The position numbers and the translations under genes were made by a program. A DNA stretch of 64,000 bases from Candidatus Bipolaricaulota bacterium (GTDB lineage Bacteria; Bipolaricaulota; Bipolaricaulia; RBG-16-55-9; DRXL01). Below are positions 1-64,000 of this stretch, one piece after another; position 1 is the stretch's first letter; each line of letters opens with the position of its first letter. The stretch is from positions 179-64,178 of the forward strand of contig CALLJK010000015.1 of the NCBI GenBank assembly GCA_938091745.1, given 5' to 3'. The notes beneath the pieces are model-generated. The model was not told where the DNA came from. It made no database searches and saw only the letters and a program-made list of their open reading frames with translations.

Positions 1-2532
1 GACTATCTCGACACGCTGATCGACCCCGATCATCCCGATCTTGGGCCAAAGAACAATCAGTGGGCGTTCATGTGGGGACGCCTGAAGGGCGGGCGTTCCG
101 ATCTGATCAAGCGTTTCGTGGTCGAGAGCTTCGGCTCGGTCAACGCGCATGGGCACACGACCGTCTGCCAAGGCTCGCTCTACTTCGCGAGCAAGGCCAT
201 GAGCGAACAGTATATCGGGGGCAAATGGACCGACGGCAAGAAGTTCTATTGGCAAGCTGATCAGAATAACTCTGAGTTTATTATCTTTGTTGGGGCATCG
301 CCGTTTGAGGGCAACTACGGGCCGACGAATCGCGCGCCGGGGCTGACGCGCGGGCTTGTATCGGGACGGTTGAAGTTTGCCGTCGTTGATCCGCGCTTCA
401 GCAAGACCGCGGCTAAAGCGTGGAAATGGATTCCCATCAAGCCCGGCACCGAAGCCGCGTTAGCCCTCGCCATGATCCGCTGGATCATCGAGAACAAGCG
501 CTACGACGCGAAATATCTGAGCAACGCTAATAAAGCCGCAGCCGCAGCCGACAAGGAGCCTACGTGGACCAACGCGTGCTGGCTGGTCAAGATCAAAGAC
601 GGCCGACCCGACGCGTTCTTGAGAGCGAAAGAGCTCGGGCTGACCGAGGAAGATCGCTTTGTCGCGCTCAAAGATGGCCAGCCCATCGCATTTGACCCCT
701 ACGACACGGCCAACCCTGTCGAGGGCGATCTTCTCGTTGATACGGAGATTCAGGGGATCAAGGTCAAGAGCGGGCTCCAAATTCTGTGGGAGTCAGCGTC
801 TTCAAAGACGCTCGAAGAATGGAGCACGATCTGCGACGTCAGCGTGCGCGATATCATCGAGCTGGCTCAAGAGTTTACAAGCCACGGCAAGAAGGCTGCT
901 GTAGACATCCATCGTGGCGCGTCGCAGCACACCAACGGCTTCTATAACGTCTTTGCGTGGTTTGCGCTCAATGTGCTCATCGGCAATAACGACTGGAAGG
1001 GCGGGATGATCCAAGCCTCGACATTCGATCACACCGGTGGCAAGGAGGGCCAGCCGTTTAACTTTGCCAAGCTCAACCCCGGCAAGACCACAGCGTTTGG
1101 GATCAGCATCATCCGCCACGAAAACAAGTACGAAGAGACGACGCTCTTCGATGGGAAGTACCCGGCCAAGCGCCCGTGGTATCCCTTGGCGAGCGATATC
1201 TATCAAGAGCAGATCCCGTCCATGGGCGATGCCTATCCCTATCCCGTGAAGGCGCTCTTTATCTACATGGGCTCGCCGGTCTACGCCCTGCCCGCCGGAC
1301 ATACGAACATAGAAATACTTGCTGATCCCAAGAAGATCCCGCTCGTCGTCGCCTGTGATATTACTATCGGCGAGACTTCTATGTACGCCGACTATATCTT
1401 CCCCGACTTAAGCTATCTAGAGCGCTGGGAGTTTGCGGGATCGCATCCCAACATCGCCCAGAAAGTCCAGCCGATCCGCCAGCCGGTGATCGCGCCCCTG
1501 ACCGAAACTGTCACGGTCTTTGGGCAGGAGATGCCGCTCTCGCTCGAAGCGCTGATATTGGGGATCGCTGAGAAGCTGGGGCTGCCGGGTTTTGGCAAGG
1601 ACGGCTTTGGCGCAGGGCAAGATTTTACTCACCCCGATCAGATGTATCTGAGAATGGTGGCCAACGTCGCTGCTGGGGACAAGCCGGGCGCCGAAGTCCC
1701 CGACGCCGACGACGCCGAAGTCGAGCTGTTCCTCAAAGCTCGACGCCATCTGCCCAAGACAGTCTTCGACCCTGAGCGGTGGCAGCAGATCGTCGGGGAG
1801 AAGTGGTGGCGCAAGGTCATCTACGTTCTCAATCGCGGCGGGCGCTTCGACGACTTCGAGCGCGGCTACGACGGCGACTACGCCAAGAACAAATACGGCA
1901 CGCTCATCAATCTCTACCAAGAGAAGACAGCGCTCATCAAGAACAGCATGACCGGCAAGCCCTTTGCGGGCTATCCCGTCTACTTGCCGATAGCCGACTC
2001 CGTCGGACGCCCCATCGAGGACGACAAGCAGGGCTTCGATCTCCATCTCATCACGCACAGGGAGATTATCCAGACGAAGTCCCGCACGGTTGGGAACTAT
2101 TGGCTGCTCGCGGTCATGCCGGAGAACTCTCTGCTCATGAACTCCCGTGACGCGCAGCGCCTGGGACTCAAAGACGGCGATCTGGTGAGGATCGTCTCGG
2201 CGAGCAACCCCGAGGGCGTCTGGGACTTAGCTAACGGCACGAAAGTCCCCATGACCGGACGAGTCAAAGTCACTGAAGCGATCCGCCCAGGCGTGATCAG
2301 CTTCGCGCTGGGCTACGGTCACTGGGCTTACGGCGCGACTGACGTTGCCATCGACGGAGAAGTGATCAAGAGCGACGAGCGTCGTCGCGCCACGGGCTTA
2401 GGCGGCGTCGCTGGTATCCATGCCAACGCGGCGATGCGCGTCGATCCGTATCTGAAGAACACGTGCTTAGTTGACGTCTACGGTGGCAGTGCTGTATTCT
2501 ACGACACGAAGGTGAAGGTGATCAAAGTGTAG
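1..2532 (+). CDS. ttrA: Molybdopterin oxidoreductase catalytic subunit, tetrathionate reductase A (TtrA)-like clade; 5' end lies outside the window
   Basis: Frame is open from base 1 ([20 protein letters not shown]...). It has DMSO-reductase-family motifs ([48 protein letters not shown]-terminal molydop-binding domain). The [10 protein letters not shown] segment is one I recall from TtrA-type proteins. The substrate is not certain. Confidence 0.75.
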
Positions 2533-2535
2533 GTG

Positions 2536-2608
2536 AGGCCCTCACCCCGCCTACGGCACCCCTCTCCCGTAGCTCACCTACGGGAGAGGGGCAGGGGGTG
2601 AGGGCCTA
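2536..2608. repeat. Nested palindrome, REP-like element
   Basis: Outer arms AGGCCCTCACCCC/GGGGTGAGGGCCT (13 bp) enclose inner arms CCCCTCTCCCGTAG/CTACGGGAGAGGGG (14 bp, 5-nt loop), immediately after the ttrA stop. Confidence 0.85.
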
Positions 2609-2625
2609 CAAAAGAAGGAGACATC

Positions 2626-4401
2626 ATGCGATACACTCTTATAGGCGTTGGGACGATCTTCGCCCTTATAGCGCTTAACCCCAATCTCCAAAACTGTGCC
2701 GTGACTGTCCAGCCGGGTCAGTCTATTCAACAAGCTATCAATACCGTTGCCGAGGGTGCTCTCGTCTGTCTTGCCCCAGGTACGTTCACGGAAAATATCA
2801 CGATCGCCAAAAGTCTTGCGCTGCGCGGCGCGGGGAGAACCCAAACTGTTCTTCAAGGCGCAGTGCGCATCGAGCGCGATCAGGAGATCGAAGTTACTCT
2901 AGCAAGCTTGACCGTGCGCGGATCCCGATTGGGCGCGGGCGTGCGCATTGCTGGGAAAGCCCTCGTCACGCTCGATGACATCGCCATCACAGAGAGCTTC
3001 ATGGGCGTGCTCGCTGTTGGCTCTGCTCGCGTTATGATCGCCAACGCTCTTGTATCGGGCAATCAGTACGACGGCGTGCGCGCTGAGGGTGCAGCGACCG
3101 TCACCGTGCAAAACGCTCAGATCACCGACAACGGGCTTGACGGCTTAGTCACCAGAGACTCCGCCGTGCTGCAGCTCAGTGAGAGCGTCATCGAGAACAA
3201 TAAGCGTTGCGGCCTACGAGTCTTTTCTGGAAAAGCTTCGGGAACACCCAACACGATGCGTGGCAACGGCGCCGATCTGTGCGGGTTTGCCCCCGTAGCT
3301 CTGCGCAAGCCGCTTGTGCCACAAGCTGAAAAGCCCCAGCTCACCGTCCCTGGGGATTTTCAGAATCTTCAAGAAGCGATAGACGCTATCGCCCCCGGCG
3401 GCACAGTGCTCCTTCAAAACGGGACGTATGACGTCGGACTCACCCTCTGGAAGCCGGTCACGCTGCGAGGCAGCGCGACGCTGCGGGCCATGCCAGAGCG
3501 CCAACTCGTGCTCTCAGTGATCGCTGACGCGCAGTCGGTCGTCCTTGAAGGTGTGACGGTGACAGGGAGTCGCGGGGATGGGCTGCTGCTCTACGGCCAG
3601 ACGACGCTGAAAAACACACAGATCAGCAATCACGCCGACGACGGTGTTGAGATTGCCGGCGCGGCTGTCGTGCAGTTTTTTAATAGCTCTGTCTCCGGGA
3701 GCGGCGACGATGGGCTTTTTCTCTCTGAAAAAGCCCAGCTTACCTTGATAGACTCAACGGTCTCTGACAATAGGGGCGACGGCATCGAAGCCTGCGACTC
3801 TGCAAGTGTGAAGCTCCAAAATTCGCAAGTCTCCACCAATAAGCTGCGCGGGCTGGATATACGGATCGCAGCGCGGTTGGAGCTTCTCAGCTCACGGGTC
3901 GCGCAGAATAAGCTCGAGGGGCTCGCCGTGAGAGACTCTGCCCAGGCAATTGTAGAGTCTGCACAGATCCTCAAGAACGGTGCCGACGGCATGCTGGTGA
4001 CCGATAAGGCCCGCGCGACCTTGACAAACTCGACGATCTCTGAGAACGGGAACGACGGCCTTGAAGTGAGCGGTGCGGCGACTGTAGAGATACAACGCAC
4101 TGTGCTGCAAAGTAACGGCTCTGCTGAAGCGTGTCTGCGCGCCGATCAGCTCTGTAATGGGATCGTCACTATTGGGGAGGCTCAGGTGCGTCTTGCAGAC
4201 TCAGCCGTGCGCGGGAGCGCCGACTGGGGCATTATGGCGTGGCTGCGGCGCTGCGGCGCAACCTTCGATTTCTTCCGTGGCACGGTGACATTCGAGGGCA
4301 CGAACATCATAGAGGGCAACAATAAATCTGGGAACCACAAGGGGAACCCGGGAACGCACCCGTTTACGAATCTGCCCGACGGGCAAGTGTGCTTGCCGTA
4401 A
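2626..4401 (+). CDS. Secreted right-handed parallel beta-helix (pectin-lyase-like/NosD-type) repeat protein
   Basis: N-terminal signal-like stretch. Two 'xVxPGx-SIQxAI' starts (TVQPGQSIQQAI, TVPGDFQNLQEAI) and many ~23-aa repeats of the type 'IsxNxxdGLxVxgsAxVxl'. SD AAGGAG upstream. Confidence 0.85.
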   Translation: MRYTLIGVGTIFALIALNPNLQNCAVTVQPGQSIQQAINTVAEGALVCLAPGTFTENITIAKSLALRGAGRTQTVLQGAVRIERDQEIEVTLASLTVRGSRLGAGVRIAGKALVTLDDIAITESFMGVLAVGSARVMIANALVSGNQYDGVRAEGAATVTVQNAQITDNGLDGLVTRDSAVLQLSESVIENNKRCGLRVFSGKASGTPNTMRGNGADLCGFAPVALRKPLVPQAEKPQLTVPGDFQNLQEAIDAIAPGGTVLLQNGTYDVGLTLWKPVTLRGSATLRAMPERQLVLSVIADAQSVVLEGVTVTGSRGDGLLLYGQTTLKNTQISNHADDGVEIAGAAVVQFFNSSVSGSGDDGLFLSEKAQLTLIDSTVSDNRGDGIEACDSASVKLQNSQVSTNKLRGLDIRIAARLELLSSRVAQNKLEGLAVRDSAQAIVESAQILKNGADGMLVTDKARATLTNSTISENGNDGLEVSGAATVEIQRTVLQSNGSAEACLRADQLCNGIVTIGEAQVRLADSAVRGSADWGIMAWLRRCGATFDFFRGTVTFEGTNIIEGNNKSGNHKGNPGTHPFTNLPDGQVCLP

Positions 4402-4407
4402 ATTTTT

Positions 4408-4482
4408 TGGAGCGGGCGACGGGATTTGAACCCGCGACCTTCTGCATGGCAAGCAGACGCTCTACCGCTGAGCTACGCCCGC
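4408..4482 (-). tRNA. tRNA-Gly (GCC)
   Basis: Reverse complement folds as a cloverleaf GCGGGCG...CGCCCGC-U-CCA, with anticodon loop TTGCCAT and T-loop TTCAAAT. Confidence 0.97.
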
Positions 4483-4492
4483 GCGTTCTTTT

Positions 4493-4521
4493 ATTGTAAG
4501 GCGTTTGCGCATCCTTGTCAA
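4493..4521 (-). promoter_or_regulatory. Sigma70-type promoter for tRNA-Gly
   Basis: TTGACA-17 nt-TACAAT on the minus strand, 10 nt upstream of the tRNA 5' end. Confidence 0.8.
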
Positions 4522-4534
4522 GCTTTGACGACTC

Positions 4535-5092
4535 CTACACAAACTGTACGCCAGCGTCGCGCATCTTGCGTCGCGCTTCTTCGCCGCCTTGAGCAGTGAC
4601 GGGCCGGGTCGCCTCAGAGATGAGCACCACTTCAAAGCCCTCCTTGCGCGCATCGAGCACTGTCGCCAAGACGCAGACGTCCTCGGCCAATCCTCCTACC
4701 CATAAGCGCTTAATGCCGTCCTGGCGCAAGCGCACCGCCAGCCCCGTCTGATCGAACGCCGAGTACTGATCCTGATCGAAGCGCACCCCCTTGGCGATCT
4801 TGACTGTAAAATCGGGCAACCGTAAGTCCGGGTGGAAGCGCGCCCCTTCGGTCCCCTGCACGCAGTGAGGGGGCCAGGGGCCGCCGCGCTCCTTGAAGCT
4901 AATATGCCCCAAGGGATGCCAATCGTATGACGCATAGATGGGGATCTTCTGGGCTTGTGCTGCTTCGATCCAGCGGTTGAGCACAGGGACGACTCTATCT
5001 CCCTCGGCGATGGGCAGCGCCCCGCCAGGGCAGAAGTCTCTCTGAACGTCAACGATGAGCAAGGCATCGCCAGGCTGAAAGCGCTCGGTCAT
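4535..5092 (-). CDS. pncA: Nicotinamidase/pyrazinamidase (isochorismatase family)
   Basis: LLIVDVQRDFCPGGAL, DWHP.GH.SF, WPPHCVQGT and GLAEDVCV motifs; coupled to pncB. Confidence 0.92.
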   Translation of the reverse strand: MTERFQPGDALLIVDVQRDFCPGGALPIAEGDRVVPVLNRWIEAAQAQKIPIYASYDWHPLGHISFKERGGPWPPHCVQGTEGARFHPDLRLPDFTVKIAKGVRFDQDQYSAFDQTGLAVRLRQDGIKRLWVGGLAEDVCVLATVLDARKEGFEVVLISEATRPVTAQGGEEARRKMRDAGVQFV

Positions 5093-6423
5093 AGGGCTTC
5101 CCTCCTTTCGACGTGGGCTATGAGTTCATGGTAGCGTTGTCGCAATGCGGGGCTTAGCTCGACAGGGTATGGCGGCTGAGCTGGAGCGAGGGCGCGAATG
5201 CGCTCCGGCAGGCGCGCGATCTGCTCGTGGGCATACTTTCGAATCGCTTCAAGATCTTGGGATTCGAGGCGCTCCCCTGCGCGCATCACTGGGATAAGCA
5301 AGGGGCGTCCAGGGAGCTGCTCGTCGGCGTGCGCGATGACGTCGCGCACGGCGCAGCCATGCTCTTCGATGCGAAAGATCTGCTTGCGCCCAGGGAGAAT
5401 GGGCTTCCCTGGGGAGAGTTTCAAGCGCCCCTGGCCCGCGTACTCGCTCAGCTTATACGCGATATCGAGATCGGGGGCGTCTTTCGAGACGCCCATATAT
5501 GTCCCCACGCCAAAGCCGTCAATAGGCGCCCCAGCTTCGAGCAACTGCGCGATGCGCTCCTCGTCGAGGCCGCCGCTGGCCAAGATCTTCACGTGAGAGA
5601 GCCCCGCAGCATCGAGCATCCGGCGCGCCTGCCGCGAGAGTTCAAGCAGATCGCCAGAGTCCAAGCGAATCGCTTTTACTCTAAAAGCCGGCCCCAGCTC
5701 GCGCGCCAGCGCGATCACTCTGCGGACCCCAGCAAGAGTATCGTACGTGTCGACGAGGAGCACGGTCTCGGGATAGATGCGCACAAATGCGCGAAATGCT
5801 TCGAGCTCGCTGGGGTGAGCCTGGACGTAGCTGTGGGCCATCGTGCCTACGACGGGAATCTTATAGAGCTTGCCCGCTAACACGTTAGAAGTCGCGGCTA
5901 CGCCAGCGATGTAGAAGGCGCGAGCGCCCTTGATGGCGGCGTCGCTGCCATGCATACGGCGCGCGGCGAAGTCGAAGACCGGGCGCCCTTGAGCTGCTGT
6001 GACTACGCGATATGCTTTAGAGGCCAGCATCGTCTGCAGCTGAATCTGATTCATGATGAAAGTCTCGAAGAGTTGTGCCTGGGGCAGCGGCGCGACGATC
6101 TCTAAGATGGGCTCATTGGGGAAGACGGGCGTGCCTTCGGGAACGGCATAGACGTCCCCGCTGAAGCGCAGTGCCCTGAGCCAATCGAGAAATTTTTGGG
6201 AGAACTGCCCCAGCGACGCAAGATAGTCTATGTCGTCATCGCTGACGCGAAAGCTTTCTAAGTACTCCAGGACGGCTTCCAGCCCGCACGCGATGAGAAA
6301 ATTGCGCTGCGGGGGGAGGCGGCGCACAAAGACGCTGAAGACGGCTTGGTCGGTCAAGCCCTCTTCTAAGTAGGCTTGGGTCATCGTAAGCTCATAGAGA
6401 TCGGTAAAGAGCGCCAGCGCCAT
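5089..6423 (-). CDS. pncB: Nicotinate phosphoribosyltransferase
   Basis: LFTDLYELTM, DFAARR, GTMAHS, LVDTYD, IRLDSGDL and FGVGT motifs. Confidence 0.95.
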   Translation of the reverse strand: MALALFTDLYELTMTQAYLEEGLTDQAVFSVFVRRLPPQRNFLIACGLEAVLEYLESFRVSDDDIDYLASLGQFSQKFLDWLRALRFSGDVYAVPEGTPVFPNEPILEIVAPLPQAQLFETFIMNQIQLQTMLASKAYRVVTAAQGRPVFDFAARRMHGSDAAIKGARAFYIAGVAATSNVLAGKLYKIPVVGTMAHSYVQAHPSELEAFRAFVRIYPETVLLVDTYDTLAGVRRVIALARELGPAFRVKAIRLDSGDLLELSRQARRMLDAAGLSHVKILASGGLDEERIAQLLEAGAPIDGFGVGTYMGVSKDAPDLDIAYKLSEYAGQGRLKLSPGKPILPGRKQIFRIEEHGCAVRDVIAHADEQLPGRPLLIPVMRAGERLESQDLEAIRKYAHEQIARLPERIRALAPAQPPYPVELSPALRQRYHELIAHVERREAL

Positions 6424-6457
6424 TAGGTGCTATTATATCGGGATGTTCGAGGATCGG

Positions 6458-7357
6458 CTAGGAGGGCGCCACGAGCGCGCGCAGGGCCGGCTCCAGCTCG
6501 GCGAAGCGAAACTGATAGCCCTGCTGCTGCAACCGTTGGGGAAGTACCTTCTTTGAAGAGAGCAGCTCGCTGGCAAACTCCCCAAGAATGAGCTTCAGCG
6601 CGAACGCCGGCGCGGGCAGGATCGCTGGGCGCCTCAAGACGTGCCCCAGTATCTGAGCGAATTCCCTCTGGCGCACCGGCTGGGGCGCTGTGACGTTAAT
6701 CGGCCCGCGCAGATCGTCTCTCTCTAAAGCGAACAGAATCGCGCCCGCGACGTCGTCGCGATGGACCCACGACCAGAACTGTCTTCCTGAGCCGAGCGGC
6801 CCGCCCAGCCCAAGTTTAAAGATGGGCATCAGAGCTTGTAACGCTCCGCCCCCTGGGCCAAGCACCAACCCGATGCGCAGCCGCACCACGCGAATCCCAA
6901 AGTTTTCCGCACGGGCAGCTTCGCTCTCCCAGGCTTGGCAGACTTGAGCGAGAAAGTCCGAACCCGGCGGTGAGTCTTCTGTCAGGGTCTCTTCCCCGCG
7001 GTCTCCGTAGTAGCCGATGGCACTCGCAGAGATGAGCACCTTTGGGCGCGAGTCAAGCTTCGTGAGACTTTCTACGAGATTGCGGGTGCCCAGGACGCGG
7101 CTGTCGCGAATAGCCTTCTTTTTCTCGTCAGTCCATCGTCCAGCGACGGTCTCCCCAGCGAGATGGACGACAGCGTCGCAGCTCTTCAGGGCTTCGGCGA
7201 GCGCCTCCCAGCGAAACGCTTCGGTGAGCGCGGGGACGCGCTGCTTAGCTTTTGTTGGATCGCGTGACAGGGCAACTATTGTATGCCCGGCTTGGCTCAA
7301 GACTTCGCAGACGCGACGTCCAAGAAACCCTGTCGCACCGGTGATGAGGATCTTCAT
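6458..7357 (-). CDS. TIGR01777-family NAD-dependent epimerase-like oxidoreductase
   Basis: ITGATGFLG, HLAGE, SASAIGYYG, LGSGRQFWSWVHRDD and INVTAPQPV motifs. Confidence 0.9.
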   Translation of the reverse strand: MKILITGATGFLGRRVCEVLSQAGHTIVALSRDPTKAKQRVPALTEAFRWEALAEALKSCDAVVHLAGETVAGRWTDEKKKAIRDSRVLGTRNLVESLTKLDSRPKVLISASAIGYYGDRGEETLTEDSPPGSDFLAQVCQAWESEAARAENFGIRVVRLRIGLVLGPGGGALQALMPIFKLGLGGPLGSGRQFWSWVHRDDVAGAILFALERDDLRGPINVTAPQPVRQREFAQILGHVLRRPAILPAPAFALKLILGEFASELLSSKKVLPQRLQQQGYQFRFAELEPALRALVAPS

Positions 7358-7369
7358 AAAAAGTTGAGG

Positions 7370-7444
7370 TGGTAGGCCGTGCAGGGATCGAACCTGCGAC
7401 CCCCTGCTTAAAAGGCAGGTGCTCTACCACTGAGCTAACGGCCC
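7370..7444 (-). tRNA. tRNA-Lys (TTT)
   Basis: Cloverleaf GGGCCGT...ACGGCCT-A-CCA with anticodon loop CTTTTAA. Confidence 0.97.
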
Positions 7445-7450
7445 ACAGAG

Positions 7451-7479
7451 ATTTTACCCGTCTGTGCTGACCCTGTCAA
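7451..7479 (-). promoter_or_regulatory. Sigma70-type promoter for tRNA-Lys (and probably the downstream epimerase gene)
   Basis: TTGACA-17 nt-TAAAAT on the minus strand. Confidence 0.8.
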
Positions 7480-7536
7480 CTGAAAATTTGTCCCAACTCT
7501 ACTGAAATGATAGAATACCCTCCGAAGGAGGCCGAT

Positions 7537-10086
7537 ATGAAACGCTTTACAGTGCTCATTCTCTTGCTCGCCACACTCGCTGTCGTGTCGTCTCCCAGCT
7601 CGCTCGCTCAGCCCGAGGTGCACGAATTCACCCTCGAGAACGGGTTAAAAGTCTTGCTCGTCCCCAGAGCCGGCACAGGCATCACAGCTGTAGATATCTG
7701 GGTCAACGTGGGCAGCCTTAACGAGACGCGAGAGATCTCGGGCATCTCGCATTTTTTTGAGCACATGCTCTTCAAGGGCACCGAGAAACGCCCCGGCGGC
7801 ATTGATCGCGAGATCGCAGCCCTCGGCGGCCGCACCAACGCCTCAACTTCTTATGACTTCACGCATTACTATATTATTTTGCCCAGCGAGCACACCGAAC
7901 TCGCTATCGATATCATCGCTGATATTACGCAGAACTCGACTTTTCCTGAAGAGGAGATCGCTCGCGAGAAGGAAGTCGTGCTGCGCGAGCAGCAGCAGCG
8001 ATCTGATTCCCCAAGTTCGTTTGCATTCTTCACGCTGCGCCAAGAGTTTTATACTGTGCATCCGTATAAGCTCCCCATCATCGGGTTCGCTGATAGCTTA
8101 GAAAGACTCACGCGCGAAGACTTCCTCAACTGGATGAGGACGTACTACGTCCCCAACAACATGACGCTCGTCGTCGCCGGGGATATCGAGATCGAGAAGA
8201 CACTGCAGATCGTGCGAGAAAAATTTGGCGCGATGGCACCTAAAGCGATTCCCCCCCAGCAATATCCCAAGGAGCCAGCTCGCACGCAAAAGACCGTCAA
8301 AGAGATCCGACGCGACGTCAGCCAGGGGTATCTCATCTTCGCCTGGCCCGGACCGTCCGTGAAAGAAGCCCAAGACGTCTACGCTATGGACGTCTTGATC
8401 ACGCTCTTATCTGAAGGGCGCGGCTCGCGCTTCTACAAGAAGCTGCGCAAGGAGCTGGGCTTGGTCACGACAATAGACGCCGGGTATTTCACTCAGAAAG
8501 AGCCGGGGATTTTCAATATCTATGCTGAGTTCCCCTACGAGAACCGCGCGGCCGTCGAACAGACGATTCTGGCAGAGCTGAGGGAGATTCTGGACGGCAA
8601 GCTCAGCCCTGACGAAGTCGAGCGCGCTAAGACCGTCTTGCTCGCTCGCGAAGCCCTCCAAGCAGAGACAAGCGCAGGCATTGCCGGTACGCTCGGCTTC
8701 TACGCCATCGTCGCAGGAGATTATAAATTCGCGCTCACATACCCACAGAGGATCCGCGCTGTGACCGTGCAAGATATCGTCAACGTCGCGCGCAAGTATA
8801 TCAATCTCGATGCGTACTATGAGCTCGTGCTCATCCCCGAAAGCGCAGCCGAGCCAAGCACCGACGAACTCGTCACGCTGCCCAACGGGCTCAAGCTCAT
8901 CTTGCGCCAAGACCCTTCTACAGAGACCGTCGCGCTCCAAGCGTTTGTTGGGACTGGCGCTCGCGCCGAGCCAGCAGACCTTACCGGGATCGCCGAGCTC
9001 ACATCGAGATTATTGCTGCGCGGCACCACGACCCGCTCCGAAGAAGATATTTTTACAGAGATCGAGAACTTGGGAGCCCAGCTCAGCCAAGATATCTTGG
9101 CCGACATGGCTTACGTAACGCTTGTTGCTCCCAAAGAGACGCTGGAGCGCGCCCTGCCCATCTATCTCGACGTTTTGCTCAACCCAGCGTTTTCTCCCGA
9201 CGAAGTCGAGCGCGCCAAGACCGAATTTATTCGAGAGATCCGCGCCCAAGCCGACGAGAATTTTTCGGTCATCTACAATAACTTCCAGAGCGCTCTCTAC
9301 GGTGCGCACCCCTACGGGCGCATCCCAACCCCAGAGAGCGTCGCACGCATCTCGCGTGACGACATCGTGCAGTTCTACAAAAAATACTATGTGCCCAACA
9401 ATATGACCATCGTCGCGGTGGGAGCGTTTGACCGCGCGCTGCTCGAAGCGCTCCTGCGAGCGAAGCTCCAAGAGCTGCCCAAGGGCGCAGAAGAGCTGCC
9501 TATGAAGCCGCAGCCGATCTCACTCGCGCTCACGGAAAATAAGCGCATTGAAGCGACCAAGAGATCGAATCTCACCTGGCTGATTTTAGGCTATCCAGCT
9601 CCACCTGTGGCAAGCCCAGATTACCCGGCGATGAAATTGCTCAACGCGATCTTGGGCGGCGGCATGAGCTCGCGGCTCTTCAGCGAGCTCCGAGATAAGC
9701 GTGGGCTCGCATATTCGACAGGCTCGTTCTATCCGTCGCGCGCTGAGAACAGCCACTTGGTCACGTACATCATCGCGCTACCCCAGAACGCTGAGACGGC
9801 TCAGCAGGGCATTCTCGAGATCATTAGAGATATCCAAGAGAATGGTGTACCCCAAGAAGAGCTGGATCGGGCCAAGAGCTACGTTATTGGGAACTACAGA
9901 ATAGACCACGAGAAGACGGAGCGCCGCGCATGGTACTTGGGCTGGTATGAAACACTTGGTGTGGGCTACCAGATGGATGCGCAGTACCCGGAACTGATCC
10001 AAGCCGTGACATCTGATGACGTCAAGCGCGTCGCCCAGAAGTATTTGCAGAATTATGTGCTCTCGGTCTTAGGGCCGGAGTTTTAG
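7537..10086 (+). CDS. Secreted M16 (pitrilysin-family) zinc peptidase, two M16 units fused
   Basis: Signal peptide after SD AAGGAGG (ATG 7537). The first unit has the inverted zincin motif HFFEH and NASTSYDFTHYY. The second unit lacks it (GIAELTSRLL) and ends with ..LRDKRGLAYS. Confidence 0.92.
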   Translation: MKRFTVLILLLATLAVVSSPSSLAQPEVHEFTLENGLKVLLVPRAGTGITAVDIWVNVGSLNETREISGISHFFEHMLFKGTEKRPGGIDREIAALGGRTNASTSYDFTHYYIILPSEHTELAIDIIADITQNSTFPEEEIAREKEVVLREQQQRSDSPSSFAFFTLRQEFYTVHPYKLPIIGFADSLERLTREDFLNWMRTYYVPNNMTLVVAGDIEIEKTLQIVREKFGAMAPKAIPPQQYPKEPARTQKTVKEIRRDVSQGYLIFAWPGPSVKEAQDVYAMDVLITLLSEGRGSRFYKKLRKELGLVTTIDAGYFTQKEPGIFNIYAEFPYENRAAVEQTILAELREILDGKLSPDEVERAKTVLLAREALQAETSAGIAGTLGFYAIVAGDYKFALTYPQRIRAVTVQDIVNVARKYINLDAYYELVLIPESAAEPSTDELVTLPNGLKLILRQDPSTETVALQAFVGTGARAEPADLTGIAELTSRLLLRGTTTRSEEDIFTEIENLGAQLSQDILADMAYVTLVAPKETLERALPIYLDVLLNPAFSPDEVERAKTEFIREIRAQADENFSVIYNNFQSALYGAHPYGRIPTPESVARISRDDIVQFYKKYYVPNNMTIVAVGAFDRALLEALLRAKLQELPKGAEELPMKPQPISLALTENKRIEATKRSNLTWLILGYPAPPVASPDYPAMKLLNAILGGGMSSRLFSELRDKRGLAYSTGSFYPSRAENSHLVTYIIALPQNAETAQQGILEIIRDIQENGVPQEELDRAKSYVIGNYRIDHEKTERRAWYLGWYETLGVGYQMDAQYPELIQAVTSDDVKRVAQKYLQNYVLSVLGPEF

Positions 10087-10646
10087 GGGCTTTGGATCGT
10101 GAGCACCGGCTCAAGCCAGCTGATCTTCTTTAGCTCGGCTTCGATCTGGAGCACGCGCTCGCGGTGCGCTAAAATCCGGTGCAGGAAGTTCCGTAAGAGT
10201 CTCCGCACGTCTTCTGGATTGTTCTGAGCAAGGAAGTTGAGCGCCAGCGAGGCGTTCATCTTGATGCCGTTGATCTCCTTCAAAAACTCTTGAAGGAGCT
10301 TACAGAGGCGTTCGTGGTCGGTGCGGTCGACAGCACTAGGCTTCATCGTGCAGATCCGCCCCTGATAGTCACCGATAAGAAACTCGTACTGCTCGGCGAT
10401 CTCGTAGACCTCGGAAAAATTCTCTCTGCGAATACAGATCTCTTCGTCGCGGCAATCGAGATCAACTCGAATCCCGTTGAGCATGAACGCTACTCCAGGA
10501 TCGAGTCCTCCACGCCCTCGTAGGACTTCGAGAACGCTTGCTCTATACGCTTCCGACGAAGGGGTGCTAGCCTGCCGCGCCCACCAGAAGATCAAGCCCC
10601 CAGCGACCAACAGCCCCACTACCGCAAGCCATATCCATTTTTGCAT
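10083..10646 (-). CDS. Hypothetical membrane-anchored protein
   Basis: N-terminal hydrophobic helix (WIWLAVVGLLVAGGLIFWW) followed by a helical domain with four Cys. No family recognised. Confidence 0.6.
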   Translation of the reverse strand: MQKWIWLAVVGLLVAGGLIFWWARQASTPSSEAYRASVLEVLRGRGGLDPGVAFMLNGIRVDLDCRDEEICIRRENFSEVYEIAEQYEFLIGDYQGRICTMKPSAVDRTDHERLCKLLQEFLKEINGIKMNASLALNFLAQNNPEDVRRLLRNFLHRILAHRERVLQIEAELKKISWLEPVLTIQSP

Positions 10647-10702
10647 AGGATTTAGTGTGCACAAAATTTACGAACAAGTCAAGCCGCACTGCCAACCCCG
10701 TC

Positions 10703-10732
10703 TTGACAACCCCCCATCCCTTGGTGTAATAT
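10703..10732 (+). promoter_or_regulatory. Probable promoter for the peptide-binding-protein gene, giving a ~120-nt leader
   Basis: TTGACA at 10703-10708 followed by TGTAAT/TAATAT at a 16-18 nt spacing. Confidence 0.6.
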
Positions 10733-10861
10733 ATATCACAAACCGAAAAGCCAGCGTTCGGGGTGGTTCACACGCTGAGCTGATAAGGAGGTGGTTGCCG
10801 AGTCTAAATCGTCCAGCACTTTATTCCCACACCATCCAAAACTTCAGAAGGAGGGAGCAGC

Positions 10862-12700
10862 ATGAAAGCAGTTTGGAGATGGGGAGCTCTAGCTCTAACT
10901 CTGGTGCTAGTCATTGGTGTAACAAGTGGGTTGGCGCAGCAGGTTAAGAACCCCGATACCTACATTGAAGCGACTATCGGCGATCTGGAGACCCTCGACC
11001 CGGCATGGCACTAAGACACCGCAAGCGCAACAGCGATCTTTAATATTTACGAGACCCTTATCTTCTACGACGGCGAGGCGATTGACAAGTTCGTCCCGAT
11101 GCTCGCAGAGAGCTGGACGATTTCCCCCGACGGGAGCACCTATACGTTTAAGATTCGCAAGGGCGTCAAGTTCCACGAGGGCGGCGACCTCAGCGCCGAT
11201 GACGTGGCCTATAGCCTCCAGAGAGCGCTCTTGCAGGACCGCTCCGGCGGCCCCATCCACATGATCATCGAGCACGTCCTCGATGTCGCCTCCATTGATG
11301 AGCTGGCCAAGAAGGAAGGCGATCTGAAAGCCTGCCAGATGGTGCTCGATGCGATCAAGGTCACGGCACCAGACACGGTCACGATCAAGCTGGCCTCACC
11401 CTTCGGGCCCTTCATCCAGATTCTCGCGGGCAGCTGGATGTCTATTATCGACAAGGAGTGGGCCATCGCTCGCGGTGACTGGGACGGCAAGTGCGACAAC
11501 TGGCGCAAGTGGTGGGACCCCAAGGCTGAGGCCTCCAAGCTCTTTGATGTGGCCAACGGCACCGGCCCCTACAAGCTGGTGAAGTGGGACAAGGGCAAGG
11601 AGATCATCCTCGAGCGCAACGACAACTATTGGCGCAGTCCGGCCAAGATCAAGAACTACATCAGAAAGGTCGTGCCGGAGTGGGGCACTCGCTTGGCCAT
11701 GTTTGAGGCCGGTGACGCCGACTCCATCGATGTGCCTCGCGCCTTCGTCTCAGCGATGGACCCCTTGGTCAAGGCCGGCAAGGCCCGTATGCATGGACCG
11801 CTGCCGAGCGCGACCATGCAAAGCGGCTTCATTAACTTCAAGGTGAAGGAAGGCAGCCCCTACATGCCGAAGCTCGGCGGCGCGGATAAGCCCGATCTCT
11901 TGCTCGACCTCAACCTCAGACGAGCCCTCAACTACTGCTTCGACACAGCTACGTACATCAAGGAATCCTGGCTGGGCGAGGCAGAGTGGATGCGCGGTGG
12001 GGTGATCATCAAAGGCCGGCTCGGCTTCAACCCAGAGCAGAAGGGCTATGAGTTCAGCCTAGCCAAGTGCGAGGAGGAGCTGAAGGCGGCTTGGGGCGGC
12101 AAGCTCTGGTCCGATGGCATGCGCCTCACCTTGACGTTCAACCAGGGCAACGTAGCGCGCCGCTTCGCCGCAGAGATGCTCGAGCGCAATCTCGAAGATA
12201 TGAACAAGAAGCGGCCTGGCCGGCCGATCTTCTCCGTGGACGTGCTCGACCTGCCCTGGCCGAGCTATCTGAAGGCCATGGACGCCGGGGAGCTCGCGGT
12301 CTTCTGGGTTGGCTGGCTCGAGGACTATGCCCATCCACACAACTGGGTCCAGCCGTATATGTTCCGCACTGGAGCCTTCGCTATGGCTCAGAACTTCGAC
12401 GTCCTCAAGGACGTGGAGTTCAAGCCCGTTTATGCTACCTTCCTTGAGGCCAAGAAGTACCCCACGCTCCAGGACCTCTTCGATGATCTGGTCGTGAAGG
12501 CCAAGAAGGAGCCGGATCAGAAGGTCGGTGGCAAGGCTGAGAAGATCTACTTCGAGCTCAACCGCCTGGCTATGGAGTATGCGATCAACATCCAGAACAT
12601 CCAACTCCTATTCCGACGCTATGAGCAAGTCTGGGTGAAAGGCTGGTTCTACAACCCGGCCTATCCTGGGACGTACGTCTATTGGCTCAGCAAGGGCTAA
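10862..12700 (+). pseudogene. Peptide ABC transporter substrate-binding protein (family 5) interrupted by a single in-frame TAA at 11012-11014 (nonsense allele or sequence error)
   Basis: ATG 10862 after SD GAAGGAGG gives signal peptide MKAVWRWGALALTLVLVIGVTSGLA, then ...ETLDPAWH*DTASATAIFNIYETL in the same frame as the 11099-12700 ORF. The family motif normally reads LDPAxxYD. Confidence 0.8.
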
Positions 12701-12726
12701 GACTCAGGTAGTCCGTAGGAAGATGC

Positions 12727-12753
12727 GGGCCGGAGGCAGATGCCCTCCGGCCC
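12727..12753 (+). terminator. GC-rich hairpin after the binding-protein gene (terminator or mRNA stabiliser)
   Basis: GGGCCGGAGG-CAGATGC-CCTCCGGCCC, followed by TTGCGTTT. Confidence 0.65.
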
Positions 12754-12819
12754 TTGCGTTTGCCGCTTGCTTGACGGGCCTCGACTTAATATGTTATACT
12801 CTTTAAAGCTGAAGCGATC

Positions 12820-13848
12820 ATGCTTGCATATATTATTCGGCGGTTGCTGCTACTCCCTATATTGCTTCTTGGGGTGACGGTCTTCGTCTTCGCGATCTTT
12901 TCCCTCCTTTCCCCCGAGATGCGCGCCAGCCTCTATCTGTCGGATGTGCCCAAGAGCCCAGACGCAATGGAGCGCATCATCCATAAGTATGGGCTGGATC
13001 AGCCAATCCACATCCAATATTGGCAATGGCTCAACCAAATTATTCGGGGTGATTTAGGCTGGTCTAGGACCGCTCAGCGCCCCGTCAGCGAAGCCTTGCT
13101 CTACTATCTACCAGCCACCCTGGAGCTTTCCCTGTGGGCGATGCTCCCCGTCATCCTCATCGGCATCTGGCTGGGGATACTCTCGGCCGTCCACCAAAAT
13201 AAGCTCATCGATCATACCTTGCGTGTCTTTGCCCTTGTAGGATGGTCATTGCCCACGTTTGTCTTCGGGCTTCTGTTACTGATGTATTTCTATGCGAAAT
13301 TGCAATGGTTCCCCCCAGGGCAAATCTCCGATTGGGTCACACGAGAAGTCATCAACGGCTCTTTCATACGCTACACCCAGCTGTATACTATAGATGCCCT
13401 GCTCAACGGGAGGCTAGATGTCTTTTGGGATTCCTTGCGCCATCTGTTTCTGCCCGTCATCACGCTCTCGTATGTGCAATGGGCCCTGCTGTTGCGCGTA
13501 ACGCGCAGCTCGATGTTAGAGACGCTGCGTCAAGAGTACATCATGACCGCGCGGGCCAAAGGGCTGAAAGAGAGCGTAGTCATCAATAAGCATGCCACCC
13601 GCAACGCCATGATCCCTGTAGCGACGATGGGCGGGTTGCTCCTGATCGGCTTACTCAACGGCGTTGTCATTACGGAGACGATCTTTAACTATCCTGGGAT
13701 CGGCCGATGGGCTGCCGATGCTGCGATCCGACTTGATATCTTGAGCGTAGTAGGGTTCACGCTCTTCAACGGTGTGTTACTGGTCGTGGGCAACTTGATT
13801 GTGGATTTACTCTACGCGTTCATTGATCCACGGGTGAGGCTAGATTGA
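12820..13848 (+). CDS. Peptide ABC transporter permease (OppB/DppB-like)
   Basis: MLAYIIRRLL start, GLDQPIHIQY and EAA loop EYIMTARAKGLKE. Confidence 0.93.
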   Translation: MLAYIIRRLLLLPILLLGVTVFVFAIFSLLSPEMRASLYLSDVPKSPDAMERIIHKYGLDQPIHIQYWQWLNQIIRGDLGWSRTAQRPVSEALLYYLPATLELSLWAMLPVILIGIWLGILSAVHQNKLIDHTLRVFALVGWSLPTFVFGLLLLMYFYAKLQWFPPGQISDWVTREVINGSFIRYTQLYTIDALLNGRLDVFWDSLRHLFLPVITLSYVQWALLLRVTRSSMLETLRQEYIMTARAKGLKESVVINKHATRNAMIPVATMGGLLLIGLLNGVVITETIFNYPGIGRWAADAAIRLDILSVVGFTLFNGVLLVVGNLIVDLLYAFIDPRVRLD

Positions 13849-14774
13849 AAATCTTTAAACGTCTTCTTAGAAACCCGCTCTCCTTGGCAGGCTTGATCAT
13901 AGTGCTCTTCTTTGTGGCCATAGCGATTGCTGCACCGTGGCTCGCACCTCCTGAGAACCCTTATGAGCCGTATCGCATCGTCAGGTGTGGCTACACTCAT
14001 ATGCCTCAACCCCCAAACGGGAACAACCCTCTAGAGCAGATCTGGAAGGTCATCACCAAACAAGCCACGATCTGCGAGGCCCGGCCCTTCGGCCTCATCC
14101 AAAGCTATGATATTTATTACGGGATCATATGGGGGACGCGCACAGCCTTCTTCGTCGGCCTGGTCATCACAGGGTTAAATGTCCTGATCGGCTTATTGAT
14201 CGGGTCGATCGGGGCATACTTCGGCCGCTGGATTGATGAAATCCTCATGCGCATCACCGATATCTTTCTTGCTTTCCCCTTCTTAGTGGCAGCTATCACG
14301 CTCGCTGCCGTGCTCCAACCGACCTTGGGGCGCGGGCTCTTGACTGCTATGATCGCCTTGATCGTCTTCGGCTGGATGGGGTATGCTCGTTTAATCCGCG
14401 GCGATATCTTAGCGATTAAAGAGCGTGAGTACGTCTATGCCGCTCAGGCTGTAGGAGCCCCGCACTATCGCATTCTCTTGCGCCATATCATCCCCAATGC
14501 GATTTATCCGACGTTAGTTGTTGGCTCAATGGACATCGGATCATATGTCTTGAGCTTCGCAGCATTGAGCTTTTTGGGGCTAGGGGCCGAGGTAGGCTAC
14601 GCTGACTGGGGACAGATGATTAGCTTCGCCCGCGACTGGATTCCACGATTGAGCGATCACTGGTACATTGTCGTCTATCCTGGTATGGCGATCTTGCTCT
14701 TTGTGCTGGGATGGAATCTCATCGGCGATGCATTCAGAGATATCTTAGATCCGCGGTTGAAGGGCCGCATCTAA
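13845..14774 (+). CDS. Peptide ABC transporter permease (OppC/DppC-like)
   Basis: DEILMRITDIFLAFP, EYVYAAQAVGA...RHIIPN and GDAFRDILDPR; TTG start overlaps the previous stop. Confidence 0.93.
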   Translation: MKIFKRLLRNPLSLAGLIIVLFFVAIAIAAPWLAPPENPYEPYRIVRCGYTHMPQPPNGNNPLEQIWKVITKQATICEARPFGLIQSYDIYYGIIWGTRTAFFVGLVITGLNVLIGLLIGSIGAYFGRWIDEILMRITDIFLAFPFLVAAITLAAVLQPTLGRGLLTAMIALIVFGWMGYARLIRGDILAIKEREYVYAAQAVGAPHYRILLRHIIPNAIYPTLVVGSMDIGSYVLSFAALSFLGLGAEVGYADWGQMISFARDWIPRLSDHWYIVVYPGMAILLFVLGWNLIGDAFRDILDPRLKGRI

Positions 14775-14776
14775 CA

Positions 14777-14980
14777 TTACTCTTTCTTCTCCGCTTCCTC
14801 AAGAGCGATAATCTCCATCCCGTTGTAATATCCACAATGAAGACAGACGCGATGGGGCAGCTTCGGCTCATGACAGCGTGGACACTCGTTGATTGTCACT
14901 GGAGTAAACTTATAACTGGCCGCACGGTGCATGCGCTTCTGCGATCTTGACCGTCTGTATTTTGGTTGTCCCTGACCCAT
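14777..14980 (-). CDS. rpmF: 50S ribosomal protein bL32 (zinc-binding type)
   Basis: QPKYRRSRS...CPRCHEPKLPHRVCLHCGYY; SD AGGAG before ATG 14980. Confidence 0.93.
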   Translation of the reverse strand: MGQGQPKYRRSRSQKRMHRAASYKFTPVTINECPRCHEPKLPHRVCLHCGYYNGMEIIALEEAEKKE

Positions 14981-15020
14981 AGTCACAGCTCCTTATGTTC
15001 ACATCTTATCAGAGAGAATA

Positions 15021-15473
15021 TCATTGTGCAACCGGCTCGCTCTCCAGAATAAAAGTAACAGGGCCGTCGTTGATGAGCGAGACCTTCATGCGCGCGCCAA
15101 AGATTCCAGATTCGATTTTAAGCCCGCTGCGGCGTAGCTCCTGCAGAAAGAGCTCATAGAGTACGCGGGCCTGATCAGGCGGCGCCGCCGCGTCGAAGCT
15201 GGGCCGCCGCCCCTTCTGGGTATTCCCATAGAGCGTAAACTGCGAGATCACTAAAATCTCGCCCTGCACGTCCTTGACGGAGAGGTTCATCTTGCCCGCT
15301 GAGTCTTCGAAGATTCTCAGTCCCAGAACGCGATCTGCGAGAAAGAGCGCATCGTGCTCGGAGTCGCCCTTGCCCACGCCCAAAAAGACTAAGAGCCCTG
15401 GACCGATCTGACCTACGATCTGGCCGTCAATTTCGACAGACGCTTCTGTGACGCGCTGGAGGACAAGACGCAT
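15021..15473 (-). CDS. dtd: D-aminoacyl-tRNA deacylase
   Basis: [22 protein letters not shown] and NDGPVT motifs. Confidence 0.96.
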
Positions 15474-15541
15474 AGTGAGACTTATTGTAATTGCTCAAGC
15501 TCAGATTAGCAAGCGCGAGCACACACGGTGTATAATAAGCT

Positions 15542-17065
15542 ATGCCCAAGCGCCCGTATGTGCTCGTCATTTTAGACGGCTGGGGAATGCGCGAAGAAAG
15601 AGATTGGAACGCTATCGCAACAGCAAAGACCCCCAATTTCGATCACTATTGGGAGAGCTGCCCCAATACACTCGTGCGCACCGACGGGCGCTTTGTCGGG
15701 TTGCCCGAGGGACAATTTGGCAACTCCGAAGTGGGCCATCAGAATCTGGGCGCGGGGCGCGTCGTCGTGCAGGCCTCGACGCGCATCTCCGATGCCATCG
15801 CCGACGGGAGCTTCTTCAAAAATAGCGCTTTGTTGCGCGCCATCGCGCATGTGCAAGCGCACAACTCCCGACTCCATCTGACGGGGCTGGTCAGCGACGG
15901 CGGCGTGCACAGCTTATTAGAGCATCTCTTCGCCCTGATAGAATTAGCTCAACGCGAACACGTCTATAATCTCTATATTCACGCTTTTTTAGATGGGCGC
16001 GACACCCCGCCGACATCAGGGGCAAGTTATATAAAACAGGTGCGCGAGTTCTGCGAAAAGCAGGGCTTTGGGTATATTGCTACCCTTATGGGGCGCTACT
16101 GGGCAATGGACCGCGACAACCGCTGGGAGCGCACTGAGAAGGCTTATCGTGCGCTGCGCTTTGCCGAAGGCTTCAGGAATGACGGGCCCCCAGAAGCTGC
16201 AGTCGAAAGGGCTTATCAGCGCGGCGAGACCGACGAATTTATCAAACCCATCGTGCTCGATCCCGACGGAGCTATTCGCGACGGCGACGCTGTTATATTC
16301 TTTAATTTTCGCCCTGATCGGGCGCGCCAGCTCACCCGCGCTTTCACTGAGAAAAACTTCGCTCAGTTTGATCGCGGGCCATGCCCCAAGATCGAATTCG
16401 TCACGCTCACCCAGTACGATCAAAGCTTCTCGGTCCCTGCGGCCTTCCCCGGCGAAGAGAGATTAGAAAATATTTTCGGGGAAGTGCTGAGCGCGGCAGG
16501 GCTGACGCAGTTCCGTCTGGCAGAAACCGAAAAATACGCGCACGTCACGTATTTTTTCAATAACGGTCACGAGACGCCCTTCCCCGGAGAAGACAGAAAG
16601 CTCATCCCATCTCCTAAAGTCGCTACGTATGACCTAAAGCCAGAGATGTCGGCCTACGAGGTCACCGACGAAGCGATCAGACAGATCACGAGTCATCGCT
16701 ATGACTTTGTTCTGATAAACTACGCCAACCCGGATATGGTGGGTCACACCGGGGTCTTTGAAGCTGCTGTCAGAGCTGTCGAAGCTGTCGACGAATGTCT
16801 GGGGCGCGTTGTCGAAGCGACACGCTCCGTCGACGGAGAACTCTTAATCACTGCTGATCACGGCAATGCCGATATCATGAGAGACGCGCATGGGCGCCCC
16901 CATACGGCGCACACGCACAGCCCTGGTCCGCTCATCTACGTTGGGCCACGCAAGATCAAGCTTGCTGACGGCGGGGCACTCTGCGACATCGCACCAACGT
17001 TGCTAGAATTGATGGGATTAGAAAAACCCAGAGAGATGGCAGGACGGAGCTTGGTGAAGGCCTAA
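15542..17065 (+). CDS. gpmI: 2,3-bisphosphoglycerate-independent phosphoglycerate mutase
   Basis: ILDGWG, GNSEVGH, DGRDTPP, FRPDRARQ, AETEKYAHVT, NPDMVGHTG and TADHGNA motifs. Confidence 0.97.
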   Translation: MPKRPYVLVILDGWGMREERDWNAIATAKTPNFDHYWESCPNTLVRTDGRFVGLPEGQFGNSEVGHQNLGAGRVVVQASTRISDAIADGSFFKNSALLRAIAHVQAHNSRLHLTGLVSDGGVHSLLEHLFALIELAQREHVYNLYIHAFLDGRDTPPTSGASYIKQVREFCEKQGFGYIATLMGRYWAMDRDNRWERTEKAYRALRFAEGFRNDGPPEAAVERAYQRGETDEFIKPIVLDPDGAIRDGDAVIFFNFRPDRARQLTRAFTEKNFAQFDRGPCPKIEFVTLTQYDQSFSVPAAFPGEERLENIFGEVLSAAGLTQFRLAETEKYAHVTYFFNNGHETPFPGEDRKLIPSPKVATYDLKPEMSAYEVTDEAIRQITSHRYDFVLINYANPDMVGHTGVFEAAVRAVEAVDECLGRVVEATRSVDGELLITADHGNADIMRDAHGRPHTAHTHSPGPLIYVGPRKIKLADGGALCDIAPTLLELMGLEKPREMAGRSLVKA

Positions 17066-17067
17066 TT

Positions 17068-17108
17068 CCCTGACCCCTCAAGTCCCCTCTCCCTTGGGGG
17101 GAGAGGGG
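17068..17108. repeat. Degenerate copy of the 2536-2608 palindrome family
   Basis: CCCTGACCCC...CCCCTCTCCC-TTGGG-GGGAGAGGGG, directly after the gpmI stop. Confidence 0.65.
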
Positions 17109-17132
17109 CTAGGAGAGAAGCTTACAAAAGCT

Positions 17133-17492
17133 ATGGCGGAACTGAGAAAGATCAGCAGCGAGCTAGGAGACATCTATATCTCTGAGCGAGCTATCGTCCA
17201 GCTCTGCGCAAAAGTTATTAGCGAGCAGGAGGGGTTACGGACCCCACGCCAGGCCCGCGAAAGCTCCGGCTTTTTCAGCACTATCACTCAAGCCGTCAAG
17301 GGCGACGGCATCGAGGTCCTCAAGGAGAACGGACGCCTGGTCATCAAGATGACGCTCTTTGCTGTCTATGGGACGCGCATCCACGAGGCTGCCCAAAAAG
17401 CGATCAAAGAGGTCAAAGCGCGGGTGCGCGAACTGGCGGGTCTGGAGATCGATGATGTCCTCATCGAGATCACCGGGATTGTCAAAGGGTAA
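17133..17492 (+). CDS. Asp23/Gls24-family envelope stress protein
   Basis: GDIYISERAIVQL, GIEVLKENGRLVIKM...YGTRIHEAAQKA...VRELAGLEIDDVLIEITGI pattern. Confidence 0.8.
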   Translation: MAELRKISSELGDIYISERAIVQLCAKVISEQEGLRTPRQARESSGFFSTITQAVKGDGIEVLKENGRLVIKMTLFAVYGTRIHEAAQKAIKEVKARVRELAGLEIDDVLIEITGIVKG

Positions 17493-17495
17493 ACA

Positions 17496-18197
17496 ATGCA
17501 CCCGCACGAAATCGCCCAGATGTTCTCCAAGATCGCGCGCCGCTATGATCTCGCCAATCGCATTCTGAGCTTCAATCGCGACCGCGCATGGCGAAGAGAG
17601 CTCGTGCAGCAAGCTGCTCCCAGATCTGGCGAACGTCTTTTGGATCTGTGTACCGGCACGGGCGACGTTGTCATCGCGTTTGCCTACGCGTGCCCAGCGC
17701 TGCAGATCGTGGGGCTTGATCTCTCTGAAGAGATGCTCCGTGTTGCTCGTGAGAAGTGCGCTCGGCTTGGCCTCGATCAACGTGTGCAGTTTGTGCACGG
17801 GGATGTGCTCGAGCTGCCCTTCGCTGAAAGCTCTTTTGAGATCGCCACGATAGCATTTGGGCTGCGCAATCTCCCAGATCGCGCTCGGGGACTGAGAGAG
17901 ATCTATCGCGTGCTCTCCCATAGGGGGCGCGTATTCATCTTAGAGTTTTCCGCCCCTCAAAGTTTTCTCGCACGCTCGGTCTATCTTCCATATCTGCGAT
18001 ATATCGTGCCTTGGGTTGGAGGGATGCTCACAGGAGCACGCGCGCCTTATCAATATCTGCGTGATTCGATTCTGAGCTTCCCCAACCGTGCTCAGATTCT
18101 CGAGGAGCTCTATGACGTGGGCTTTCGCCCCGTGGGATATCGCGATCTTACGTTTGGGATCGCGACGCTCTACTGGGGCGGCAAAGCTATCTGCTGA
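17496..18197 (+). CDS. menG: Demethylmenaquinone methyltransferase (MenG/UbiE)
   Basis: MFSKIARRYDLANRILSF, LLDLCTGTGD, AFGLRN, YQYLRDSI and TFGIATLY motifs. Confidence 0.9.
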   Translation: MHPHEIAQMFSKIARRYDLANRILSFNRDRAWRRELVQQAAPRSGERLLDLCTGTGDVVIAFAYACPALQIVGLDLSEEMLRVAREKCARLGLDQRVQFVHGDVLELPFAESSFEIATIAFGLRNLPDRARGLREIYRVLSHRGRVFILEFSAPQSFLARSVYLPYLRYIVPWVGGMLTGARAPYQYLRDSILSFPNRAQILEELYDVGFRPVGYRDLTFGIATLYWGGKAIC

Positions 18198-19783
18198 GCA
18201 AGCGAGTGCAGTGCACGCCGTATAATCCAGACGATTACAACTACAGTGATCAATAGTGCTATCGCTACCTGCCACAGCGAGAGCGCTGGCCGCGTCCCGA
18301 CGGCTTTTACTTCCGTTTCTACCCCTGAGAGTTGAGCCTTCACCACATCCATATCAGCCATAAGGACACCAATGTCTCGAGCGAGCTCAGCCAATCGCTG
18401 ATCTGTGCGATTCGCTATTTCGAGGCTCTGCGTCTGCACAGCGCCTAGCTTCTCAGAGAGAGACGCCATAGCTCCTGATAGCGCAGTAACAGTGTCATGG
18501 AGTGCTGCAAGCTGGCGCTCTACTTGCTCGAGAGATTTCTCATAGGCTTTCGTCTCTTGGCTCAGTTGCGCGAGAGCACTCTGCACCACGAGCGCGCTAA
18601 GATTGCGTTCCTCGTGAGTGCTCAGATTCTTCGCCCAGATCTCACCACGGAGCGCTCCAGGTTCCTTCAAGCGCAAGAATCCTATCTCTTCGCGAGAGAG
18701 CCAAAACCCGAAGCCCGAACGCCCATCGTCGGTGAGCTTGCGCGCGGGAGCTGCTGCCGTGAGATCAAGCAGATATAGATCGGCCTTCACGGGCTCGTCG
18801 GGAGAGATAACTGTGAAGAGCACGCGTTCTCCATGGGGAGAGAGCGCCGGAGCGAGCGCGATCCCGCCCCCATCATAGAGCACTACTCGCTCGCCTGTCT
18901 CAACAGAGATCTCATAGAGATTGACCCGCTCGCGGGCACTCACAGAGAACGTCTGGTCATAGCCGTTGACATAGAGTCTCCGGCCGTCGCGAGAGGCTAT
19001 CAAAAAGAGCGGAACAGGCAAGAGCGGGAAGAATCCTTTGGTAATGCTGTACTCGCATCTACAATCAATGCTGAGCACAGCGAGACGCCCCGCGAAGATC
19101 CGGACTGTCTCCGGGGTGATCTCCTCTGGGCTGGGCAGGGCTTCTTCAGGGAATATCTTTTCGATAGAGAAGGCAAACACCCCTTGTCCATCAGGAGTCC
19201 ACAGTGGCCCCGGCCCGTAGGGCGCATAATAGATGCCCTCTTTGTCTTGTACAGTCTTGAGCAACTTCTCTTGACGGCTGTCTCGATCAAAGATATGCAA
19301 ATTGAGATAGTCGCCTATATGACTGTGATAAAACTTATAGAACGCGATCTTGCGCCCGTCGGGAGAGAACGTCGGCCCCCAGATGAAGCCGTGATCCCCT
19401 GATAAGAGCTCAGTCCGGCTATTGCTCCGACGGTCGAAGAGCATCAGCCGCCAGGGGTGTGAGAGTTTTCCACTGAAAATCTGCTGAAGCTCAATGCTTG
19501 GGCTTTCAACATAGAGCAGTTCATTCCCATCAGGGGAGAACGTCGCCCACGAGAGATTCTCTTCCCCCGTGAGCAGAGTCTGCACACGCCCTGTTGTGGG
19601 ATCTACAAGCCAGATCTGTCCTGCTTGGGGGAAAGTCTCGTAGAAGCCGTCAGCCCTACTAGGCATTGTCAAGGCGAGCAGCCCGTCGGGACCGACGCTG
19701 ATCTTGTTGGGCATAGGCCAGCAGCCCGTCACTATAAGAAGAACCCCACAAAGAAGAAGACACCCTTTGAGATACCCACCCAT
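18170..19783 (-). CDS. TolB-like/PD40 beta-propeller lipoprotein with coiled coil and C-terminal membrane anchor
   Basis: Lipobox-like IVTGC, repeated (W/F)SPDG units, a heptad-rich segment (LEQVERQLAALHDTVTALSG...) and a C-terminal hydrophobic helix followed by RR. Confidence 0.75.
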   Translation of the reverse strand: MGGYLKGCLLLCGVLLIVTGCWPMPNKISVGPDGLLALTMPSRADGFYETFPQAGQIWLVDPTTGRVQTLLTGEENLSWATFSPDGNELLYVESPSIELQQIFSGKLSHPWRLMLFDRRSNSRTELLSGDHGFIWGPTFSPDGRKIAFYKFYHSHIGDYLNLHIFDRDSRQEKLLKTVQDKEGIYYAPYGPGPLWTPDGQGVFAFSIEKIFPEEALPSPEEITPETVRIFAGRLAVLSIDCRCEYSITKGFFPLLPVPLFLIASRDGRRLYVNGYDQTFSVSARERVNLYEISVETGERVVLYDGGGIALAPALSPHGERVLFTVISPDEPVKADLYLLDLTAAAPARKLTDDGRSGFGFWLSREEIGFLRLKEPGALRGEIWAKNLSTHEERNLSALVVQSALAQLSQETKAYEKSLEQVERQLAALHDTVTALSGAMASLSEKLGAVQTQSLEIANRTDQRLAELARDIGVLMADMDVVKAQLSGVETEVKAVGTRPALSLWQVAIALLITVVVIVWIIRRALHSLAQQIALPPQ

Positions 19784-19822
19784 GACGAAGTCCCCCTTTC
19801 CCAAAGACTGAAGCTTGAGCCT

Positions 19823-20356
19823 TTACGCTTTGTCCTTCTGGGCCTCTTCGTACAGCCGATTCACAAATTCTAAGACCCGTCGTTGATCGATCTCATCGAG
19901 GAGTTCGACTCTTCTGCGGATGCGCTCTGGCAAGCCCACTTCCGCTTCTTTGGCCACCCTCTCTAAGAGCGCCTTTTGCGCAAGACGATGCGCCTTCCAA
20001 TTGGCATCGCGCTCCACGTAGTTCACCTGCCAATTGGGGAGCTTGGCGAGCAATTCATGGACTTGCCTGTTGAGCGGCTCCAGATGCGGCCGTCGAATAC
20101 GATAGAGCCCATTGACTTGGTTGGCCAAGAGTTGACTATCTGTGAAAAAGATAACGCGCTTGGGCGTGTAGGGTATCACAGCTTTGATCGCTTCGATGAG
20201 GGCACGATACTCCGCGACGTTATTGGTCGTGCGCCCAATGTGCTCAGAAATCTCTTTGATAACGTTTCCTTCAGCATCAGCGATGACGATGCCAATAGCA
20301 GCCTCGCCGGGGTTGCCTTGCGAGGCCCCATCTACGTTCACAAAGAGTTTTTCCAT
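19823..20356 (-). CDS. rnhA: Ribonuclease HI family protein (Rv2228c/archaeal-like) with C-terminal helical extension
   Basis: VNVDGASQGNPGEA, TNNVAEYRAL, TDSQLLANQV and NWKAHRLA motifs. Confidence 0.88.
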   Translation of the reverse strand: MEKLFVNVDGASQGNPGEAAIGIVIADAEGNVIKEISEHIGRTTNNVAEYRALIEAIKAVIPYTPKRVIFFTDSQLLANQVNGLYRIRRPHLEPLNRQVHELLAKLPNWQVNYVERDANWKAHRLAQKALLERVAKEAEVGLPERIRRRVELLDEIDQRRVLEFVNRLYEEAQKDKA

Positions 20357-20382
20357 AAACTGAAAAACTTTGAACTGTCTTG

Positions 20383-20455
20383 TGGGCCCGGCAGGATTCG
20401 AACCTGCGACCAACCGGTTATGAGCCGGCCGCTCTGACCCCTGAGCTACGGGCCC
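20383..20455 (-). tRNA. tRNA with CAT anticodon, most likely tRNA-Ile2 (lysidine type); CCA not encoded
   Basis: Cloverleaf GGGCCCG...CGGGCCC-A with anticodon loop CTCATAA, as in Ile2 tRNAs. It has no initiator features (1:72 is paired, no three G-C anticodon-stem pairs). The 3' flank reads CAA. Confidence 0.9.
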
Positions 20456-20510
20456 GCCTTCTTACTTAACTATACTCAAGAATGGCCAGGATCGTCAACT
20501 GCAAAGAGAA

Positions 20511-20535
20511 GCGGCCCCGGAACCCCCGAGGCCGC
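20511..20535 (-). terminator. Probable intrinsic terminator of the YVTN-propeller gene
   Basis: Minus strand GCGGCCTCGG-GGGTT-CCGGGGCCGC followed by TTCTCTTT. Confidence 0.65.
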
Positions 20536-20565
20536 CCCCTCTTCTTACCTTCCTTCAATTTCTTA

Positions 20566-21774
20566 CTACGGACAGCTCTTGACATCCTCTGGCACAGGGT
20601 AGATTAAGATCTCTCCGCGAGCTCCAATGTTCAACACCCACACTTCTTTGGCATCCTCTTTGACAAGGACCTGCACTTGAGTGGGTACGATCGAGTCCCC
20701 TGGCTCCTTAGCCGTGATAGGGAGCATCAAAGACTTTTTCAGATCTGAACTCAAGAAGGAGATGCTAGGGCGGCCTCCCTCGGCGTCATCTACCCCGGTA
20801 TTGGTCACCACAACCCAGCACTTGTTGTCTGTGGTGATCCCGCGTGGCGCGTCACCGACAGTGACTTCTGCCTTGCTCTCCAGCGGATCAAGGGAGAGCT
20901 GGCTGACACTGTCCCCAAGGCTGTTGATCACATAGGCCGTGTTCTCAAGCATGGCCATGGCGCGCGGATACGCTCCGGTATCGACACACGCGCCAAGTTC
21001 AATCTTTTCCTCGCCCTTCTTGACTTTTTCGCTGTCCGCATTGATGTTCTTGAGCTCGCAGACCTTCCAAGTGTCGGTGTTGACGACGAAGGCTCTATTG
21101 CCCACAATGGCGATATCTGCTGGGCTAGGATATGCGGGGTTCTCTTCATCGGGGTCGAGCTTGATCGTCGCGATCACCTCGCCCTTATCAGGAGCTTCGT
21201 TCTTGTACAGAATGTCTACGACGCTGACGGTGTGATCACGTTCATTGACCGTGAAAGCGCGAGTGCCTTCGGCGTTGACGGCGACGGCGCGTGGACCTGC
21301 TCCCACCGCGACTTTCTTAGCCGCTTTGGCTTCCGCAGGATTGCCATCCTTATCAAAAGTAACTTGTGATACGTAGAGCGTATCGTCGTCATAGCCGGGT
21401 ATGAAGAGCACTTTCTTCGCCTCGTTGTATGCTAAATCTTGTGGGTTGATATTCCCGCGAACCTGGGCTAGGCAAATCTCGCCAGCGATGGGGCAGCCGC
21501 GGACCTTCTTGCCGTAAAACTTCGTGACATCGGCTGTGTTCGCTCCCACGAGGAAGACTGAGCTCTCGCGCCCGACGCTGACGGAGACAAAGACAAATTT
21601 CCCATCCGCAGTGAAGACGAAGCCGTTGACCTTAGATCCGCCAAGATCAAGCTTGTTCAAGGGATTAAGCTCTTGTTGCTCTTGTGCGCTCACTAGGGGC
21701 AAGTTGGACGACGCGGTAAAGAGCAACGCAGCCAGGCCCACCACGATTGCCAAAGCTTTATATGTGGAAGACAT
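20566..21774 (-). CDS. Secreted YVTN/YncE-type beta-propeller protein
   Basis: Signal peptide, then repeats VAVGAGPRAVAV...FTVNERDHTVSVVD, DTGAYPRAMAM...YVINSLGDSVS and VTVGDAPRGI. Confidence 0.85.
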   Translation of the reverse strand: MSSTYKALAIVVGLAALLFTASSNLPLVSAQEQQELNPLNKLDLGGSKVNGFVFTADGKFVFVSVSVGRESSVFLVGANTADVTKFYGKKVRGCPIAGEICLAQVRGNINPQDLAYNEAKKVLFIPGYDDDTLYVSQVTFDKDGNPAEAKAAKKVAVGAGPRAVAVNAEGTRAFTVNERDHTVSVVDILYKNEAPDKGEVIATIKLDPDEENPAYPSPADIAIVGNRAFVVNTDTWKVCELKNINADSEKVKKGEEKIELGACVDTGAYPRAMAMLENTAYVINSLGDSVSQLSLDPLESKAEVTVGDAPRGITTDNKCWVVVTNTGVDDAEGGRPSISFLSSDLKKSLMLPITAKEPGDSIVPTQVQVLVKEDAKEVWVLNIGARGEILIYPVPEDVKSCP

Positions 21775-21910
21775 ATAAGGGAACCTCCTTTTGCATAGAG
21801 ATATAAACCACGCTTATTCCCCCGCCAAGTAATATATTCTTTTCTCTCCCGCCATCACCTCCTCACTGAGAGCTGATAAGGTGAGAGCACCTCTTAACGC
21901 TGCTTCTTAA

Positions 21911-21940
21911 AGATTAGCACGAAAGGGTGATATTTGTCAA
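21911..21940 (-). promoter_or_regulatory. Probable promoter of the YVTN-propeller gene, giving a ~130-nt leader
   Basis: TTGACA-18 nt-TAATCT with TG upstream of the -10 box. Confidence 0.55.
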
Positions 21941-21994
21941 GCAGCCCCCATCCCCGGTGGACATCCGTGCCCAAAGATGATACAATTTCTCCCG

Positions 21995-23245
21995 ATGCGC
22001 AGAGATGCTCGAACACGACAGCTTGCTTTAGCACTCATAGGTAGCCTTGTGCTCTTGCTAGGGACAGGAGCCCTCAGCAACCCTAGTGTGAAGTTCCACC
22101 AGGGTCAGTCTATTCTCATTGGCTCAGGCACGACGGCTATCGCCCTGGGCGATGTCAACCGCGATGGATTGCTTGATCTCATAACTTCAACTCTGCTTGT
22201 TACAGACGAAGAGAAAGATATCAAGAGGCTTTATGTCGCCATTGCTCTTGGGAGCCCACAACAGACCTTCTCTGCCCCACAATTAGTAGAATTTAACTCG
22301 GTCAAGGTCGACGATACTGTCAAGGTCCCCCGCGGCAAGGTCTTAGCCCTTGGTGATCTCAATGGAGACGGGTTTCTCGATGTCGTGCTCGCTTATCCCA
22401 CAGGGGGCAGCTTCTGGGTGCTCTGGGGAGATGAGCAGGGCTTGCTCCGACCAGCGTCGAGCCGCGATCTCCCCCGCAGCCTGCGCGATGTCAGCTCTGT
22501 CGCTATAGCCGACTTCACCAATGACGGTCGTCTCGATATTATTTGCACAAATCTCCAAGGGAGCGTCTACGTCTTTATCAATAATGGGACAGCACAGATA
22601 GATCGGTGGAGCATGCGCGAGACGTTTGTCGGCGGGAGCATCCAATCCCTGGCCGTCAGCGATCTCAATCGCGACGGCAAGCTGGACGCCGTCGTCAGCA
22701 GCATTGGCCGAGCTGCTACTTTGCTTGGGGATAACGCGGGAAACTTTGTCATCGCGCAGCGCTTGGCAGCCGGACTCTATAGTGGGGATTCGCCGGCGTG
22801 GATCGAGATCGCTGATATCAACAACGACACGTTCGGAGATTTAGTGACAGCCAATCCCGAGAGCGATCGCCTCTTAGTTTTCGCTGGAGACGGCCAAGGG
22901 AAGTTTGACGAGCCGCAAGGACTGCCCACAGGGGGTCTAGACCCACGAGCCGTGATCGTGGGCGATTTTAACGGCGATGGCTGGCTCGATCTTGCCGCAG
23001 CGAACTCGGCAAGCAACACCGTGACGGTGCATTTCAACGATGGCCTTGGTGGATTTGGCTCAAAGATCTTGGTTGATCCCCCTCGCGGCAAGCCTATAGA
23101 GCCGAACAAAGCGATCACTATCGCTGTAGGCTCGCTCCCGGTGAGCATTGTCGCTGGAGATTTCGACAGAGACGGTGATCCTGACTTAGCTGTCGTCAAT
23201 CAAGGGGATGGCTCTGTCTCAGTGCTCATGAACGAACGCCGCTAG
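21995..23245 (+). CDS. Secreted FG-GAP/VCBS-repeat beta-propeller protein
   Basis: Signal peptide and six repeats of type GDxNxDGxxD (GDVNRDGLLD, GDLNGDGFLD, ADFTNDGRLD, SDLNRDGKLD, GDFNGDGWLD, GDFDRDGDPD) plus one variant (ADINNDTFGD). Confidence 0.92.
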   Translation: MRRDARTRQLALALIGSLVLLLGTGALSNPSVKFHQGQSILIGSGTTAIALGDVNRDGLLDLITSTLLVTDEEKDIKRLYVAIALGSPQQTFSAPQLVEFNSVKVDDTVKVPRGKVLALGDLNGDGFLDVVLAYPTGGSFWVLWGDEQGLLRPASSRDLPRSLRDVSSVAIADFTNDGRLDIICTNLQGSVYVFINNGTAQIDRWSMRETFVGGSIQSLAVSDLNRDGKLDAVVSSIGRAATLLGDNAGNFVIAQRLAAGLYSGDSPAWIEIADINNDTFGDLVTANPESDRLLVFAGDGQGKFDEPQGLPTGGLDPRAVIVGDFNGDGWLDLAAANSASNTVTVHFNDGLGGFGSKILVDPPRGKPIEPNKAITIAVGSLPVSIVAGDFDRDGDPDLAVVNQGDGSVSVLMNERR

Positions 23246-23348
23246 GGAATGGGGAAAAGAGGGGTCAAGGCCAAAGAAAGCCTGATAGAACGAAGCTTTT
23301 CGTGCATACGTAGCTTGAAGCTGTCAGGATTTCGCAAGGGAGCATATA

Positions 23349-23810
23349 ATGGAGATCCGGATTGAGTTGGCGCGTTTAGCATACGCTGAGAATATCTTGC
23401 GGTGCACCAACGAACCTCCGGAGATGGTGGAAGATTTGCTCTCGCTAGACGGTGAGCTGGAGAAGGCACGTCGCTGGTTTGTCTTTGCTGAAGCGAAGCG
23501 ACGTTTTGATCCTAATGTCGTGCGTGGGCTGTTGGTCTATCTGTTTAGTCACTATGCGAGCTCAGAGTTCGACCCACGCAAGCGCGAGCAACTCGTGCGC
23601 GAGATCAATGAAGGGCGGGTCCGTATGCGCGATCTGACTATAGAACGTCTCGCCGGCACGCGGCTCAGTTGGGAGCATATCTTTCGCCTAGTGGGCCGTC
23701 AATTCAATCCCACCCGCGAGAAAGAGAAGATCAAAGAGCTCTATACCCAGCTCTACGCTTCGGCTTCCGCGACGACCATCCCTCGCACGGAGGTGTCGTA
23801 TGGACACTAA
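23349..23810 (+). CDS. Hypothetical cytoplasmic protein, possibly a highly divergent ECF-sigma-like regulator
   Basis: Good ORF coupled to the downstream zinc-finger membrane protein. It has weak resemblance to sigma region 2 (LARLAY...EMVEDLL) and region 4 (LSWEHIFRLVG). Confidence 0.5.
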   Translation: MEIRIELARLAYAENILRCTNEPPEMVEDLLSLDGELEKARRWFVFAEAKRRFDPNVVRGLLVYLFSHYASSEFDPRKREQLVREINEGRVRMRDLTIERLAGTRLSWEHIFRLVGRQFNPTREKEKIKELYTQLYASASATTIPRTEVSYGH

Positions 23811-24363
23811 TTATACTCCTCTCCCCGAGGACGAACTGAATAGGGAAGAGCTTGCTGAGTTTGCCGAGCTCTTTAAGGACTTGAAGCTTCTGGAGTACTC
23901 GGATCATCCTAGCGAAGAGATCTTACGAGCTTATGTAGCGAATAGACTGTTAGAGAGCCCTGGGGCAGGGCGTGTGGGGGCCACCTTCCGCGATGAGCAA
24001 GCGTTTAAGAAGTTCTTGAGTGGACGTGTCCCACGCTGGACGCGCTCCGACGTCGCCATACACGTCTTGACATGTGCCCGTTGTCAAGAGCGCGTGGCGT
24101 ATCTACGGGCACGCCGCTGGAGTTTGCTCAGCTCGGCTCGCCAGCAACCCAAAGAAGAACAGAGTTGGTGGCGGCGTTTTGCGTGGGGAGCTGTAGGGGT
24201 TGCGGCTGCTGCAGCGATCATCGCTGCTCTCTGGCTCTGGCCTTCCAACCCACCATCACCAATGTGCTGGATCGAACAACCATGTTGGACTCAGGTCGTG
24301 CAAGACAGCCCTATGAAAGGCAGCATCATGGTGGTGTATCGTACATCACCAGGGAGATTCTAA
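23800..24363 (+). CDS. Zinc-finger (zf-HC2/ZAS-like) anti-sigma-like membrane protein
   Basis: HPSEEILRAYV...HVLTCARCQERV (HxxxCxxC), then a single TM helix (WWRRFAWGAVGVAAAAAIIAALWLW) and a short external tail. Confidence 0.7.
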   Translation: MDTNYTPLPEDELNREELAEFAELFKDLKLLEYSDHPSEEILRAYVANRLLESPGAGRVGATFRDEQAFKKFLSGRVPRWTRSDVAIHVLTCARCQERVAYLRARRWSLLSSARQQPKEEQSWWRRFAWGAVGVAAAAAIIAALWLWPSNPPSPMCWIEQPCWTQVVQDSPMKGSIMVVYRTSPGRF

Positions 24364-24453
24364 AGGAGGTGGTGTCAATTCATGGGGGATAGCGTCTAAG
24401 CGTTCTCTTCAGAAAGCCAAGACAAATCTAGCACAGACAAGGGAGGTTGTGAA

Positions 24454-26451
24454 ATGTTTAAGCATATTAAAGTGATTGCCGTAGTGGCTCTCCTTGCACT
24501 CTTCATCGGAGCTGTGCTCTCGAGTCAGCCGAATTCGGTCGTACAAGCCCAAGCTCAGAAGATCTACAAGCTTGCGATCTTCGAGGATCTGACGAGCTTG
24601 AACAGCTTAGCCGTGCTTGGGCCGAAGTCAACAGTCTGGAATTTCTACGTGCGGCTCAACGGCTGGGGTCCGTCTCTCTTTGGGTTCTCGGACAAGTTCT
24701 ATGACTATATCCCGGGAATCGCCGATGCCAGCACCGAGGAAGAAGCGAATAAGATGAAGACCATCGGTGCAGACAAGACGGCGACGATTAAGATCAAGAA
24801 GGGCATCAAGTGGTTCGATCCTAAGACCGGCAAAGAGATCGGTGAGCTGACCGCTGAAGATATCGCATTCAGCTTCAACGCGATCATGGGCAAGAACGTC
24901 AAGGGCGAGCCGGCTTACAAGGGCATCGACCCGGTGAAGCTCGGTGGCAACTGGCCGGGTATTATTAACCCAGACTTCTTTGATCGCGCCGAAGTCGTAG
25001 ATAAATACACGGTGAAGTTCTATCTGAAGGCCCAATGCAGCTACGACGGCTGGGACGAGGGCTTGCTCTTTGCGCCCATCTTCAGCAAGGCCTACTGGGA
25101 GCCGAAGTTTGAAGCAGCCGCCAAGGCCGCTGACCCCGTCAAGGCCCTCTATGAGCACAAGGGCGACGATGAGCCCGTAGCGGGCGCTTGGCTCTTCCAG
25201 AAGTGGGAGCCCGGGGCCTTCGCTGAGTCGACAGCGAACAAGAATCACTACTTCTACAGGGCTAAGAGCGTCCGGCCCTATGCCGGCGGCTACACCGAAG
25301 AGAAGCCCGGCGTCTATAAGTACACCCACACGACCAAGACGGCCTTCAGCTATGATGGCGATCAGGGCTCGGCTATTCTCGACAAGGATAAGCCCACGGT
25401 GCGCTTGGAGCTGACCTCTGGTCCGTTCGTCGATGCGACGCAGTGGCGCATCTACGGCGATCAAGCGACAGCTGTGGCCGCGCTCATCAAGGGCGATGTG
25501 CACTTCATGCTCAACCCCTTGGGCGTACAAGCGGGCTTCCGCAAGCAGCTCAGGGAGACCAAGGGCATAGGCATTGCGGAGAACGCTGGCAACGGCTTGT
25601 ACTATATGTCATTCAACCTGCGCCGCGAGCCCTTCAATGTGAAAGAGTTCCGCCAGGCGGTCTCGATCATGATCGACCGCGAGTTTGTGACGCAGCAACT
25701 CCTAGCAGGCCTGGCTATCCCGACCTACTCCATCGTGCCGTTGGCCAACGCCGCGTGGTACAATCCCAACATCAAGACCTACGGCAAGGGCCTGAAAGAA
25801 GCGGAGAAGGCCGAGATGGCCATCAAGCTCCTCAAGCAGGCCGGCTTCAGCTGGGAGGTCGAGCCCAAGGTGGACATCCCCAACAACAAGGTCACCCCAG
25901 GGCGCGGCCTCAAGTATAAGGGCAAGGCCGTAGCCCCCTTCGAGCTGTTGGCGCCGCACCAGGGTTATGATCCCTTGCGCGCCACGTTCGCTCTGCACAT
26001 CGAGGAGCGGCTCAACAAGATCGGCATCCCCGTTAAAGTCAACCTGACGGGCTTTAACACGATCGTCAGCCGCGTCTTCGACGAGCAGAAGTTCGACGCG
26101 TGGATCCTGGGGTGGGGCTTGGGCGGCATGTTCCCCAGCTACCTCGCGACCTTCTTCCATAGCGAGAACTCCGGGCTGGGCGGCCAGAACCCCCAAGGGT
26201 ACAACAACCCGGAGTTCGACAAGCTCGCCGACGAGTTCCGCGCGGCCTGTGAACCAGCCAAGCTGAAAGAGCTGGCGTTCAAGATGCAGGAGATGCTCTC
26301 GGAAGAGCTACCGTATGTGCCGCTCTTCAACGCCCCGCTCTTTGAGGCGTTCCGCGCTGATGCCTTCGTGGGCGATCACATGCCCTATGAAAAAGTCTTC
26401 GATGGCATCCAGGGCACCAACGGCCTCATGAGTTACGTCCAGCTCAAGTAG
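24454..26451 (+). CDS. Peptide ABC transporter substrate-binding protein (family 5)
   Basis: Signal peptide; YMSFNLRREPFNVKEFRQAVSIMIDR, YNNPEFDKL and ELPYVPLF motifs. Confidence 0.92.
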   Translation: MFKHIKVIAVVALLALFIGAVLSSQPNSVVQAQAQKIYKLAIFEDLTSLNSLAVLGPKSTVWNFYVRLNGWGPSLFGFSDKFYDYIPGIADASTEEEANKMKTIGADKTATIKIKKGIKWFDPKTGKEIGELTAEDIAFSFNAIMGKNVKGEPAYKGIDPVKLGGNWPGIINPDFFDRAEVVDKYTVKFYLKAQCSYDGWDEGLLFAPIFSKAYWEPKFEAAAKAADPVKALYEHKGDDEPVAGAWLFQKWEPGAFAESTANKNHYFYRAKSVRPYAGGYTEEKPGVYKYTHTTKTAFSYDGDQGSAILDKDKPTVRLELTSGPFVDATQWRIYGDQATAVAALIKGDVHFMLNPLGVQAGFRKQLRETKGIGIAENAGNGLYYMSFNLRREPFNVKEFRQAVSIMIDREFVTQQLLAGLAIPTYSIVPLANAAWYNPNIKTYGKGLKEAEKAEMAIKLLKQAGFSWEVEPKVDIPNNKVTPGRGLKYKGKAVAPFELLAPHQGYDPLRATFALHIEERLNKIGIPVKVNLTGFNTIVSRVFDEQKFDAWILGWGLGGMFPSYLATFFHSENSGLGGQNPQGYNNPEFDKLADEFRAACEPAKLKELAFKMQEMLSEELPYVPLFNAPLFEAFRADAFVGDHMPYEKVFDGIQGTNGLMSYVQLK

Positions 26452-26460
26452 CGGAGTCCT

Positions 26461-26498
26461 TCTGGGGGTGAGGGCCCCACTAAGCCCTCACCCCCAGA
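26461..26498. repeat. Perfect 15-bp intergenic hairpin built from the palindrome-family outer arms
   Basis: TCTGGGGGTGAGGGC-CCCACTAA-GCCCTCACCCCCAGA between the binding-protein and permease genes. Confidence 0.85.
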
Positions 26499-26534
26499 AC
26501 CTTTCCTACATGCCCAAAAGGAGCGCGAAGTCCT

Positions 26535-27881
26535 ATGAAACGTATTTGGCAGACTCTGACCAGCGGCATGAGCAAATTCATCATCGTGCGCCTTTTGCAG
26601 ATCATCCTCGTGCTCTATCTCTATATGACGCTGGTCTTCATTATCTTGGAGGCCCAGCCCGGCGATATTACCGACATCTACACAGCCAACCCAAAGATCA
26701 CCCCGGAGGCCAAAGAGGCGATTGTGAAGCAACTTGGTTTGAATAAACCCATCTACGAACGCTATTTGAATTATTTGCGGAACTTCGTCACCGGACATCT
26801 TGGGTGCTCGTTCAAGTGGGGCAACATCAGAGATGTCCCCGATCCGGTCTGCCGCGAGCAGCGCCCGACATGGGACTTAATCAGAGAGCGCTTACCACGA
26901 ACTATTGTGCTCTTCTTGACGTATACAATTGTCTCGTTCTACATTGGCTTCTTCTTGGGGAAGCTGATCGCCTGGCGCCGCGGTGCGATCATCGAATATT
27001 TCTCGACCGTTGTAGGCGTTGTGCTCTTTACAGTATTCACGCCTTGGTTTGCCTTGCTGCTCGTTTGGCTCTTTGCTGTGAACCTCGGCGTCGTCCCCAT
27101 CGGGGGATTTATCAATCCTGATAGCTGGACGAACATCCGTCAGATTGGGTCAGTCGATTGCAGCATCGGGATTAGCTGTTCGAATATCGTCTTTAATCAT
27201 ATGTTGCTGTGGCTAGGGGGATTAACGCTCTTCTGGGGCATTGTCTATCTGTGGAGCCGGCGCTTCCCCTATCCATGGCAGAGGAACACAGCGCGTTGGG
27301 GAGCTGTTGCTTTGGGTTTAGTCTTGGCAGGGCTCTTCTTTGGCGGCGGCTGGCTCGGCGAGATCGATCGTGTCGTATTGGCGCGCGATACGAAGTTTGA
27401 GTTCTTTGTGTGGCACTTTGAGTTTCCCGCCGGGACGATCCCGCTCTTCCCCTTGGCTCTTGACTTCGTGCAGCACATGGTCCTGCCCATCCTGACGCTG
27501 ACGCTGATCTCATTTGCAGGCACAATGTTGTTAATGAGAAATACGATGCTGGAGACGATGCGCGAAGACTACGTGATGGCCGCCAAGGCCAAGGGCTTAC
27601 CTGATCACGTCGTGCGCGATAAGCACGCGGCACGCAATGCCTTGCTCCCGGTCGTGACAAGCCTGATCTTCGCTATCGCGTTCTCCGTCGACGGGGGAGT
27701 GTTCACCGAGACGATCTTCTCCTGGCCGGGAATGGGACAGCTCTTGCTGCTGAGCGCCCTCGAGCAAGATTACCCTGTAGCCATCGGCTCGCTGGTCTTC
27801 ACGGGTATTTTCGCGTTGGTCGCTCACGTTATCGCTGATATTCTCTATGCATTCTTGGATCCGCGCATCCGCTATGATTAA
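26535..27881 (+). CDS. Peptide ABC transporter permease (OppB-like) with extra internal segment
   Basis: QLGLNKPIYERY, EDYVMAAKAKGL and DILYAFLDPRIRY; ~100-aa insertion with two more hydrophobic helices. Confidence 0.92.
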   Translation: MKRIWQTLTSGMSKFIIVRLLQIILVLYLYMTLVFIILEAQPGDITDIYTANPKITPEAKEAIVKQLGLNKPIYERYLNYLRNFVTGHLGCSFKWGNIRDVPDPVCREQRPTWDLIRERLPRTIVLFLTYTIVSFYIGFFLGKLIAWRRGAIIEYFSTVVGVVLFTVFTPWFALLLVWLFAVNLGVVPIGGFINPDSWTNIRQIGSVDCSIGISCSNIVFNHMLLWLGGLTLFWGIVYLWSRRFPYPWQRNTARWGAVALGLVLAGLFFGGGWLGEIDRVVLARDTKFEFFVWHFEFPAGTIPLFPLALDFVQHMVLPILTLTLISFAGTMLLMRNTMLETMREDYVMAAKAKGLPDHVVRDKHAARNALLPVVTSLIFAIAFSVDGGVFTETIFSWPGMGQLLLLSALEQDYPVAIGSLVFTGIFALVAHVIADILYAFLDPRIRYD

Positions 27882-27901
27882 CGAGCACGAAGGGAGAACC
27901 T

Positions 27902-28930
27902 ATGCAAGCCGCTCCAACATTTAAGCCGGCAGAAGCGATCTGGCGCGTGCGCCTCCAGCTCTTCTGGAGGGGGCTCAAGGGCAGTTGGGCCATGTTCACC
28001 GAGAGCAAGATCGGCTTGACCGGCTTAGGGATTATCATATTCTTTGCGCTCTTTGGGGCACTCTGGCCGGCCTACCCGTGGCTGATGGAACGGCTGGCCT
28101 GGACCCCGGAAGAGCTGGAAGCTGCCCGTAATGTTCCCTACGGGGCTATCAGTAGTATCTATCAAGTCTATGATCCAGTGACGGGGTATGACCCGCTTAT
28201 TCCGGGGATAGAGAATCCGACGCCTCCTTCACGGCGCCATCCTTTAGGGACAAATCAATTTGGCCGTGATATCTTAGCGCAACTGATGGCGAGCACCGGC
28301 TCAGAGTTCATGCTCGGCGTCCTAGCCGCGCTCATCACGGTCTTCATCGGCACGTTCATCGGCGCAATCACTGCGTATTATGGGGGCTTTGTCGATACGT
28401 TCTTCATGCGCGTGGCCGACGTCTTCATTCTCTTCCCGTTGGTCTCGTTCTTGATTGTGCTCGGCTCGATGATCGAGCTGACGCTCATCAAGCTTGCATT
28501 TGTCCTAGGAATTCTCTACGGCTTCGGTCAGATCACAGTCATTTTGAAGTCCCAAGCTTTGGCCGTCAAGGTCAAGCCCTACATTGAAGCGGCCAAGGTT
28601 GCTGGAGGCGGGCACTTCCACGTGATCTTCCGCCATATCATTCCCAATCTGTTACCGTTGTCGTTTTTATATATGATGTTCAACGTCACGGGAGCGATCT
28701 TCTCAGAAGCCGCTCTGTCGTTCTTTGGGCTGCTCCCGGGGATTAAAGTGAGCTGGGGCATCATGATTGACTCGGCTCACAGCGGCGGCTATATCTTAGG
28801 AGGACGCTCCTTCCAGAACTGGTGGCTATGGATGCCCCCAGGGATCGCGATCACTCTGCTCTGTTCGGCGTTCTATCTTGTAGGCCGCGGTCTCGATGAA
28901 GTCGTGAATCCGCGCCTACGCAAGAGGTGA
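27902..28930 (+). CDS. Peptide ABC transporter permease (OppC-like)
   Basis: HPLGTNQFGRDIL, YIEAAKVAGG...RHIIPN and GLDEVVNPRLR. Confidence 0.93.
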   Translation: MQAAPTFKPAEAIWRVRLQLFWRGLKGSWAMFTESKIGLTGLGIIIFFALFGALWPAYPWLMERLAWTPEELEAARNVPYGAISSIYQVYDPVTGYDPLIPGIENPTPPSRRHPLGTNQFGRDILAQLMASTGSEFMLGVLAALITVFIGTFIGAITAYYGGFVDTFFMRVADVFILFPLVSFLIVLGSMIELTLIKLAFVLGILYGFGQITVILKSQALAVKVKPYIEAAKVAGGGHFHVIFRHIIPNLLPLSFLYMMFNVTGAIFSEAALSFFGLLPGIKVSWGIMIDSAHSGGYILGGRSFQNWWLWMPPGIAITLLCSAFYLVGRGLDEVVNPRLRKR

Positions 28931-28934
28931 GAGC

Positions 28935-30092
28935 GTGGCACCATTGACGACATATCCCGTTCTACAAGTCGAAAATCTGACGATGCACTATACCACCCGC
29001 AAGGGTGCGGTCAAAGCTGTCGAGGACGTGAGCTTCTCCCTCGACAAGGGCGAAGCGCTAGGGCTCGTCGGCGAGTCCGGCTGCGGCAAGACTTCTGTGG
29101 CGTTGACGCTGCTCCGTTTGCTCCCAGAGAACGCTCAGTTCTTGGGTGGGCATGTCTATTTCTTCCGCGATGGCTCCGATGAAGCCCATGCCCGACGCGC
29201 TGTGGGGAAGCCCGTGAAGATCTTATTAGATGGGCAAGAGCACCAAGGCCGGCTCGTAGAAGTCGACAGATCGCAACTGGTGCTCGATGCGCGCCTCAAC
29301 GGGCGGACGCAGCAAATCAAGCTGGGACGAGACGACATCGCCCGCCTAGGAGTCGATCTGACAGCTCTCAGTGACGAAGAGATGCGCCCCATCCGCTGGA
29401 AGGGCATCTCGATGATCTTCCAAGCCGCGATGAACTCGCTGAACCCCGTCTACAAAGTCGGGGATCAGATCATCGAAGCGATGCAGACCCATATGCCTAT
29501 CCCCATCCCTGAGGCGCGGGAGCGAGTAGCTCAGCTCTTTCAGCTTGTCGGCTTGGACCGCCAGCTGATGGACCGCTATCCCCATGAGTACTCTGGAGGC
29601 ATGAAGCAGCGCGCTGTGATCGCCATGGCCCTCGCGTGCGATCCCGATATTATTATCGCTGACGAACCCACGACAGCCCTCGACGTCATCGTCCAAGACA
29701 AGATTTTACGCGAAATGCGTCAGATTCAGAAAAAGCTCAACATGAGCATGATTTACATCTCCCACGACATCGCGGTCATCGCTGAGGTCGCCGATAAAGT
29801 CGGGGTAATGTACGCCGGGGGGCTAGTCGAGTTTGGGCCTTCAGAAGCGATCTTCAAGAGCCCGATCCATCCCTATACGAAAGCGTTGATGTCGGCCTTC
29901 CCTTCAATTAAGGGGGAGAAGGTCAAACTGGCAGCACTCCCCGGTGAGCCTCCAGATCTCATCAAGCCTCCGTCGGGCTGCCGCTTCCACCCACGGTGCC
30001 CTTACGCGACAGAGATCTGTGAGCGCGAAGTGCCCAAATTTATCGAGCACAAGCCGAAGCAATACGCGGCTTGCTGGAATCCCTTAATGTAA
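28935..30092 (+). CDS. oppD: Peptide ABC transporter ATPase (OppD-like) with ~60-aa insertion
   Basis: Walker A GESGCGKT, signature [17 protein letters not shown], and C-terminal [10 protein letters not shown]...C...C. Confidence 0.9.
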
Positions 30093-30113
30093 TTAAGATA
30101 GTTATAATAGTAG

Positions 30114-31157
30114 GTGATCACGGTGGCATTACAAACACAGACAAAGACAGAGACTCTCGTCCGCGTGGAGAACCTGCGCATGCTCTACCCCGTAGCTACA
30201 GGGGTCTTTGCCCGAGCGCGCAGCTTCATCCACGCTGTAGACGACGTGAGCTTTGAGATTAACCGCGGCGAGATCTTCGGGTTGATCGGCGAATCTGGCT
30301 GCGGCAAGACGACCACAGGGAAGCTGCTCGTCCGACTCATCGACCCAACGTCAGGGCATATCTATCTCCGTATCACCCAGGACCCCTCAACAGATTCCCA
30401 AGGGGAGCAGTTTGTGGACATCGCGACGCTCGAAGGACGCGCCTTGAAAGAATTTCGCCGCAACGCCCAAATGATCTTTCAAGACCCGTATGAGTCGCTT
30501 AACCCGCGCATGACGATCTTCGACATCGTCTCCGAGCCGTTGAGCATCCACGGGATCGGCAGCGTCTACGAGCGCGAGGAGCGCGTCGCGGAACTCTTGA
30601 GCTTAGTAGGGCTCACCCCCCCGGAAAGCTTTCTCTTTCGCTATCCCCATGAGCTGTCGGGCGGCCAACGGCAACGCGTGGCTATCGCCCGCGCTATGAT
30701 TTTAAATCCCAGCTTCATCGTCGCGGATGAGCCCACATCGATGCTCGACGTCTCCATCCGCACCGGCGTCATGAATCTAATGCTCGATCTGCGAGAAGAG
30801 TTCGGAATTAGTTATCTATATATCACGCACGATCTGGCCGTCGCGCGCTATATGTGCGACCGCATCGCCGTGATGTATCTGGGCAAGATCGTCGAGCTTG
30901 GCCCTACAGAAGAAGTCATTCAGAACCCGCTCCATCCCTATACGCGCGCGCTCATTTCCGCTGTGCCCATACCCGACCCAACAGTCGAGCGCCAGCCCAT
31001 CGAGATCAAGGGCGGCGTGAGCAAGCCCATCGATCCTCCTCCGCGGTGTCGGTTTTATGAGCGCTGCCCTATAGCAACGGAGCGCTGCGCTCAGAGTGAC
31101 CATCCCCCCTTGGAAGACAAAGGCCATGGTCACTTCGTTGCTTGCTATGAGATCTAA
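30114..31157 (+). CDS. oppF: Peptide ABC transporter ATPase (OppF-like)
   Basis: [25 protein letters not shown] and CRFYERC motifs. Confidence 0.9.
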   Translation: MITVALQTQTKTETLVRVENLRMLYPVATGVFARARSFIHAVDDVSFEINRGEIFGLIGESGCGKTTTGKLLVRLIDPTSGHIYLRITQDPSTDSQGEQFVDIATLEGRALKEFRRNAQMIFQDPYESLNPRMTIFDIVSEPLSIHGIGSVYEREERVAELLSLVGLTPPESFLFRYPHELSGGQRQRVAIARAMILNPSFIVADEPTSMLDVSIRTGVMNLMLDLREEFGISYLYITHDLAVARYMCDRIAVMYLGKIVELGPTEEVIQNPLHPYTRALISAVPIPDPTVERQPIEIKGGVSKPIDPPPRCRFYERCPIATERCAQSDHPPLEDKGHGHFVACYEI

Positions 31158-31677
31158 AGAACGCTCCTGGCGCTACCCCGTAGGAATTGGCCTGCTGGGG
31201 ATATTGCTCATTGCTTCGCTGGTTTTGCTCACCATAGCTGAGCAAAACTACAAAGCGTTCCGCGAGGCGCTCCAAGGTATAGAGTTTACAGTGCGCCTTA
31301 CGCTCTTTGAGCAGAGTGCTCCTCAAGAAGCACGCCTCCAATGGGCAGTAACAGTGACGATGCCTGCCCAGAAGGTCCCGGCATCGCTAGAGCTCTTAGA
31401 TTGGCATCTGTACAGCGCTGATGGAAGCACGTATCTAGGGTACTACACGAGCGGAGATGTCCAGATTGCGCTGGGACCTCAGACAGAGGTCCCTCTCGAA
31501 GCTACGATGAGAGGCCCCAACCTTGAGAAATTGCAGCGTCTCCAGGAGGAGTCTCCTCAAGAGACGGCACTGCTCTTCCAAGGAGTTGCGTTAGTGATGT
31601 TCCAGTTGCCCCAAAGAGAAGAGCGCAAGAAATTCCCCGTAGTTGGTGTCTTCATACTCCCAAAGGAGGGCGAATGA
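31147..31677 (+). CDS. Hypothetical single-pass membrane protein with beta-rich external domain
   Basis: N-terminal TM helix then alternating beta pattern; coupled to oppF. Confidence 0.65.
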   Translation: MRSKERSWRYPVGIGLLGILLIASLVLLTIAEQNYKAFREALQGIEFTVRLTLFEQSAPQEARLQWAVTVTMPAQKVPASLELLDWHLYSADGSTYLGYYTSGDVQIALGPQTEVPLEATMRGPNLEKLQRLQEESPQETALLFQGVALVMFQLPQREERKKFPVVGVFILPKEGE

Positions 31678-32042
31678 AATTCCTACGATGGCTCGCCCTT
31701 GCTCTTGCTGCCGGGATAGCTGCGGGGGCAAGCTCTGCCCTCCAAACACAAGAGCTTCTCGACTTCTCTTTTGTGTCGGGGAACATCGCGTATGCGCTGG
31801 TAGCTCTTGTAGGGTTGAGCGTAGGCTTTCTTGTCAGAGGGGTGCAAGAGGGGCTTCTTATGGCCCTGTCTATTACTCTTGTGGGCACCATTACGCTCTT
31901 CTTGGCGATCTATCTCCCCAACGTCGAGATCGCGGCAACGGCCCCAGAATTGATTCTGCGCTCTGTGTGGTGGGGGGCTCTCTCAATGTTTTTCTTGACG
32001 ATCATCGGCATGGTCGTGGGGCGGATTCTCTCTGGAGAGTAA
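31674..32042 (+). CDS. Hypothetical polytopic membrane protein (~4 TM)
   Basis: Four hydrophobic segments; ATGA overlap with the previous gene. Confidence 0.65.
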   Translation: MKFLRWLALALAAGIAAGASSALQTQELLDFSFVSGNIAYALVALVGLSVGFLVRGVQEGLLMALSITLVGTITLFLAIYLPNVEIAATAPELILRSVWWGALSMFFLTIIGMVVGRILSGE

Positions 32043-32534
32043 CTGAAGAACCAGACGTTCTAAAGGGCGTCTGAGCTTCGCTGGGAGCGAATCTGACGCC
32101 GGACTGACCGGAGCTACCAAGATCGCATATAACCCTGCCCGTTTCGCCCCCCAGATGTCTGTAAAGAGCTGATCCCCGATCATCACTGTCTCTGTCTCTT
32201 GTGTCTTGAGAAGTGCGAGCATATTTTTATAGCCGCGCGTGCGCGGCTTGCCCGCGCGCCACAGCGCGGGCCATAAGCTAAGCCCTTCTCTCAGCTGGGG
32301 GCGGTTTGTGCCGCCGTCGTTGCTGAGAAATCCCACGGCAAAACCTCGAGCGTGAAGCTCCCGCAAGAGCGTCTGCGCAGGCTCCGGCAGCACACGGCAG
32401 CCCCACTCTCCAAGGGTATTGTCTATATCGAAGATCAGCGCTCGGTACCCCGCATCCCATAAACGCTCGTAGTCAATCGCATAGATCGAAGGGCGTATCT
32501 CATCAGGGCAGAGAGAGTTCAGTAGGCGCTTCAC
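31983..32534 (-). CDS. YqeG-family HAD IIIA phosphatase
   Basis: LIFDIDNTL, LSND, KP and VMIGDQLFTDIWGAKRAG motifs. Confidence 0.9.
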   Translation of the reverse strand: MKRLLNSLCPDEIRPSIYAIDYERLWDAGYRALIFDIDNTLGEWGCRVLPEPAQTLLRELHARGFAVGFLSNDGGTNRPQLREGLSLWPALWRAGKPRTRGYKNMLALLKTQETETVMIGDQLFTDIWGAKRAGLYAILVAPVSPASDSLPAKLRRPLERLVLQLLSRENPPHDHADDRQEKH

Positions 32535-32794
32535 GGCTCAACTATAATATTCCCAATCGCTACGTACTCCCGCAACGTCTCCAGCAGACTCTGAACCTCC
32601 GGCCAAAAATCTGGCGCGACATAGTTTTTATAATACAGCTTGCCGTCGATGAGCTTCACGTCGCGGCGGGGATTGACTTTATGATCAAATGCCTTCAGGG
32701 CACTATCAAAGAAATGCACGTCTTGTTCAGGCAGCTCCACGTAGACCGTGAGCGCTTCACGAGCTGGTGGCGGCAGATCACTGAGATCGAGCAT
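32531..32794 (-). CDS. Small protein, DUF4911-like
   Basis: VYVELPEQDVHFFDSALKAFD...VAPDFWPEVQSLLETL fits the pattern I recall for DUF4911; coupled to mazG and yqeG. Confidence 0.5.
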   Translation of the reverse strand: MLDLSDLPPPAREALTVYVELPEQDVHFFDSALKAFDHKVNPRRDVKLIDGKLYYKNYVAPDFWPEVQSLLETLREYVAIGNIIVEP

Positions 32795-33443
32795 GGCTCT
32801 CTGCAATTTTGTTTTCGATCTCTTGGGCAAACCGAGCATTGAACCGCTTAAGCGCCAACTCTGGATCGAGCCCAAGTTCACGGGCTCGCGCCACAATCTC
32901 AAAGAGCAACGCGCCAAGACGTTGTTCATCGGGCTTGCTCAAGAGCGTCGCGACAGATGGCGGAGGCTGGACTGAAAACTCTTTGTTCGATTGCGTGGCG
33001 CGCTCTTGGAGCTTGCGCGCCTCGATCAGAGCTGGCAAAGCCGTCTTGGCTGACAGTCGTCGACCTTCTTGGCGCTTGATCTCCTCCCAGCGCCCTTTGA
33101 TCTGCTCCACATCTTGAGTAGATTCCGCTCCAAAGACGTGAGGGTGTCGCCGGAGCACTTTTGTATAGATCCCTCGCAGTACGTCTTGAAGCGTGAACTT
33201 TTTCTGCTCTTGCGCGATCTGGACGTGGAACGCCACGTGCAAGAGCAGATCACCGAGCTCGTCTTGGAGCTCGCGACTGTCGCCAGATTCAATAGCGGCG
33301 ACAGTCTCATACGCTTCCTCGATTAAGAGATTTTTCAATGACTCATGGGTTTGCGCGCGATCCCAGGGGCAGCCGCGCTCAGAGCGCAAGTGCGCCACAA
33401 GCTCTACTAAAGAGCGTAGCTCCAACTCTGAAGGCAGCTCCAT
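32778..33443 (-). CDS. mazG: MazG nucleoside triphosphate pyrophosphohydrolase
   Basis: GCPWDRAQTHESL, EEAYE, ELGDLLLHVAFH and RRHPHVF motifs. Confidence 0.93.
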   Translation of the reverse strand: MELPSELELRSLVELVAHLRSERGCPWDRAQTHESLKNLLIEEAYETVAAIESGDSRELQDELGDLLLHVAFHVQIAQEQKKFTLQDVLRGIYTKVLRRHPHVFGAESTQDVEQIKGRWEEIKRQEGRRLSAKTALPALIEARKLQERATQSNKEFSVQPPPSVATLLSKPDEQRLGALLFEIVARARELGLDPELALKRFNARFAQEIENKIAESHARSQ

Positions 33444-33447
33444 AGCC

Positions 33448-36400
33448 TTATTGCTGAGCACAGGGGATCTGCTCCGGCCCCTTGGTGATCCATTCGTCGA
33501 TGAAGCTCTTTATCCGACTCTCGTCGTACGATGAGAGCTTGTCTATTCGGCCCCACGCCGTGAGCGCGATCTGCTTGGGCTCTAGTCTGTCATACGGCGC
33601 GACGATCAGCCGACAGTATTTCTCGGCGTGCTCATTCTGGAGGCGCTTCAGGAGATTTTCTAGTTGCGTGATGGTCGTCGCGTCGGTCTCTGGCCCATAT
33701 TGAATGAGCACAGCGCCGCCACGCAGCGCCCGTACTTGAAGCTCCTCAGCGATCGATTCTTGGTGCACCCCAAAGACGATCTCTCCCTCAATATAAGCTC
33801 CTGACGTGGGCGGCGTCGAGCTATACGGCTCATGCTCTTGCCCGAGAGAGATCAGCTTAGACTCTTGAAGTGCTATGGGCATCCCTGGTTTGTCATCGCT
33901 CCACTTGCCTGTCACTTCATAGAGCATCTGGGCGACTTCGGTTGCTTTGTAGTTTGGGTTCTCTTGCTTGAGCTTTTCGAGCTGCTCGCGCATGTCCGCG
34001 AGCTTCTGCTGGTTCCGCGCGATGACCGCGAGCTGATACATCGCTTCTAAGCCGTCTTCGCCGAGTTTGCCTTCTCTTCCTACGAGCGATCTTTCCGCTT
34101 CCAAGATCTTCTGATAGAGATTCTTCTTCTGGTCATCAGTCGTTGCCACAGCGAGACCAGACTTATAGTAATTCTTCGCTTGCTCATAGTCGGCACGGCC
34201 AACAGCGACATCCCCAAGCCCTAGATACGCGTTGAGGGCTTGCTCGGGGGTCGGCCCCTGTTCTAAGATCGCCGTGTAATGTCGCACAGCCGACTCAAAG
34301 ATATGCTGTTTCTGATATTGCTTAGCTAACTGGAAGCGCGTCTCGAAGTCTTTGGGGTCAAGCTCAACGATACGCTCGCCTAGCTGCTCGCGCAGCTCGG
34401 CAGCCGCAGTGCGCTTAAAGCCTTCGCGATAGTTCTTCAGAGCTTCATCAGTCTGGCCCTGCTGGCGCTGCAAGTCCCCAAGCGCCATATACGCTTCAGC
34501 CAAATACGGCGACCCCTTGATCACCTGGGTGTACTGCTTCGATGCCTCCTCGAGATCGCCGAGCTCTTCGTAGGCACGCCCAAGCTTCAAGCGCACGTTA
34601 GGGTTGTTCTGGAGCTTGAGCGACTCCAGATAGAGCGAGACGGCGCGTTCGTGATCGCCCTTCTTCATAGCAATATCAGCCAAGGCTGTCACGATGCGCG
34701 GGTCATCGTAGCCGCGCTCAGTGCGCTCTTGCTCGCGCAGCTCCGTGTAGAGCGCTTCAGCTTTGTCCCAATCCTCCAAGCCAAAGTATGCTTCGGCCAT
34801 CTTCTGCTTTACTGTCTTGATCGCGGCCTTGTCCTTCTCTGGATCGAGCTTTTCTAGAGCTTTCTGATAGTATTCGAGGGCTATCGCGTAGTTCTTCAGG
34901 GACATCATCAAGTGCCCGTAGAGCCGCAATGGCCCGGGGTCAGTCGGAGCGAGCTCTGTAGCACGTTTGGTTATCTTGATCGCATCTTGGGTGCTTTGCT
35001 CATCCCCTTGAGTGAAGAGAAAGAGCCCGTACTGATAGTACGCTTGGGGATTATCGGGATCGAGCGCGATCAATTGGTCATAGAAGCTGCGATCCCCGCT
35101 GGCAGACTTTGCCGTCTCCAAGAGGTGCTGCACCGCTTTCTGAGAGTACTCTTTAATCTTTTGCTCAAGCTCTTGCAGCTTCGCTTCCTTGTTCTCGACG
35201 TTCTCTTGCTTTTCTAAGTTGGCCTTCTCTTGCTCAGCTTGTCTGAGCTTGACTTGATAGAGCCGCGCGATGTAGTAATCGAGATACCTCCCAAGCTCGT
35301 CGTCAGCCAGCGTGCCCCCTTGTAAGAGCCTCTCATAAGCTGCGATGGCTTCATCGATCTTCTCTTGCTGTTCCAACTGATATGCCGCGATCAACGGCAA
35401 GCGCAGCTCGATCTGCGCTGACGCTTTGGCTTGCTTAAGCCATTCGTCGAATCTCTCCACGCGCTGGCGCACTCGATAATCGCTCGCGATGCTCTGTTTG
35501 ACTTTCTCCCAGCTCTTGCGGTCCTCGAGCCGAATGAGCCAGAGCCCTTGAGCTGTCTGAATGAGATCGCTGACCTGACCAACTTGGAGCTGAGCGAGAG
35601 CGTCTTGGAGCTCCTTGGGTAGCTCGCTCACGGTGACGTAGCCCATGTCGCCGTTACGGTCTTTGAAGTCCGGGTCTTGGGAATATTCTCTCACTATTTC
35701 GGAGAAACTGGCGCCTTCGACTTTGAGCTTGTCTTTGGCTTCTTGCAGACGCTTGCGCGCTGGGATCAGCTCGTCTTCAGGGGCATCAGGCGCGATGGGC
35801 ACAAAGATTCGACTGAGTCGAACGCGTTCTAAGAAATTGCCCTGCTTGGCTGCGTCGAGCCATTGATTCATCAGGGCGTCTTCTCTCTCGCGCACCCAGT
35901 CACGACGGACATCCGATTGCGCCTGCTCGAACGTGCGTACCCGCTTATCTTCGACTTTAATGAGATGGAACCCGTAGCGCGTGCGCACCGGCTCGCTGAT
36001 CTTCCCAATATCGAGCGCAAACGCCGCGTCTTCAAATTCTTTCACCATCACGCCCTTGCCAAACCACCCTAAATCTCCGCCGTTCTCAGCGTTGCTCTTG
36101 TCGTCAGAATATTTCTTAGCGAGCTCAGCGAAGTCGGCGCCCTTGCCGAGCTGAGTTTTAATATCTTCGATCTTCTTCCGGGCCTCAGCGACCTGCTCTT
36201 CTGAAGCGTCCTCGGCAACGCTGACTAAGATATGTCGCGCTTTCACTTCAGGGGTGGCGTATTTTTCTCGGTTGGCTTCAAAGTACGCTTGCAGTTCAGC
36301 CGTCGACGGTCGGAGATACCCCAACAGATCGTTCATATAGCGCGTCTTGTTCTGCTCAATGAACTCTATCAATTGGGCATCGGTGACCTCAAGCTGACCG

Positions 36401-36966
36401 ACGACGGCTTCTTCAAGGAGCTCTTCTTTCAGTTGTGCTGCGACTTTATCACGGATCTGGCGTTGATAAGCTTGCAGCGAGCTACCGCGCTCGCGCAGGA
36501 TGCGCGCCAATTCTTTCTCGTCAATACCGTAGCGTTGGCGCAGCATGATCAAGAAATTCTCATACTCTTTCTTGTAGCGCTCATCGAGCTTCTTGGCAGG
36601 GACGCTGACGCCGCGTTTACGACTCTCTTGATCTTTTATAGTTCTCTCAATGAGACGATCAATCGCTTGGGCACGCCATTGTAACTGTCTGTATGCTCCA
36701 TCCGGCCCTTGAAGAGTCTGCTCGATATCTTGATTGAACTGACGTTGCTCGTTGAGGATCTCTTGGTAAGCTTGCTCGTACTGGTCCTTCCCAATCTTCT
36801 CCCCGTTAACGACAAGGACGACGTTTTCTTCTCTAGGGGCATTGCGCGCGCCAGGGTTAAACCCCACCGGGGAAAAGATCACTAGCGCCCCGGCCACGAA
36901 ACTGATGACCACAGCCCAAATCACGTACTTTCCGTATTTCTCAACAAGTTTGCGTATGGTGTGCAT
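33448..36966 (-). CDS. Giant membrane-anchored PpiD/PrsA-like foldase: TM + SurA-N + two parvulin domains + TPR array + degenerate DUF3105-like domain
   Basis: N-terminal TM. Parvulin ARHILV...FAELAKKYSDD...GGDLGWF...YGFHLIK and a second copy (VRLSRIFV...YSQD...GDMGYV). About 10 TPR-like repeats. C-terminal PYSSTPPTSG...APY...IALTAWG. Confidence 0.85.
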   Translation of the reverse strand: MHTIRKLVEKYGKYVIWAVVISFVAGALVIFSPVGFNPGARNAPREENVVLVVNGEKIGKDQYEQAYQEILNEQRQFNQDIEQTLQGPDGAYRQLQWRAQAIDRLIERTIKDQESRKRGVSVPAKKLDERYKKEYENFLIMLRQRYGIDEKELARILRERGSSLQAYQRQIRDKVAAQLKEELLEEAVVGQLEVTDAQLIEFIEQNKTRYMNDLLGYLRPSTAELQAYFEANREKYATPEVKARHILVSVAEDASEEQVAEARKKIEDIKTQLGKGADFAELAKKYSDDKSNAENGGDLGWFGKGVMVKEFEDAAFALDIGKISEPVRTRYGFHLIKVEDKRVRTFEQAQSDVRRDWVREREDALMNQWLDAAKQGNFLERVRLSRIFVPIAPDAPEDELIPARKRLQEAKDKLKVEGASFSEIVREYSQDPDFKDRNGDMGYVTVSELPKELQDALAQLQVGQVSDLIQTAQGLWLIRLEDRKSWEKVKQSIASDYRVRQRVERFDEWLKQAKASAQIELRLPLIAAYQLEQQEKIDEAIAAYERLLQGGTLADDELGRYLDYYIARLYQVKLRQAEQEKANLEKQENVENKEAKLQELEQKIKEYSQKAVQHLLETAKSASGDRSFYDQLIALDPDNPQAYYQYGLFLFTQGDEQSTQDAIKITKRATELAPTDPGPLRLYGHLMMSLKNYAIALEYYQKALEKLDPEKDKAAIKTVKQKMAEAYFGLEDWDKAEALYTELREQERTERGYDDPRIVTALADIAMKKGDHERAVSLYLESLKLQNNPNVRLKLGRAYEELGDLEEASKQYTQVIKGSPYLAEAYMALGDLQRQQGQTDEALKNYREGFKRTAAAELREQLGERIVELDPKDFETRFQLAKQYQKQHIFESAVRHYTAILEQGPTPEQALNAYLGLGDVAVGRADYEQAKNYYKSGLAVATTDDQKKNLYQKILEAERSLVGREGKLGEDGLEAMYQLAVIARNQQKLADMREQLEKLKQENPNYKATEVAQMLYEVTGKWSDDKPGMPIALQESKLISLGQEHEPYSSTPPTSGAYIEGEIVFGVHQESIAEELQVRALRGGAVLIQYGPETDATTITQLENLLKRLQNEHAEKYCRLIVAPYDRLEPKQIALTAWGRIDKLSSYDESRIKSFIDEWITKGPEQIPCAQQ

Positions 36967-37064
36967 ATCTGTTCACCTCAGAGTGAATGAAAAGAGATCC
37001 TATCGATTTCCTTGAGCCTTCGGTATCCTTGTATAATAAACCCTGGGTGGTGATCTGTCAAGCG

Positions 37065-37676
37065 ATGCGTGCAGTTGGTCTTGGGCTTTTGATGATCAGT
37101 CTGCTTGGGGCGTGGGGCACAAGCCAGCCCACCTTGATTACAGTAGTCGCTATAGACGCCGGGCACGGCGGCGACGATACCGGCGGCATCGGCATAGACA
37201 ATCTCGTGGAGAAAGATATAGTGCTGAAGATCGCACATCTGATCGCCCTGGAAGCAGTGAGCTTCCCCTATATAAAAATCACATTGACGCGCCACGATGA
37301 TCGCTATCTGTCACCCACAGAGCGCCTACAAAACGCCCCAGACGCACATCTCTGGGTCAGTCTTCACCTAGACTTCTCGTACGATCCCTGGATGCACGGA
37401 ATTACAATACTTATGCCAACCAGAGCTTCTCAGGCTACGCAAGCCCTCGCTGAAGCACTCCATCAAAGCATAAGAGCGACAACCAAAGAGCTAAGCTGGG
37501 AGACAAGGACAGCTCACCTCTGGCTGCGCCGACTGAATATACCCGCAGTACAGATCAATCTAGGATTTATCACAAACCCCGAAGAGGCGCGAAAACTCAA
37601 GCAACTCGCGTATCAACAACGCTTAGCCCGCGCGATCGTTCAGGGCATCGCCGACTTTCGTCGCTCTCAGTTTTAA
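37065..37676 (+). CDS. N-acetylmuramoyl-L-alanine amidase (Amidase_3) family protein, catalytic Glu apparently replaced
   Basis: IDAGHGG, EKD, TRHDD and SLH are present; the usual PAVLVExGF motif reads PAVQINLGF. Start uncertain (GTG ~37047 or ATG 37065). Confidence 0.8.
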   Translation: MRAVGLGLLMISLLGAWGTSQPTLITVVAIDAGHGGDDTGGIGIDNLVEKDIVLKIAHLIALEAVSFPYIKITLTRHDDRYLSPTERLQNAPDAHLWVSLHLDFSYDPWMHGITILMPTRASQATQALAEALHQSIRATTKELSWETRTAHLWLRRLNIPAVQINLGFITNPEEARKLKQLAYQQRLARAIVQGIADFRRSQF

Positions 37677-38026
37677 CTGACCCACATCAAGCGGGCCAAG
37701 TCTGCGCCATCTCCCTGGCGCGGTGGCAGCTTGAGCACACGTGTGTAGCCCCCAACGCGCCCAGTAAACTTTGGCGCCACCTCCGTGAAGAGCTTATCAG
37801 TGAGATCAGGATCCTGGAGCACCGAGAAAGCCAAGCGTCGCGCATAGAGATCATTGCGCTTCGCCCACGTCACTAAGCGTTCTGCTAACCGCGCGCTCTC
37901 CTTGGCTCGCGCCACGGTCGTGTCGACCTTGCCGTGCTCAATCAGTTCTTTCACGATATTTGCTAAGAGCGCCTTCCGATGAGCAGGAGCTCGATTGAGC
38001 TTGCGAAATTTCTTGCGATGCCACAT
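37673..38026 (-). CDS. rplQ: 50S ribosomal protein bL17
   Basis: MWHRKKFRKLNR..HRKALL, TTVARAKE and GGYTRVLK. Confidence 0.97.
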   Translation of the reverse strand: MWHRKKFRKLNRAPAHRKALLANIVKELIEHGKVDTTVARAKESARLAERLVTWAKRNDLYARRLAFSVLQDPDLTDKLFTEVAPKFTGRVGGYTRVLKLPPRQGDGADLARLMWVS

Positions 38027-38032
38027 AGTGCC

Positions 38033-38959
38033 TCAACTCCGTTTCACAGACTCCTTCAAATGATACCCAAGCTCTTCGACACGCTCAATGACTTTCTGAA
38101 GAGTCTTTTCGCCGAAGCCGTGAATATCTCGCAACTCTTCTTTAGATTTCTGTAGTAAGTCTTTCAGCGTGATGACCCCTTTGGTCTCGAGGAGATTGCA
38201 CGCGCGTTTGTCAAATGCAAGCTCTTCTAAGCGCTTGTTGAGTTCGTCCGGCTCAGCGGGCACCGGCTCTGCTGCCCCCAGGGGCAGCGTGAATAACTCA
38301 AAGTGACTGATGAGAATTTGCGAAGCCTGCTGCACTGCTTCGTCGGGGCGGACACCCCCATTTGTCTCGACTTCTAAGAGCAGACGATCATAGTCGGTGC
38401 GCTCGCCCACGCGCGTCGGCTCCACTTTGAAATTGACGCGCTTGACCGGGGAGAAGTCCGAATCTACAGCGATAATACCTAGGGGCATGTCCCCTTTCTT
38501 GTTGCGCTCCGCCGGCCGATACCCCACCCCCGGCTCCACTTCCATGTCGATAACTAATCGCCCGTTGGCAGCAACCGTGGCAATCACATGGTCGGGGTTC
38601 ATCACTTCCAGGCCCCGGGGCAACTCTAAATCCCCAGCTCGGACTACTCCTTCTCCTTCATGTTGCACGTAGACGTGCTTGGGCTCCCCGTCAGTGATCC
38701 GAAATGCAATCTCTTTGAGATTGAGAATAATCTCTAGAACGCTCTCTTTGACGCCCTCTATAGTATCGTATTCGTGATACTTGCCCTCGAAGCGCACGCG
38801 CGTGACCGCCGCCCCAGCAATAGACGAGAGCAGAACTCGCCGCAAGGCATTCCCCACCGTCGTGCCATAGCCGCGCTCCAACGGTTCCACCACAAAGACC
38901 CCCCGATACGGAGTCAAGCCCTCCACTTTAATCTTCGGCTTTACGAGCTCTGCACGCAT
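38033..38959 (-). CDS. rpoA: RNA polymerase alpha subunit
   Basis: EPLERGYGTTVGNALRRVLLSS, EGVKE and DSDFSPV; alpha-CTD divergent but present. Confidence 0.97.
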   Translation of the reverse strand: MRAELVKPKIKVEGLTPYRGVFVVEPLERGYGTTVGNALRRVLLSSIAGAAVTRVRFEGKYHEYDTIEGVKESVLEIILNLKEIAFRITDGEPKHVYVQHEGEGVVRAGDLELPRGLEVMNPDHVIATVAANGRLVIDMEVEPGVGYRPAERNKKGDMPLGIIAVDSDFSPVKRVNFKVEPTRVGERTDYDRLLLEVETNGGVRPDEAVQQASQILISHFELFTLPLGAAEPVPAEPDELNKRLEELAFDKRACNLLETKGVITLKDLLQKSKEELRDIHGFGEKTLQKVIERVEELGYHLKESVKRS

Positions 38960-38972
38960 AGTCCCCTTTCTC

Positions 38973-39593
38973 TTAGCGGGAGTAGAACTCGACGATGAGC
39001 TGCATCTGGAGCTTGTGCTCCAGCTGATCGACCTTGGGGCGATCTATAACTTGAATACGCCCGTCCACACGCTCCAGCCACGCCGGGACAGTCCCGCGCC
39101 CCTTTGTCTCGAGCAAAGCTTTAATGCCGGGCTTCTGTGCGGCATTGGGCTTGAGTGTGATAATATCCCCTCGTCGGACCAAAAACGACGGGATATTGAC
39201 ACTCCGATCGTTGACCAGAAAATGCCCGTGGGTCACCAATTGTCGCGCCTGATCCCGCGAAGCCGCCAAGCCCGCTCGATAGATCACGTTGTCCAGACGT
39301 CTCTCTAACAGCTCAAGCAAGAAATCGCCGGTGACACCCTTGACGCGCTTGGCCCGCTCCACGTATCTTCTAAATTGCTCCTCGCGCAACCCATAGATTC
39401 TCTTAGCTTTTTGTTTCTCGCGCAAACGAATCCCGTATTGGCTGAGCTTCCCAAACTTGCGTTGGTGCATGCCCGGCGCGTAGGGCCGTCGCTCCACTGG
39501 GCATTTTTCCGTGTAACACTTCTCCCCCTTGAGAAAGAGCTTCTCCCCTTCACGCCGACATAAGCGACACTTCGGTCCCGTATAGCGTCCCAT
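38973..39593 (-). CDS. rpsD: 30S ribosomal protein uS4 (zinc type)
   Basis: [26 protein letters not shown] and LIVEFYSR. Confidence 0.98.
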
Positions 39594-39603
39594 ACTCCTC
39601 CAT

Positions 39604-39945
39604 TCACCGTTTGTGTTCAGAACTGTGCGATACTGGGGTCACGTTCTTGACGTCCTCTACGCGAATGCCGGAGCCCTTGAGCGTATTGACGACGGAATTG
39701 CGCCCTTGACCTGTGCCGTTAATAGTCACAATCAAGGAGCGCACGCCAAGTTCGCGCATCTTCGCAAGCAGTGACTCACACGCGAGCTGCGCAGCGTACG
39801 GGGTGCCCTTCTTGCTCCCTTTGAAGCCGCGCGTGCCTGGGCTGGCCCACGCCAAGACGTGCCCATCTAAATCTGTCAATGTCAAGATAGTATTATTAAA
39901 AGTCGAGTGCACATGGAGCCGCGCACGATCTACCTTTCGAGCCAT
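39604..39945 (-). CDS. rpsK: 30S ribosomal protein uS11 with shortened C-terminal tail
   Basis: [21 protein letters not shown]; ends [13 protein letters not shown]. Confidence 0.96.
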
Positions 39946-39960
39946 GGTTTCACCTCACCC

Positions 39961-40329
39961 TCACTTGCGCTTGCCGGCCTTGGCCGGGCGCGGGCCCTTC
40001 CACGTCCGAGCGTTACTACGCGTCTTCTGCCCACGCACCGGCAACCCCACCGTATGGCGCACTCCGCGATAACACTTAATGAGCTTCAACCGAGCGATAT
40101 CGTTCTGAACTTTGCGGCGCAGATCGCCTTCAACTTGATACTTCGTCTCGATCTCCTTGCGCAGAGCCGTGATCTCCTGCTCGGTAAGGTCGCGGACTTT
40201 CTTTCCCATATCGACTTGCGTCGCCTGGAGGATACGCTGCGCTAAGGGGCGCCCGATCCCGTAAATATACGTGAGCGCAATATCGATGCGCTTATTGCTT
40301 GGCAAATCGACCCCGGCAATACGAGCCAT
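39961..40329 (-). CDS. rpsM: 30S ribosomal protein uS13
   Basis: [16 protein letters not shown] and [15 protein letters not shown]. Confidence 0.98.
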
Positions 40330-40341
40330 CTCATCCCTCCT

Positions 40342-40458
40342 TTAGCATCCCTGCCGCTGCTTGTGCTTGGGATTCTTGCAGATCACCATCACACGCCCGC
40401 GGCGCCGCACAATCTTACACGCATCACAGATCTTTCTCACAGAGCTTCGCACCTTCAT
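40342..40458 (-). CDS. rpmJ: 50S ribosomal protein bL36 (zinc type); below the ORF-track cut-off
   Basis: Hand translation [38 protein letters not shown]. Confidence 0.96.
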
Positions 40459-40468
40459 ACGATCACCT

Positions 40469-40684
40469 TCACTCGCGATAGATAATCCTGCCGTGGCTCA
40501 GATCATAGGGTGAAAACTCTACAAGCACCTTATCGCCGGGGAGGATCTTGATATAATTCTTGCGAATCCGCCCGGAGATGTGACAGAATGCTTCCGTGCC
40601 GTCCTCAAACCGCACACGGAACATCGAACCCGGGTACGCCTCAATCACCTCACCACGACGCTTGATAAACTCTCCCTTGCCAAT
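40469..40684 (-). CDS. infA: Translation initiation factor IF-1; in-frame start is ATT (or a 1-nt deletion after an out-of-frame TTG)
   Basis: Hand translation (M)[70 protein letters not shown], in the expected position between map and rpmJ. Confidence 0.93.
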
Positions 40685-40691
40685 AAGCTAA

Positions 40692-41495
40692 TCACCTCGA
40701 TGGCACACGCTCGAAGACCCCGCATCCTAAGAGCTCCGGCAGCTCCTCTGACGCGCGGATCCTCACCATCGCTTCAAAGTGAGCTGCCGCTGTTGCTCCT
40801 GGGGCCACTGCCGTCCAATTATCGTCCTGGACTTCAACTTCAATAAGATCTTTCCCGCTGTTAGCGACCATCGGCTCGATACAGATCACTAATCCGTCTC
40901 GGAGTAAGGGCCCTTGCCCAGGGGAACCGTAATTGGGCACTTGGGGCTCCTCGTGCATCTGGCGGCCGATCCCATGGCCCACAAAATTCGTGACAATCGA
41001 CAGTCCCCGGCTATTGACATAACGCTGAATCGCATAGGCGATATCGCCCACGCGCGCAAGGTGGCGCGCAGCACGGATGCCCTCCCACAGGGCCTCTTGA
41101 GCCGTCTGCACCACCACGAGATCCTCACTCGGGGCGTCTTCTATTATAACCGTTGTGGCCAAGTCTGCACAAAACCCCTGCCGGATCATGCCAATGTCGA
41201 TAGAGAGCACATCTCCGGGCTGGAGAATCCGATCGGCTCGGGGGATGCCATGGACTACCTCGGCGTTCAGCGACGTGCAAATATTTGCGGGATAAATATT
41301 CCTCCCTACCCGATAGCCCTTAAAAGCTGGGCGACCCCCGACTTCAGCGATGAGGCGCCCAGCGAGAGCGTCCAGATAGAGAGTAGAGACGCCCGCCCGC
41401 GCCTCTTCTACTAAGCGCTGCAAGATCTCTTGCAACAGCCGGGCGTTCTCTCGTAAGATCTCGATCTCTGCTGGGCTCTTCAGCTTCATCGCCAT
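40692..41495 (-). CDS. map: Methionine aminopeptidase type I
   Basis: VVHGIP, SIDIG...AD, GHGIG..MHEEP, IEPM and HFE metal ligands. Confidence 0.96.
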   Translation of the reverse strand: MAMKLKSPAEIEILRENARLLQEILQRLVEEARAGVSTLYLDALAGRLIAEVGGRPAFKGYRVGRNIYPANICTSLNAEVVHGIPRADRILQPGDVLSIDIGMIRQGFCADLATTVIIEDAPSEDLVVVQTAQEALWEGIRAARHLARVGDIAYAIQRYVNSRGLSIVTNFVGHGIGRQMHEEPQVPNYGSPGQGPLLRDGLVICIEPMVANSGKDLIEVEVQDDNWTAVAPGATAAAHFEAMVRIRASEELPELLGCGVFERVPSR

Positions 41496-41498
41496 AGA

Positions 41499-42128
41499 TT
41501 ACTCCAACGCTCGTTGAGCTGCTTGATAGACTGATTCGATATCGCCTTGAGCATCGATCTCCCGCAACACATTGCGCTTTCTGTAGAACTCGAGCATCGG
41601 CCCGATCTCACGGGCATACTGCACATCAATCCGTCTCTCAATGACTTCCGGCGTATCATCGGAGCGCTGCACCAAGAGTGTCTTGCACGTATCACACAGA
41701 TTATCGTGCTGAGGCGGGCTCGAGATCAGATTATACACATGCCCGCACTGCGGACAGACCCTTCGAGCGCTGAGCCGCCGAATGATCTCCTCCCGATTAA
41801 GCTGAAAGTGCAAGACCCGGTCAACGGCTGTCACTGTCTCCAAGATCTTAGCTTGGTTGATATTTCTGGGGAAGCCATCCAGCACGAAGCCCGTCACGCC
41901 TTCGATACGCTTGCGGATCATCTCCGCGACAAGCTGATCTGGAACGAGCTCACCACGATCCATAAAGCCCTGCGCTTGTAATCCCAAAGTCGTTCGATTC
42001 TGTACTTCGCTGCGCAACAGATCTCCCGTTGAGATATGTGGGACACCCAGCCACGCGGCCAACCGAACGGCTTGAGTTCCCTTCCCCGATCCCGGGGGTC
42101 CCAACAGCACGATCCGTCGCGCAGTCAT
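41499..42128 (-). CDS. adk: Adenylate kinase with zinc LID
   Basis: GPPGSGKGTQA, HISTGDLLR, LDGFPR and CPQC...CDTC. Confidence 0.97.
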   Translation of the reverse strand: MTARRIVLLGPPGSGKGTQAVRLAAWLGVPHISTGDLLRSEVQNRTTLGLQAQGFMDRGELVPDQLVAEMIRKRIEGVTGFVLDGFPRNINQAKILETVTAVDRVLHFQLNREEIIRRLSARRVCPQCGHVYNLISSPPQHDNLCDTCKTLLVQRSDDTPEVIERRIDVQYAREIGPMLEFYRKRNVLREIDAQGDIESVYQAAQRALE

Positions 42129-42131
42129 AGC

Positions 42132-43811
42132 TCAGATCCGCCGCCCTAGGCCGCCCTTGGCGATCAAGCTCTCGTAGCGACGCTCCACCAGGTGCGCCTC
42201 AATCTGCTTGATCGTGTCGACGCCGACGCCCACGACGATGAGCAACGACGTGCCTCCTAGGAAGAACGTCGTGAGCCCACTAAGGTTGGTGATGATCATG
42301 GGGAGCAGCGCGATAATAATCAAGAAGAGCGCCCCAATGAAGAGCAAGCGGCTCTGCACAGATTCAATAAAATCTGCCGTGGGCTTGCCTGGACGAATCC
42401 CCGGCACGAAGCCGCCCCACTTCCGCAAGTTCTCTGCTAGATCGCGCGGATTAAAGACAATCGCGCTGTAAAAGTACGTAAAGAAGAATATAAGCAACGC
42501 GCTCAAGATCATATAAAGCGTGTGCCCACGCGACAGATCGGTAGAGAGCCAATTCAAGAAATCGCCGAAGACGTTCATCCAGTCACGACTCGAAGCCCGC
42601 ACAAACGTGATGCCACGTACTGTGGCGCTCTGGCCTACCCCGTTGAGCGCTATGAGATTCTCAGCTGTCTCCCCAAGGGAGATCGTCTTCGGGTTATCAG
42701 GGGCTCTGTCGGGTTCGACGGGAATAATAACACGACTACTGTGCGTCTCCGCGGAACCAGCTTGACGGCGATTGAGCGCCTCGGCGATAGCCCGAGCGAC
42801 CTCTTCGCTGCTCTGCTTTTCAGCGAGTGAGATCTGCACTAATTGCCCATCGACCTTGACGAAGAGATCCCCGGCCTGGCTCTCCCCGGAGATCTCCAAC
42901 GCGATGCGTCGCTCGGCTATCATATTCGTGATCACGTTGTTCTGATCAAGGAACTGAAAGATCGTCTGCGGGATAGCGAGCAGCGCGACGGCAAAGATAA
43001 TGGGGATGACGCCGCCTTGATTGACTTGGAGGGGCAAGAAGGTGCTATGGCCGCCGTAGACACGCCCCTTGACCATGCGCTTAGCGTATTGAATATCAAT
43101 GCGCCGTGCCCCAAGCTGGACCGTCACGATGCCTGCTGTGACTATGACATAGATCGCGAGAAGCAATGGCAACCAGAGGGCGTTCATGGGGTTGGGGTTG
43201 CTTGTCACTTCGCCCCAGATCGTGGCGAAATAGCGCGGATAATCTGCTAAGATCCCGATCATGATCAACATCGAGATTCCGCGGCCAATACCGTTCTCCG
43301 TAAGACGCTCACCCAGCCACATCAGAAACATTGTCCCTGTAGTGAGCGTGACAATCGCGATGAACATGAAGCCTAAAAAGCTCTGAGTGGGCTGAACTAA
43401 TCCCTGATTATAGATGAGATAGCTCGTCCCAGCGGCTTGGATGAACGCAAGCCCCACCGTCGCGTAGCGCGTGATTTTGTTAATAACGCGTCGCCCCTCT
43501 TCCCCTTGGTCCTGGAGCTCTTTGAGTTTAGGGATGACCGCGACAAGTAAACTCAAAATAATCGAAGCGTTAATGTACGGGATAACCCCCAAGGCGAAGA
43601 TCGAGAAGCGCTCGAGCGCCCCTCCTGTAAACGCGCTCAAGAACTGCCCTAGCTGCCCTAATTGCTGAATGAAGAGCTTAATCTGGTTGGGATCGACCCC
43701 GGGCACGGGGATCCACGCCCCTAACCGAAAGACGATGATCACCCCGAGGGTAAAGAGAATACGCTTGCGAACCTCGGGGATCCGAAATGCCTCAAATAAC
43801 CCTTCAGTCAT
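42132..43811 (-). CDS. secY: Preprotein translocase SecY with ~120-aa loop insertion
   Basis: FSIFALGVIPYINASII, GVIPIIFA, GGFVPGIRPG and GGTSLLIVVGV; 559 aa. Confidence 0.97.
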   Translation of the reverse strand: MTEGLFEAFRIPEVRKRILFTLGVIIVFRLGAWIPVPGVDPNQIKLFIQQLGQLGQFLSAFTGGALERFSIFALGVIPYINASIILSLLVAVIPKLKELQDQGEEGRRVINKITRYATVGLAFIQAAGTSYLIYNQGLVQPTQSFLGFMFIAIVTLTTGTMFLMWLGERLTENGIGRGISMLIMIGILADYPRYFATIWGEVTSNPNPMNALWLPLLLAIYVIVTAGIVTVQLGARRIDIQYAKRMVKGRVYGGHSTFLPLQVNQGGVIPIIFAVALLAIPQTIFQFLDQNNVITNMIAERRIALEISGESQAGDLFVKVDGQLVQISLAEKQSSEEVARAIAEALNRRQAGSAETHSSRVIIPVEPDRAPDNPKTISLGETAENLIALNGVGQSATVRGITFVRASSRDWMNVFGDFLNWLSTDLSRGHTLYMILSALLIFFFTYFYSAIVFNPRDLAENLRKWGGFVPGIRPGKPTADFIESVQSRLLFIGALFLIIIALLPMIITNLSGLTTFFLGGTSLLIVVGVGVDTIKQIEAHLVERRYESLIAKGGLGRRI

Positions 43812-43814
43812 AGC

Positions 43815-44294
43815 TTACTGGTCACTTCCTGACTGCTCAGGCTCTTCGGGGAGCAGGGCAATCGCTTGCCCCCCTGCAGCCGTAATCTTCTCTTTAGCAC
43901 TCTTGCTGAACTTATGAGCTTTGACGATCAGTCTCTTGGAGAGCGGGCCATCGCCGAGAATCTTCACGCCATTCCTATATTTTTTAATTATCCCATGCTC
44001 TTTGAGGACTTTCGGAGTGATCTCTGCCCCGTCGGGGAAGATTTCGTTCAGTTGGCCGACGTTCACGTAAGCGTAGCTCTTTCGTAAAATATTTTTGAAC
44101 CCGCGCTTGGGCACACGCTTCCATAAGGGGGTTTGCCCGCCCTCGAACGCCGGCGGCATCCGATACCCCGACCGAGCTGTCTGCCCCTTGCCGCCACGAG
44201 TCGAGTATGTGCCATGGCCTGACGCGTTCCCTCGGCCAACCCGCTTGGGTTTCTTCACACTCCCTGGCGTAGGACGCAGATCGCTGAGTCTCAT
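43815..44294 (-). CDS. rplO: 50S ribosomal protein uL15
   Basis: [19 protein letters not shown] and FEGGQTPL. Confidence 0.97.
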
Positions 44295-44803
44295 TGCAAG
44301 ACCTCCTCGGGCTTCTTGTCGCGGAGTCGCGCCACTTCCTCAAGCGTCTTGAGGCGCCTCAGCCCGTCAAGAGTCGCCTTTGCCAACGTTAACGGATTCG
44401 TAGACCCTTGAGCTTTCGTCAGAATATCTTTGATGCCGGCGAGCCGGCAGATCGCCCCGACCGTCCCGCCCGCAATGACCCCAGTGCCGGGGAAGGCTGG
44501 CTTGAGCAAGACCCGCGACGCTTTAAACTCCCCCCAGATCTCGTGAGGGATCGTGCGGTCCTCCACCAGGGGAATCTGAATGATATTGCGCTTGGCGTCG
44601 CGGATCGCTTGCTGAATCGCGGAGGGGACCTCACGAGTGTTCCCCTTGCCCAGGCCGATCCGCCCCTTGCCATCCCCAATGGCGACCACAGCGCGAAAGC
44701 TCAAGTTCTTTCCGCCCTTGGTTACCTTGGCCACGCGTCGCAGATCGATCACTTCGTTCTCGAACTCTTCAGCTCGACGCTCGCCACCACGTGGTCGTGC
44801 CAT
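44291..44803 (-). CDS. rpsE: 30S ribosomal protein uS5
   Basis: RVAKVTKGG and PGTGVIAGG. Confidence 0.97.
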
Positions 44804-44821
44804 ACGTTCTCTGTTCCTCCC

Positions 44822-45181
44822 TTAGAATTGCAGTCCGGCCTTGCGACTGGCTTCAGCAAACGCTTTGATGACCCCATGATACGGATAGCCAGCACGGTCG
44901 AAGACCACCGTCGTGATGCCCTTGGCTAGAGCGCGCTCAGCTAAGATCTTGCCCAAGGCCTCTGCAGACTTGACCGTCCCGCCTTTGAGATTCAAATCTT
45001 TCTCAACAGTGCTCGCAGCAACTAAAGTCCGCCCGACCGTATCGTCGATAACCTGAGCGTGGAGATGCTTTAAGCTCTTATAGACGCACAAGCGCGGACG
45101 CTGCGACGTCCCGAAGATCTTCTTGCGGATCCGTTGATGCCGCCGCTGCCGCCGCTCATTTCGACTGATTACACTTATCAT
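44822..45181 (-). CDS. rplR: 50S ribosomal protein uL18
   Basis: RPRLCVYKS and [12 protein letters not shown]. Confidence 0.96.
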
Positions 45182-45189
45182 AGAATGCG

Positions 45190-45762
45190 TCACCCGGCCT
45201 TCGCCCCGCCAGCTGCCCCAGCGCTACCAGCCAGCTTGCCTTCCTTGCGCCGGATCTGCTCGTCTTTATAGCGAATCCCTGTGCCTTTGTACGGCTCGGG
45301 CTTGCGCAGACTCCGAATCTCCGCGGCAACTTCCCCTACTAACTGTTTATCCGGGCTGGTGAGAATGATCTCAGTCTGGTCTTTCACTTCAGCCTTGACG
45401 TTGTCCGGGAGCTTATAGATCACTGGATCGTGAAAGCCGATCTCTAAGACTAATTCTTTCCCTTGGAGCTTGGCGCGGTAGCCCAAGCCCACTAACTGTA
45501 ACACCTTCGTATAGGGCTGCTGGACGCCCTTCACCATATTCGCCAACAATGCCCGATACAAGCCGTGCCGCGCCTTAAATTCTTTTTCATCACCCTTGCG
45601 CGTGACAACAAGAGTGCCATCGGTCATCTGTACGCTCACATACTCAGGCTCATAGCGCTGCACGAGCTTGCCAGCTTTGCCCTCGACAATGACGCGATCG
45701 GCTTCGATCGTCACCTTGACGTCTTGAGGAACGGGAATGGGCTGCTTACCAATTCTAGACAT
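45190..45762 (-). CDS. rplF: 50S ribosomal protein uL6
   Basis: MSRIGKQPI and [11 protein letters not shown]; Ala/Gly C-terminal tail. Confidence 0.97.
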
Positions 45763-45765
45763 AGC

Positions 45766-46158
45766 CTACCACACCTTGCACAGAAGCTCTCCACCCACGC
45801 GCTTTTGGCGCGCCTGCTTGCCAGTCAGAACCCCTTGAGGGGTACTCAAGATAGCCACTCCCAAGCCACTGCGCACCCGAGGGATCTCATGCACCCCTAC
45901 GTAGATGCGCCGCCCTGGCTTGGATACCCGCTCAATCCCCTCGATGACGGGATCCTTGCCCCGCTTCCCTTTGTATTTCAGCATTATTACTAAATCGCGC
46001 TTCTTCTCGCCCTCAACACGATAGTCTTCGATGAAGCCCTCTTCTTTGAGAATTCGGGCGATCTCCGCTTTGATATTCGAATGCGGCACGCGCACCTCAC
46101 GCAGCGCACGGGCATTCGCGTTGCGAATAGCCGTCAGCATATCAGCAATCGTATCCAT
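45766..46158 (-). CDS. rpsH: 30S ribosomal protein uS8
   Basis: DTIADMLTAIRNA, SKPGRRIY and GGELLC. Confidence 0.98.
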   Translation of the reverse strand: MDTIADMLTAIRNANARALREVRVPHSNIKAEIARILKEEGFIEDYRVEGEKKRDLVIMLKYKGKRGKDPVIEGIERVSKPGRRIYVGVHEIPRVRSGLGVAILSTPQGVLTGKQARQKRVGGELLCKVW

Positions 46159-46167
46159 AGGATTCCC

Positions 46168-46353
46168 TCACCAGGTGGCCTTGCGTACTCCGGGCAGCTC
46201 GCCCCGATGCGCCTTGGCGCGGAAACACAAACGACAGAGCCCAAAATCCCGAATGAATCCCCGACGACGCCCACAAATACTACAGCGATTATACCGGCGC
46301 GCCGAGAACTTAGCGGGCTTGGCTAACTTCGCTTTCCATGCCGTCTTCCCCAT
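46168..46353 (-). CDS. rpsZ: 30S ribosomal protein uS14 type Z (zinc)
   Basis: RCSICGR...FGLCRLCFR...GELPGV. Confidence 0.96.
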
Positions 46354-46375
46354 CGAAATACTCCTCCTTCAGATT

Positions 46376-46909
46376 CTAATCTTTAAAAGGCATCCCCAAC
46401 GCCTTGAGCAGATAGTACCCTTCTCTATCGGTCTTCGCCGTAGTCACGATACAGACATCCATACCCTGCACTTTGGCGATCTGGTCATACTTGATCTCCG
46501 GGAAGACCAACTGATCGCTCAAGCCCAGCGAAAAATTCCCGCGGCCGTCGAATGAGTCCGCGCTCACCCCACGAAAATCACGAATCGCGGGGAGCACTAC
46601 CCTGACAAGCTTCTCAAAGAACGCATAAGCCCGCTTCCCCCGCAACGTCACCATGCACCCTACCGGGTCGCCTTTGGTGATCCCAAAGTCAGAGATGCTC
46701 TTCTTCGCCCGGGTGACCACGGGGCGCTGCCCAGTGATCATCATCAGATCCCGCACACACCCCTCAAGTTTTTTGGGGTCGTCTTTCTCTTTAATGCCCA
46801 TATTCACAACGATCTTCTCAATCTTAGGCACTTGCATAATATTCTTATAATTAAGCTCTTTCATGAGCTTGGGCACGATCTCTGTGCGATAGCGTTCGTA
46901 TAACATCAT
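46376..46909 (-). CDS. rplE: 50S ribosomal protein uL5
   Basis: [18 protein letters not shown] and IRDFRG...FDGRGN. Confidence 0.98.
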
Positions 46910-46924
46910 AATACGGTCACCATA

Positions 46925-47239
46925 CTAATCGAAGGTCTTCTTACACTGCTTGCACTGCCGGAGTTTCTCCCCAGTCTCTGTGATCACGAAGCCGACGCGA
47001 GTCGGTCGGTCGCATTCTGGGCAGATCAACAAGACATCACTGAGATCGAGCGGGCCCTCTTGCTGCACGATCCCGCCCTCACGATGCTTCGCCGAGGGCC
47101 GCAGGTGGCGCGTGATCATGCGCACACCCTTGACGATAATTCTACGCTCTTTGGGGAGGACCTGCAAGACCTCACCCTCCTTGCCCCGGTCGTTGCCCGC
47201 GATCACCCTTACCATGTCACCCTTGCGAATCTTCTGCAT
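46925..47239 (-). CDS. rplX: 50S ribosomal protein uL24
   Basis: IRKGDMVRVIAGNDRGKEG (KOW) and GGIVQQEGP. Confidence 0.96.
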   Translation of the reverse strand: MQKIRKGDMVRVIAGNDRGKEGEVLQVLPKERRIIVKGVRMITRHLRPSAKHREGGIVQQEGPLDLSDVLLICPECDRPTRVGFVITETGEKLRQCKQCKKTFD

Positions 47240-47607
47240 CAGAGCACCTCCGGAGCCAAAGACAGAATCCGTACCATGCCCTTCTCGCGCAGCTCGCGGG
47301 GCACCGGGCCAAAGATGCGCGTTCCCAACGGCTCCTTCGACGCATTAATCAGCACGACCGCGTTATCATCGAAGCGAATATAGCTGCCGTCCTTGCGGCG
47401 ATAGGGCTGGCGCGTGCGCACGATCACGCCCTTGACGACCGCTCCTTTATCGATCTCGCTCGTGGGAATGCGCTTCTGTACGGAAGCCACGACAATATCG
47501 CCGATTTGGCCCCAGGCCCCACTGGGCTGCCCCACGACGTTGATCACGCGGACCTCTTTGACGCCTGAATTGTCCGCGACTTTCAAGATACTCCGAACTT
47601 GGATCAT
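47239..47607 (-). CDS. rplN: 50S ribosomal protein uL14
   Basis: VADNSG, IRFDDNA, RIFGPV and SLAPEVL. Confidence 0.97.
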
Positions 47608-47623
47608 CGCCATCGCCTCCTAT

Positions 47624-47881
47624 TTAGCGTTGGCCGGGGCGGGCGCGCTCCAACACTTCGACCAAGCGCCACCGCTTCAGCCGCGATAGCGGCCGCGATT
47701 CCACTATCCGTACAAGATCGCCCTCATGCGCTTGTTCGTGCTCATCGTGCGCGTAGAACTTCTTGCGCTTTATATAATATTTCTTATACAACGGATGCTG
47801 CTCCAGCGTCTCCACCAAGACCGTAATGGTCTTGGCCATCTTGTCGCTGACGACCCGTCCAATCTTCTCTCGCTTCGGCAT
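47624..47881 (-). CDS. rpsQ: 30S ribosomal protein uS17
   Basis: [17 protein letters not shown] and [11 protein letters not shown]. Confidence 0.96.
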
Positions 47882-47892
47882 AGTCTCCGCCC

Positions 47893-48096
47893 TCACTGTG
47901 CTCTCCGGAGCTGACGCTCTCGTAAGATCGTTTTGACTCGGGCAATCTGACGCTTGAGCTGCCCGATCAACGCTGTATTGTCTTGCTGCCCTGTGGCGAC
48001 ACCAAACCGTACATTAAAGAGCTGGCGCTTGAGCTCGCGCTCCTTCTGCTTGAGCTCCTCATCAGTCAGCTCTCGCAATTTCTCCGGCTTCTCCAT
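47893..48096 (-). CDS. rpmC: 50S ribosomal protein uL29
   Basis: LRELTDEEL...LFNVRF...[10 protein letters not shown]. Confidence 0.95.
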
Positions 48097-48099
48097 AGT

Positions 48100-48531
48100 C
48101 TAGCGCTCCCCTCCGAGCTTGAGACGCTCCCGCAGACGCGTCTTAATAGGCAACTTATGGTCTACCAAGCGCCAAATCTCCTCGGCCTTGGCACGGTCTA
48201 CCCCGCTGATCTCAAAGAGAATTCTTCCTGGAAGCACCACGGCGCACCAGCCCACTGGGTCGCCCTTCCCCTTGCCCATGCGCGTCTCTGCAGGCTTCTT
48301 GGTGATAGGCTTATCAGGGAAGATCCGCACCCAGATCTTCGAGTTCTTCTCAAGCTCGCGCACCATGACCGTGCGGCACGCTTCGATCTGCTGCGCTGTG
48401 ATCCACGCGGGCTCCAGGGCTTGGATGCCGTAATCGCCGAAGGCCACTTCTGAGCCGGCAATAGCTTTGCCCGTCATCCGGCCACGATGGTCTTTTCTAA
48501 ACTTGCGCTGCTTGGGCGCGAGCAACGCCAC
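48100..48531 (-). CDS. rplP: 50S ribosomal protein uL16
   Basis: [19 protein letters not shown] and RMGKGKG; GTG start after SD GGAGGTG. Confidence 0.96.
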
Positions 48532-49177
48532 GGACCTCACCTCCACGTGCAGGATAGATATCCCCACGATAGAGCCAGACCTTAATGCCGATCATCCCGT
48601 ACTTGGTGAGTGCTTCCGCGAAGCCATAATCGATATCTGCCCGGATCGTCTGCAAGGGGACCCGACCCGATTTGCTCTCGATAGACCGCGCGATCTCTGC
48701 CCCACCTAACCGGCCCCCACAGCGAATCTTGACCCCCTTGGCCCCATGATCTATCACTCGTTGAATGACTTCTTTCATGGCGCGGGGCACCGGAATACGA
48801 TTCTGAATCCGTGATGCGACATCTTCAGCGATGAGTGTCGCTTCCAGATCGGGATGATCGACTTCTTTAATATAAATTTTCACCTTGCGCTTGATGAGCT
48901 CTTCGAGCTCTTTCTGGAACTGATCGATCTCCTGGCCCCCTTTGCCAATGATGATCCCTGGCCGGGCCGTGTAGATCACAATAGAGACCCACTCTTCCGT
49001 GGGACGCTCAATAGCAATGCGCGCGATCCCTGCTCCGTAATACCGTTGTTTGATGGTCGTTCGGATCGTATGGTCCTCTTTGACATAGCGCGGGGCATCT
49101 TTTTCAAAGAACCAATTGGAGAGCCATTTCTTGTTGATGCCCAGGCGCAATCCGTACGGGTGTGTTTTGTGTCCCAT
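48497..49177 (-). CDS. rpsC: 30S ribosomal protein uS3
   Basis: [22 protein letters not shown] and [14 protein letters not shown]. Confidence 0.98.
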
Positions 49178-49179
49178 AG

Positions 49180-49545
49180 CTATCGCCCCTCGGCGGCGGG
49201 GGCACCCGGCCGCGGCTCATCGCTCACGACGATCGTGATATGACTCGTCCGCCGTTTCCGAATAGAGACCTTGCCCCGAGAACCAGGGCGTAACCGCTTC
49301 CAGAAAGGCCCCTTGTCCACACGAACCTCCTTAACCCACAGAGCGTCTACGTCCATATCGTAATTGTGCTCTGCGTTCGCAATAGCCGACTCCAAGCACT
49401 TGCGCACGATGGGCGCGGCTTTAACGCGCGCAAAGCGCGCCAAACGCAATGCCTCATCGACCGGCTTGCCCTGAATCTGTGAGGTCAGCAGCCGGGCCTT
49501 GATCGGCGATATCCGAACCCATTTGACAGAAGCTTTCGCGTTCAT
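49180..49545 (-). CDS. rplV: 50S ribosomal protein uL22
   Basis: RISPIKARL, SAIANAEHN and RTSHITIVV. Confidence 0.97.
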   Translation of the reverse strand: MNAKASVKWVRISPIKARLLTSQIQGKPVDEALRLARFARVKAAPIVRKCLESAIANAEHNYDMDVDALWVKEVRVDKGPFWKRLRPGSRGKVSIRKRRTSHITIVVSDEPRPGAPAAEGR

Positions 49546-49558
49546 GGTTCTCGCGCTC

Positions 49559-49843
49559 CTACTTCGGTGTGGGGACCTTCTTCTTCTTGATGCCCCCGTG
49601 TGCCTTGAACGTGCGTGTCAGAGCGAACTCCCCAAGACGATGGCCGACCATCGTCTCAGTGATAAAGACCGGCACATGAAGCCGCCCATTATGAACTTTA
49701 ATAGTCAGCCCTACCATCTGCGGGGTGATCATGCTCGCACGAGACCACGTCTTGATCTCAGAGATCTCCCCGCGCTTCATCTTCTCGATCTTTTTCAGCA
49801 ATTTGGGGTGCACATACGGCCCCTTCTTCAACGAGCGCGCCAT
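49559..49843 (-). CDS. rpsS: 30S ribosomal protein uS19
   Basis: [17 protein letters not shown] and [11 protein letters not shown]. Confidence 0.97.
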
Positions 49844-49844
49844 A

Positions 49845-50681
49845 TTAGACCGTCCCCCCTTTGCGCCGCGCCACGATAAATCGATCGCTGGGCTTATGGG
49901 GCTTGCGCGTGCGCACGCCCTTGGCAGGCTTCCCCGAGAACGTACGCGGTGGCCCGCCCACATAGTGACGGCCCTCGCCGCCCCCATGGGGGTGATCGAC
50001 GGGGTTCATCGCTGTTCCGCGGACCGTCGGACGAATCCCGAGATGACGCACCCGCCCCGCCTTCCCATGAACGATATTCTTGTGGTCGATATTGCCTACT
50101 TGTCCGATGGTCGCCATGCAGTCTTCAGGGAAGAGCCGGATCTCCCCGGAGGGCAGGCGCAACCGTGCGTACCCCCCTTCCAAAGCCATCACTTGGCAAG
50201 CCGTCCCCGCTGCACGCGCTACCTTGCCCCCGCTCCCAGGATAGAACTCAACACAGTGTACCATCGCTCCGACGGGGATTCTCTTCAGTGGGAGCGCATT
50301 ACCCACACGTGCCTCGACGTTCTCCCCAGCTTCGATAACCGAGCCGATCTCCAGATCCAAGGGCGAGAGAATATAACGCTTCTCGCCGTCGGCATAGTGC
50401 AGCAGGGTAATCCACGCCGAGCGATTCGGGTCATACTCTTTGGAGACGACTTTTGCGGGCACACCCCATTTATCTCGATAAAAATCGATGATTCTATAGA
50501 GGCGCTTATGCCCGCCCCCACGATGACGCACAGTAATACGCCCTTGGTTGTTGCGCCCGCCCGTCTTATGGAGCGGTTCCACCAGACTCTTCTCAGGCTC
50601 TTTCTCTGTGAGCTCACTGAAGTCTGGGAGCTCCATATGTCTGCGGCTGGGCGTGATCGGCTTAAACTTTCGTGTTGGCAT
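49845..50681 (-). CDS. rplB: 50S ribosomal protein uL2
   Basis: [18 protein letters not shown] and [13 protein letters not shown]. Confidence 0.98.
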
Positions 50682-50689
50682 CTCTCAGA

Positions 50690-50980
50690 TCACCCTTTGC
50701 CATAGACTTCGATCCGCTGCCCTGGGGCTACTTGAACAATCGCCTTCTTCCAACCAGGAACTTCACCTTGCTGATAGAACTTCTTCGTGCGCGGCTTGCT
50801 GGGCATATTCAGCGTCCGCACCTTGAGCACCTTCACTTTGAAGATGCTCTCCACAGCTCGCTTGATCTGGTTCTTATTCGCCTTGGGATGGACTTCAAAA
50901 ACGTACTTGTTCTCCTCTTGCAGGCGCCAGCCCTTCTCGCTGATCACCGGCTCGCGCAGAATATCCTCAAGAAATTCCAT
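50690..50980 (-). CDS. rplW: 50S ribosomal protein uL23
   Basis: PVISEK, ANKNQIKRAVE.IF and WKKAIV. Confidence 0.97.
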   Translation of the reverse strand: MEFLEDILREPVISEKGWRLQEENKYVFEVHPKANKNQIKRAVESIFKVKVLKVRTLNMPSKPRTKKFYQQGEVPGWKKAIVQVAPGQRIEVYGKG

Positions 50981-50982
50981 AC

Positions 50983-51687
50983 TCAGTTCACCGCCCCCTC
51001 CAGAGCACAGCGCGCTTCTAATTCCTTGAGCGCCTGCTGCGTTATGAGCAAGTACCCGTGCTTTAAAATATCATAGACTGTGAGACTATTCGACTCTACA
51101 CATGTCGCCCACGGCAAGTTCGAGAACGTCTTCTTCACAGGAAGCCCATACTCTTGTTGCGAGACGACCACCAAGAACTGATTCTGGGTTCCGTGAATCT
51201 CTCTGGGGTCCTTCACCAGACCAATTCGCGTAAACATCTGGACGCCCTCTTTCGTCTTGGGCTTCTCAAACGCTACCCGATCTAAGACCCCTAACTGAGC
51301 TTCTTGAAGTTTAGCGATCAACGCTGACTGCAGGGCACGGCGCCGCATCTTCTTGGGGAGCTCATAATCATAGTCTTTCGGCTTTGGCCCAAAGACGACA
51401 CCGCCTTTGCGCCACAGAGGCGAGCGCCGCATGCCGTGCCGCGCACGCCCCGTGTGCTTCTGGGGCCAGGGCTTCTTGCCCGAGCCCACCACTTCCCCCC
51501 GGGTCTTGGTCGAGTGCGTCCCCTGCCGGAGATTCAGCAAATAGACCCGTACCGCACGATAGAGCAGATCCCTGTTGACTTTATATCCGAAGAGCTTCTC
51601 GCTGAGCTCGATCTGCTCAATCGGCCCACCGTCGAATTTATACAAGGGGGCGACAAGTCCCTTTCTCTCAGTCATCGCTTCAGTCAT
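50983..51687 (-). CDS. rplD: 50S ribosomal protein uL4
   Basis: RQGTHSTKTRGEV, KPWPQKHTGRAR and GGVVFGPKP. Confidence 0.97.
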   Translation of the reverse strand: MTEAMTERKGLVAPLYKFDGGPIEQIELSEKLFGYKVNRDLLYRAVRVYLLNLRQGTHSTKTRGEVVGSGKKPWPQKHTGRARHGMRRSPLWRKGGVVFGPKPKDYDYELPKKMRRRALQSALIAKLQEAQLGVLDRVAFEKPKTKEGVQMFTRIGLVKDPREIHGTQNQFLVVVSQQEYGLPVKKTFSNLPWATCVESNSLTVYDILKHGYLLITQQALKELEARCALEGAVN

Positions 51688-51699
51688 AGCCTTCTCCCT

Positions 51700-52326
51700 T
51701 TATGCCGCCTTGCGAATCTCCAAGATACCGTTCCGGGGGCCCGGCACGGCTCCCTGCACAATGAGCACATTCTTCTCCGGATAGACTTTTAAGATTTTAA
51801 GATTTCTCACGGTCACGCGCTCATGGCCCATATGCCCAGCCATGCGCCAGCCTTTAAACGTCCGCCCTGTGGCACGAATGCTTCCAATCGACCCTGGGCG
51901 ACGATGCCACTTGCTCATGCCGTGGGAATCCGGGCCACCTAAGAAATCATGACGCTTCATCACCCCAGCAAACCCCTTGCCCTTAGAGATCCCACTGATA
52001 TGAACGAGCTCGCCCTCCTGGAAGAGCGTCACACTGAGCTCTTGACCAACTTTGAATTCTTGAGGGTTCTCCACACGGAACTCGCGCAGGACGCGCTTAG
52101 GAGCGACACCGGCTTTGTTAAAGTGCCCTTGTAAGGGCTTGGTGACGTTCTTCTCTTTGACCTTGCCATACCCAAGCTGAATCGCATTATAGCCGTCGGT
52201 CTCCACAGACTTGACTTGGGTGACCACTGACGGTTCAGCATAGAGCACGGTCGCCGCGAGGGCTCTGCCCTCAGCATCGAACCACGTGATCATTCCGAGT
52301 TTCTCGCCCAAAATCCCCACAGCCAT
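51700..52326 (-). CDS. rplC: 50S ribosomal protein uL3
   Basis: GILGEKLGM, SKGKGFAGVMKR, RRPGSIG and MAGHMG. Confidence 0.98.
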   Translation of the reverse strand: MAVGILGEKLGMITWFDAEGRALAATVLYAEPSVVTQVKSVETDGYNAIQLGYGKVKEKNVTKPLQGHFNKAGVAPKRVLREFRVENPQEFKVGQELSVTLFQEGELVHISGISKGKGFAGVMKRHDFLGGPDSHGMSKWHRRPGSIGSIRATGRTFKGWRMAGHMGHERVTVRNLKILKVYPEKNVLIVQGAVPGPRNGILEIRKAA

Positions 52327-52327
52327 A

Positions 52328-52636
52328 TCACAGCTTCACCTCGATATCGATCCCCGCGGGCAGCTCAATATCCATGAGCGCGTTGATCGTCTCGGAGGTC
52401 GGCTCTTTAATGTCGATCAGTCTCTTATGGACGCGGCGCTCAAAATGCTCCATGGATTTCTTATTGACATGGGGTGAGCGCAGCACCGTATACCGATGGA
52501 CCTCGGTGGGCAACGGCACCGGCCCGATGATCTTGGCCCGCGTCTCCAACGCGGTCTTGACGATCCGTCGGGTGGCGTCGTCGACCAACTCGTGATCGTA
52601 GCCCTTCAAGCGAATGCGAATCTTCTCTCGAGCCAT
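52328..52636 (-). CDS. rpsJ: 30S ribosomal protein uS10
   Basis: [16 protein letters not shown] and RSPHVNKKS. Confidence 0.98.
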
Positions 52637-54729
52637 TACCGTCTCCCTTTCAACACTTCTTCTGCTAAAGTATTGGGTACAACGTCATAGTGTGAGAAGC
52701 GCAAGTTATAGGTCGCCCGCCCTTGGGAGATCGAACGCAATTGCGTCGCATACCCGAAGGTCTCCACTAACGGGATGAGCACGTGAATAATTTGGGTATT
52801 GTGCCGGACTTCCATGGCGGTAATCTGCGCGCGACGCGCTTGCAGATCTGTGATAATCTCGCCGACATAATCCTCCGGCGTGACAATCTCCCCGACCATA
52901 ATGGGCTCTAACAAGAGGGCTTTTGCCCTCTCAAACGCCTGGGTGAGAGCACGGGCTGCTGCCGTCTTGAACGCGATCTCATTCGAATCGACAGGGTGAT
53001 ACGACCCGTAGAAGAGCACGGCGCGAATGTCCACGATGGGGAAGCCTCCCAGAGGACCACTCGCTAACGACTCTTCGAGGCCCTTCTGTACGGCAGGGAT
53101 GAACTCTCGAGGGATAACCCCGCCCTTGGTCTCATCGACGAACTCAAAGCCCTTCCCTCGCGACAGCGGCTCAAACCGAATACAGACGTGCGCGTACTGC
53201 CCGCGTCCGCCCGTCTGCTTCACGAATTTCTCTTCGACCTCAATGGGCTCAGCTAGCGTCTCTCGATAGGCTACTTGGGGACGCCCCATGTTCGCTTCGA
53301 CTTTAAATTCGCGCTTCAGTCGATCAAAGAGAATCTCCAAGTGCAGCTCGCCCATCCCCGCGATGATCATCTGATTGGTCTCGGGGTCGACTCTGTATCT
53401 GAACGTAGGGTCTTCTTGGGCAAGCTTATAGAGGGCTTCGCTCAGTTTATTCTCTTCGGCGTCGGTCTTGGGCTCGACGGCAGCCATCACGACGGGTTCA
53501 GGGAACTCTATCTTCTCCAAGATAATCGGGGCATTAGGATCACAGATTGTATCCCCAGTGATCAGTTCTTTGGGGCCGACGATAGCAGCGATATTGCCCG
53601 CTAAGACTTCGTCGACCTCGGTGCGCTTGTTCGCGTGCATATGGAAGATCCGCGAGATCCTCTCGGTTTTGCCTGTCGTACTATTGAGCACATACGAGCC
53701 CTTGACAAGCTTCCCTGAATAGACGCGCACGTAGACGAGCCGCCCCGTGTACTCATCAGTTTGGACTTTGAATGCTAAGGCCGCCAGGGGGTCATCAGGC
53801 GTCGGGCGTCGTTGGATCTTCGCGCCATTAGCACTCGTGCCATTGACGCTCATGCCCTCGATGATCCCGCGATCTAAGGGGCTAGGCAGATAGTCCACGA
53901 CTGCATCTAAGAGGGGCTGAATCCCGATATTATTGAGCGAAGACCCAAGCAAGACAGGGATGAAATCATCAGAAGATATACACGCTTTTCGTATGGCGCT
54001 CTTGATCTCGTCCTCGCTGATGGGCTGGCCTTCTAGGAATTTCATCAAGAGAGTGTCATCGACTTCTGAGAGAGTTTCCAAGAGCTTCTCACGATAGTGC
54101 GCGACTTTCTCTTGATATTCTTCGGGGATATCTTTATATTCGTAGCGGGCTCCTTTGGACTCCGGATCCCACACGACTAATTTCTGTTTAATAAGATCGA
54201 TGATCCCAGCGAACTGATCCCCTTGGCCGTAGGGGATCTGCAAGGGTATGGGAGTGATCGCGAGTTTCTGGACCATGGACTCGACGGCGGCGTAAAAATC
54301 CGCGCCCATGCGGTCCATCTTATTTATATATGCGATGCGGGGCGTGCGATACTTATCGGCCTGGCGCCAGACCTGCTCCGACTGGGGTTCGACGCCATCG
54401 ACGGCAGAGAAGATCGTGATCGCGCCATCCAAGACCCGTAGGCTGCGCTCGACTTCAGCGGTAAAATCGACGTGTCCGGGCGTGTCAATGATATTGATCT
54501 GGTGATCTCTCCAGAAGCACGTCGTTGCCGCAGCAGTAATAGTGATGCCGCGTTCGCGCTCCTGGGGCATCCAGTCCATCTCGGTATCGCCCTCGTCGAC
54601 GTCACCGATATCGTGAATGCGCCCGGTGTAAAAGAGCAATCGCTCGGTAGTGGTCGTCTTGCCCGCATCGATGTGGGCAATGATCCCGATGTTCCTGATC
54701 TTTTCAATATTGTACCCGAGCGATTTCAT
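52636..54729 (-). CDS. fusA: Elongation factor G
   Basis: [38 protein letters not shown] and GGRGQYAHV. Confidence 0.98.
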
Positions 54730-54753
54730 AAGGGATCACACCGATCTCTGAGA

Positions 54754-55233
54754 TTACCAGCGATAGTGGGCGAAGGGGCGGTTGGCCTCAGCCATGCGAT
54801 GGGCCTCGTTCTTCTTCTCGATGGCCTTGCCTTGGTTCTTGAGGGCATCGAGAATCTCTCCGGCGAGCCGTTCCGCCATGTTCCGTTCGTTGCGCTCGCG
54901 GGCCGCGTTGACGAGCCAGCGTAACGCTAACGTCCGCTGGCGGTCCTCCTCAACTTCGTAGGGGACTTGATAGGCCGCGCCTCCCACGCGACGCGAGCGC
55001 GTCTCCAGCTTGGGCATACAGTTCGCCATCGCTTTGAAGAAGACTTCCAAGGGGTTCTCGCCCGTCTTCTCTTGCACAATATCAAATGCTTTATAAACGA
55101 TCCGGCGCGCGAGCGATTTCTTCCCCTCGCGCATCACGTAGTTAATGAGCTTTTCGACGGTCGGGCTGCCGTAGTGCACATCGGGCGGGACGGGCCGCCC
55201 GGGGATCACACGATCTATCACGTGTTGGGTCAT
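54754..55233 (-). CDS. rpsG: 30S ribosomal protein uS7
   Basis: [18 protein letters not shown] and [15 protein letters not shown]; atypical N-terminus. Confidence 0.97.
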
Positions 55234-55248
55234 AGGGTATCCGCTCCG

Positions 55249-55647
55249 TTAGGTGGCAGGGGCTCCTGCACCTGCAACGCTCTTCTTGACGCCGTACTTG
55301 GAGCGACCGCGCTTGCGCCCCTCGACCCCTGCGGCGTCCAGCGCCCCACGAATAATATGGTAGTTGACGCCGGGCAGGTCCTTGACGCGGCCCCCGCGCA
55401 CCAGCACCATCGAGTGCTCTTGTAAGTTATGGCCCTCGCCGCCGATGTACGCGGTGACCATCTGTTTGTTGCTCAATCGCACGCGGGCGACTTTCCGCAG
55501 AGCCGAGTTGGGCTTTTTGGGCGTCTTGGTGAAGACGCGCACGCAGACCCCTCGCTTCTGCGGGCAGTGCTCCAGCGCCAGAGAGCGCCGGTTGATCTTC
55601 TTGATCCGGATGCGCCCGTAGCGCACCAGCTGATTAAGTGTCGGCAT
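55249..55647 (-). CDS. rpsL: 30S ribosomal protein uS12
   Basis: [29 protein letters not shown] and [10 protein letters not shown]. Confidence 0.98.
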
Positions 55648-55758
55648 AGCAAACTCCTTACTGTAGAATCGACAACGGCGCACAAGCCGCTAGGCTGCTT
55701 GGCAACGTTGGGAAAAGGTAACGAACCTCTAGGGCAAACCTAATCCCTAGTGTGGGCT

Positions 55759-55787
55759 ATTATAAAATATATGCCCTTTTCTGTCAA
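55759..55787 (-). promoter_or_regulatory. Consensus sigma70 promoter of the ribosomal superoperon
   Basis: TTGACA-17 nt-TATAAT on the minus strand. Confidence 0.88.
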
Positions 55788-55803
55788 GGGATAGTAACGC
55801 TCT

Positions 55804-55832
55804 TTGCAATTTGCCCTATAGTGCGTTATGAT
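55804..55832 (+). promoter_or_regulatory. Promoter of rplM, back-to-back with the rpsL promoter
   Basis: TTGCAA-17 nt-TATGAT. Confidence 0.7.
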
Positions 55833-55904
55833 AGCACATTTAGGAACTCCCTGCAAGTGGGCAGGGCAGACTCAGAAAGCAGTGACGCTCTTAAGGAGGA
55901 GCTT

Positions 55905-56348
55905 ATGCAGCATTCGACTCTTATGAAGCGAGAAGACTTGAGCAAGAGATTTCAACACCGCTGGGTGCTTATTGATGCCAAGGGGAAGACCCTGGGGCGC
56001 TTGGCGTCGCAGATTGCTAAGATCTTGATGGGCAAGCACAAGCCGGAGTACACCCCGCACGTCGATACAGGGGACTATGTCGTCGTCATTAACGCCAAAG
56101 AGATCAAGGTGACGGGAAAGAAGCGCGAGCAAAAGAAGTACTTTCACTATTCGGGATATCCCGGTGGGATTCGGGAGTGGACGTTCGAGCAGCTTATCGA
56201 GAAACATCCGACCAAGCCCCTTGAAGAAGCCGTCAAGAATATGCTGCCCAAGTCGGTATTGGGGCGCAGGATGCTCAAGAAGCTAAAGGTCTATCCAGGG
56301 CCGGAGCATCCCCATCAAGCGCAGAGGCCTCAGCGTATAGAAATATGA
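55905..56348 (+). CDS. rplM: 50S ribosomal protein uL13
   Basis: [28 protein letters not shown] and HPHQAQ; SD AAGGAGGAG before ATG 55905. Confidence 0.97.
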
Positions 56349-56359
56349 AGAGAGGGGGA

Positions 56360-56383
56360 GGGGGCTCTCTGAGAAGAGCCCCC
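56360..56383 (+). terminator. Hairpin after rplM
   Basis: GGGGGCTCT-CTGAGA-AGAGCCCCC; no clear U-tract. Confidence 0.5.
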
Positions 56384-56490
56384 TGGATGTATCGGAGTGG
56401 GGTGGACTATTCCCTTAAATTCACTTTAGTTTGAGGTTGATGGAAAAAACATAGAAAAGAAATTCTTTTTTTATGGATTTTACGAGCCCC

Positions 56491-56544
56491 TTGACAGATG
56501 TATTGACCCTTGCTATAATATTGATGATTATAAATATATCAATA
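56491..56544 (+). promoter_or_regulatory. ars-cluster promoter plus putative ArsR operator
   Basis: TTGACA-17 nt-TATAAT (56491-56519), overlapped by inverted repeat TATTGAT-N12-ATCAATA (56519-56544). Confidence 0.8.
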
Positions 56545-56564
56545 TGTGAATGAACGGACATCAT

Positions 56565-56888
56565 ATGAAACAGAGAGAGACGTTGAAACATGCGAAGCTG
56601 GGGGAAATCTTCAAAGCATTAGCTGATGAGACACGCCTCAAGATTTTGAAGGCTTTGAAGCAGCGCTGTTGTTGTAGCTGCACCGAAGTTCCCCCCGATG
56701 AGCCAGGGATGTGCGTCTGTGATGTCGTCGGTTTTGTGAAGCTGTCTCAGCCAGCAGTCTCATACCATCTGGCAATCTTAGAGCGAGCGGGGCTTATCCA
56801 AAGCAAGAAGATCGGGCGTTGGGTTTACTATCGGCGCAACGAGCCCTTCATTGAGCAGCTGTGCGAAGAGTTCAAGACGATGCTTTAG
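56565..56888 (+). CDS. arsR: ArsR/SmtB-family repressor, Cys-rich
   Basis: FKALADETRLKIL, CVCD, SQPAVSYHL..L..AGL and GRWVYY. Start could be 56550. Confidence 0.88.
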   Translation: MKQRETLKHAKLGEIFKALADETRLKILKALKQRCCCSCTEVPPDEPGMCVCDVVGFVKLSQPAVSYHLAILERAGLIQSKKIGRWVYYRRNEPFIEQLCEEFKTML

Positions 56889-56905
56889 CAGGGAGCGTTT
56901 GTTTT

Positions 56906-57364
56906 ATGTACGATACGATAGCAATCAGGCACGCTGAAGCCCGTGATCTTGAAGCCGTGCTCGCCCTGCTTTGCAACCTAGAGCTTCCCACCGGAGGCGT
57001 GCGCGAGCACTTTCGGCGCTTTTTTGTCGCAGAGTCAGAGGGCACTATCGTCGGCTGCGTTGGGATGGAAGTCTATGAAAGAGCCTCTCTCTTGCGCTCG
57101 CTGGCTGTAGCAAAGGATCGTCAGAGTCGGGGCCTTGGCTCGCAGTTGACCCAATACATCATTACGGAGGCCGCACGCTTAGGAGTACACGAGATCGTCT
57201 TGCTCACCACAACAGCTGATAGATTCTTTCGGCGCTTCGGCTTTGAGAAGATCGCTCGAGAAGAAGCGCCAAGAGATGTGTACAAATCAGTCGAATTTCA
57301 ATCGGCCTGTCCAACGACGGCAACATGCATGAGACTTCGACTTGCACCGAAATCTAGGGACTAA
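56906..57364 (+). CDS. GNAT acetyltransferase, ArsN2-like
   Basis: GNAT motif A (LRSLAV...QSRGLG), LLTTTA..FF...GF and C-terminal SVEF..ACP.TA..M; lies between arsR and arsM. Confidence 0.8.
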   Translation: MYDTIAIRHAEARDLEAVLALLCNLELPTGGVREHFRRFFVAESEGTIVGCVGMEVYERASLLRSLAVAKDRQSRGLGSQLTQYIITEAARLGVHEIVLLTTTADRFFRRFGFEKIAREEAPRDVYKSVEFQSACPTTATCMRLRLAPKSRD

Positions 57365-57380
57365 AGGAGGCTAAAAGTCC

Positions 57381-58127
57381 ATGTTCAGCATCAAGAAGAT
57401 CAAACAAGTCGTGAAGGAGCATTACGGGCGGCTGGCCCAGCAAGGCAAAAGTTGCTGCGGCAATGCAGGGCATTTAGAGCTGATCGGATACTCTAAAGAA
57501 GAGCTGGCGAAGCTGAGCGACGACGTGCTCAACGTCGGTGCGGGCTGCGGCAGCCCTGTGACTCTCGCAGAATTGCGTGAGGGCGAGGTTGTCTTAGATT
57601 TGGGCAGCGGCGGCGGGATTGACGTCTTCCTCGCGGCTCAGAGAGTCGGCTTGCGCGGGCGCGCCATCGGTGTAGACATGACCGAGGCGATGGTCGAGCG
57701 CGCGCGGGCGAGCGCCACAAAACTAGGCTTTACCAACGTCGAATTTCTGCTCGGCGAGATCGAAACACTGCCCATTGCAGATGCTTCTGTGGACGTCGTC
57801 ATCAGCAATTGCGTCATCAATCTTGTGCCGGACAAAGCGAAAGCTTTCTCTGAAGCGTTTCGCGTGCTCAAGCCTGGGGGGAGACTGATCGTCTCGGACA
57901 TCGTGACGCGCGGGAAGCTCGCCCTAAAGGGCGACCTTGCAGCGTGGGCTGGGTGCCTTGCGGGAGCAGTCGAGGACAGAGAGTATCTGAAAATTATCGC
58001 TGACGCGGGCTTCGAGCGCGTAGAGATCATCGCGCACAGCCCCGTCCCAGAACCAGAGGGCTTCTACAGCGTGACGGTGCGCGGGTATAAGAAGCCGGAT
58101 GCTGGAAGCATCTGGCTTGGGAGATGA
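57381..58127 (+). CDS. arsM: Arsenite S-adenosylmethionine methyltransferase
   Basis: SCCG, GCGSP, LDLGSGGGID, VDMTEAM, ISNCVINL and WAGCLAGA. Confidence 0.92.
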   Translation: MFSIKKIKQVVKEHYGRLAQQGKSCCGNAGHLELIGYSKEELAKLSDDVLNVGAGCGSPVTLAELREGEVVLDLGSGGGIDVFLAAQRVGLRGRAIGVDMTEAMVERARASATKLGFTNVEFLLGEIETLPIADASVDVVISNCVINLVPDKAKAFSEAFRVLKPGGRLIVSDIVTRGKLALKGDLAAWAGCLAGAVEDREYLKIIADAGFERVEIIAHSPVPEPEGFYSVTVRGYKKPDAGSIWLGR

Positions 58128-58173
58128 AAGCCCACTGAAGTGGGCTATAGAGCGTGCTTGAGCACGCTTTCAT
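58124..58173. repeat. Double-hairpin (cruciform) element
   Basis: AGCCCAC-TGAA-GTGGGCT and AGCGTGCT-TG-AGCACGCT, enclosed by ATGAAAG.../...CTTTCAT. Confidence 0.7.
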
Positions 58174-58232
58174 ATACTGAGCTGGCACCTTCAGTCGTCG
58201 GCTTATCAGATATTTGGTACACTTGACTTGTC

Positions 58233-59459
58233 ATGTGGGTCTTTCTTAAGCTCGCCGGCCGCAATCTTCTACGCAATAAGCGCCGCAGCGCTATCACCTT
58301 CGTCGCGATTGGGCTGGGGTTAGTATTGGTGCTCTTCTTCTACGGCTTCATCCAAGGAGTGGATAAGCAATTCACAGATAATTTTATCAAAGCCCAGACC
58401 GGACATATTCAGATGCACGCGCGCGGCTATCAAGAAAAAGCACGTCTGATGCCCTTAGATATTGTTATCAAAGACTACCAGAGCCTCGTCCAGAAGCTCG
58501 CAGAGCTTCCTCACGTGAAGGGTGTTTTCCCACGACTGCGCTTTCCCGTGATCGTCAGCACCGGCAGCGAGAGCTTAGGAGTATTGGGGCTGGGCTTCGA
58601 TCCCCAGGCCGAGCACGACGGCGTCATCGCCACGAAAATCGCTGCAGGCGAGTATCTCTCAGATAAGCCCGGCTATGCTCTCATCGGGGCGCAGCTTGCC
58701 AAAGATTTGCGCGTGAACGTCGGCGATCTCTTGACGCTCGTCGCGACGACTCCCAAGGGCGCACTCAACTCCATTGATGTCGAGATCAAAGGAATTTTTG
58801 CGACAGGCTATAGCCAGCTAGATAACTCTGTTTTGGCTTTATCTCTGCCCGATGCACAGAAGCTCTTGCGCATGGCTGGACAGGTCACAGAGATTACGTT
58901 GATGCTGAACGACGCCGATCAAGCCGACTCCGTCGCTCAGATGATTCGCCAAAGCTTCAATGACGACGGCTTAGAAGTCCAGACGTGGCGCGAGCTAGGC
59001 GCAGCGATCTTCGAATTGCTCGCGGCACGGCGGCAGCTTATGGCTATTATTTCGTTTGTTGTAATACTCATAGCGACGCTGGGGATCGTGAACACGATGT
59101 TAATGTCTGTGTTTGAGCGGGTGCGCGAGATCGGAACACTAATGGCTCTGGGGATGACGCCAGGGGAGATCAGAGTGCTCTTTCTCTTAGAGAGCGCGAT
59201 CTTGGGGGCAGCGGGTGGGCTGATGGGGGTTGGGATCGGCGGGGCCTTGTTAAAATACTTTTCGGTTGTAGGGATCACGATCACCCAAGCGTCGCAGTTC
59301 GTCAACGTCCCGATAGGGACGACGTTTTACGCGGAGTTTTCGTGGGGCACATTAGTAATGTTCTTTGTGCTCGCGCAAATTGTGGCCGTATTGGCGGCGC
59401 TCTACCCAGCGTATATTGCGTCCAAACAGGAGCCGGTGCAGGCCCTGCGCCATGTGTAG
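58233..59459 (+). CDS. LolC/E- or MacB-type ABC permease (FtsX family)
   Basis: LAGRNLLRNKRRS, GHIQ and NTMLMSVFERVREIGTLMALG. Confidence 0.9.
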   Translation: MWVFLKLAGRNLLRNKRRSAITFVAIGLGLVLVLFFYGFIQGVDKQFTDNFIKAQTGHIQMHARGYQEKARLMPLDIVIKDYQSLVQKLAELPHVKGVFPRLRFPVIVSTGSESLGVLGLGFDPQAEHDGVIATKIAAGEYLSDKPGYALIGAQLAKDLRVNVGDLLTLVATTPKGALNSIDVEIKGIFATGYSQLDNSVLALSLPDAQKLLRMAGQVTEITLMLNDADQADSVAQMIRQSFNDDGLEVQTWRELGAAIFELLAARRQLMAIISFVVILIATLGIVNTMLMSVFERVREIGTLMALGMTPGEIRVLFLLESAILGAAGGLMGVGIGGALLKYFSVVGITITQASQFVNVPIGTTFYAEFSWGTLVMFFVLAQIVAVLAALYPAYIASKQEPVQALRHV

Positions 59460-59530
59460 AATCACAGAAGGCACAGAGATGGGCACGGAAGACAAGGAAA
59501 TCGAATAAGTGAGAGAGAAGGAGGCGTACT

Positions 59531-60274
59531 ATGAACGCGATACGCATAGTTGGGATCGTTCTCACAATCAGTCTTATCAGCTGGGCACAGCAGCCCTCTG
59601 CCGAAGAGATCCTCAAAAGATCTGTCGAGTCGAGTTATCCCGAGCAGTTCGTCTCCGTGAATAAATTAGAGAATTTTGCGAAGGGCGAGCTTGTCAGCGC
59701 TTATGAGCTGCGGGTCTTCAAGAAAGGCAGCGATAAAGCGCTTCTCGAAGTGCTCGCCCCTGAAGACGCCAAGGGGCAGAAAATTTTGAGAGTTGGCGAC
59801 GAGGTCGTCATTCTCTTCCCCGAAAATTGTCGGATTGTCCCGCTAAGCGCGCGACAGAACGTGCTCGGCACGAGCTTCACCGTCGCGGACGTGCTCAGAG
59901 TAGATTTAGTAAAGGACTATAACGCGAAACTTTTGGGCACAGAGAAAGTCCAAGATCGTTCCGCGTATAAATTAGAACTGACGGCCAAGGACGAGACCGT
60001 GCCCTTTGCACGGATTCTCTACTGGGTAGACACAGAAAATTTCTTGCCCCTGAAGGCCGAGTTCTACACTGAGACGGGGAAGCTCCTGCGCCGTGCTCTC
60101 TACGAAGAGCGCAAGCAACTTGCCGGTGCGTTGCGCCCGAGCAAAATAACTATAGAAAACGCGCTCGAGGCCGGCACCAAGACCGTGATGACCATCATAG
60201 AGATGGAGATCAAAGACCTCCCAGACTCGATGTTCACGAAAGAAGCGCTCTTAGAATCGTGTAAGAAGCCATGA
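59531..60274 (+). CDS. LolA-like 'outer-membrane lipoprotein-sorting' protein
   Basis: Signal peptide; P...KG..IL..G, GTSFTVAD, ILYWVD...FLPLKAEFY...GKLLR motifs typical of partners of these ABC permeases. Confidence 0.78.
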   Translation: MNAIRIVGIVLTISLISWAQQPSAEEILKRSVESSYPEQFVSVNKLENFAKGELVSAYELRVFKKGSDKALLEVLAPEDAKGQKILRVGDEVVILFPENCRIVPLSARQNVLGTSFTVADVLRVDLVKDYNAKLLGTEKVQDRSAYKLELTAKDETVPFARILYWVDTENFLPLKAEFYTETGKLLRRALYEERKQLAGALRPSKITIENALEAGTKTVMTIIEMEIKDLPDSMFTKEALLESCKKP

Positions 60275-60951
60275 GCGATGTTGTCGTTACAGTTGAGCGC
60301 GTCACGAAAGAGTATGCGCTGGGGCGCACTATTGTGAAAGCCCTGCGCGGGATCTCGTTAGAGATTCAGCGCGGGGAGTTCTTGTGTATTGCTGGCCCGT
60401 CAGGATCAGGCAAGACGACACTATTAAATCTCATCGGGTGTTTAGACAAGCCCACATCAGGGCGCATCGTGATCGAGGGGCAAGATGTCTCAAAGCTCTC
60501 TCCCAAAGAACTAGCGTGGGTGCGGCGGCGGCGCTTGGGGTTTGTCTTCCAAACGTTTAATCTCGTCCCGGTGCTCACAGCCTACGAGAACGTCGAGCTA
60601 CCGTTGCTGTTATTAGGAGTCGAGGCAGCGGAGCGTCGCCGTCGGGTGTACGAACTCTTAGAAGCCCTAGGGATCGGCGATTTAGCGCATCACCGTCCCG
60701 ACGAGATGTCCGGCGGGCAACAACAAAGAGTCTCGATAGCGCGGGCGCTCGTGACCAAGCCGGCGTTAGTTTTAGCCGACGAGCCGACGGCTAACTTGGA
60801 CTCCGAGACGGGCAAAGCAATTATCGAGCTGATGCACACTCTCAATACAGAACGGGGGACGACGTTCGTCTTCTCCACGCATGACCCCAAGGTGATGGAG
60901 CGCGCCTCGCGAGTAGTGCAGATCAGAGATGGGCTGATTGACCATATGTGA
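60271..60951 (+). CDS. LolD/MacB-type ABC ATPase
   Basis: GPSGSGKT, MSGGQQQR, ADEPTANLD and STHD. Confidence 0.93.
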   Translation: MSDVVVTVERVTKEYALGRTIVKALRGISLEIQRGEFLCIAGPSGSGKTTLLNLIGCLDKPTSGRIVIEGQDVSKLSPKELAWVRRRRLGFVFQTFNLVPVLTAYENVELPLLLLGVEAAERRRRVYELLEALGIGDLAHHRPDEMSGGQQQRVSIARALVTKPALVLADEPTANLDSETGKAIIELMHTLNTERGTTFVFSTHDPKVMERASRVVQIRDGLIDHM

Positions 60952-61068
60952 TTACCAACATGTTTATTTGTGAGAAAGGTCATACTTATCTCGTTCATTC
61001 TATGTTAAGCTTCAAATGTATTTTTTATGCGTTGCCGTCAGAGCGCGTAAATCAAGGGAGGACAACAT

Positions 61069-62592
61069 ATGCACACATTCGATTTGGGCCGCTTGGCGGT
61101 TGGTGTAATGATCTCGCTCGCTCTTCTCGCTTGCGCGATACCCTTTGTCGAACAAGGCCTAGCAGCAGGGCCACCTTGCGCCATAAGATATATGACCCTG
61201 AGTCCCAACAGCGAGATGGCTGGCCCCATTGTCTCCCCGGGTATGTATTCCGTCTGGACAGGGGAGGGTCTCTCTCCTACGAATTGGCAAAGCTCTGCGC
61301 CCTCTCAATTCAGAGCAGGGTGGAAATACACCATCTATATCTCTGAAAGCGGCTCAGCTACGGTTGACGGAAATCTTTGGGACTCTTCCCAGAACGTAGC
61401 CTTCGTGCACTATATCAATAGATCCTCCACGAAAACCTACTCTGTCACCGTCTGCCCTGCTGGTGGAGGTGGGGGATTGATCGTCTCCACAGAAGAGTTC
61501 GGTAGCCCTATAACAGGCCCCATCAATCTAACAAAGGGCCAAGGGAAGACCTTCTGGGTCACGGGTGTATCTGGGGAAGTCCAATTTCTGACAGATCCCC
61601 CCTACATCGGTGAATGGCAACCCACTCGTGTCTATCTTGATGCGAGTTCTTACTGGGAGAGCAGTGTGTACACCGTGTCCGAGGGAGGCTGGGTCCCTAT
61701 ACCATCGAGCGGACGATACTGGCTCATAGCTCGTCACACAAGTTCAGGCCAAGAGTTTCGCTGGGAGGTCGTAGTAGATGGTGACACTCTCCCCCCGCCT
61801 CCCACAGACCAAGGGCCTTGTCCTCCTATGAGATGGTTCAGAGTGAGCGCTAGAACTCAGCTAGCAGGGCATCTGGTAGCCCCAGGAATGTATCAAGTAT
61901 GGACTGCAAAGATCGATAATATGGGCTCGCCTGTGAACTGGCAGAGTGATGGTCCCTTTGAGTTCAAGAGCAGTCACCGGTATTGGGTGACTATGAATGA
62001 CCAGACTCAGCAAGACGGCACAGTGTCCGTGTTCAAGGAGGATGTGGACAGCGTATCAGCAGAGGTGTACTATAAAAACGACGCGAGAAACACTGAGTAT
62101 GGTGTCGTCGTTTGTCCTGCGGCTGCCAATCGTCCCCCAACAGTCAGATTGACATACTCACCTCAAAACCCAACCCCTGAAGACACGATCTATTTTGATG
62201 CCACGGCTTCCGATCCAGATGGGGATCCGCTGACATACAGATGGTTCTTGAACGGTGTAGAGCAAATTAGGGCTATAGCACCGAATGTACAGTGGGCAAA
62301 CCCAATTGAGGGAACGCATATCATGAGGGTCATAGTTTCCGATGGCAAAGGCGGTATAGCTGAGGATACTGTCCAGTTTACCGTTTCTGACCAAGCTCCT
62401 CCACCGACCACTAAGACCATTGAACAAGCCCTCGACACAAACAACAATAAGATCATAGACGATCTGGAGATGCTTCAAGCCTTGCAGTATTGGATCAAGC
62501 AGCAGACAGTTCCTGGTACTAACAAGACGATTGACGACCTGACAATGCTCGCGCTCTTGCAAAAATGGATCAAGGGAACGCCGGTGAGTTGA
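61069..62592 (+). CDS. Secreted modular protein: duplicated Cys-bounded domain, PKD/Ig-like domain and C-terminal EF-hand/dockerin-like repeat
   Basis: Signal peptide. Two ~95-aa homologous units (PGMYxVWT...SPxNWQS...VCPA). ASDPDGDPLTYRW..DGKGG. DTNNNKIIDDLE..WI / TIDDLT..WI. Confidence 0.75.
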   Translation: MHTFDLGRLAVGVMISLALLACAIPFVEQGLAAGPPCAIRYMTLSPNSEMAGPIVSPGMYSVWTGEGLSPTNWQSSAPSQFRAGWKYTIYISESGSATVDGNLWDSSQNVAFVHYINRSSTKTYSVTVCPAGGGGGLIVSTEEFGSPITGPINLTKGQGKTFWVTGVSGEVQFLTDPPYIGEWQPTRVYLDASSYWESSVYTVSEGGWVPIPSSGRYWLIARHTSSGQEFRWEVVVDGDTLPPPPTDQGPCPPMRWFRVSARTQLAGHLVAPGMYQVWTAKIDNMGSPVNWQSDGPFEFKSSHRYWVTMNDQTQQDGTVSVFKEDVDSVSAEVYYKNDARNTEYGVVVCPAAANRPPTVRLTYSPQNPTPEDTIYFDATASDPDGDPLTYRWFLNGVEQIRAIAPNVQWANPIEGTHIMRVIVSDGKGGIAEDTVQFTVSDQAPPPTTKTIEQALDTNNNKIIDDLEMLQALQYWIKQQTVPGTNKTIDDLTMLALLQKWIKGTPVS

Positions 62593-62607
62593 GAGAGGAT
62601 CTCAGTA

Positions 62608-62961
62608 TCACTCTGTCAGGGGATAGACCCAAATGATCTCTTTTTGTAGGCGCCCTCGTAAAGGGCTGCGTTCCCATTCCCCGAGGGTGTAGATCACCAA
62701 ATCAGTAGGGACAGGCAGCGCGAACGTGTCCCAGTGAGCTGTTCGTCTTTCAAAAGGCTCGTGGGAGTGTTCCACAATCACGATGACATCGAGATCGCTT
62801 CCAACCCCCCAGTCGCCGCGGGCATAAGAGCCAAAGTAGCCGATGCTTTTGACTTCAGGGTGTCTTTGAGCTGTTTGCTCAGCCCAGCGACGCACGGCTT
62901 GATCAACTGTGTGAGCATCAGGCCATCTGAGCACGGACGAATTCAAGGATCTCACGGGCAT
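62608..62961 (-). CDS. Minimal nucleotidyltransferase (MNT) antitoxin-like protein
   Basis: YFGSYARGD...SDLDVIV...PTDLVIYT motifs. Confidence 0.88.
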   Translation of the reverse strand: MPVRSLNSSVLRWPDAHTVDQAVRRWAEQTAQRHPEVKSIGYFGSYARGDWGVGSDLDVIVIVEHSHEPFERRTAHWDTFALPVPTDLVIYTLGEWERSPLRGRLQKEIIWVYPLTE

Positions 62962-63301
62962 ATTGGATCGCTTCCCCACTCTGGAGAGGGCCGTAGTGCT
63001 CAAACGGTGCTCCAGACGGATGGCTATTAGGATAGCGCGGAGGAATATAAAACGTGTCAAGGACGCGAGCCTTTTCAATCAACGCATCAGGCACACTGAG
63101 AGGCAGCTCCTGTAGTAAGCGGGCGACGACATGGCCCCAGGCCTCTTGGCCTAAACGCAGATGCAGGGCTTTGACCGCCTTCTCTGCGGCTTGCTGAGCG
63201 ATGAAGCACGCCCACTCGTGCCATCCTCCGCGACGAGAATCTTCGGCTTGCTGGAGATCGCGTTCAGCTTGCTTCAACCAATCTTGAGCTCGATTCGGCA
63301 T
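62918..63301 (-). CDS. HEPN-domain protein
   Basis: DWLKQAERDL, ACFIAQQAAEKAVKA, WGHVV and YIPPRYPNSH (RX4H). Confidence 0.9.
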   Translation of the reverse strand: MPNRAQDWLKQAERDLQQAEDSRRGGWHEWACFIAQQAAEKAVKALHLRLGQEAWGHVVARLLQELPLSVPDALIEKARVLDTFYIPPRYPNSHPSGAPFEHYGPLQSGEAIQYAREILEFVRAQMA

Positions 63302-63377
63302 GATATATATTATAGCGACGTTGTGCATCTGAAGCGACCATCGAGTATAATCTCCCCCGAACAGGAGGAACGATAGC

Positions 63378-63695
63378 ATGATCGTCGTGGCCAATCGCAT
63401 CCCCGTCGCCAAGGGCTATGAAAAACAGTTCGAGGAGCGCTTCCGAAATCGTCAAAGACTCGTCGAGCAGATGCCGGGGTTTGTGAAGTTTCAGCTGCTC
63501 AAGCCCATCCAAGGGGATTATTATATCTCGATGACGTATTGGGAGAGCTACGAGGCGTTCGAGAACTGGACGAAGAGCCCAGAGTTCGAAAAAGCCCACT
63601 CGGCCAATCCGCCCCCGCCCAAGGAGATGTTCACCGGCAAAAATATCTTGGAGATTCACGAGGTGATCTTAAGCTCGGACTTCCAGGCTCCGTAA
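63378..63695 (+). CDS. Antibiotic biosynthesis monooxygenase (ABM) family, IsdG/HmoA heme-oxygenase-like
   Basis: MIVVANRIPV, FEERFRNR, MPGF, TYWES.EAFENW..SPEF..AH; the Asn, Trp and His positions match IsdG-type proteins. Confidence 0.8.
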   Translation: MIVVANRIPVAKGYEKQFEERFRNRQRLVEQMPGFVKFQLLKPIQGDYYISMTYWESYEAFENWTKSPEFEKAHSANPPPPKEMFTGKNILEIHEVILSSDFQAP

Positions 63696-64000
63696 AGCAG
63701 CTAAACCCTCGCGAAAACGCTTTAAGCCCTCGCGCAGCTGCTCCAGCGACGTCGCATACGAAAGTCTTACATAGCTGTCCGCACCGAACGCCGCGCCGGG
63801 GACGACCGCAACGTGCGCCTTATTGAGCAGATAACGCGCTAAGTCTACAGAGTTTTTCGCCTCCCCATTAAAGAAGCTCGACACCTCGGGGAAGACGTAG
63901 AACGCCCCTTGAGGTATGGCAAAGTCGATTCCTTCGATCTTCTCTAGCTCGCTCAGCACGACCTCCCGTCGCCGCCGATACTCGGAGAGCATAGCTGCAA
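63669..64000 (-). CDS. Class I/II PLP-dependent aminotransferase (AspC-like), C-terminal part only
   Basis: EYRRRR, PQGAFYVFP, VAVVPGAAFG..YVRLSYA; the frame runs off the window end. Confidence 0.9.
   Translation of the reverse strand, partial: AAMLSEYRRRREVVLSELEKIEGIDFAIPQGAFYVFPEVSSFFNGEAKNSVDLARYLLNKAHVAVVPGAAFGADSYVRLSYATSLEQLREGLKRFREGLAALRSLEVRA

Follow-up and report, generated by a model that had tools for sequence, protein, structure and literature searches.

We found that an OppD/DppD-type ABC ATPase of a Candidatus Bipolaricaulota bacterium carries an additional segment that is most probably a complete, independently folding domain of ~60 residues (linker, helix, and five strands), homologous to the Sm-fold C-domain of RimP as judged from profile comparisons and a structural model. 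The gene lies in the window, i.e., the whole stretch of 64,000 nucleotides that was analyzed. The insert is real, conserved, and apparently undescribed: a search of the full-text literature retrieved no description of an insert-bearing OppD. We regard the identity and the history of the insert, taken jointly, as highly probable: a RimP_C-like domain gained a single time, close to or at the root of one family of Bipolaricaulota. The best explanation of the whole is that of a dispensable, cytoplasm-facing docking or regulatory module of RimP_C-like origin, an explanation in which we place about even confidence.

The host gene (P0001) is an intact open reading frame on the forward strand, at positions 28935..30092, and encodes 385 aa from a GTG start. 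Its product matches the Pfam family PF00005 with 85.6 bits, in two stretches that are split by the insert, and its C-terminus matches PF08352 (oligo_HPY) with 83.9 bits, relative to a cut-off of 27.1 bits, over profile positions 1-65 of 65. The Walker A motif, read from the sequence as GESGCGKT (residues 46-53; 29070..29093, + strand), the Q-loop glutamine Q163 (MIFQ; 29421..29423, + strand), the motifs SGGM (220-223) and ADEPT (242-246), and H277 show no variation across 85 homologues. The same is true of four cysteines of the oligo_HPY region (C349, C355, C362, and C380; 29979..30074, + strand), which align with the cysteines of Mycobacterium tuberculosis OppD. We take this region to be the iron-sulfur cluster site reported for the OppD family; the partner ATPase likewise has four terminal cysteines (window positions 31000-31150). 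The nearest solved proteins, the Opp/Dpp ATPases (Escherichia coli OppBCDF 8z21 and DppBCDF 8z1v, M. tuberculosis OppABCD 8j5q, and the dipeptide ATPase 4fwi) are 34-37% identical to the host ATPase and have in common with it the operon type, the ABC_tran and oligo_HPY domains, the catalytic motifs, and the four C-terminal cysteines. Every feature that we tested places the host protein in the OppD/DppD family.

Pfam matches and gene order define an operon of five genes, all on the + strand, in the order substrate-binding protein, permease, permease, ATPase, ATPase. The substrate-binding protein (24454..26451, 665 aa) belongs to family 5 (SBP_bac_5) and is followed by an oversize permease of 448 aa with BPD_transp_1_N and BPD_transp_1 domains (permease 1, 26535..27881), by a second permease of 342 aa with a BPD_transp_1 domain (27902..28930), by the host ATPase, and by a partner ATPase of the OppF/DppF type (30114..31157, 347 aa, ABC_tran and oligo_HPY) that has a 13-aa hairpin extension of its own. 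Permease 1 has ~125 additional residues within BPD_transp_1, among them two further hydrophobic stretches. Since its orthologues already have frames of ~390-400 aa in sister families that lack the insert, most of this enlargement is older than the insert in OppD. Two open reading frames with hydrophobic stretches and no Pfam match lie 3' of the operon (31096-31677, 193 aa, and 31674-32042, 122 aa), the first of which overlaps the end of the partner ATPase gene by ~60 bases in a different frame. A pair of small open reading frames 5' of the gene of the binding protein (window positions 23349-24363) has kept its synteny in the contig of the homologue P0031 (L060:161-1356), and may therefore belong to the transporter operon.

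An earlier note on this DNA had described some 60 extra residues between the Walker A motif and the Q-loop, and our analysis confirms them. The peptide that it quoted is encoded at 29166-29348, in frame with the reading frame 28935-30092. Alignments, Pfam, hhalign, and pLDDT together delimit the insert as residues 77-140 (FRDGSDEAH...IARLGV; 29163..29354, + strand), which stand in place of a hairpin tip of 3 residues. Where the orthologues lacking the insert read GHVYF-KGQ-DLV, the protein of the window reads GHVYF-[F77...V140]-DLT, i.e., 64 residues replace 3, for a net gain of ~61. The comparison with M. tuberculosis OppD (8j5q_D) by HMMER gives the same picture: residues 8-71 of the query align to 3-66 and residues 136-381 to 69-318, which leaves ~64 query residues opposite 2. 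None of the solved Opp/Dpp ATPases found here has a domain at the hairpin that follows Walker A, whereas the host ATPase has there a predicted folded domain of 64 residues. When the whole model was compared with these structures by Foldseek, the TM-scores were 0.87-0.90 normalized by target, a range that holds for single-domain Opp/Dpp ATPase chains against the host ATPase, and 0.74-0.77 normalized by query: the targets were fully covered and part of the query was left uncovered.

The structural model was obtained with AlphaFold from the alignment of 85 sequences and has a mean pLDDT of 85.6, with block means of 90-94 over residues 81-140; it was used instead of a single-sequence prediction, which gave a pLDDT of 37. 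In the model, the two ends of the insert lie on the two strands of a single hairpin. DSSP assigns a predicted alpha-helix to residues 83-88 (29181..29198, + strand), which is followed by four predicted barrel strands at residues 93-98, 101-110, 114-121, and 124-131 (29211..29327, + strand), and by a fifth predicted strand at 135-141 (29337..29357, + strand) that continues into the ATPase's own beta-strand (GVDL). The conserved motifs of the strand region are VGKPV (90-94), GRL (105-107), and NG (122-123). In this fifth strand, G139 and D141 are invariant even when the orthologues lacking the insert are included in the alignment. A review ascribes to the C-domain of RimP one helix and a five-stranded sheet with the Sm fold, monomeric unlike Hfq (PMC9032327). 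The predicted order of secondary structures in the insert matches this description, with helix 83-88 as the counterpart of the one helix located ahead of the strands (PMC9032327). The matches listed for the whole-chain model in Foldseek are all ABC ATPases.

The assignment to the RimP C-terminal type, proposed in the earlier note as an Sm/SH3-like barrel, is largely supported by several lines of evidence, each with its own limits. The top Pfam family for the insert is PF17384 (RimP C-terminal domain, DUF150_C), with 23.4-23.7 bits and E-values of 6e-5 to 7e-5, scores that fall below the gathering cut-off of 26.3 bits; a six-frame search gave 22.4 bits. When the homologues of the insert were scanned one by one, 6 of the 13 matched this family. 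A profile built from the 13 inserts and searched against the sequences of the PDB retrieved RimP (8bdv) first, followed by the C-terminal barrel of biotin ligase and the archaeal Sm protein 1m5q (E 0.69). All these E-values are marginal, and the three matches are of the same small-barrel kind. A further comparison was made with an alignment of 31 Bipolaricaulota RimP proteins taken from genome matches. With hhalign, the insert reached a probability of 92.5% against full-length RimP (pairwise E 5e-7) and 94.2% against the C-domain alone, compared with 0.1% against the N-domain. Positions 2-56 of the insert aligned to RimP 86-143, a span that takes in the linker between the domains and almost all of the C-domain. 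As controls, the reversed alignment gave 0.2%, and 30 column shuffles gave at most 1.4% in 29 cases and 52% in one. The insert and the Bipolaricaulota RimP sequences share the motifs AxGKxV and GRL. We found no match at E<=1 to PF01423 (LSM) or Hfq in Pfam, either for the insert or for its 12 homologues.

The best sequence and profile match, the motifs, and the predicted order of a helix and five strands all liken the insert to the RimP C-domain (PF17384; 8bdv, 7NAT). The two differ in their context, since RimP is a free factor of ~150 aa with an N-terminal RbfA-like domain and a nusA-infB neighbourhood, whereas the insert is flanked by strands of the ATPase. By its sequence, the insert is not a RimP: it scores under the curated cut-off of that family and has none of the other parts of RimP. 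The PF17384 profile also matches other small barrels. Together with the score below the cut-off, this makes descent from rimP itself, rather than from another Sm-like barrel, probable and short of proven for this RimP_C-like domain. Two side observations concern barrels elsewhere. The weak matches among representative proteins (P0123-P0133) come from repetitive proteins of the Sm-, Tudor-, KOW-, or DUF2642-like kinds, none of them an ABC ATPase. Besides, a protein of 253 aa encoded in a sister genome (L058:919-1680, G022:C3) has a barrel above the PF17384 cut-off (26.5 bits), followed by a hydrophobic C-terminal half; we read its N-terminal hydrophobic stretch by eye as a signal sequence, and the protein is presumably exported.

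The organism has a RimP of its own (L002:1483-1938, - strand, G000:C5; 151 aa), encoded upstream of a 320-aa open reading frame that we take from its position to be nusA. This protein scores 19.7 bits on PF17384, under the cut-off and under the insert; the RimP proteins of the same genus that are listed score from 18.9 to 37.8 bits. The insert is ~25% identical to the organism's own RimP in the aligned region. Among the 17,116 six-frame reading frames of the genome, RimP is the best match to the insert profile other than the insert itself, with a non-significant E-value of 0.36, and BLASTP gave a 14-residue match and nothing else. On these two results, we rejected a recent copy from a donor within the genome. 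The weakness of the similarity to the genome's own RimP indicates that the capture was not recent, which leaves either an old event or a sequence that diverged fast.

The earlier note proposed a search for other OppD proteins with the insert, and these turned out to span one family. The source names of close homologues indicate Candidatus Bipolaricaulota. Whole-genome searches recovered the orthologue, at full length and with the insert, from 12 species of the window's own genus, with 89-98% identity, as well as from genus g3 (71%) and genus g2 (64%), all three genera belonging to the same family. The insert is in frame and of similar length (65-71 aa) in the 12 species and in the two further genera, while its identity to the insert of the window across the three clades is 22-44%. 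Other families of the order have best orthologues with frames of ~330 aa that are 67-74% identical after the insert, and the insert is absent from the sister-family orthologues that were retrieved. The search of the insert profile against 1.84 billion representative proteins yielded two matches at E<=1e-10, both of them this OppD and one a fragment, from which it follows that the domain in this form is limited to one 50%-identity cluster. These data bear on the trivial explanation that the segment results from an assembly or annotation artefact, or that it is a strain-specific recombination relic, as the earlier note had envisaged for the case in which its reading failed. The presence of the insert in frame in independent assemblies of the 12 species of the genus, in the two additional genera, and in numerous proteins from metagenomes, along with its confidently predicted fold and the purifying selection described below, contradicts this explanation, which we consider refuted for all practical purposes.

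We built a tree of the ATPases from which the columns of the insert were left out. All 13 insert-bearing proteins fall in a group of 18, whose members lacking the insert are P0031 and a group of four proteins, P0014 and its relatives, which has no firm position in the tree. P0031 is nested inside the insert-bearing clade 3 (SH-aLRT 99), and its core is 80-82% identical to this clade compared with 71% to the other clades. It carries SREGAT alone at the insertion site, and the gene order of its contig (Ga0394882_0002695) is that of the window, also as regards the 153-aa reading frame upstream of the operon, which has a homologue there (50% identity). Forcing the 13 insert-bearing proteins into one clade made the tree worse by 54.8 log-likelihood units (p-AU 0.029), for a group that was named after the tree had been seen. 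The sequences are most simply accounted for by one gain and at least one loss, with the lineage of P0031 indicating a secondary loss. As P0031 lacks the insert in a syntenic operon, the transporter evidently works without the domain.

The sequences point to a clear purifying selection on the insert, much weaker than that on the ATPase core: within the genus, 58 pairs give a median dN/dS of 0.179 for the insert against 0.025 for the core, and the dN of the insert is 6.5 times that of the core. Across the three clades, G91, V94, G105, and R106 are invariant, and N122 and G123 nearly so. Glycines and hydrophobic residues of the core account for most of the invariant positions, and an arginine for one. 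This pattern is equally compatible with selection for the ability to fold and with a conserved surface for binding.

The region of the hairpin has also been extended in other proteins. The partner ATPase has, at residues ~86-100, an extension of 13 residues (RITQDPSTDSQGE) at the hairpin equivalent to the site in OppD; the extension is present in the genus, occurs in a similar form in G025, and is absent from several sister-family orthologues. An insertion of ~130 aa lies just upstream of the hairpin strand in L025 (G033:C254), and L021 (G019:C32; P0100) has a segment of 22 aa that resembles a local duplication (KDLLKLPEEE / VDLLKLPERH). P0054 has an insertion of ~90 aa at the same site as the RimP-like insert; that it would be the same domain is not supported, as it scores 2.6 bits on the profile of the insert. 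The fused D-F proteins of ~660 aa (P0009, P0011, P0023, and P0028) lack the insert. We also considered, and rejected, a co-occurrence of the insert with the oversize permease, which has 390-400 aa in families lacking the insert, and with the extension of OppF, given the case of G025.

Such events raise the main rival to a functional module, in which the barrel would be an almost neutral passenger of the structure, with no partner and no regulatory role. A RimP-like fragment would have come to lie in a hairpin that tolerates insertions, and selection would maintain its foldability, and nothing more, to spare the ATPase from destabilization. Indels are concentrated at this hairpin in the clade (G019/P0100, P0054, G033, and the OppF extension), the insert has evolved at 6.5 times the rate of the core, it was lost once while the operon was retained, and its conserved positions are mainly glycines and hydrophobic residues, all of which a passenger would explain. 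On the other hand, a dN/dS of 0.18 is well under 1, the reading frame and the length have been held across three genera even though the inserts are 22-44% identical, and the arginine R106 has been retained throughout. We therefore find a passenger rather unlikely, and nonetheless the alternative to be taken most seriously.

By the general architecture of ABC ATPases, the hairpin should belong to the antiparallel beta subdomain, beside the adenine pocket, and be away from the coupling helices and from the sandwich formed by Walker A and the signature motif. Given this expected distance from the membrane domains and the ATP sandwich, and the intact motifs, the barrel probably projects into the cytoplasm as a non-catalytic knob. 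Placed on the tip of the hairpin after the Walker A helix, it would be a rigid accessory to one of the ATPase subunits, outside of catalysis. The function that we prefer for the barrel is that of a docking surface for a lineage-specific protein partner that would tune or localize the transporter. We put forward such a docking or regulatory function tentatively, and with less than even confidence, by analogy with other transporters.

These analogies are several. The C-terminal domains of MalK, ModC, and MetN and the CBS domains of OpuA are accessory regulatory domains of importer ATPases, and resemble the insert in being small extra domains located outside the catalytic core of such an ATPase, at a likely site of regulation. 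However, they are C-terminal, are usually paired in the dimer, and have TOBE/OB, ACT-like, or CBS folds, whereas the insert sits internally, in the beta subdomain, and only one of the two ATPase subunits has it. The regulatory insertion of CFTR NBD1 likewise interrupts the antiparallel beta subdomain of an ABC ATPase. Yet, that insertion separates the first two strands, is disordered for the most part, and is regulated by phosphorylation, whereas the insert described here separates the two strands that come after Walker A and has a confidently predicted barrel fold.

Small beta-rich regulatory domains are common on importer ATPases, and one may ask if the barrel senses a small ligand, such as the imported peptide or a metabolite, and exerts a trans-inhibition like that of the C-terminal domains of MetN and ModC. 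The analogy with these regulatory domains and the proximity in sequence of the insert to the nucleotide-binding subdomain would be compatible with this role. However, there are no conserved polar residues suggestive of a pocket except R106, and the heterodimer would have a single barrel, whereas the known trans-inhibition domains act in pairs; a ligand sensor thus seems quite improbable.

The earlier note had further suggested that the domain may bind RNA or protein and could thereby link peptide import to the state of the ribosome or of RNA, and the link to RNA or the ribosome finds no support in our analysis. The homology of the insert with the Sm-fold domain of a 30S assembly factor (PMC9032327) is an argument for the binding of RNA or of the 30S subunit, and the inserts are mildly basic in two of the three clades (pI 8.5-10.7). 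But those of the third clade are neutral or acidic (pI 5.3-6.8), such that pI values range from 5.3 to 10.7 and net charge is not conserved. Moreover, the direct contact between RimP and uS12 is reported as the pairing of strand beta1 of uS12 with strand beta3 of RimP (PMC8177701). As the N-domain of RimP has three strands (PMC9032327), we place beta3 in the N-domain, which the insert lacks. The Pfam searches gave no LSM or Hfq match, the domain would be anchored to a complex in the membrane, and it has been lost from one lineage. A barrel that binds RNA or the 30S subunit is accordingly improbable, and we find it very improbable that it has kept an affinity for the small subunit, an assembly intermediate, or RNA through which the importer would be linked to translation.

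Few molecular machines have been studied as thoroughly as the ATPases of ABC importers, and their regulation usually enters via accessory domains. In MalK, this takes the form of inducer exclusion, and in MetN and ModC that of trans-inhibition. The finding described here concerns a clade that is narrow and uncultured and in which one lineage does without the insert. It shows that the hairpin after Walker A is able to host a whole domain with the catalytic motifs undisturbed, which is useful for engineering, e.g., for the placement of tags or sensors. If an affinity for the ribosome or RNA had been kept, the domain would provide a direct physical link between amino-acid supply and the state of the ribosome in a streamlined uncultured bacterium. 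More generally, half of a ribosome-assembly factor has probably been re-used in an unrelated machine, and the close orthologues with and without the insert in syntenic operons constitute a natural experiment, in which the contribution of the domain to the transporter can be asked directly.
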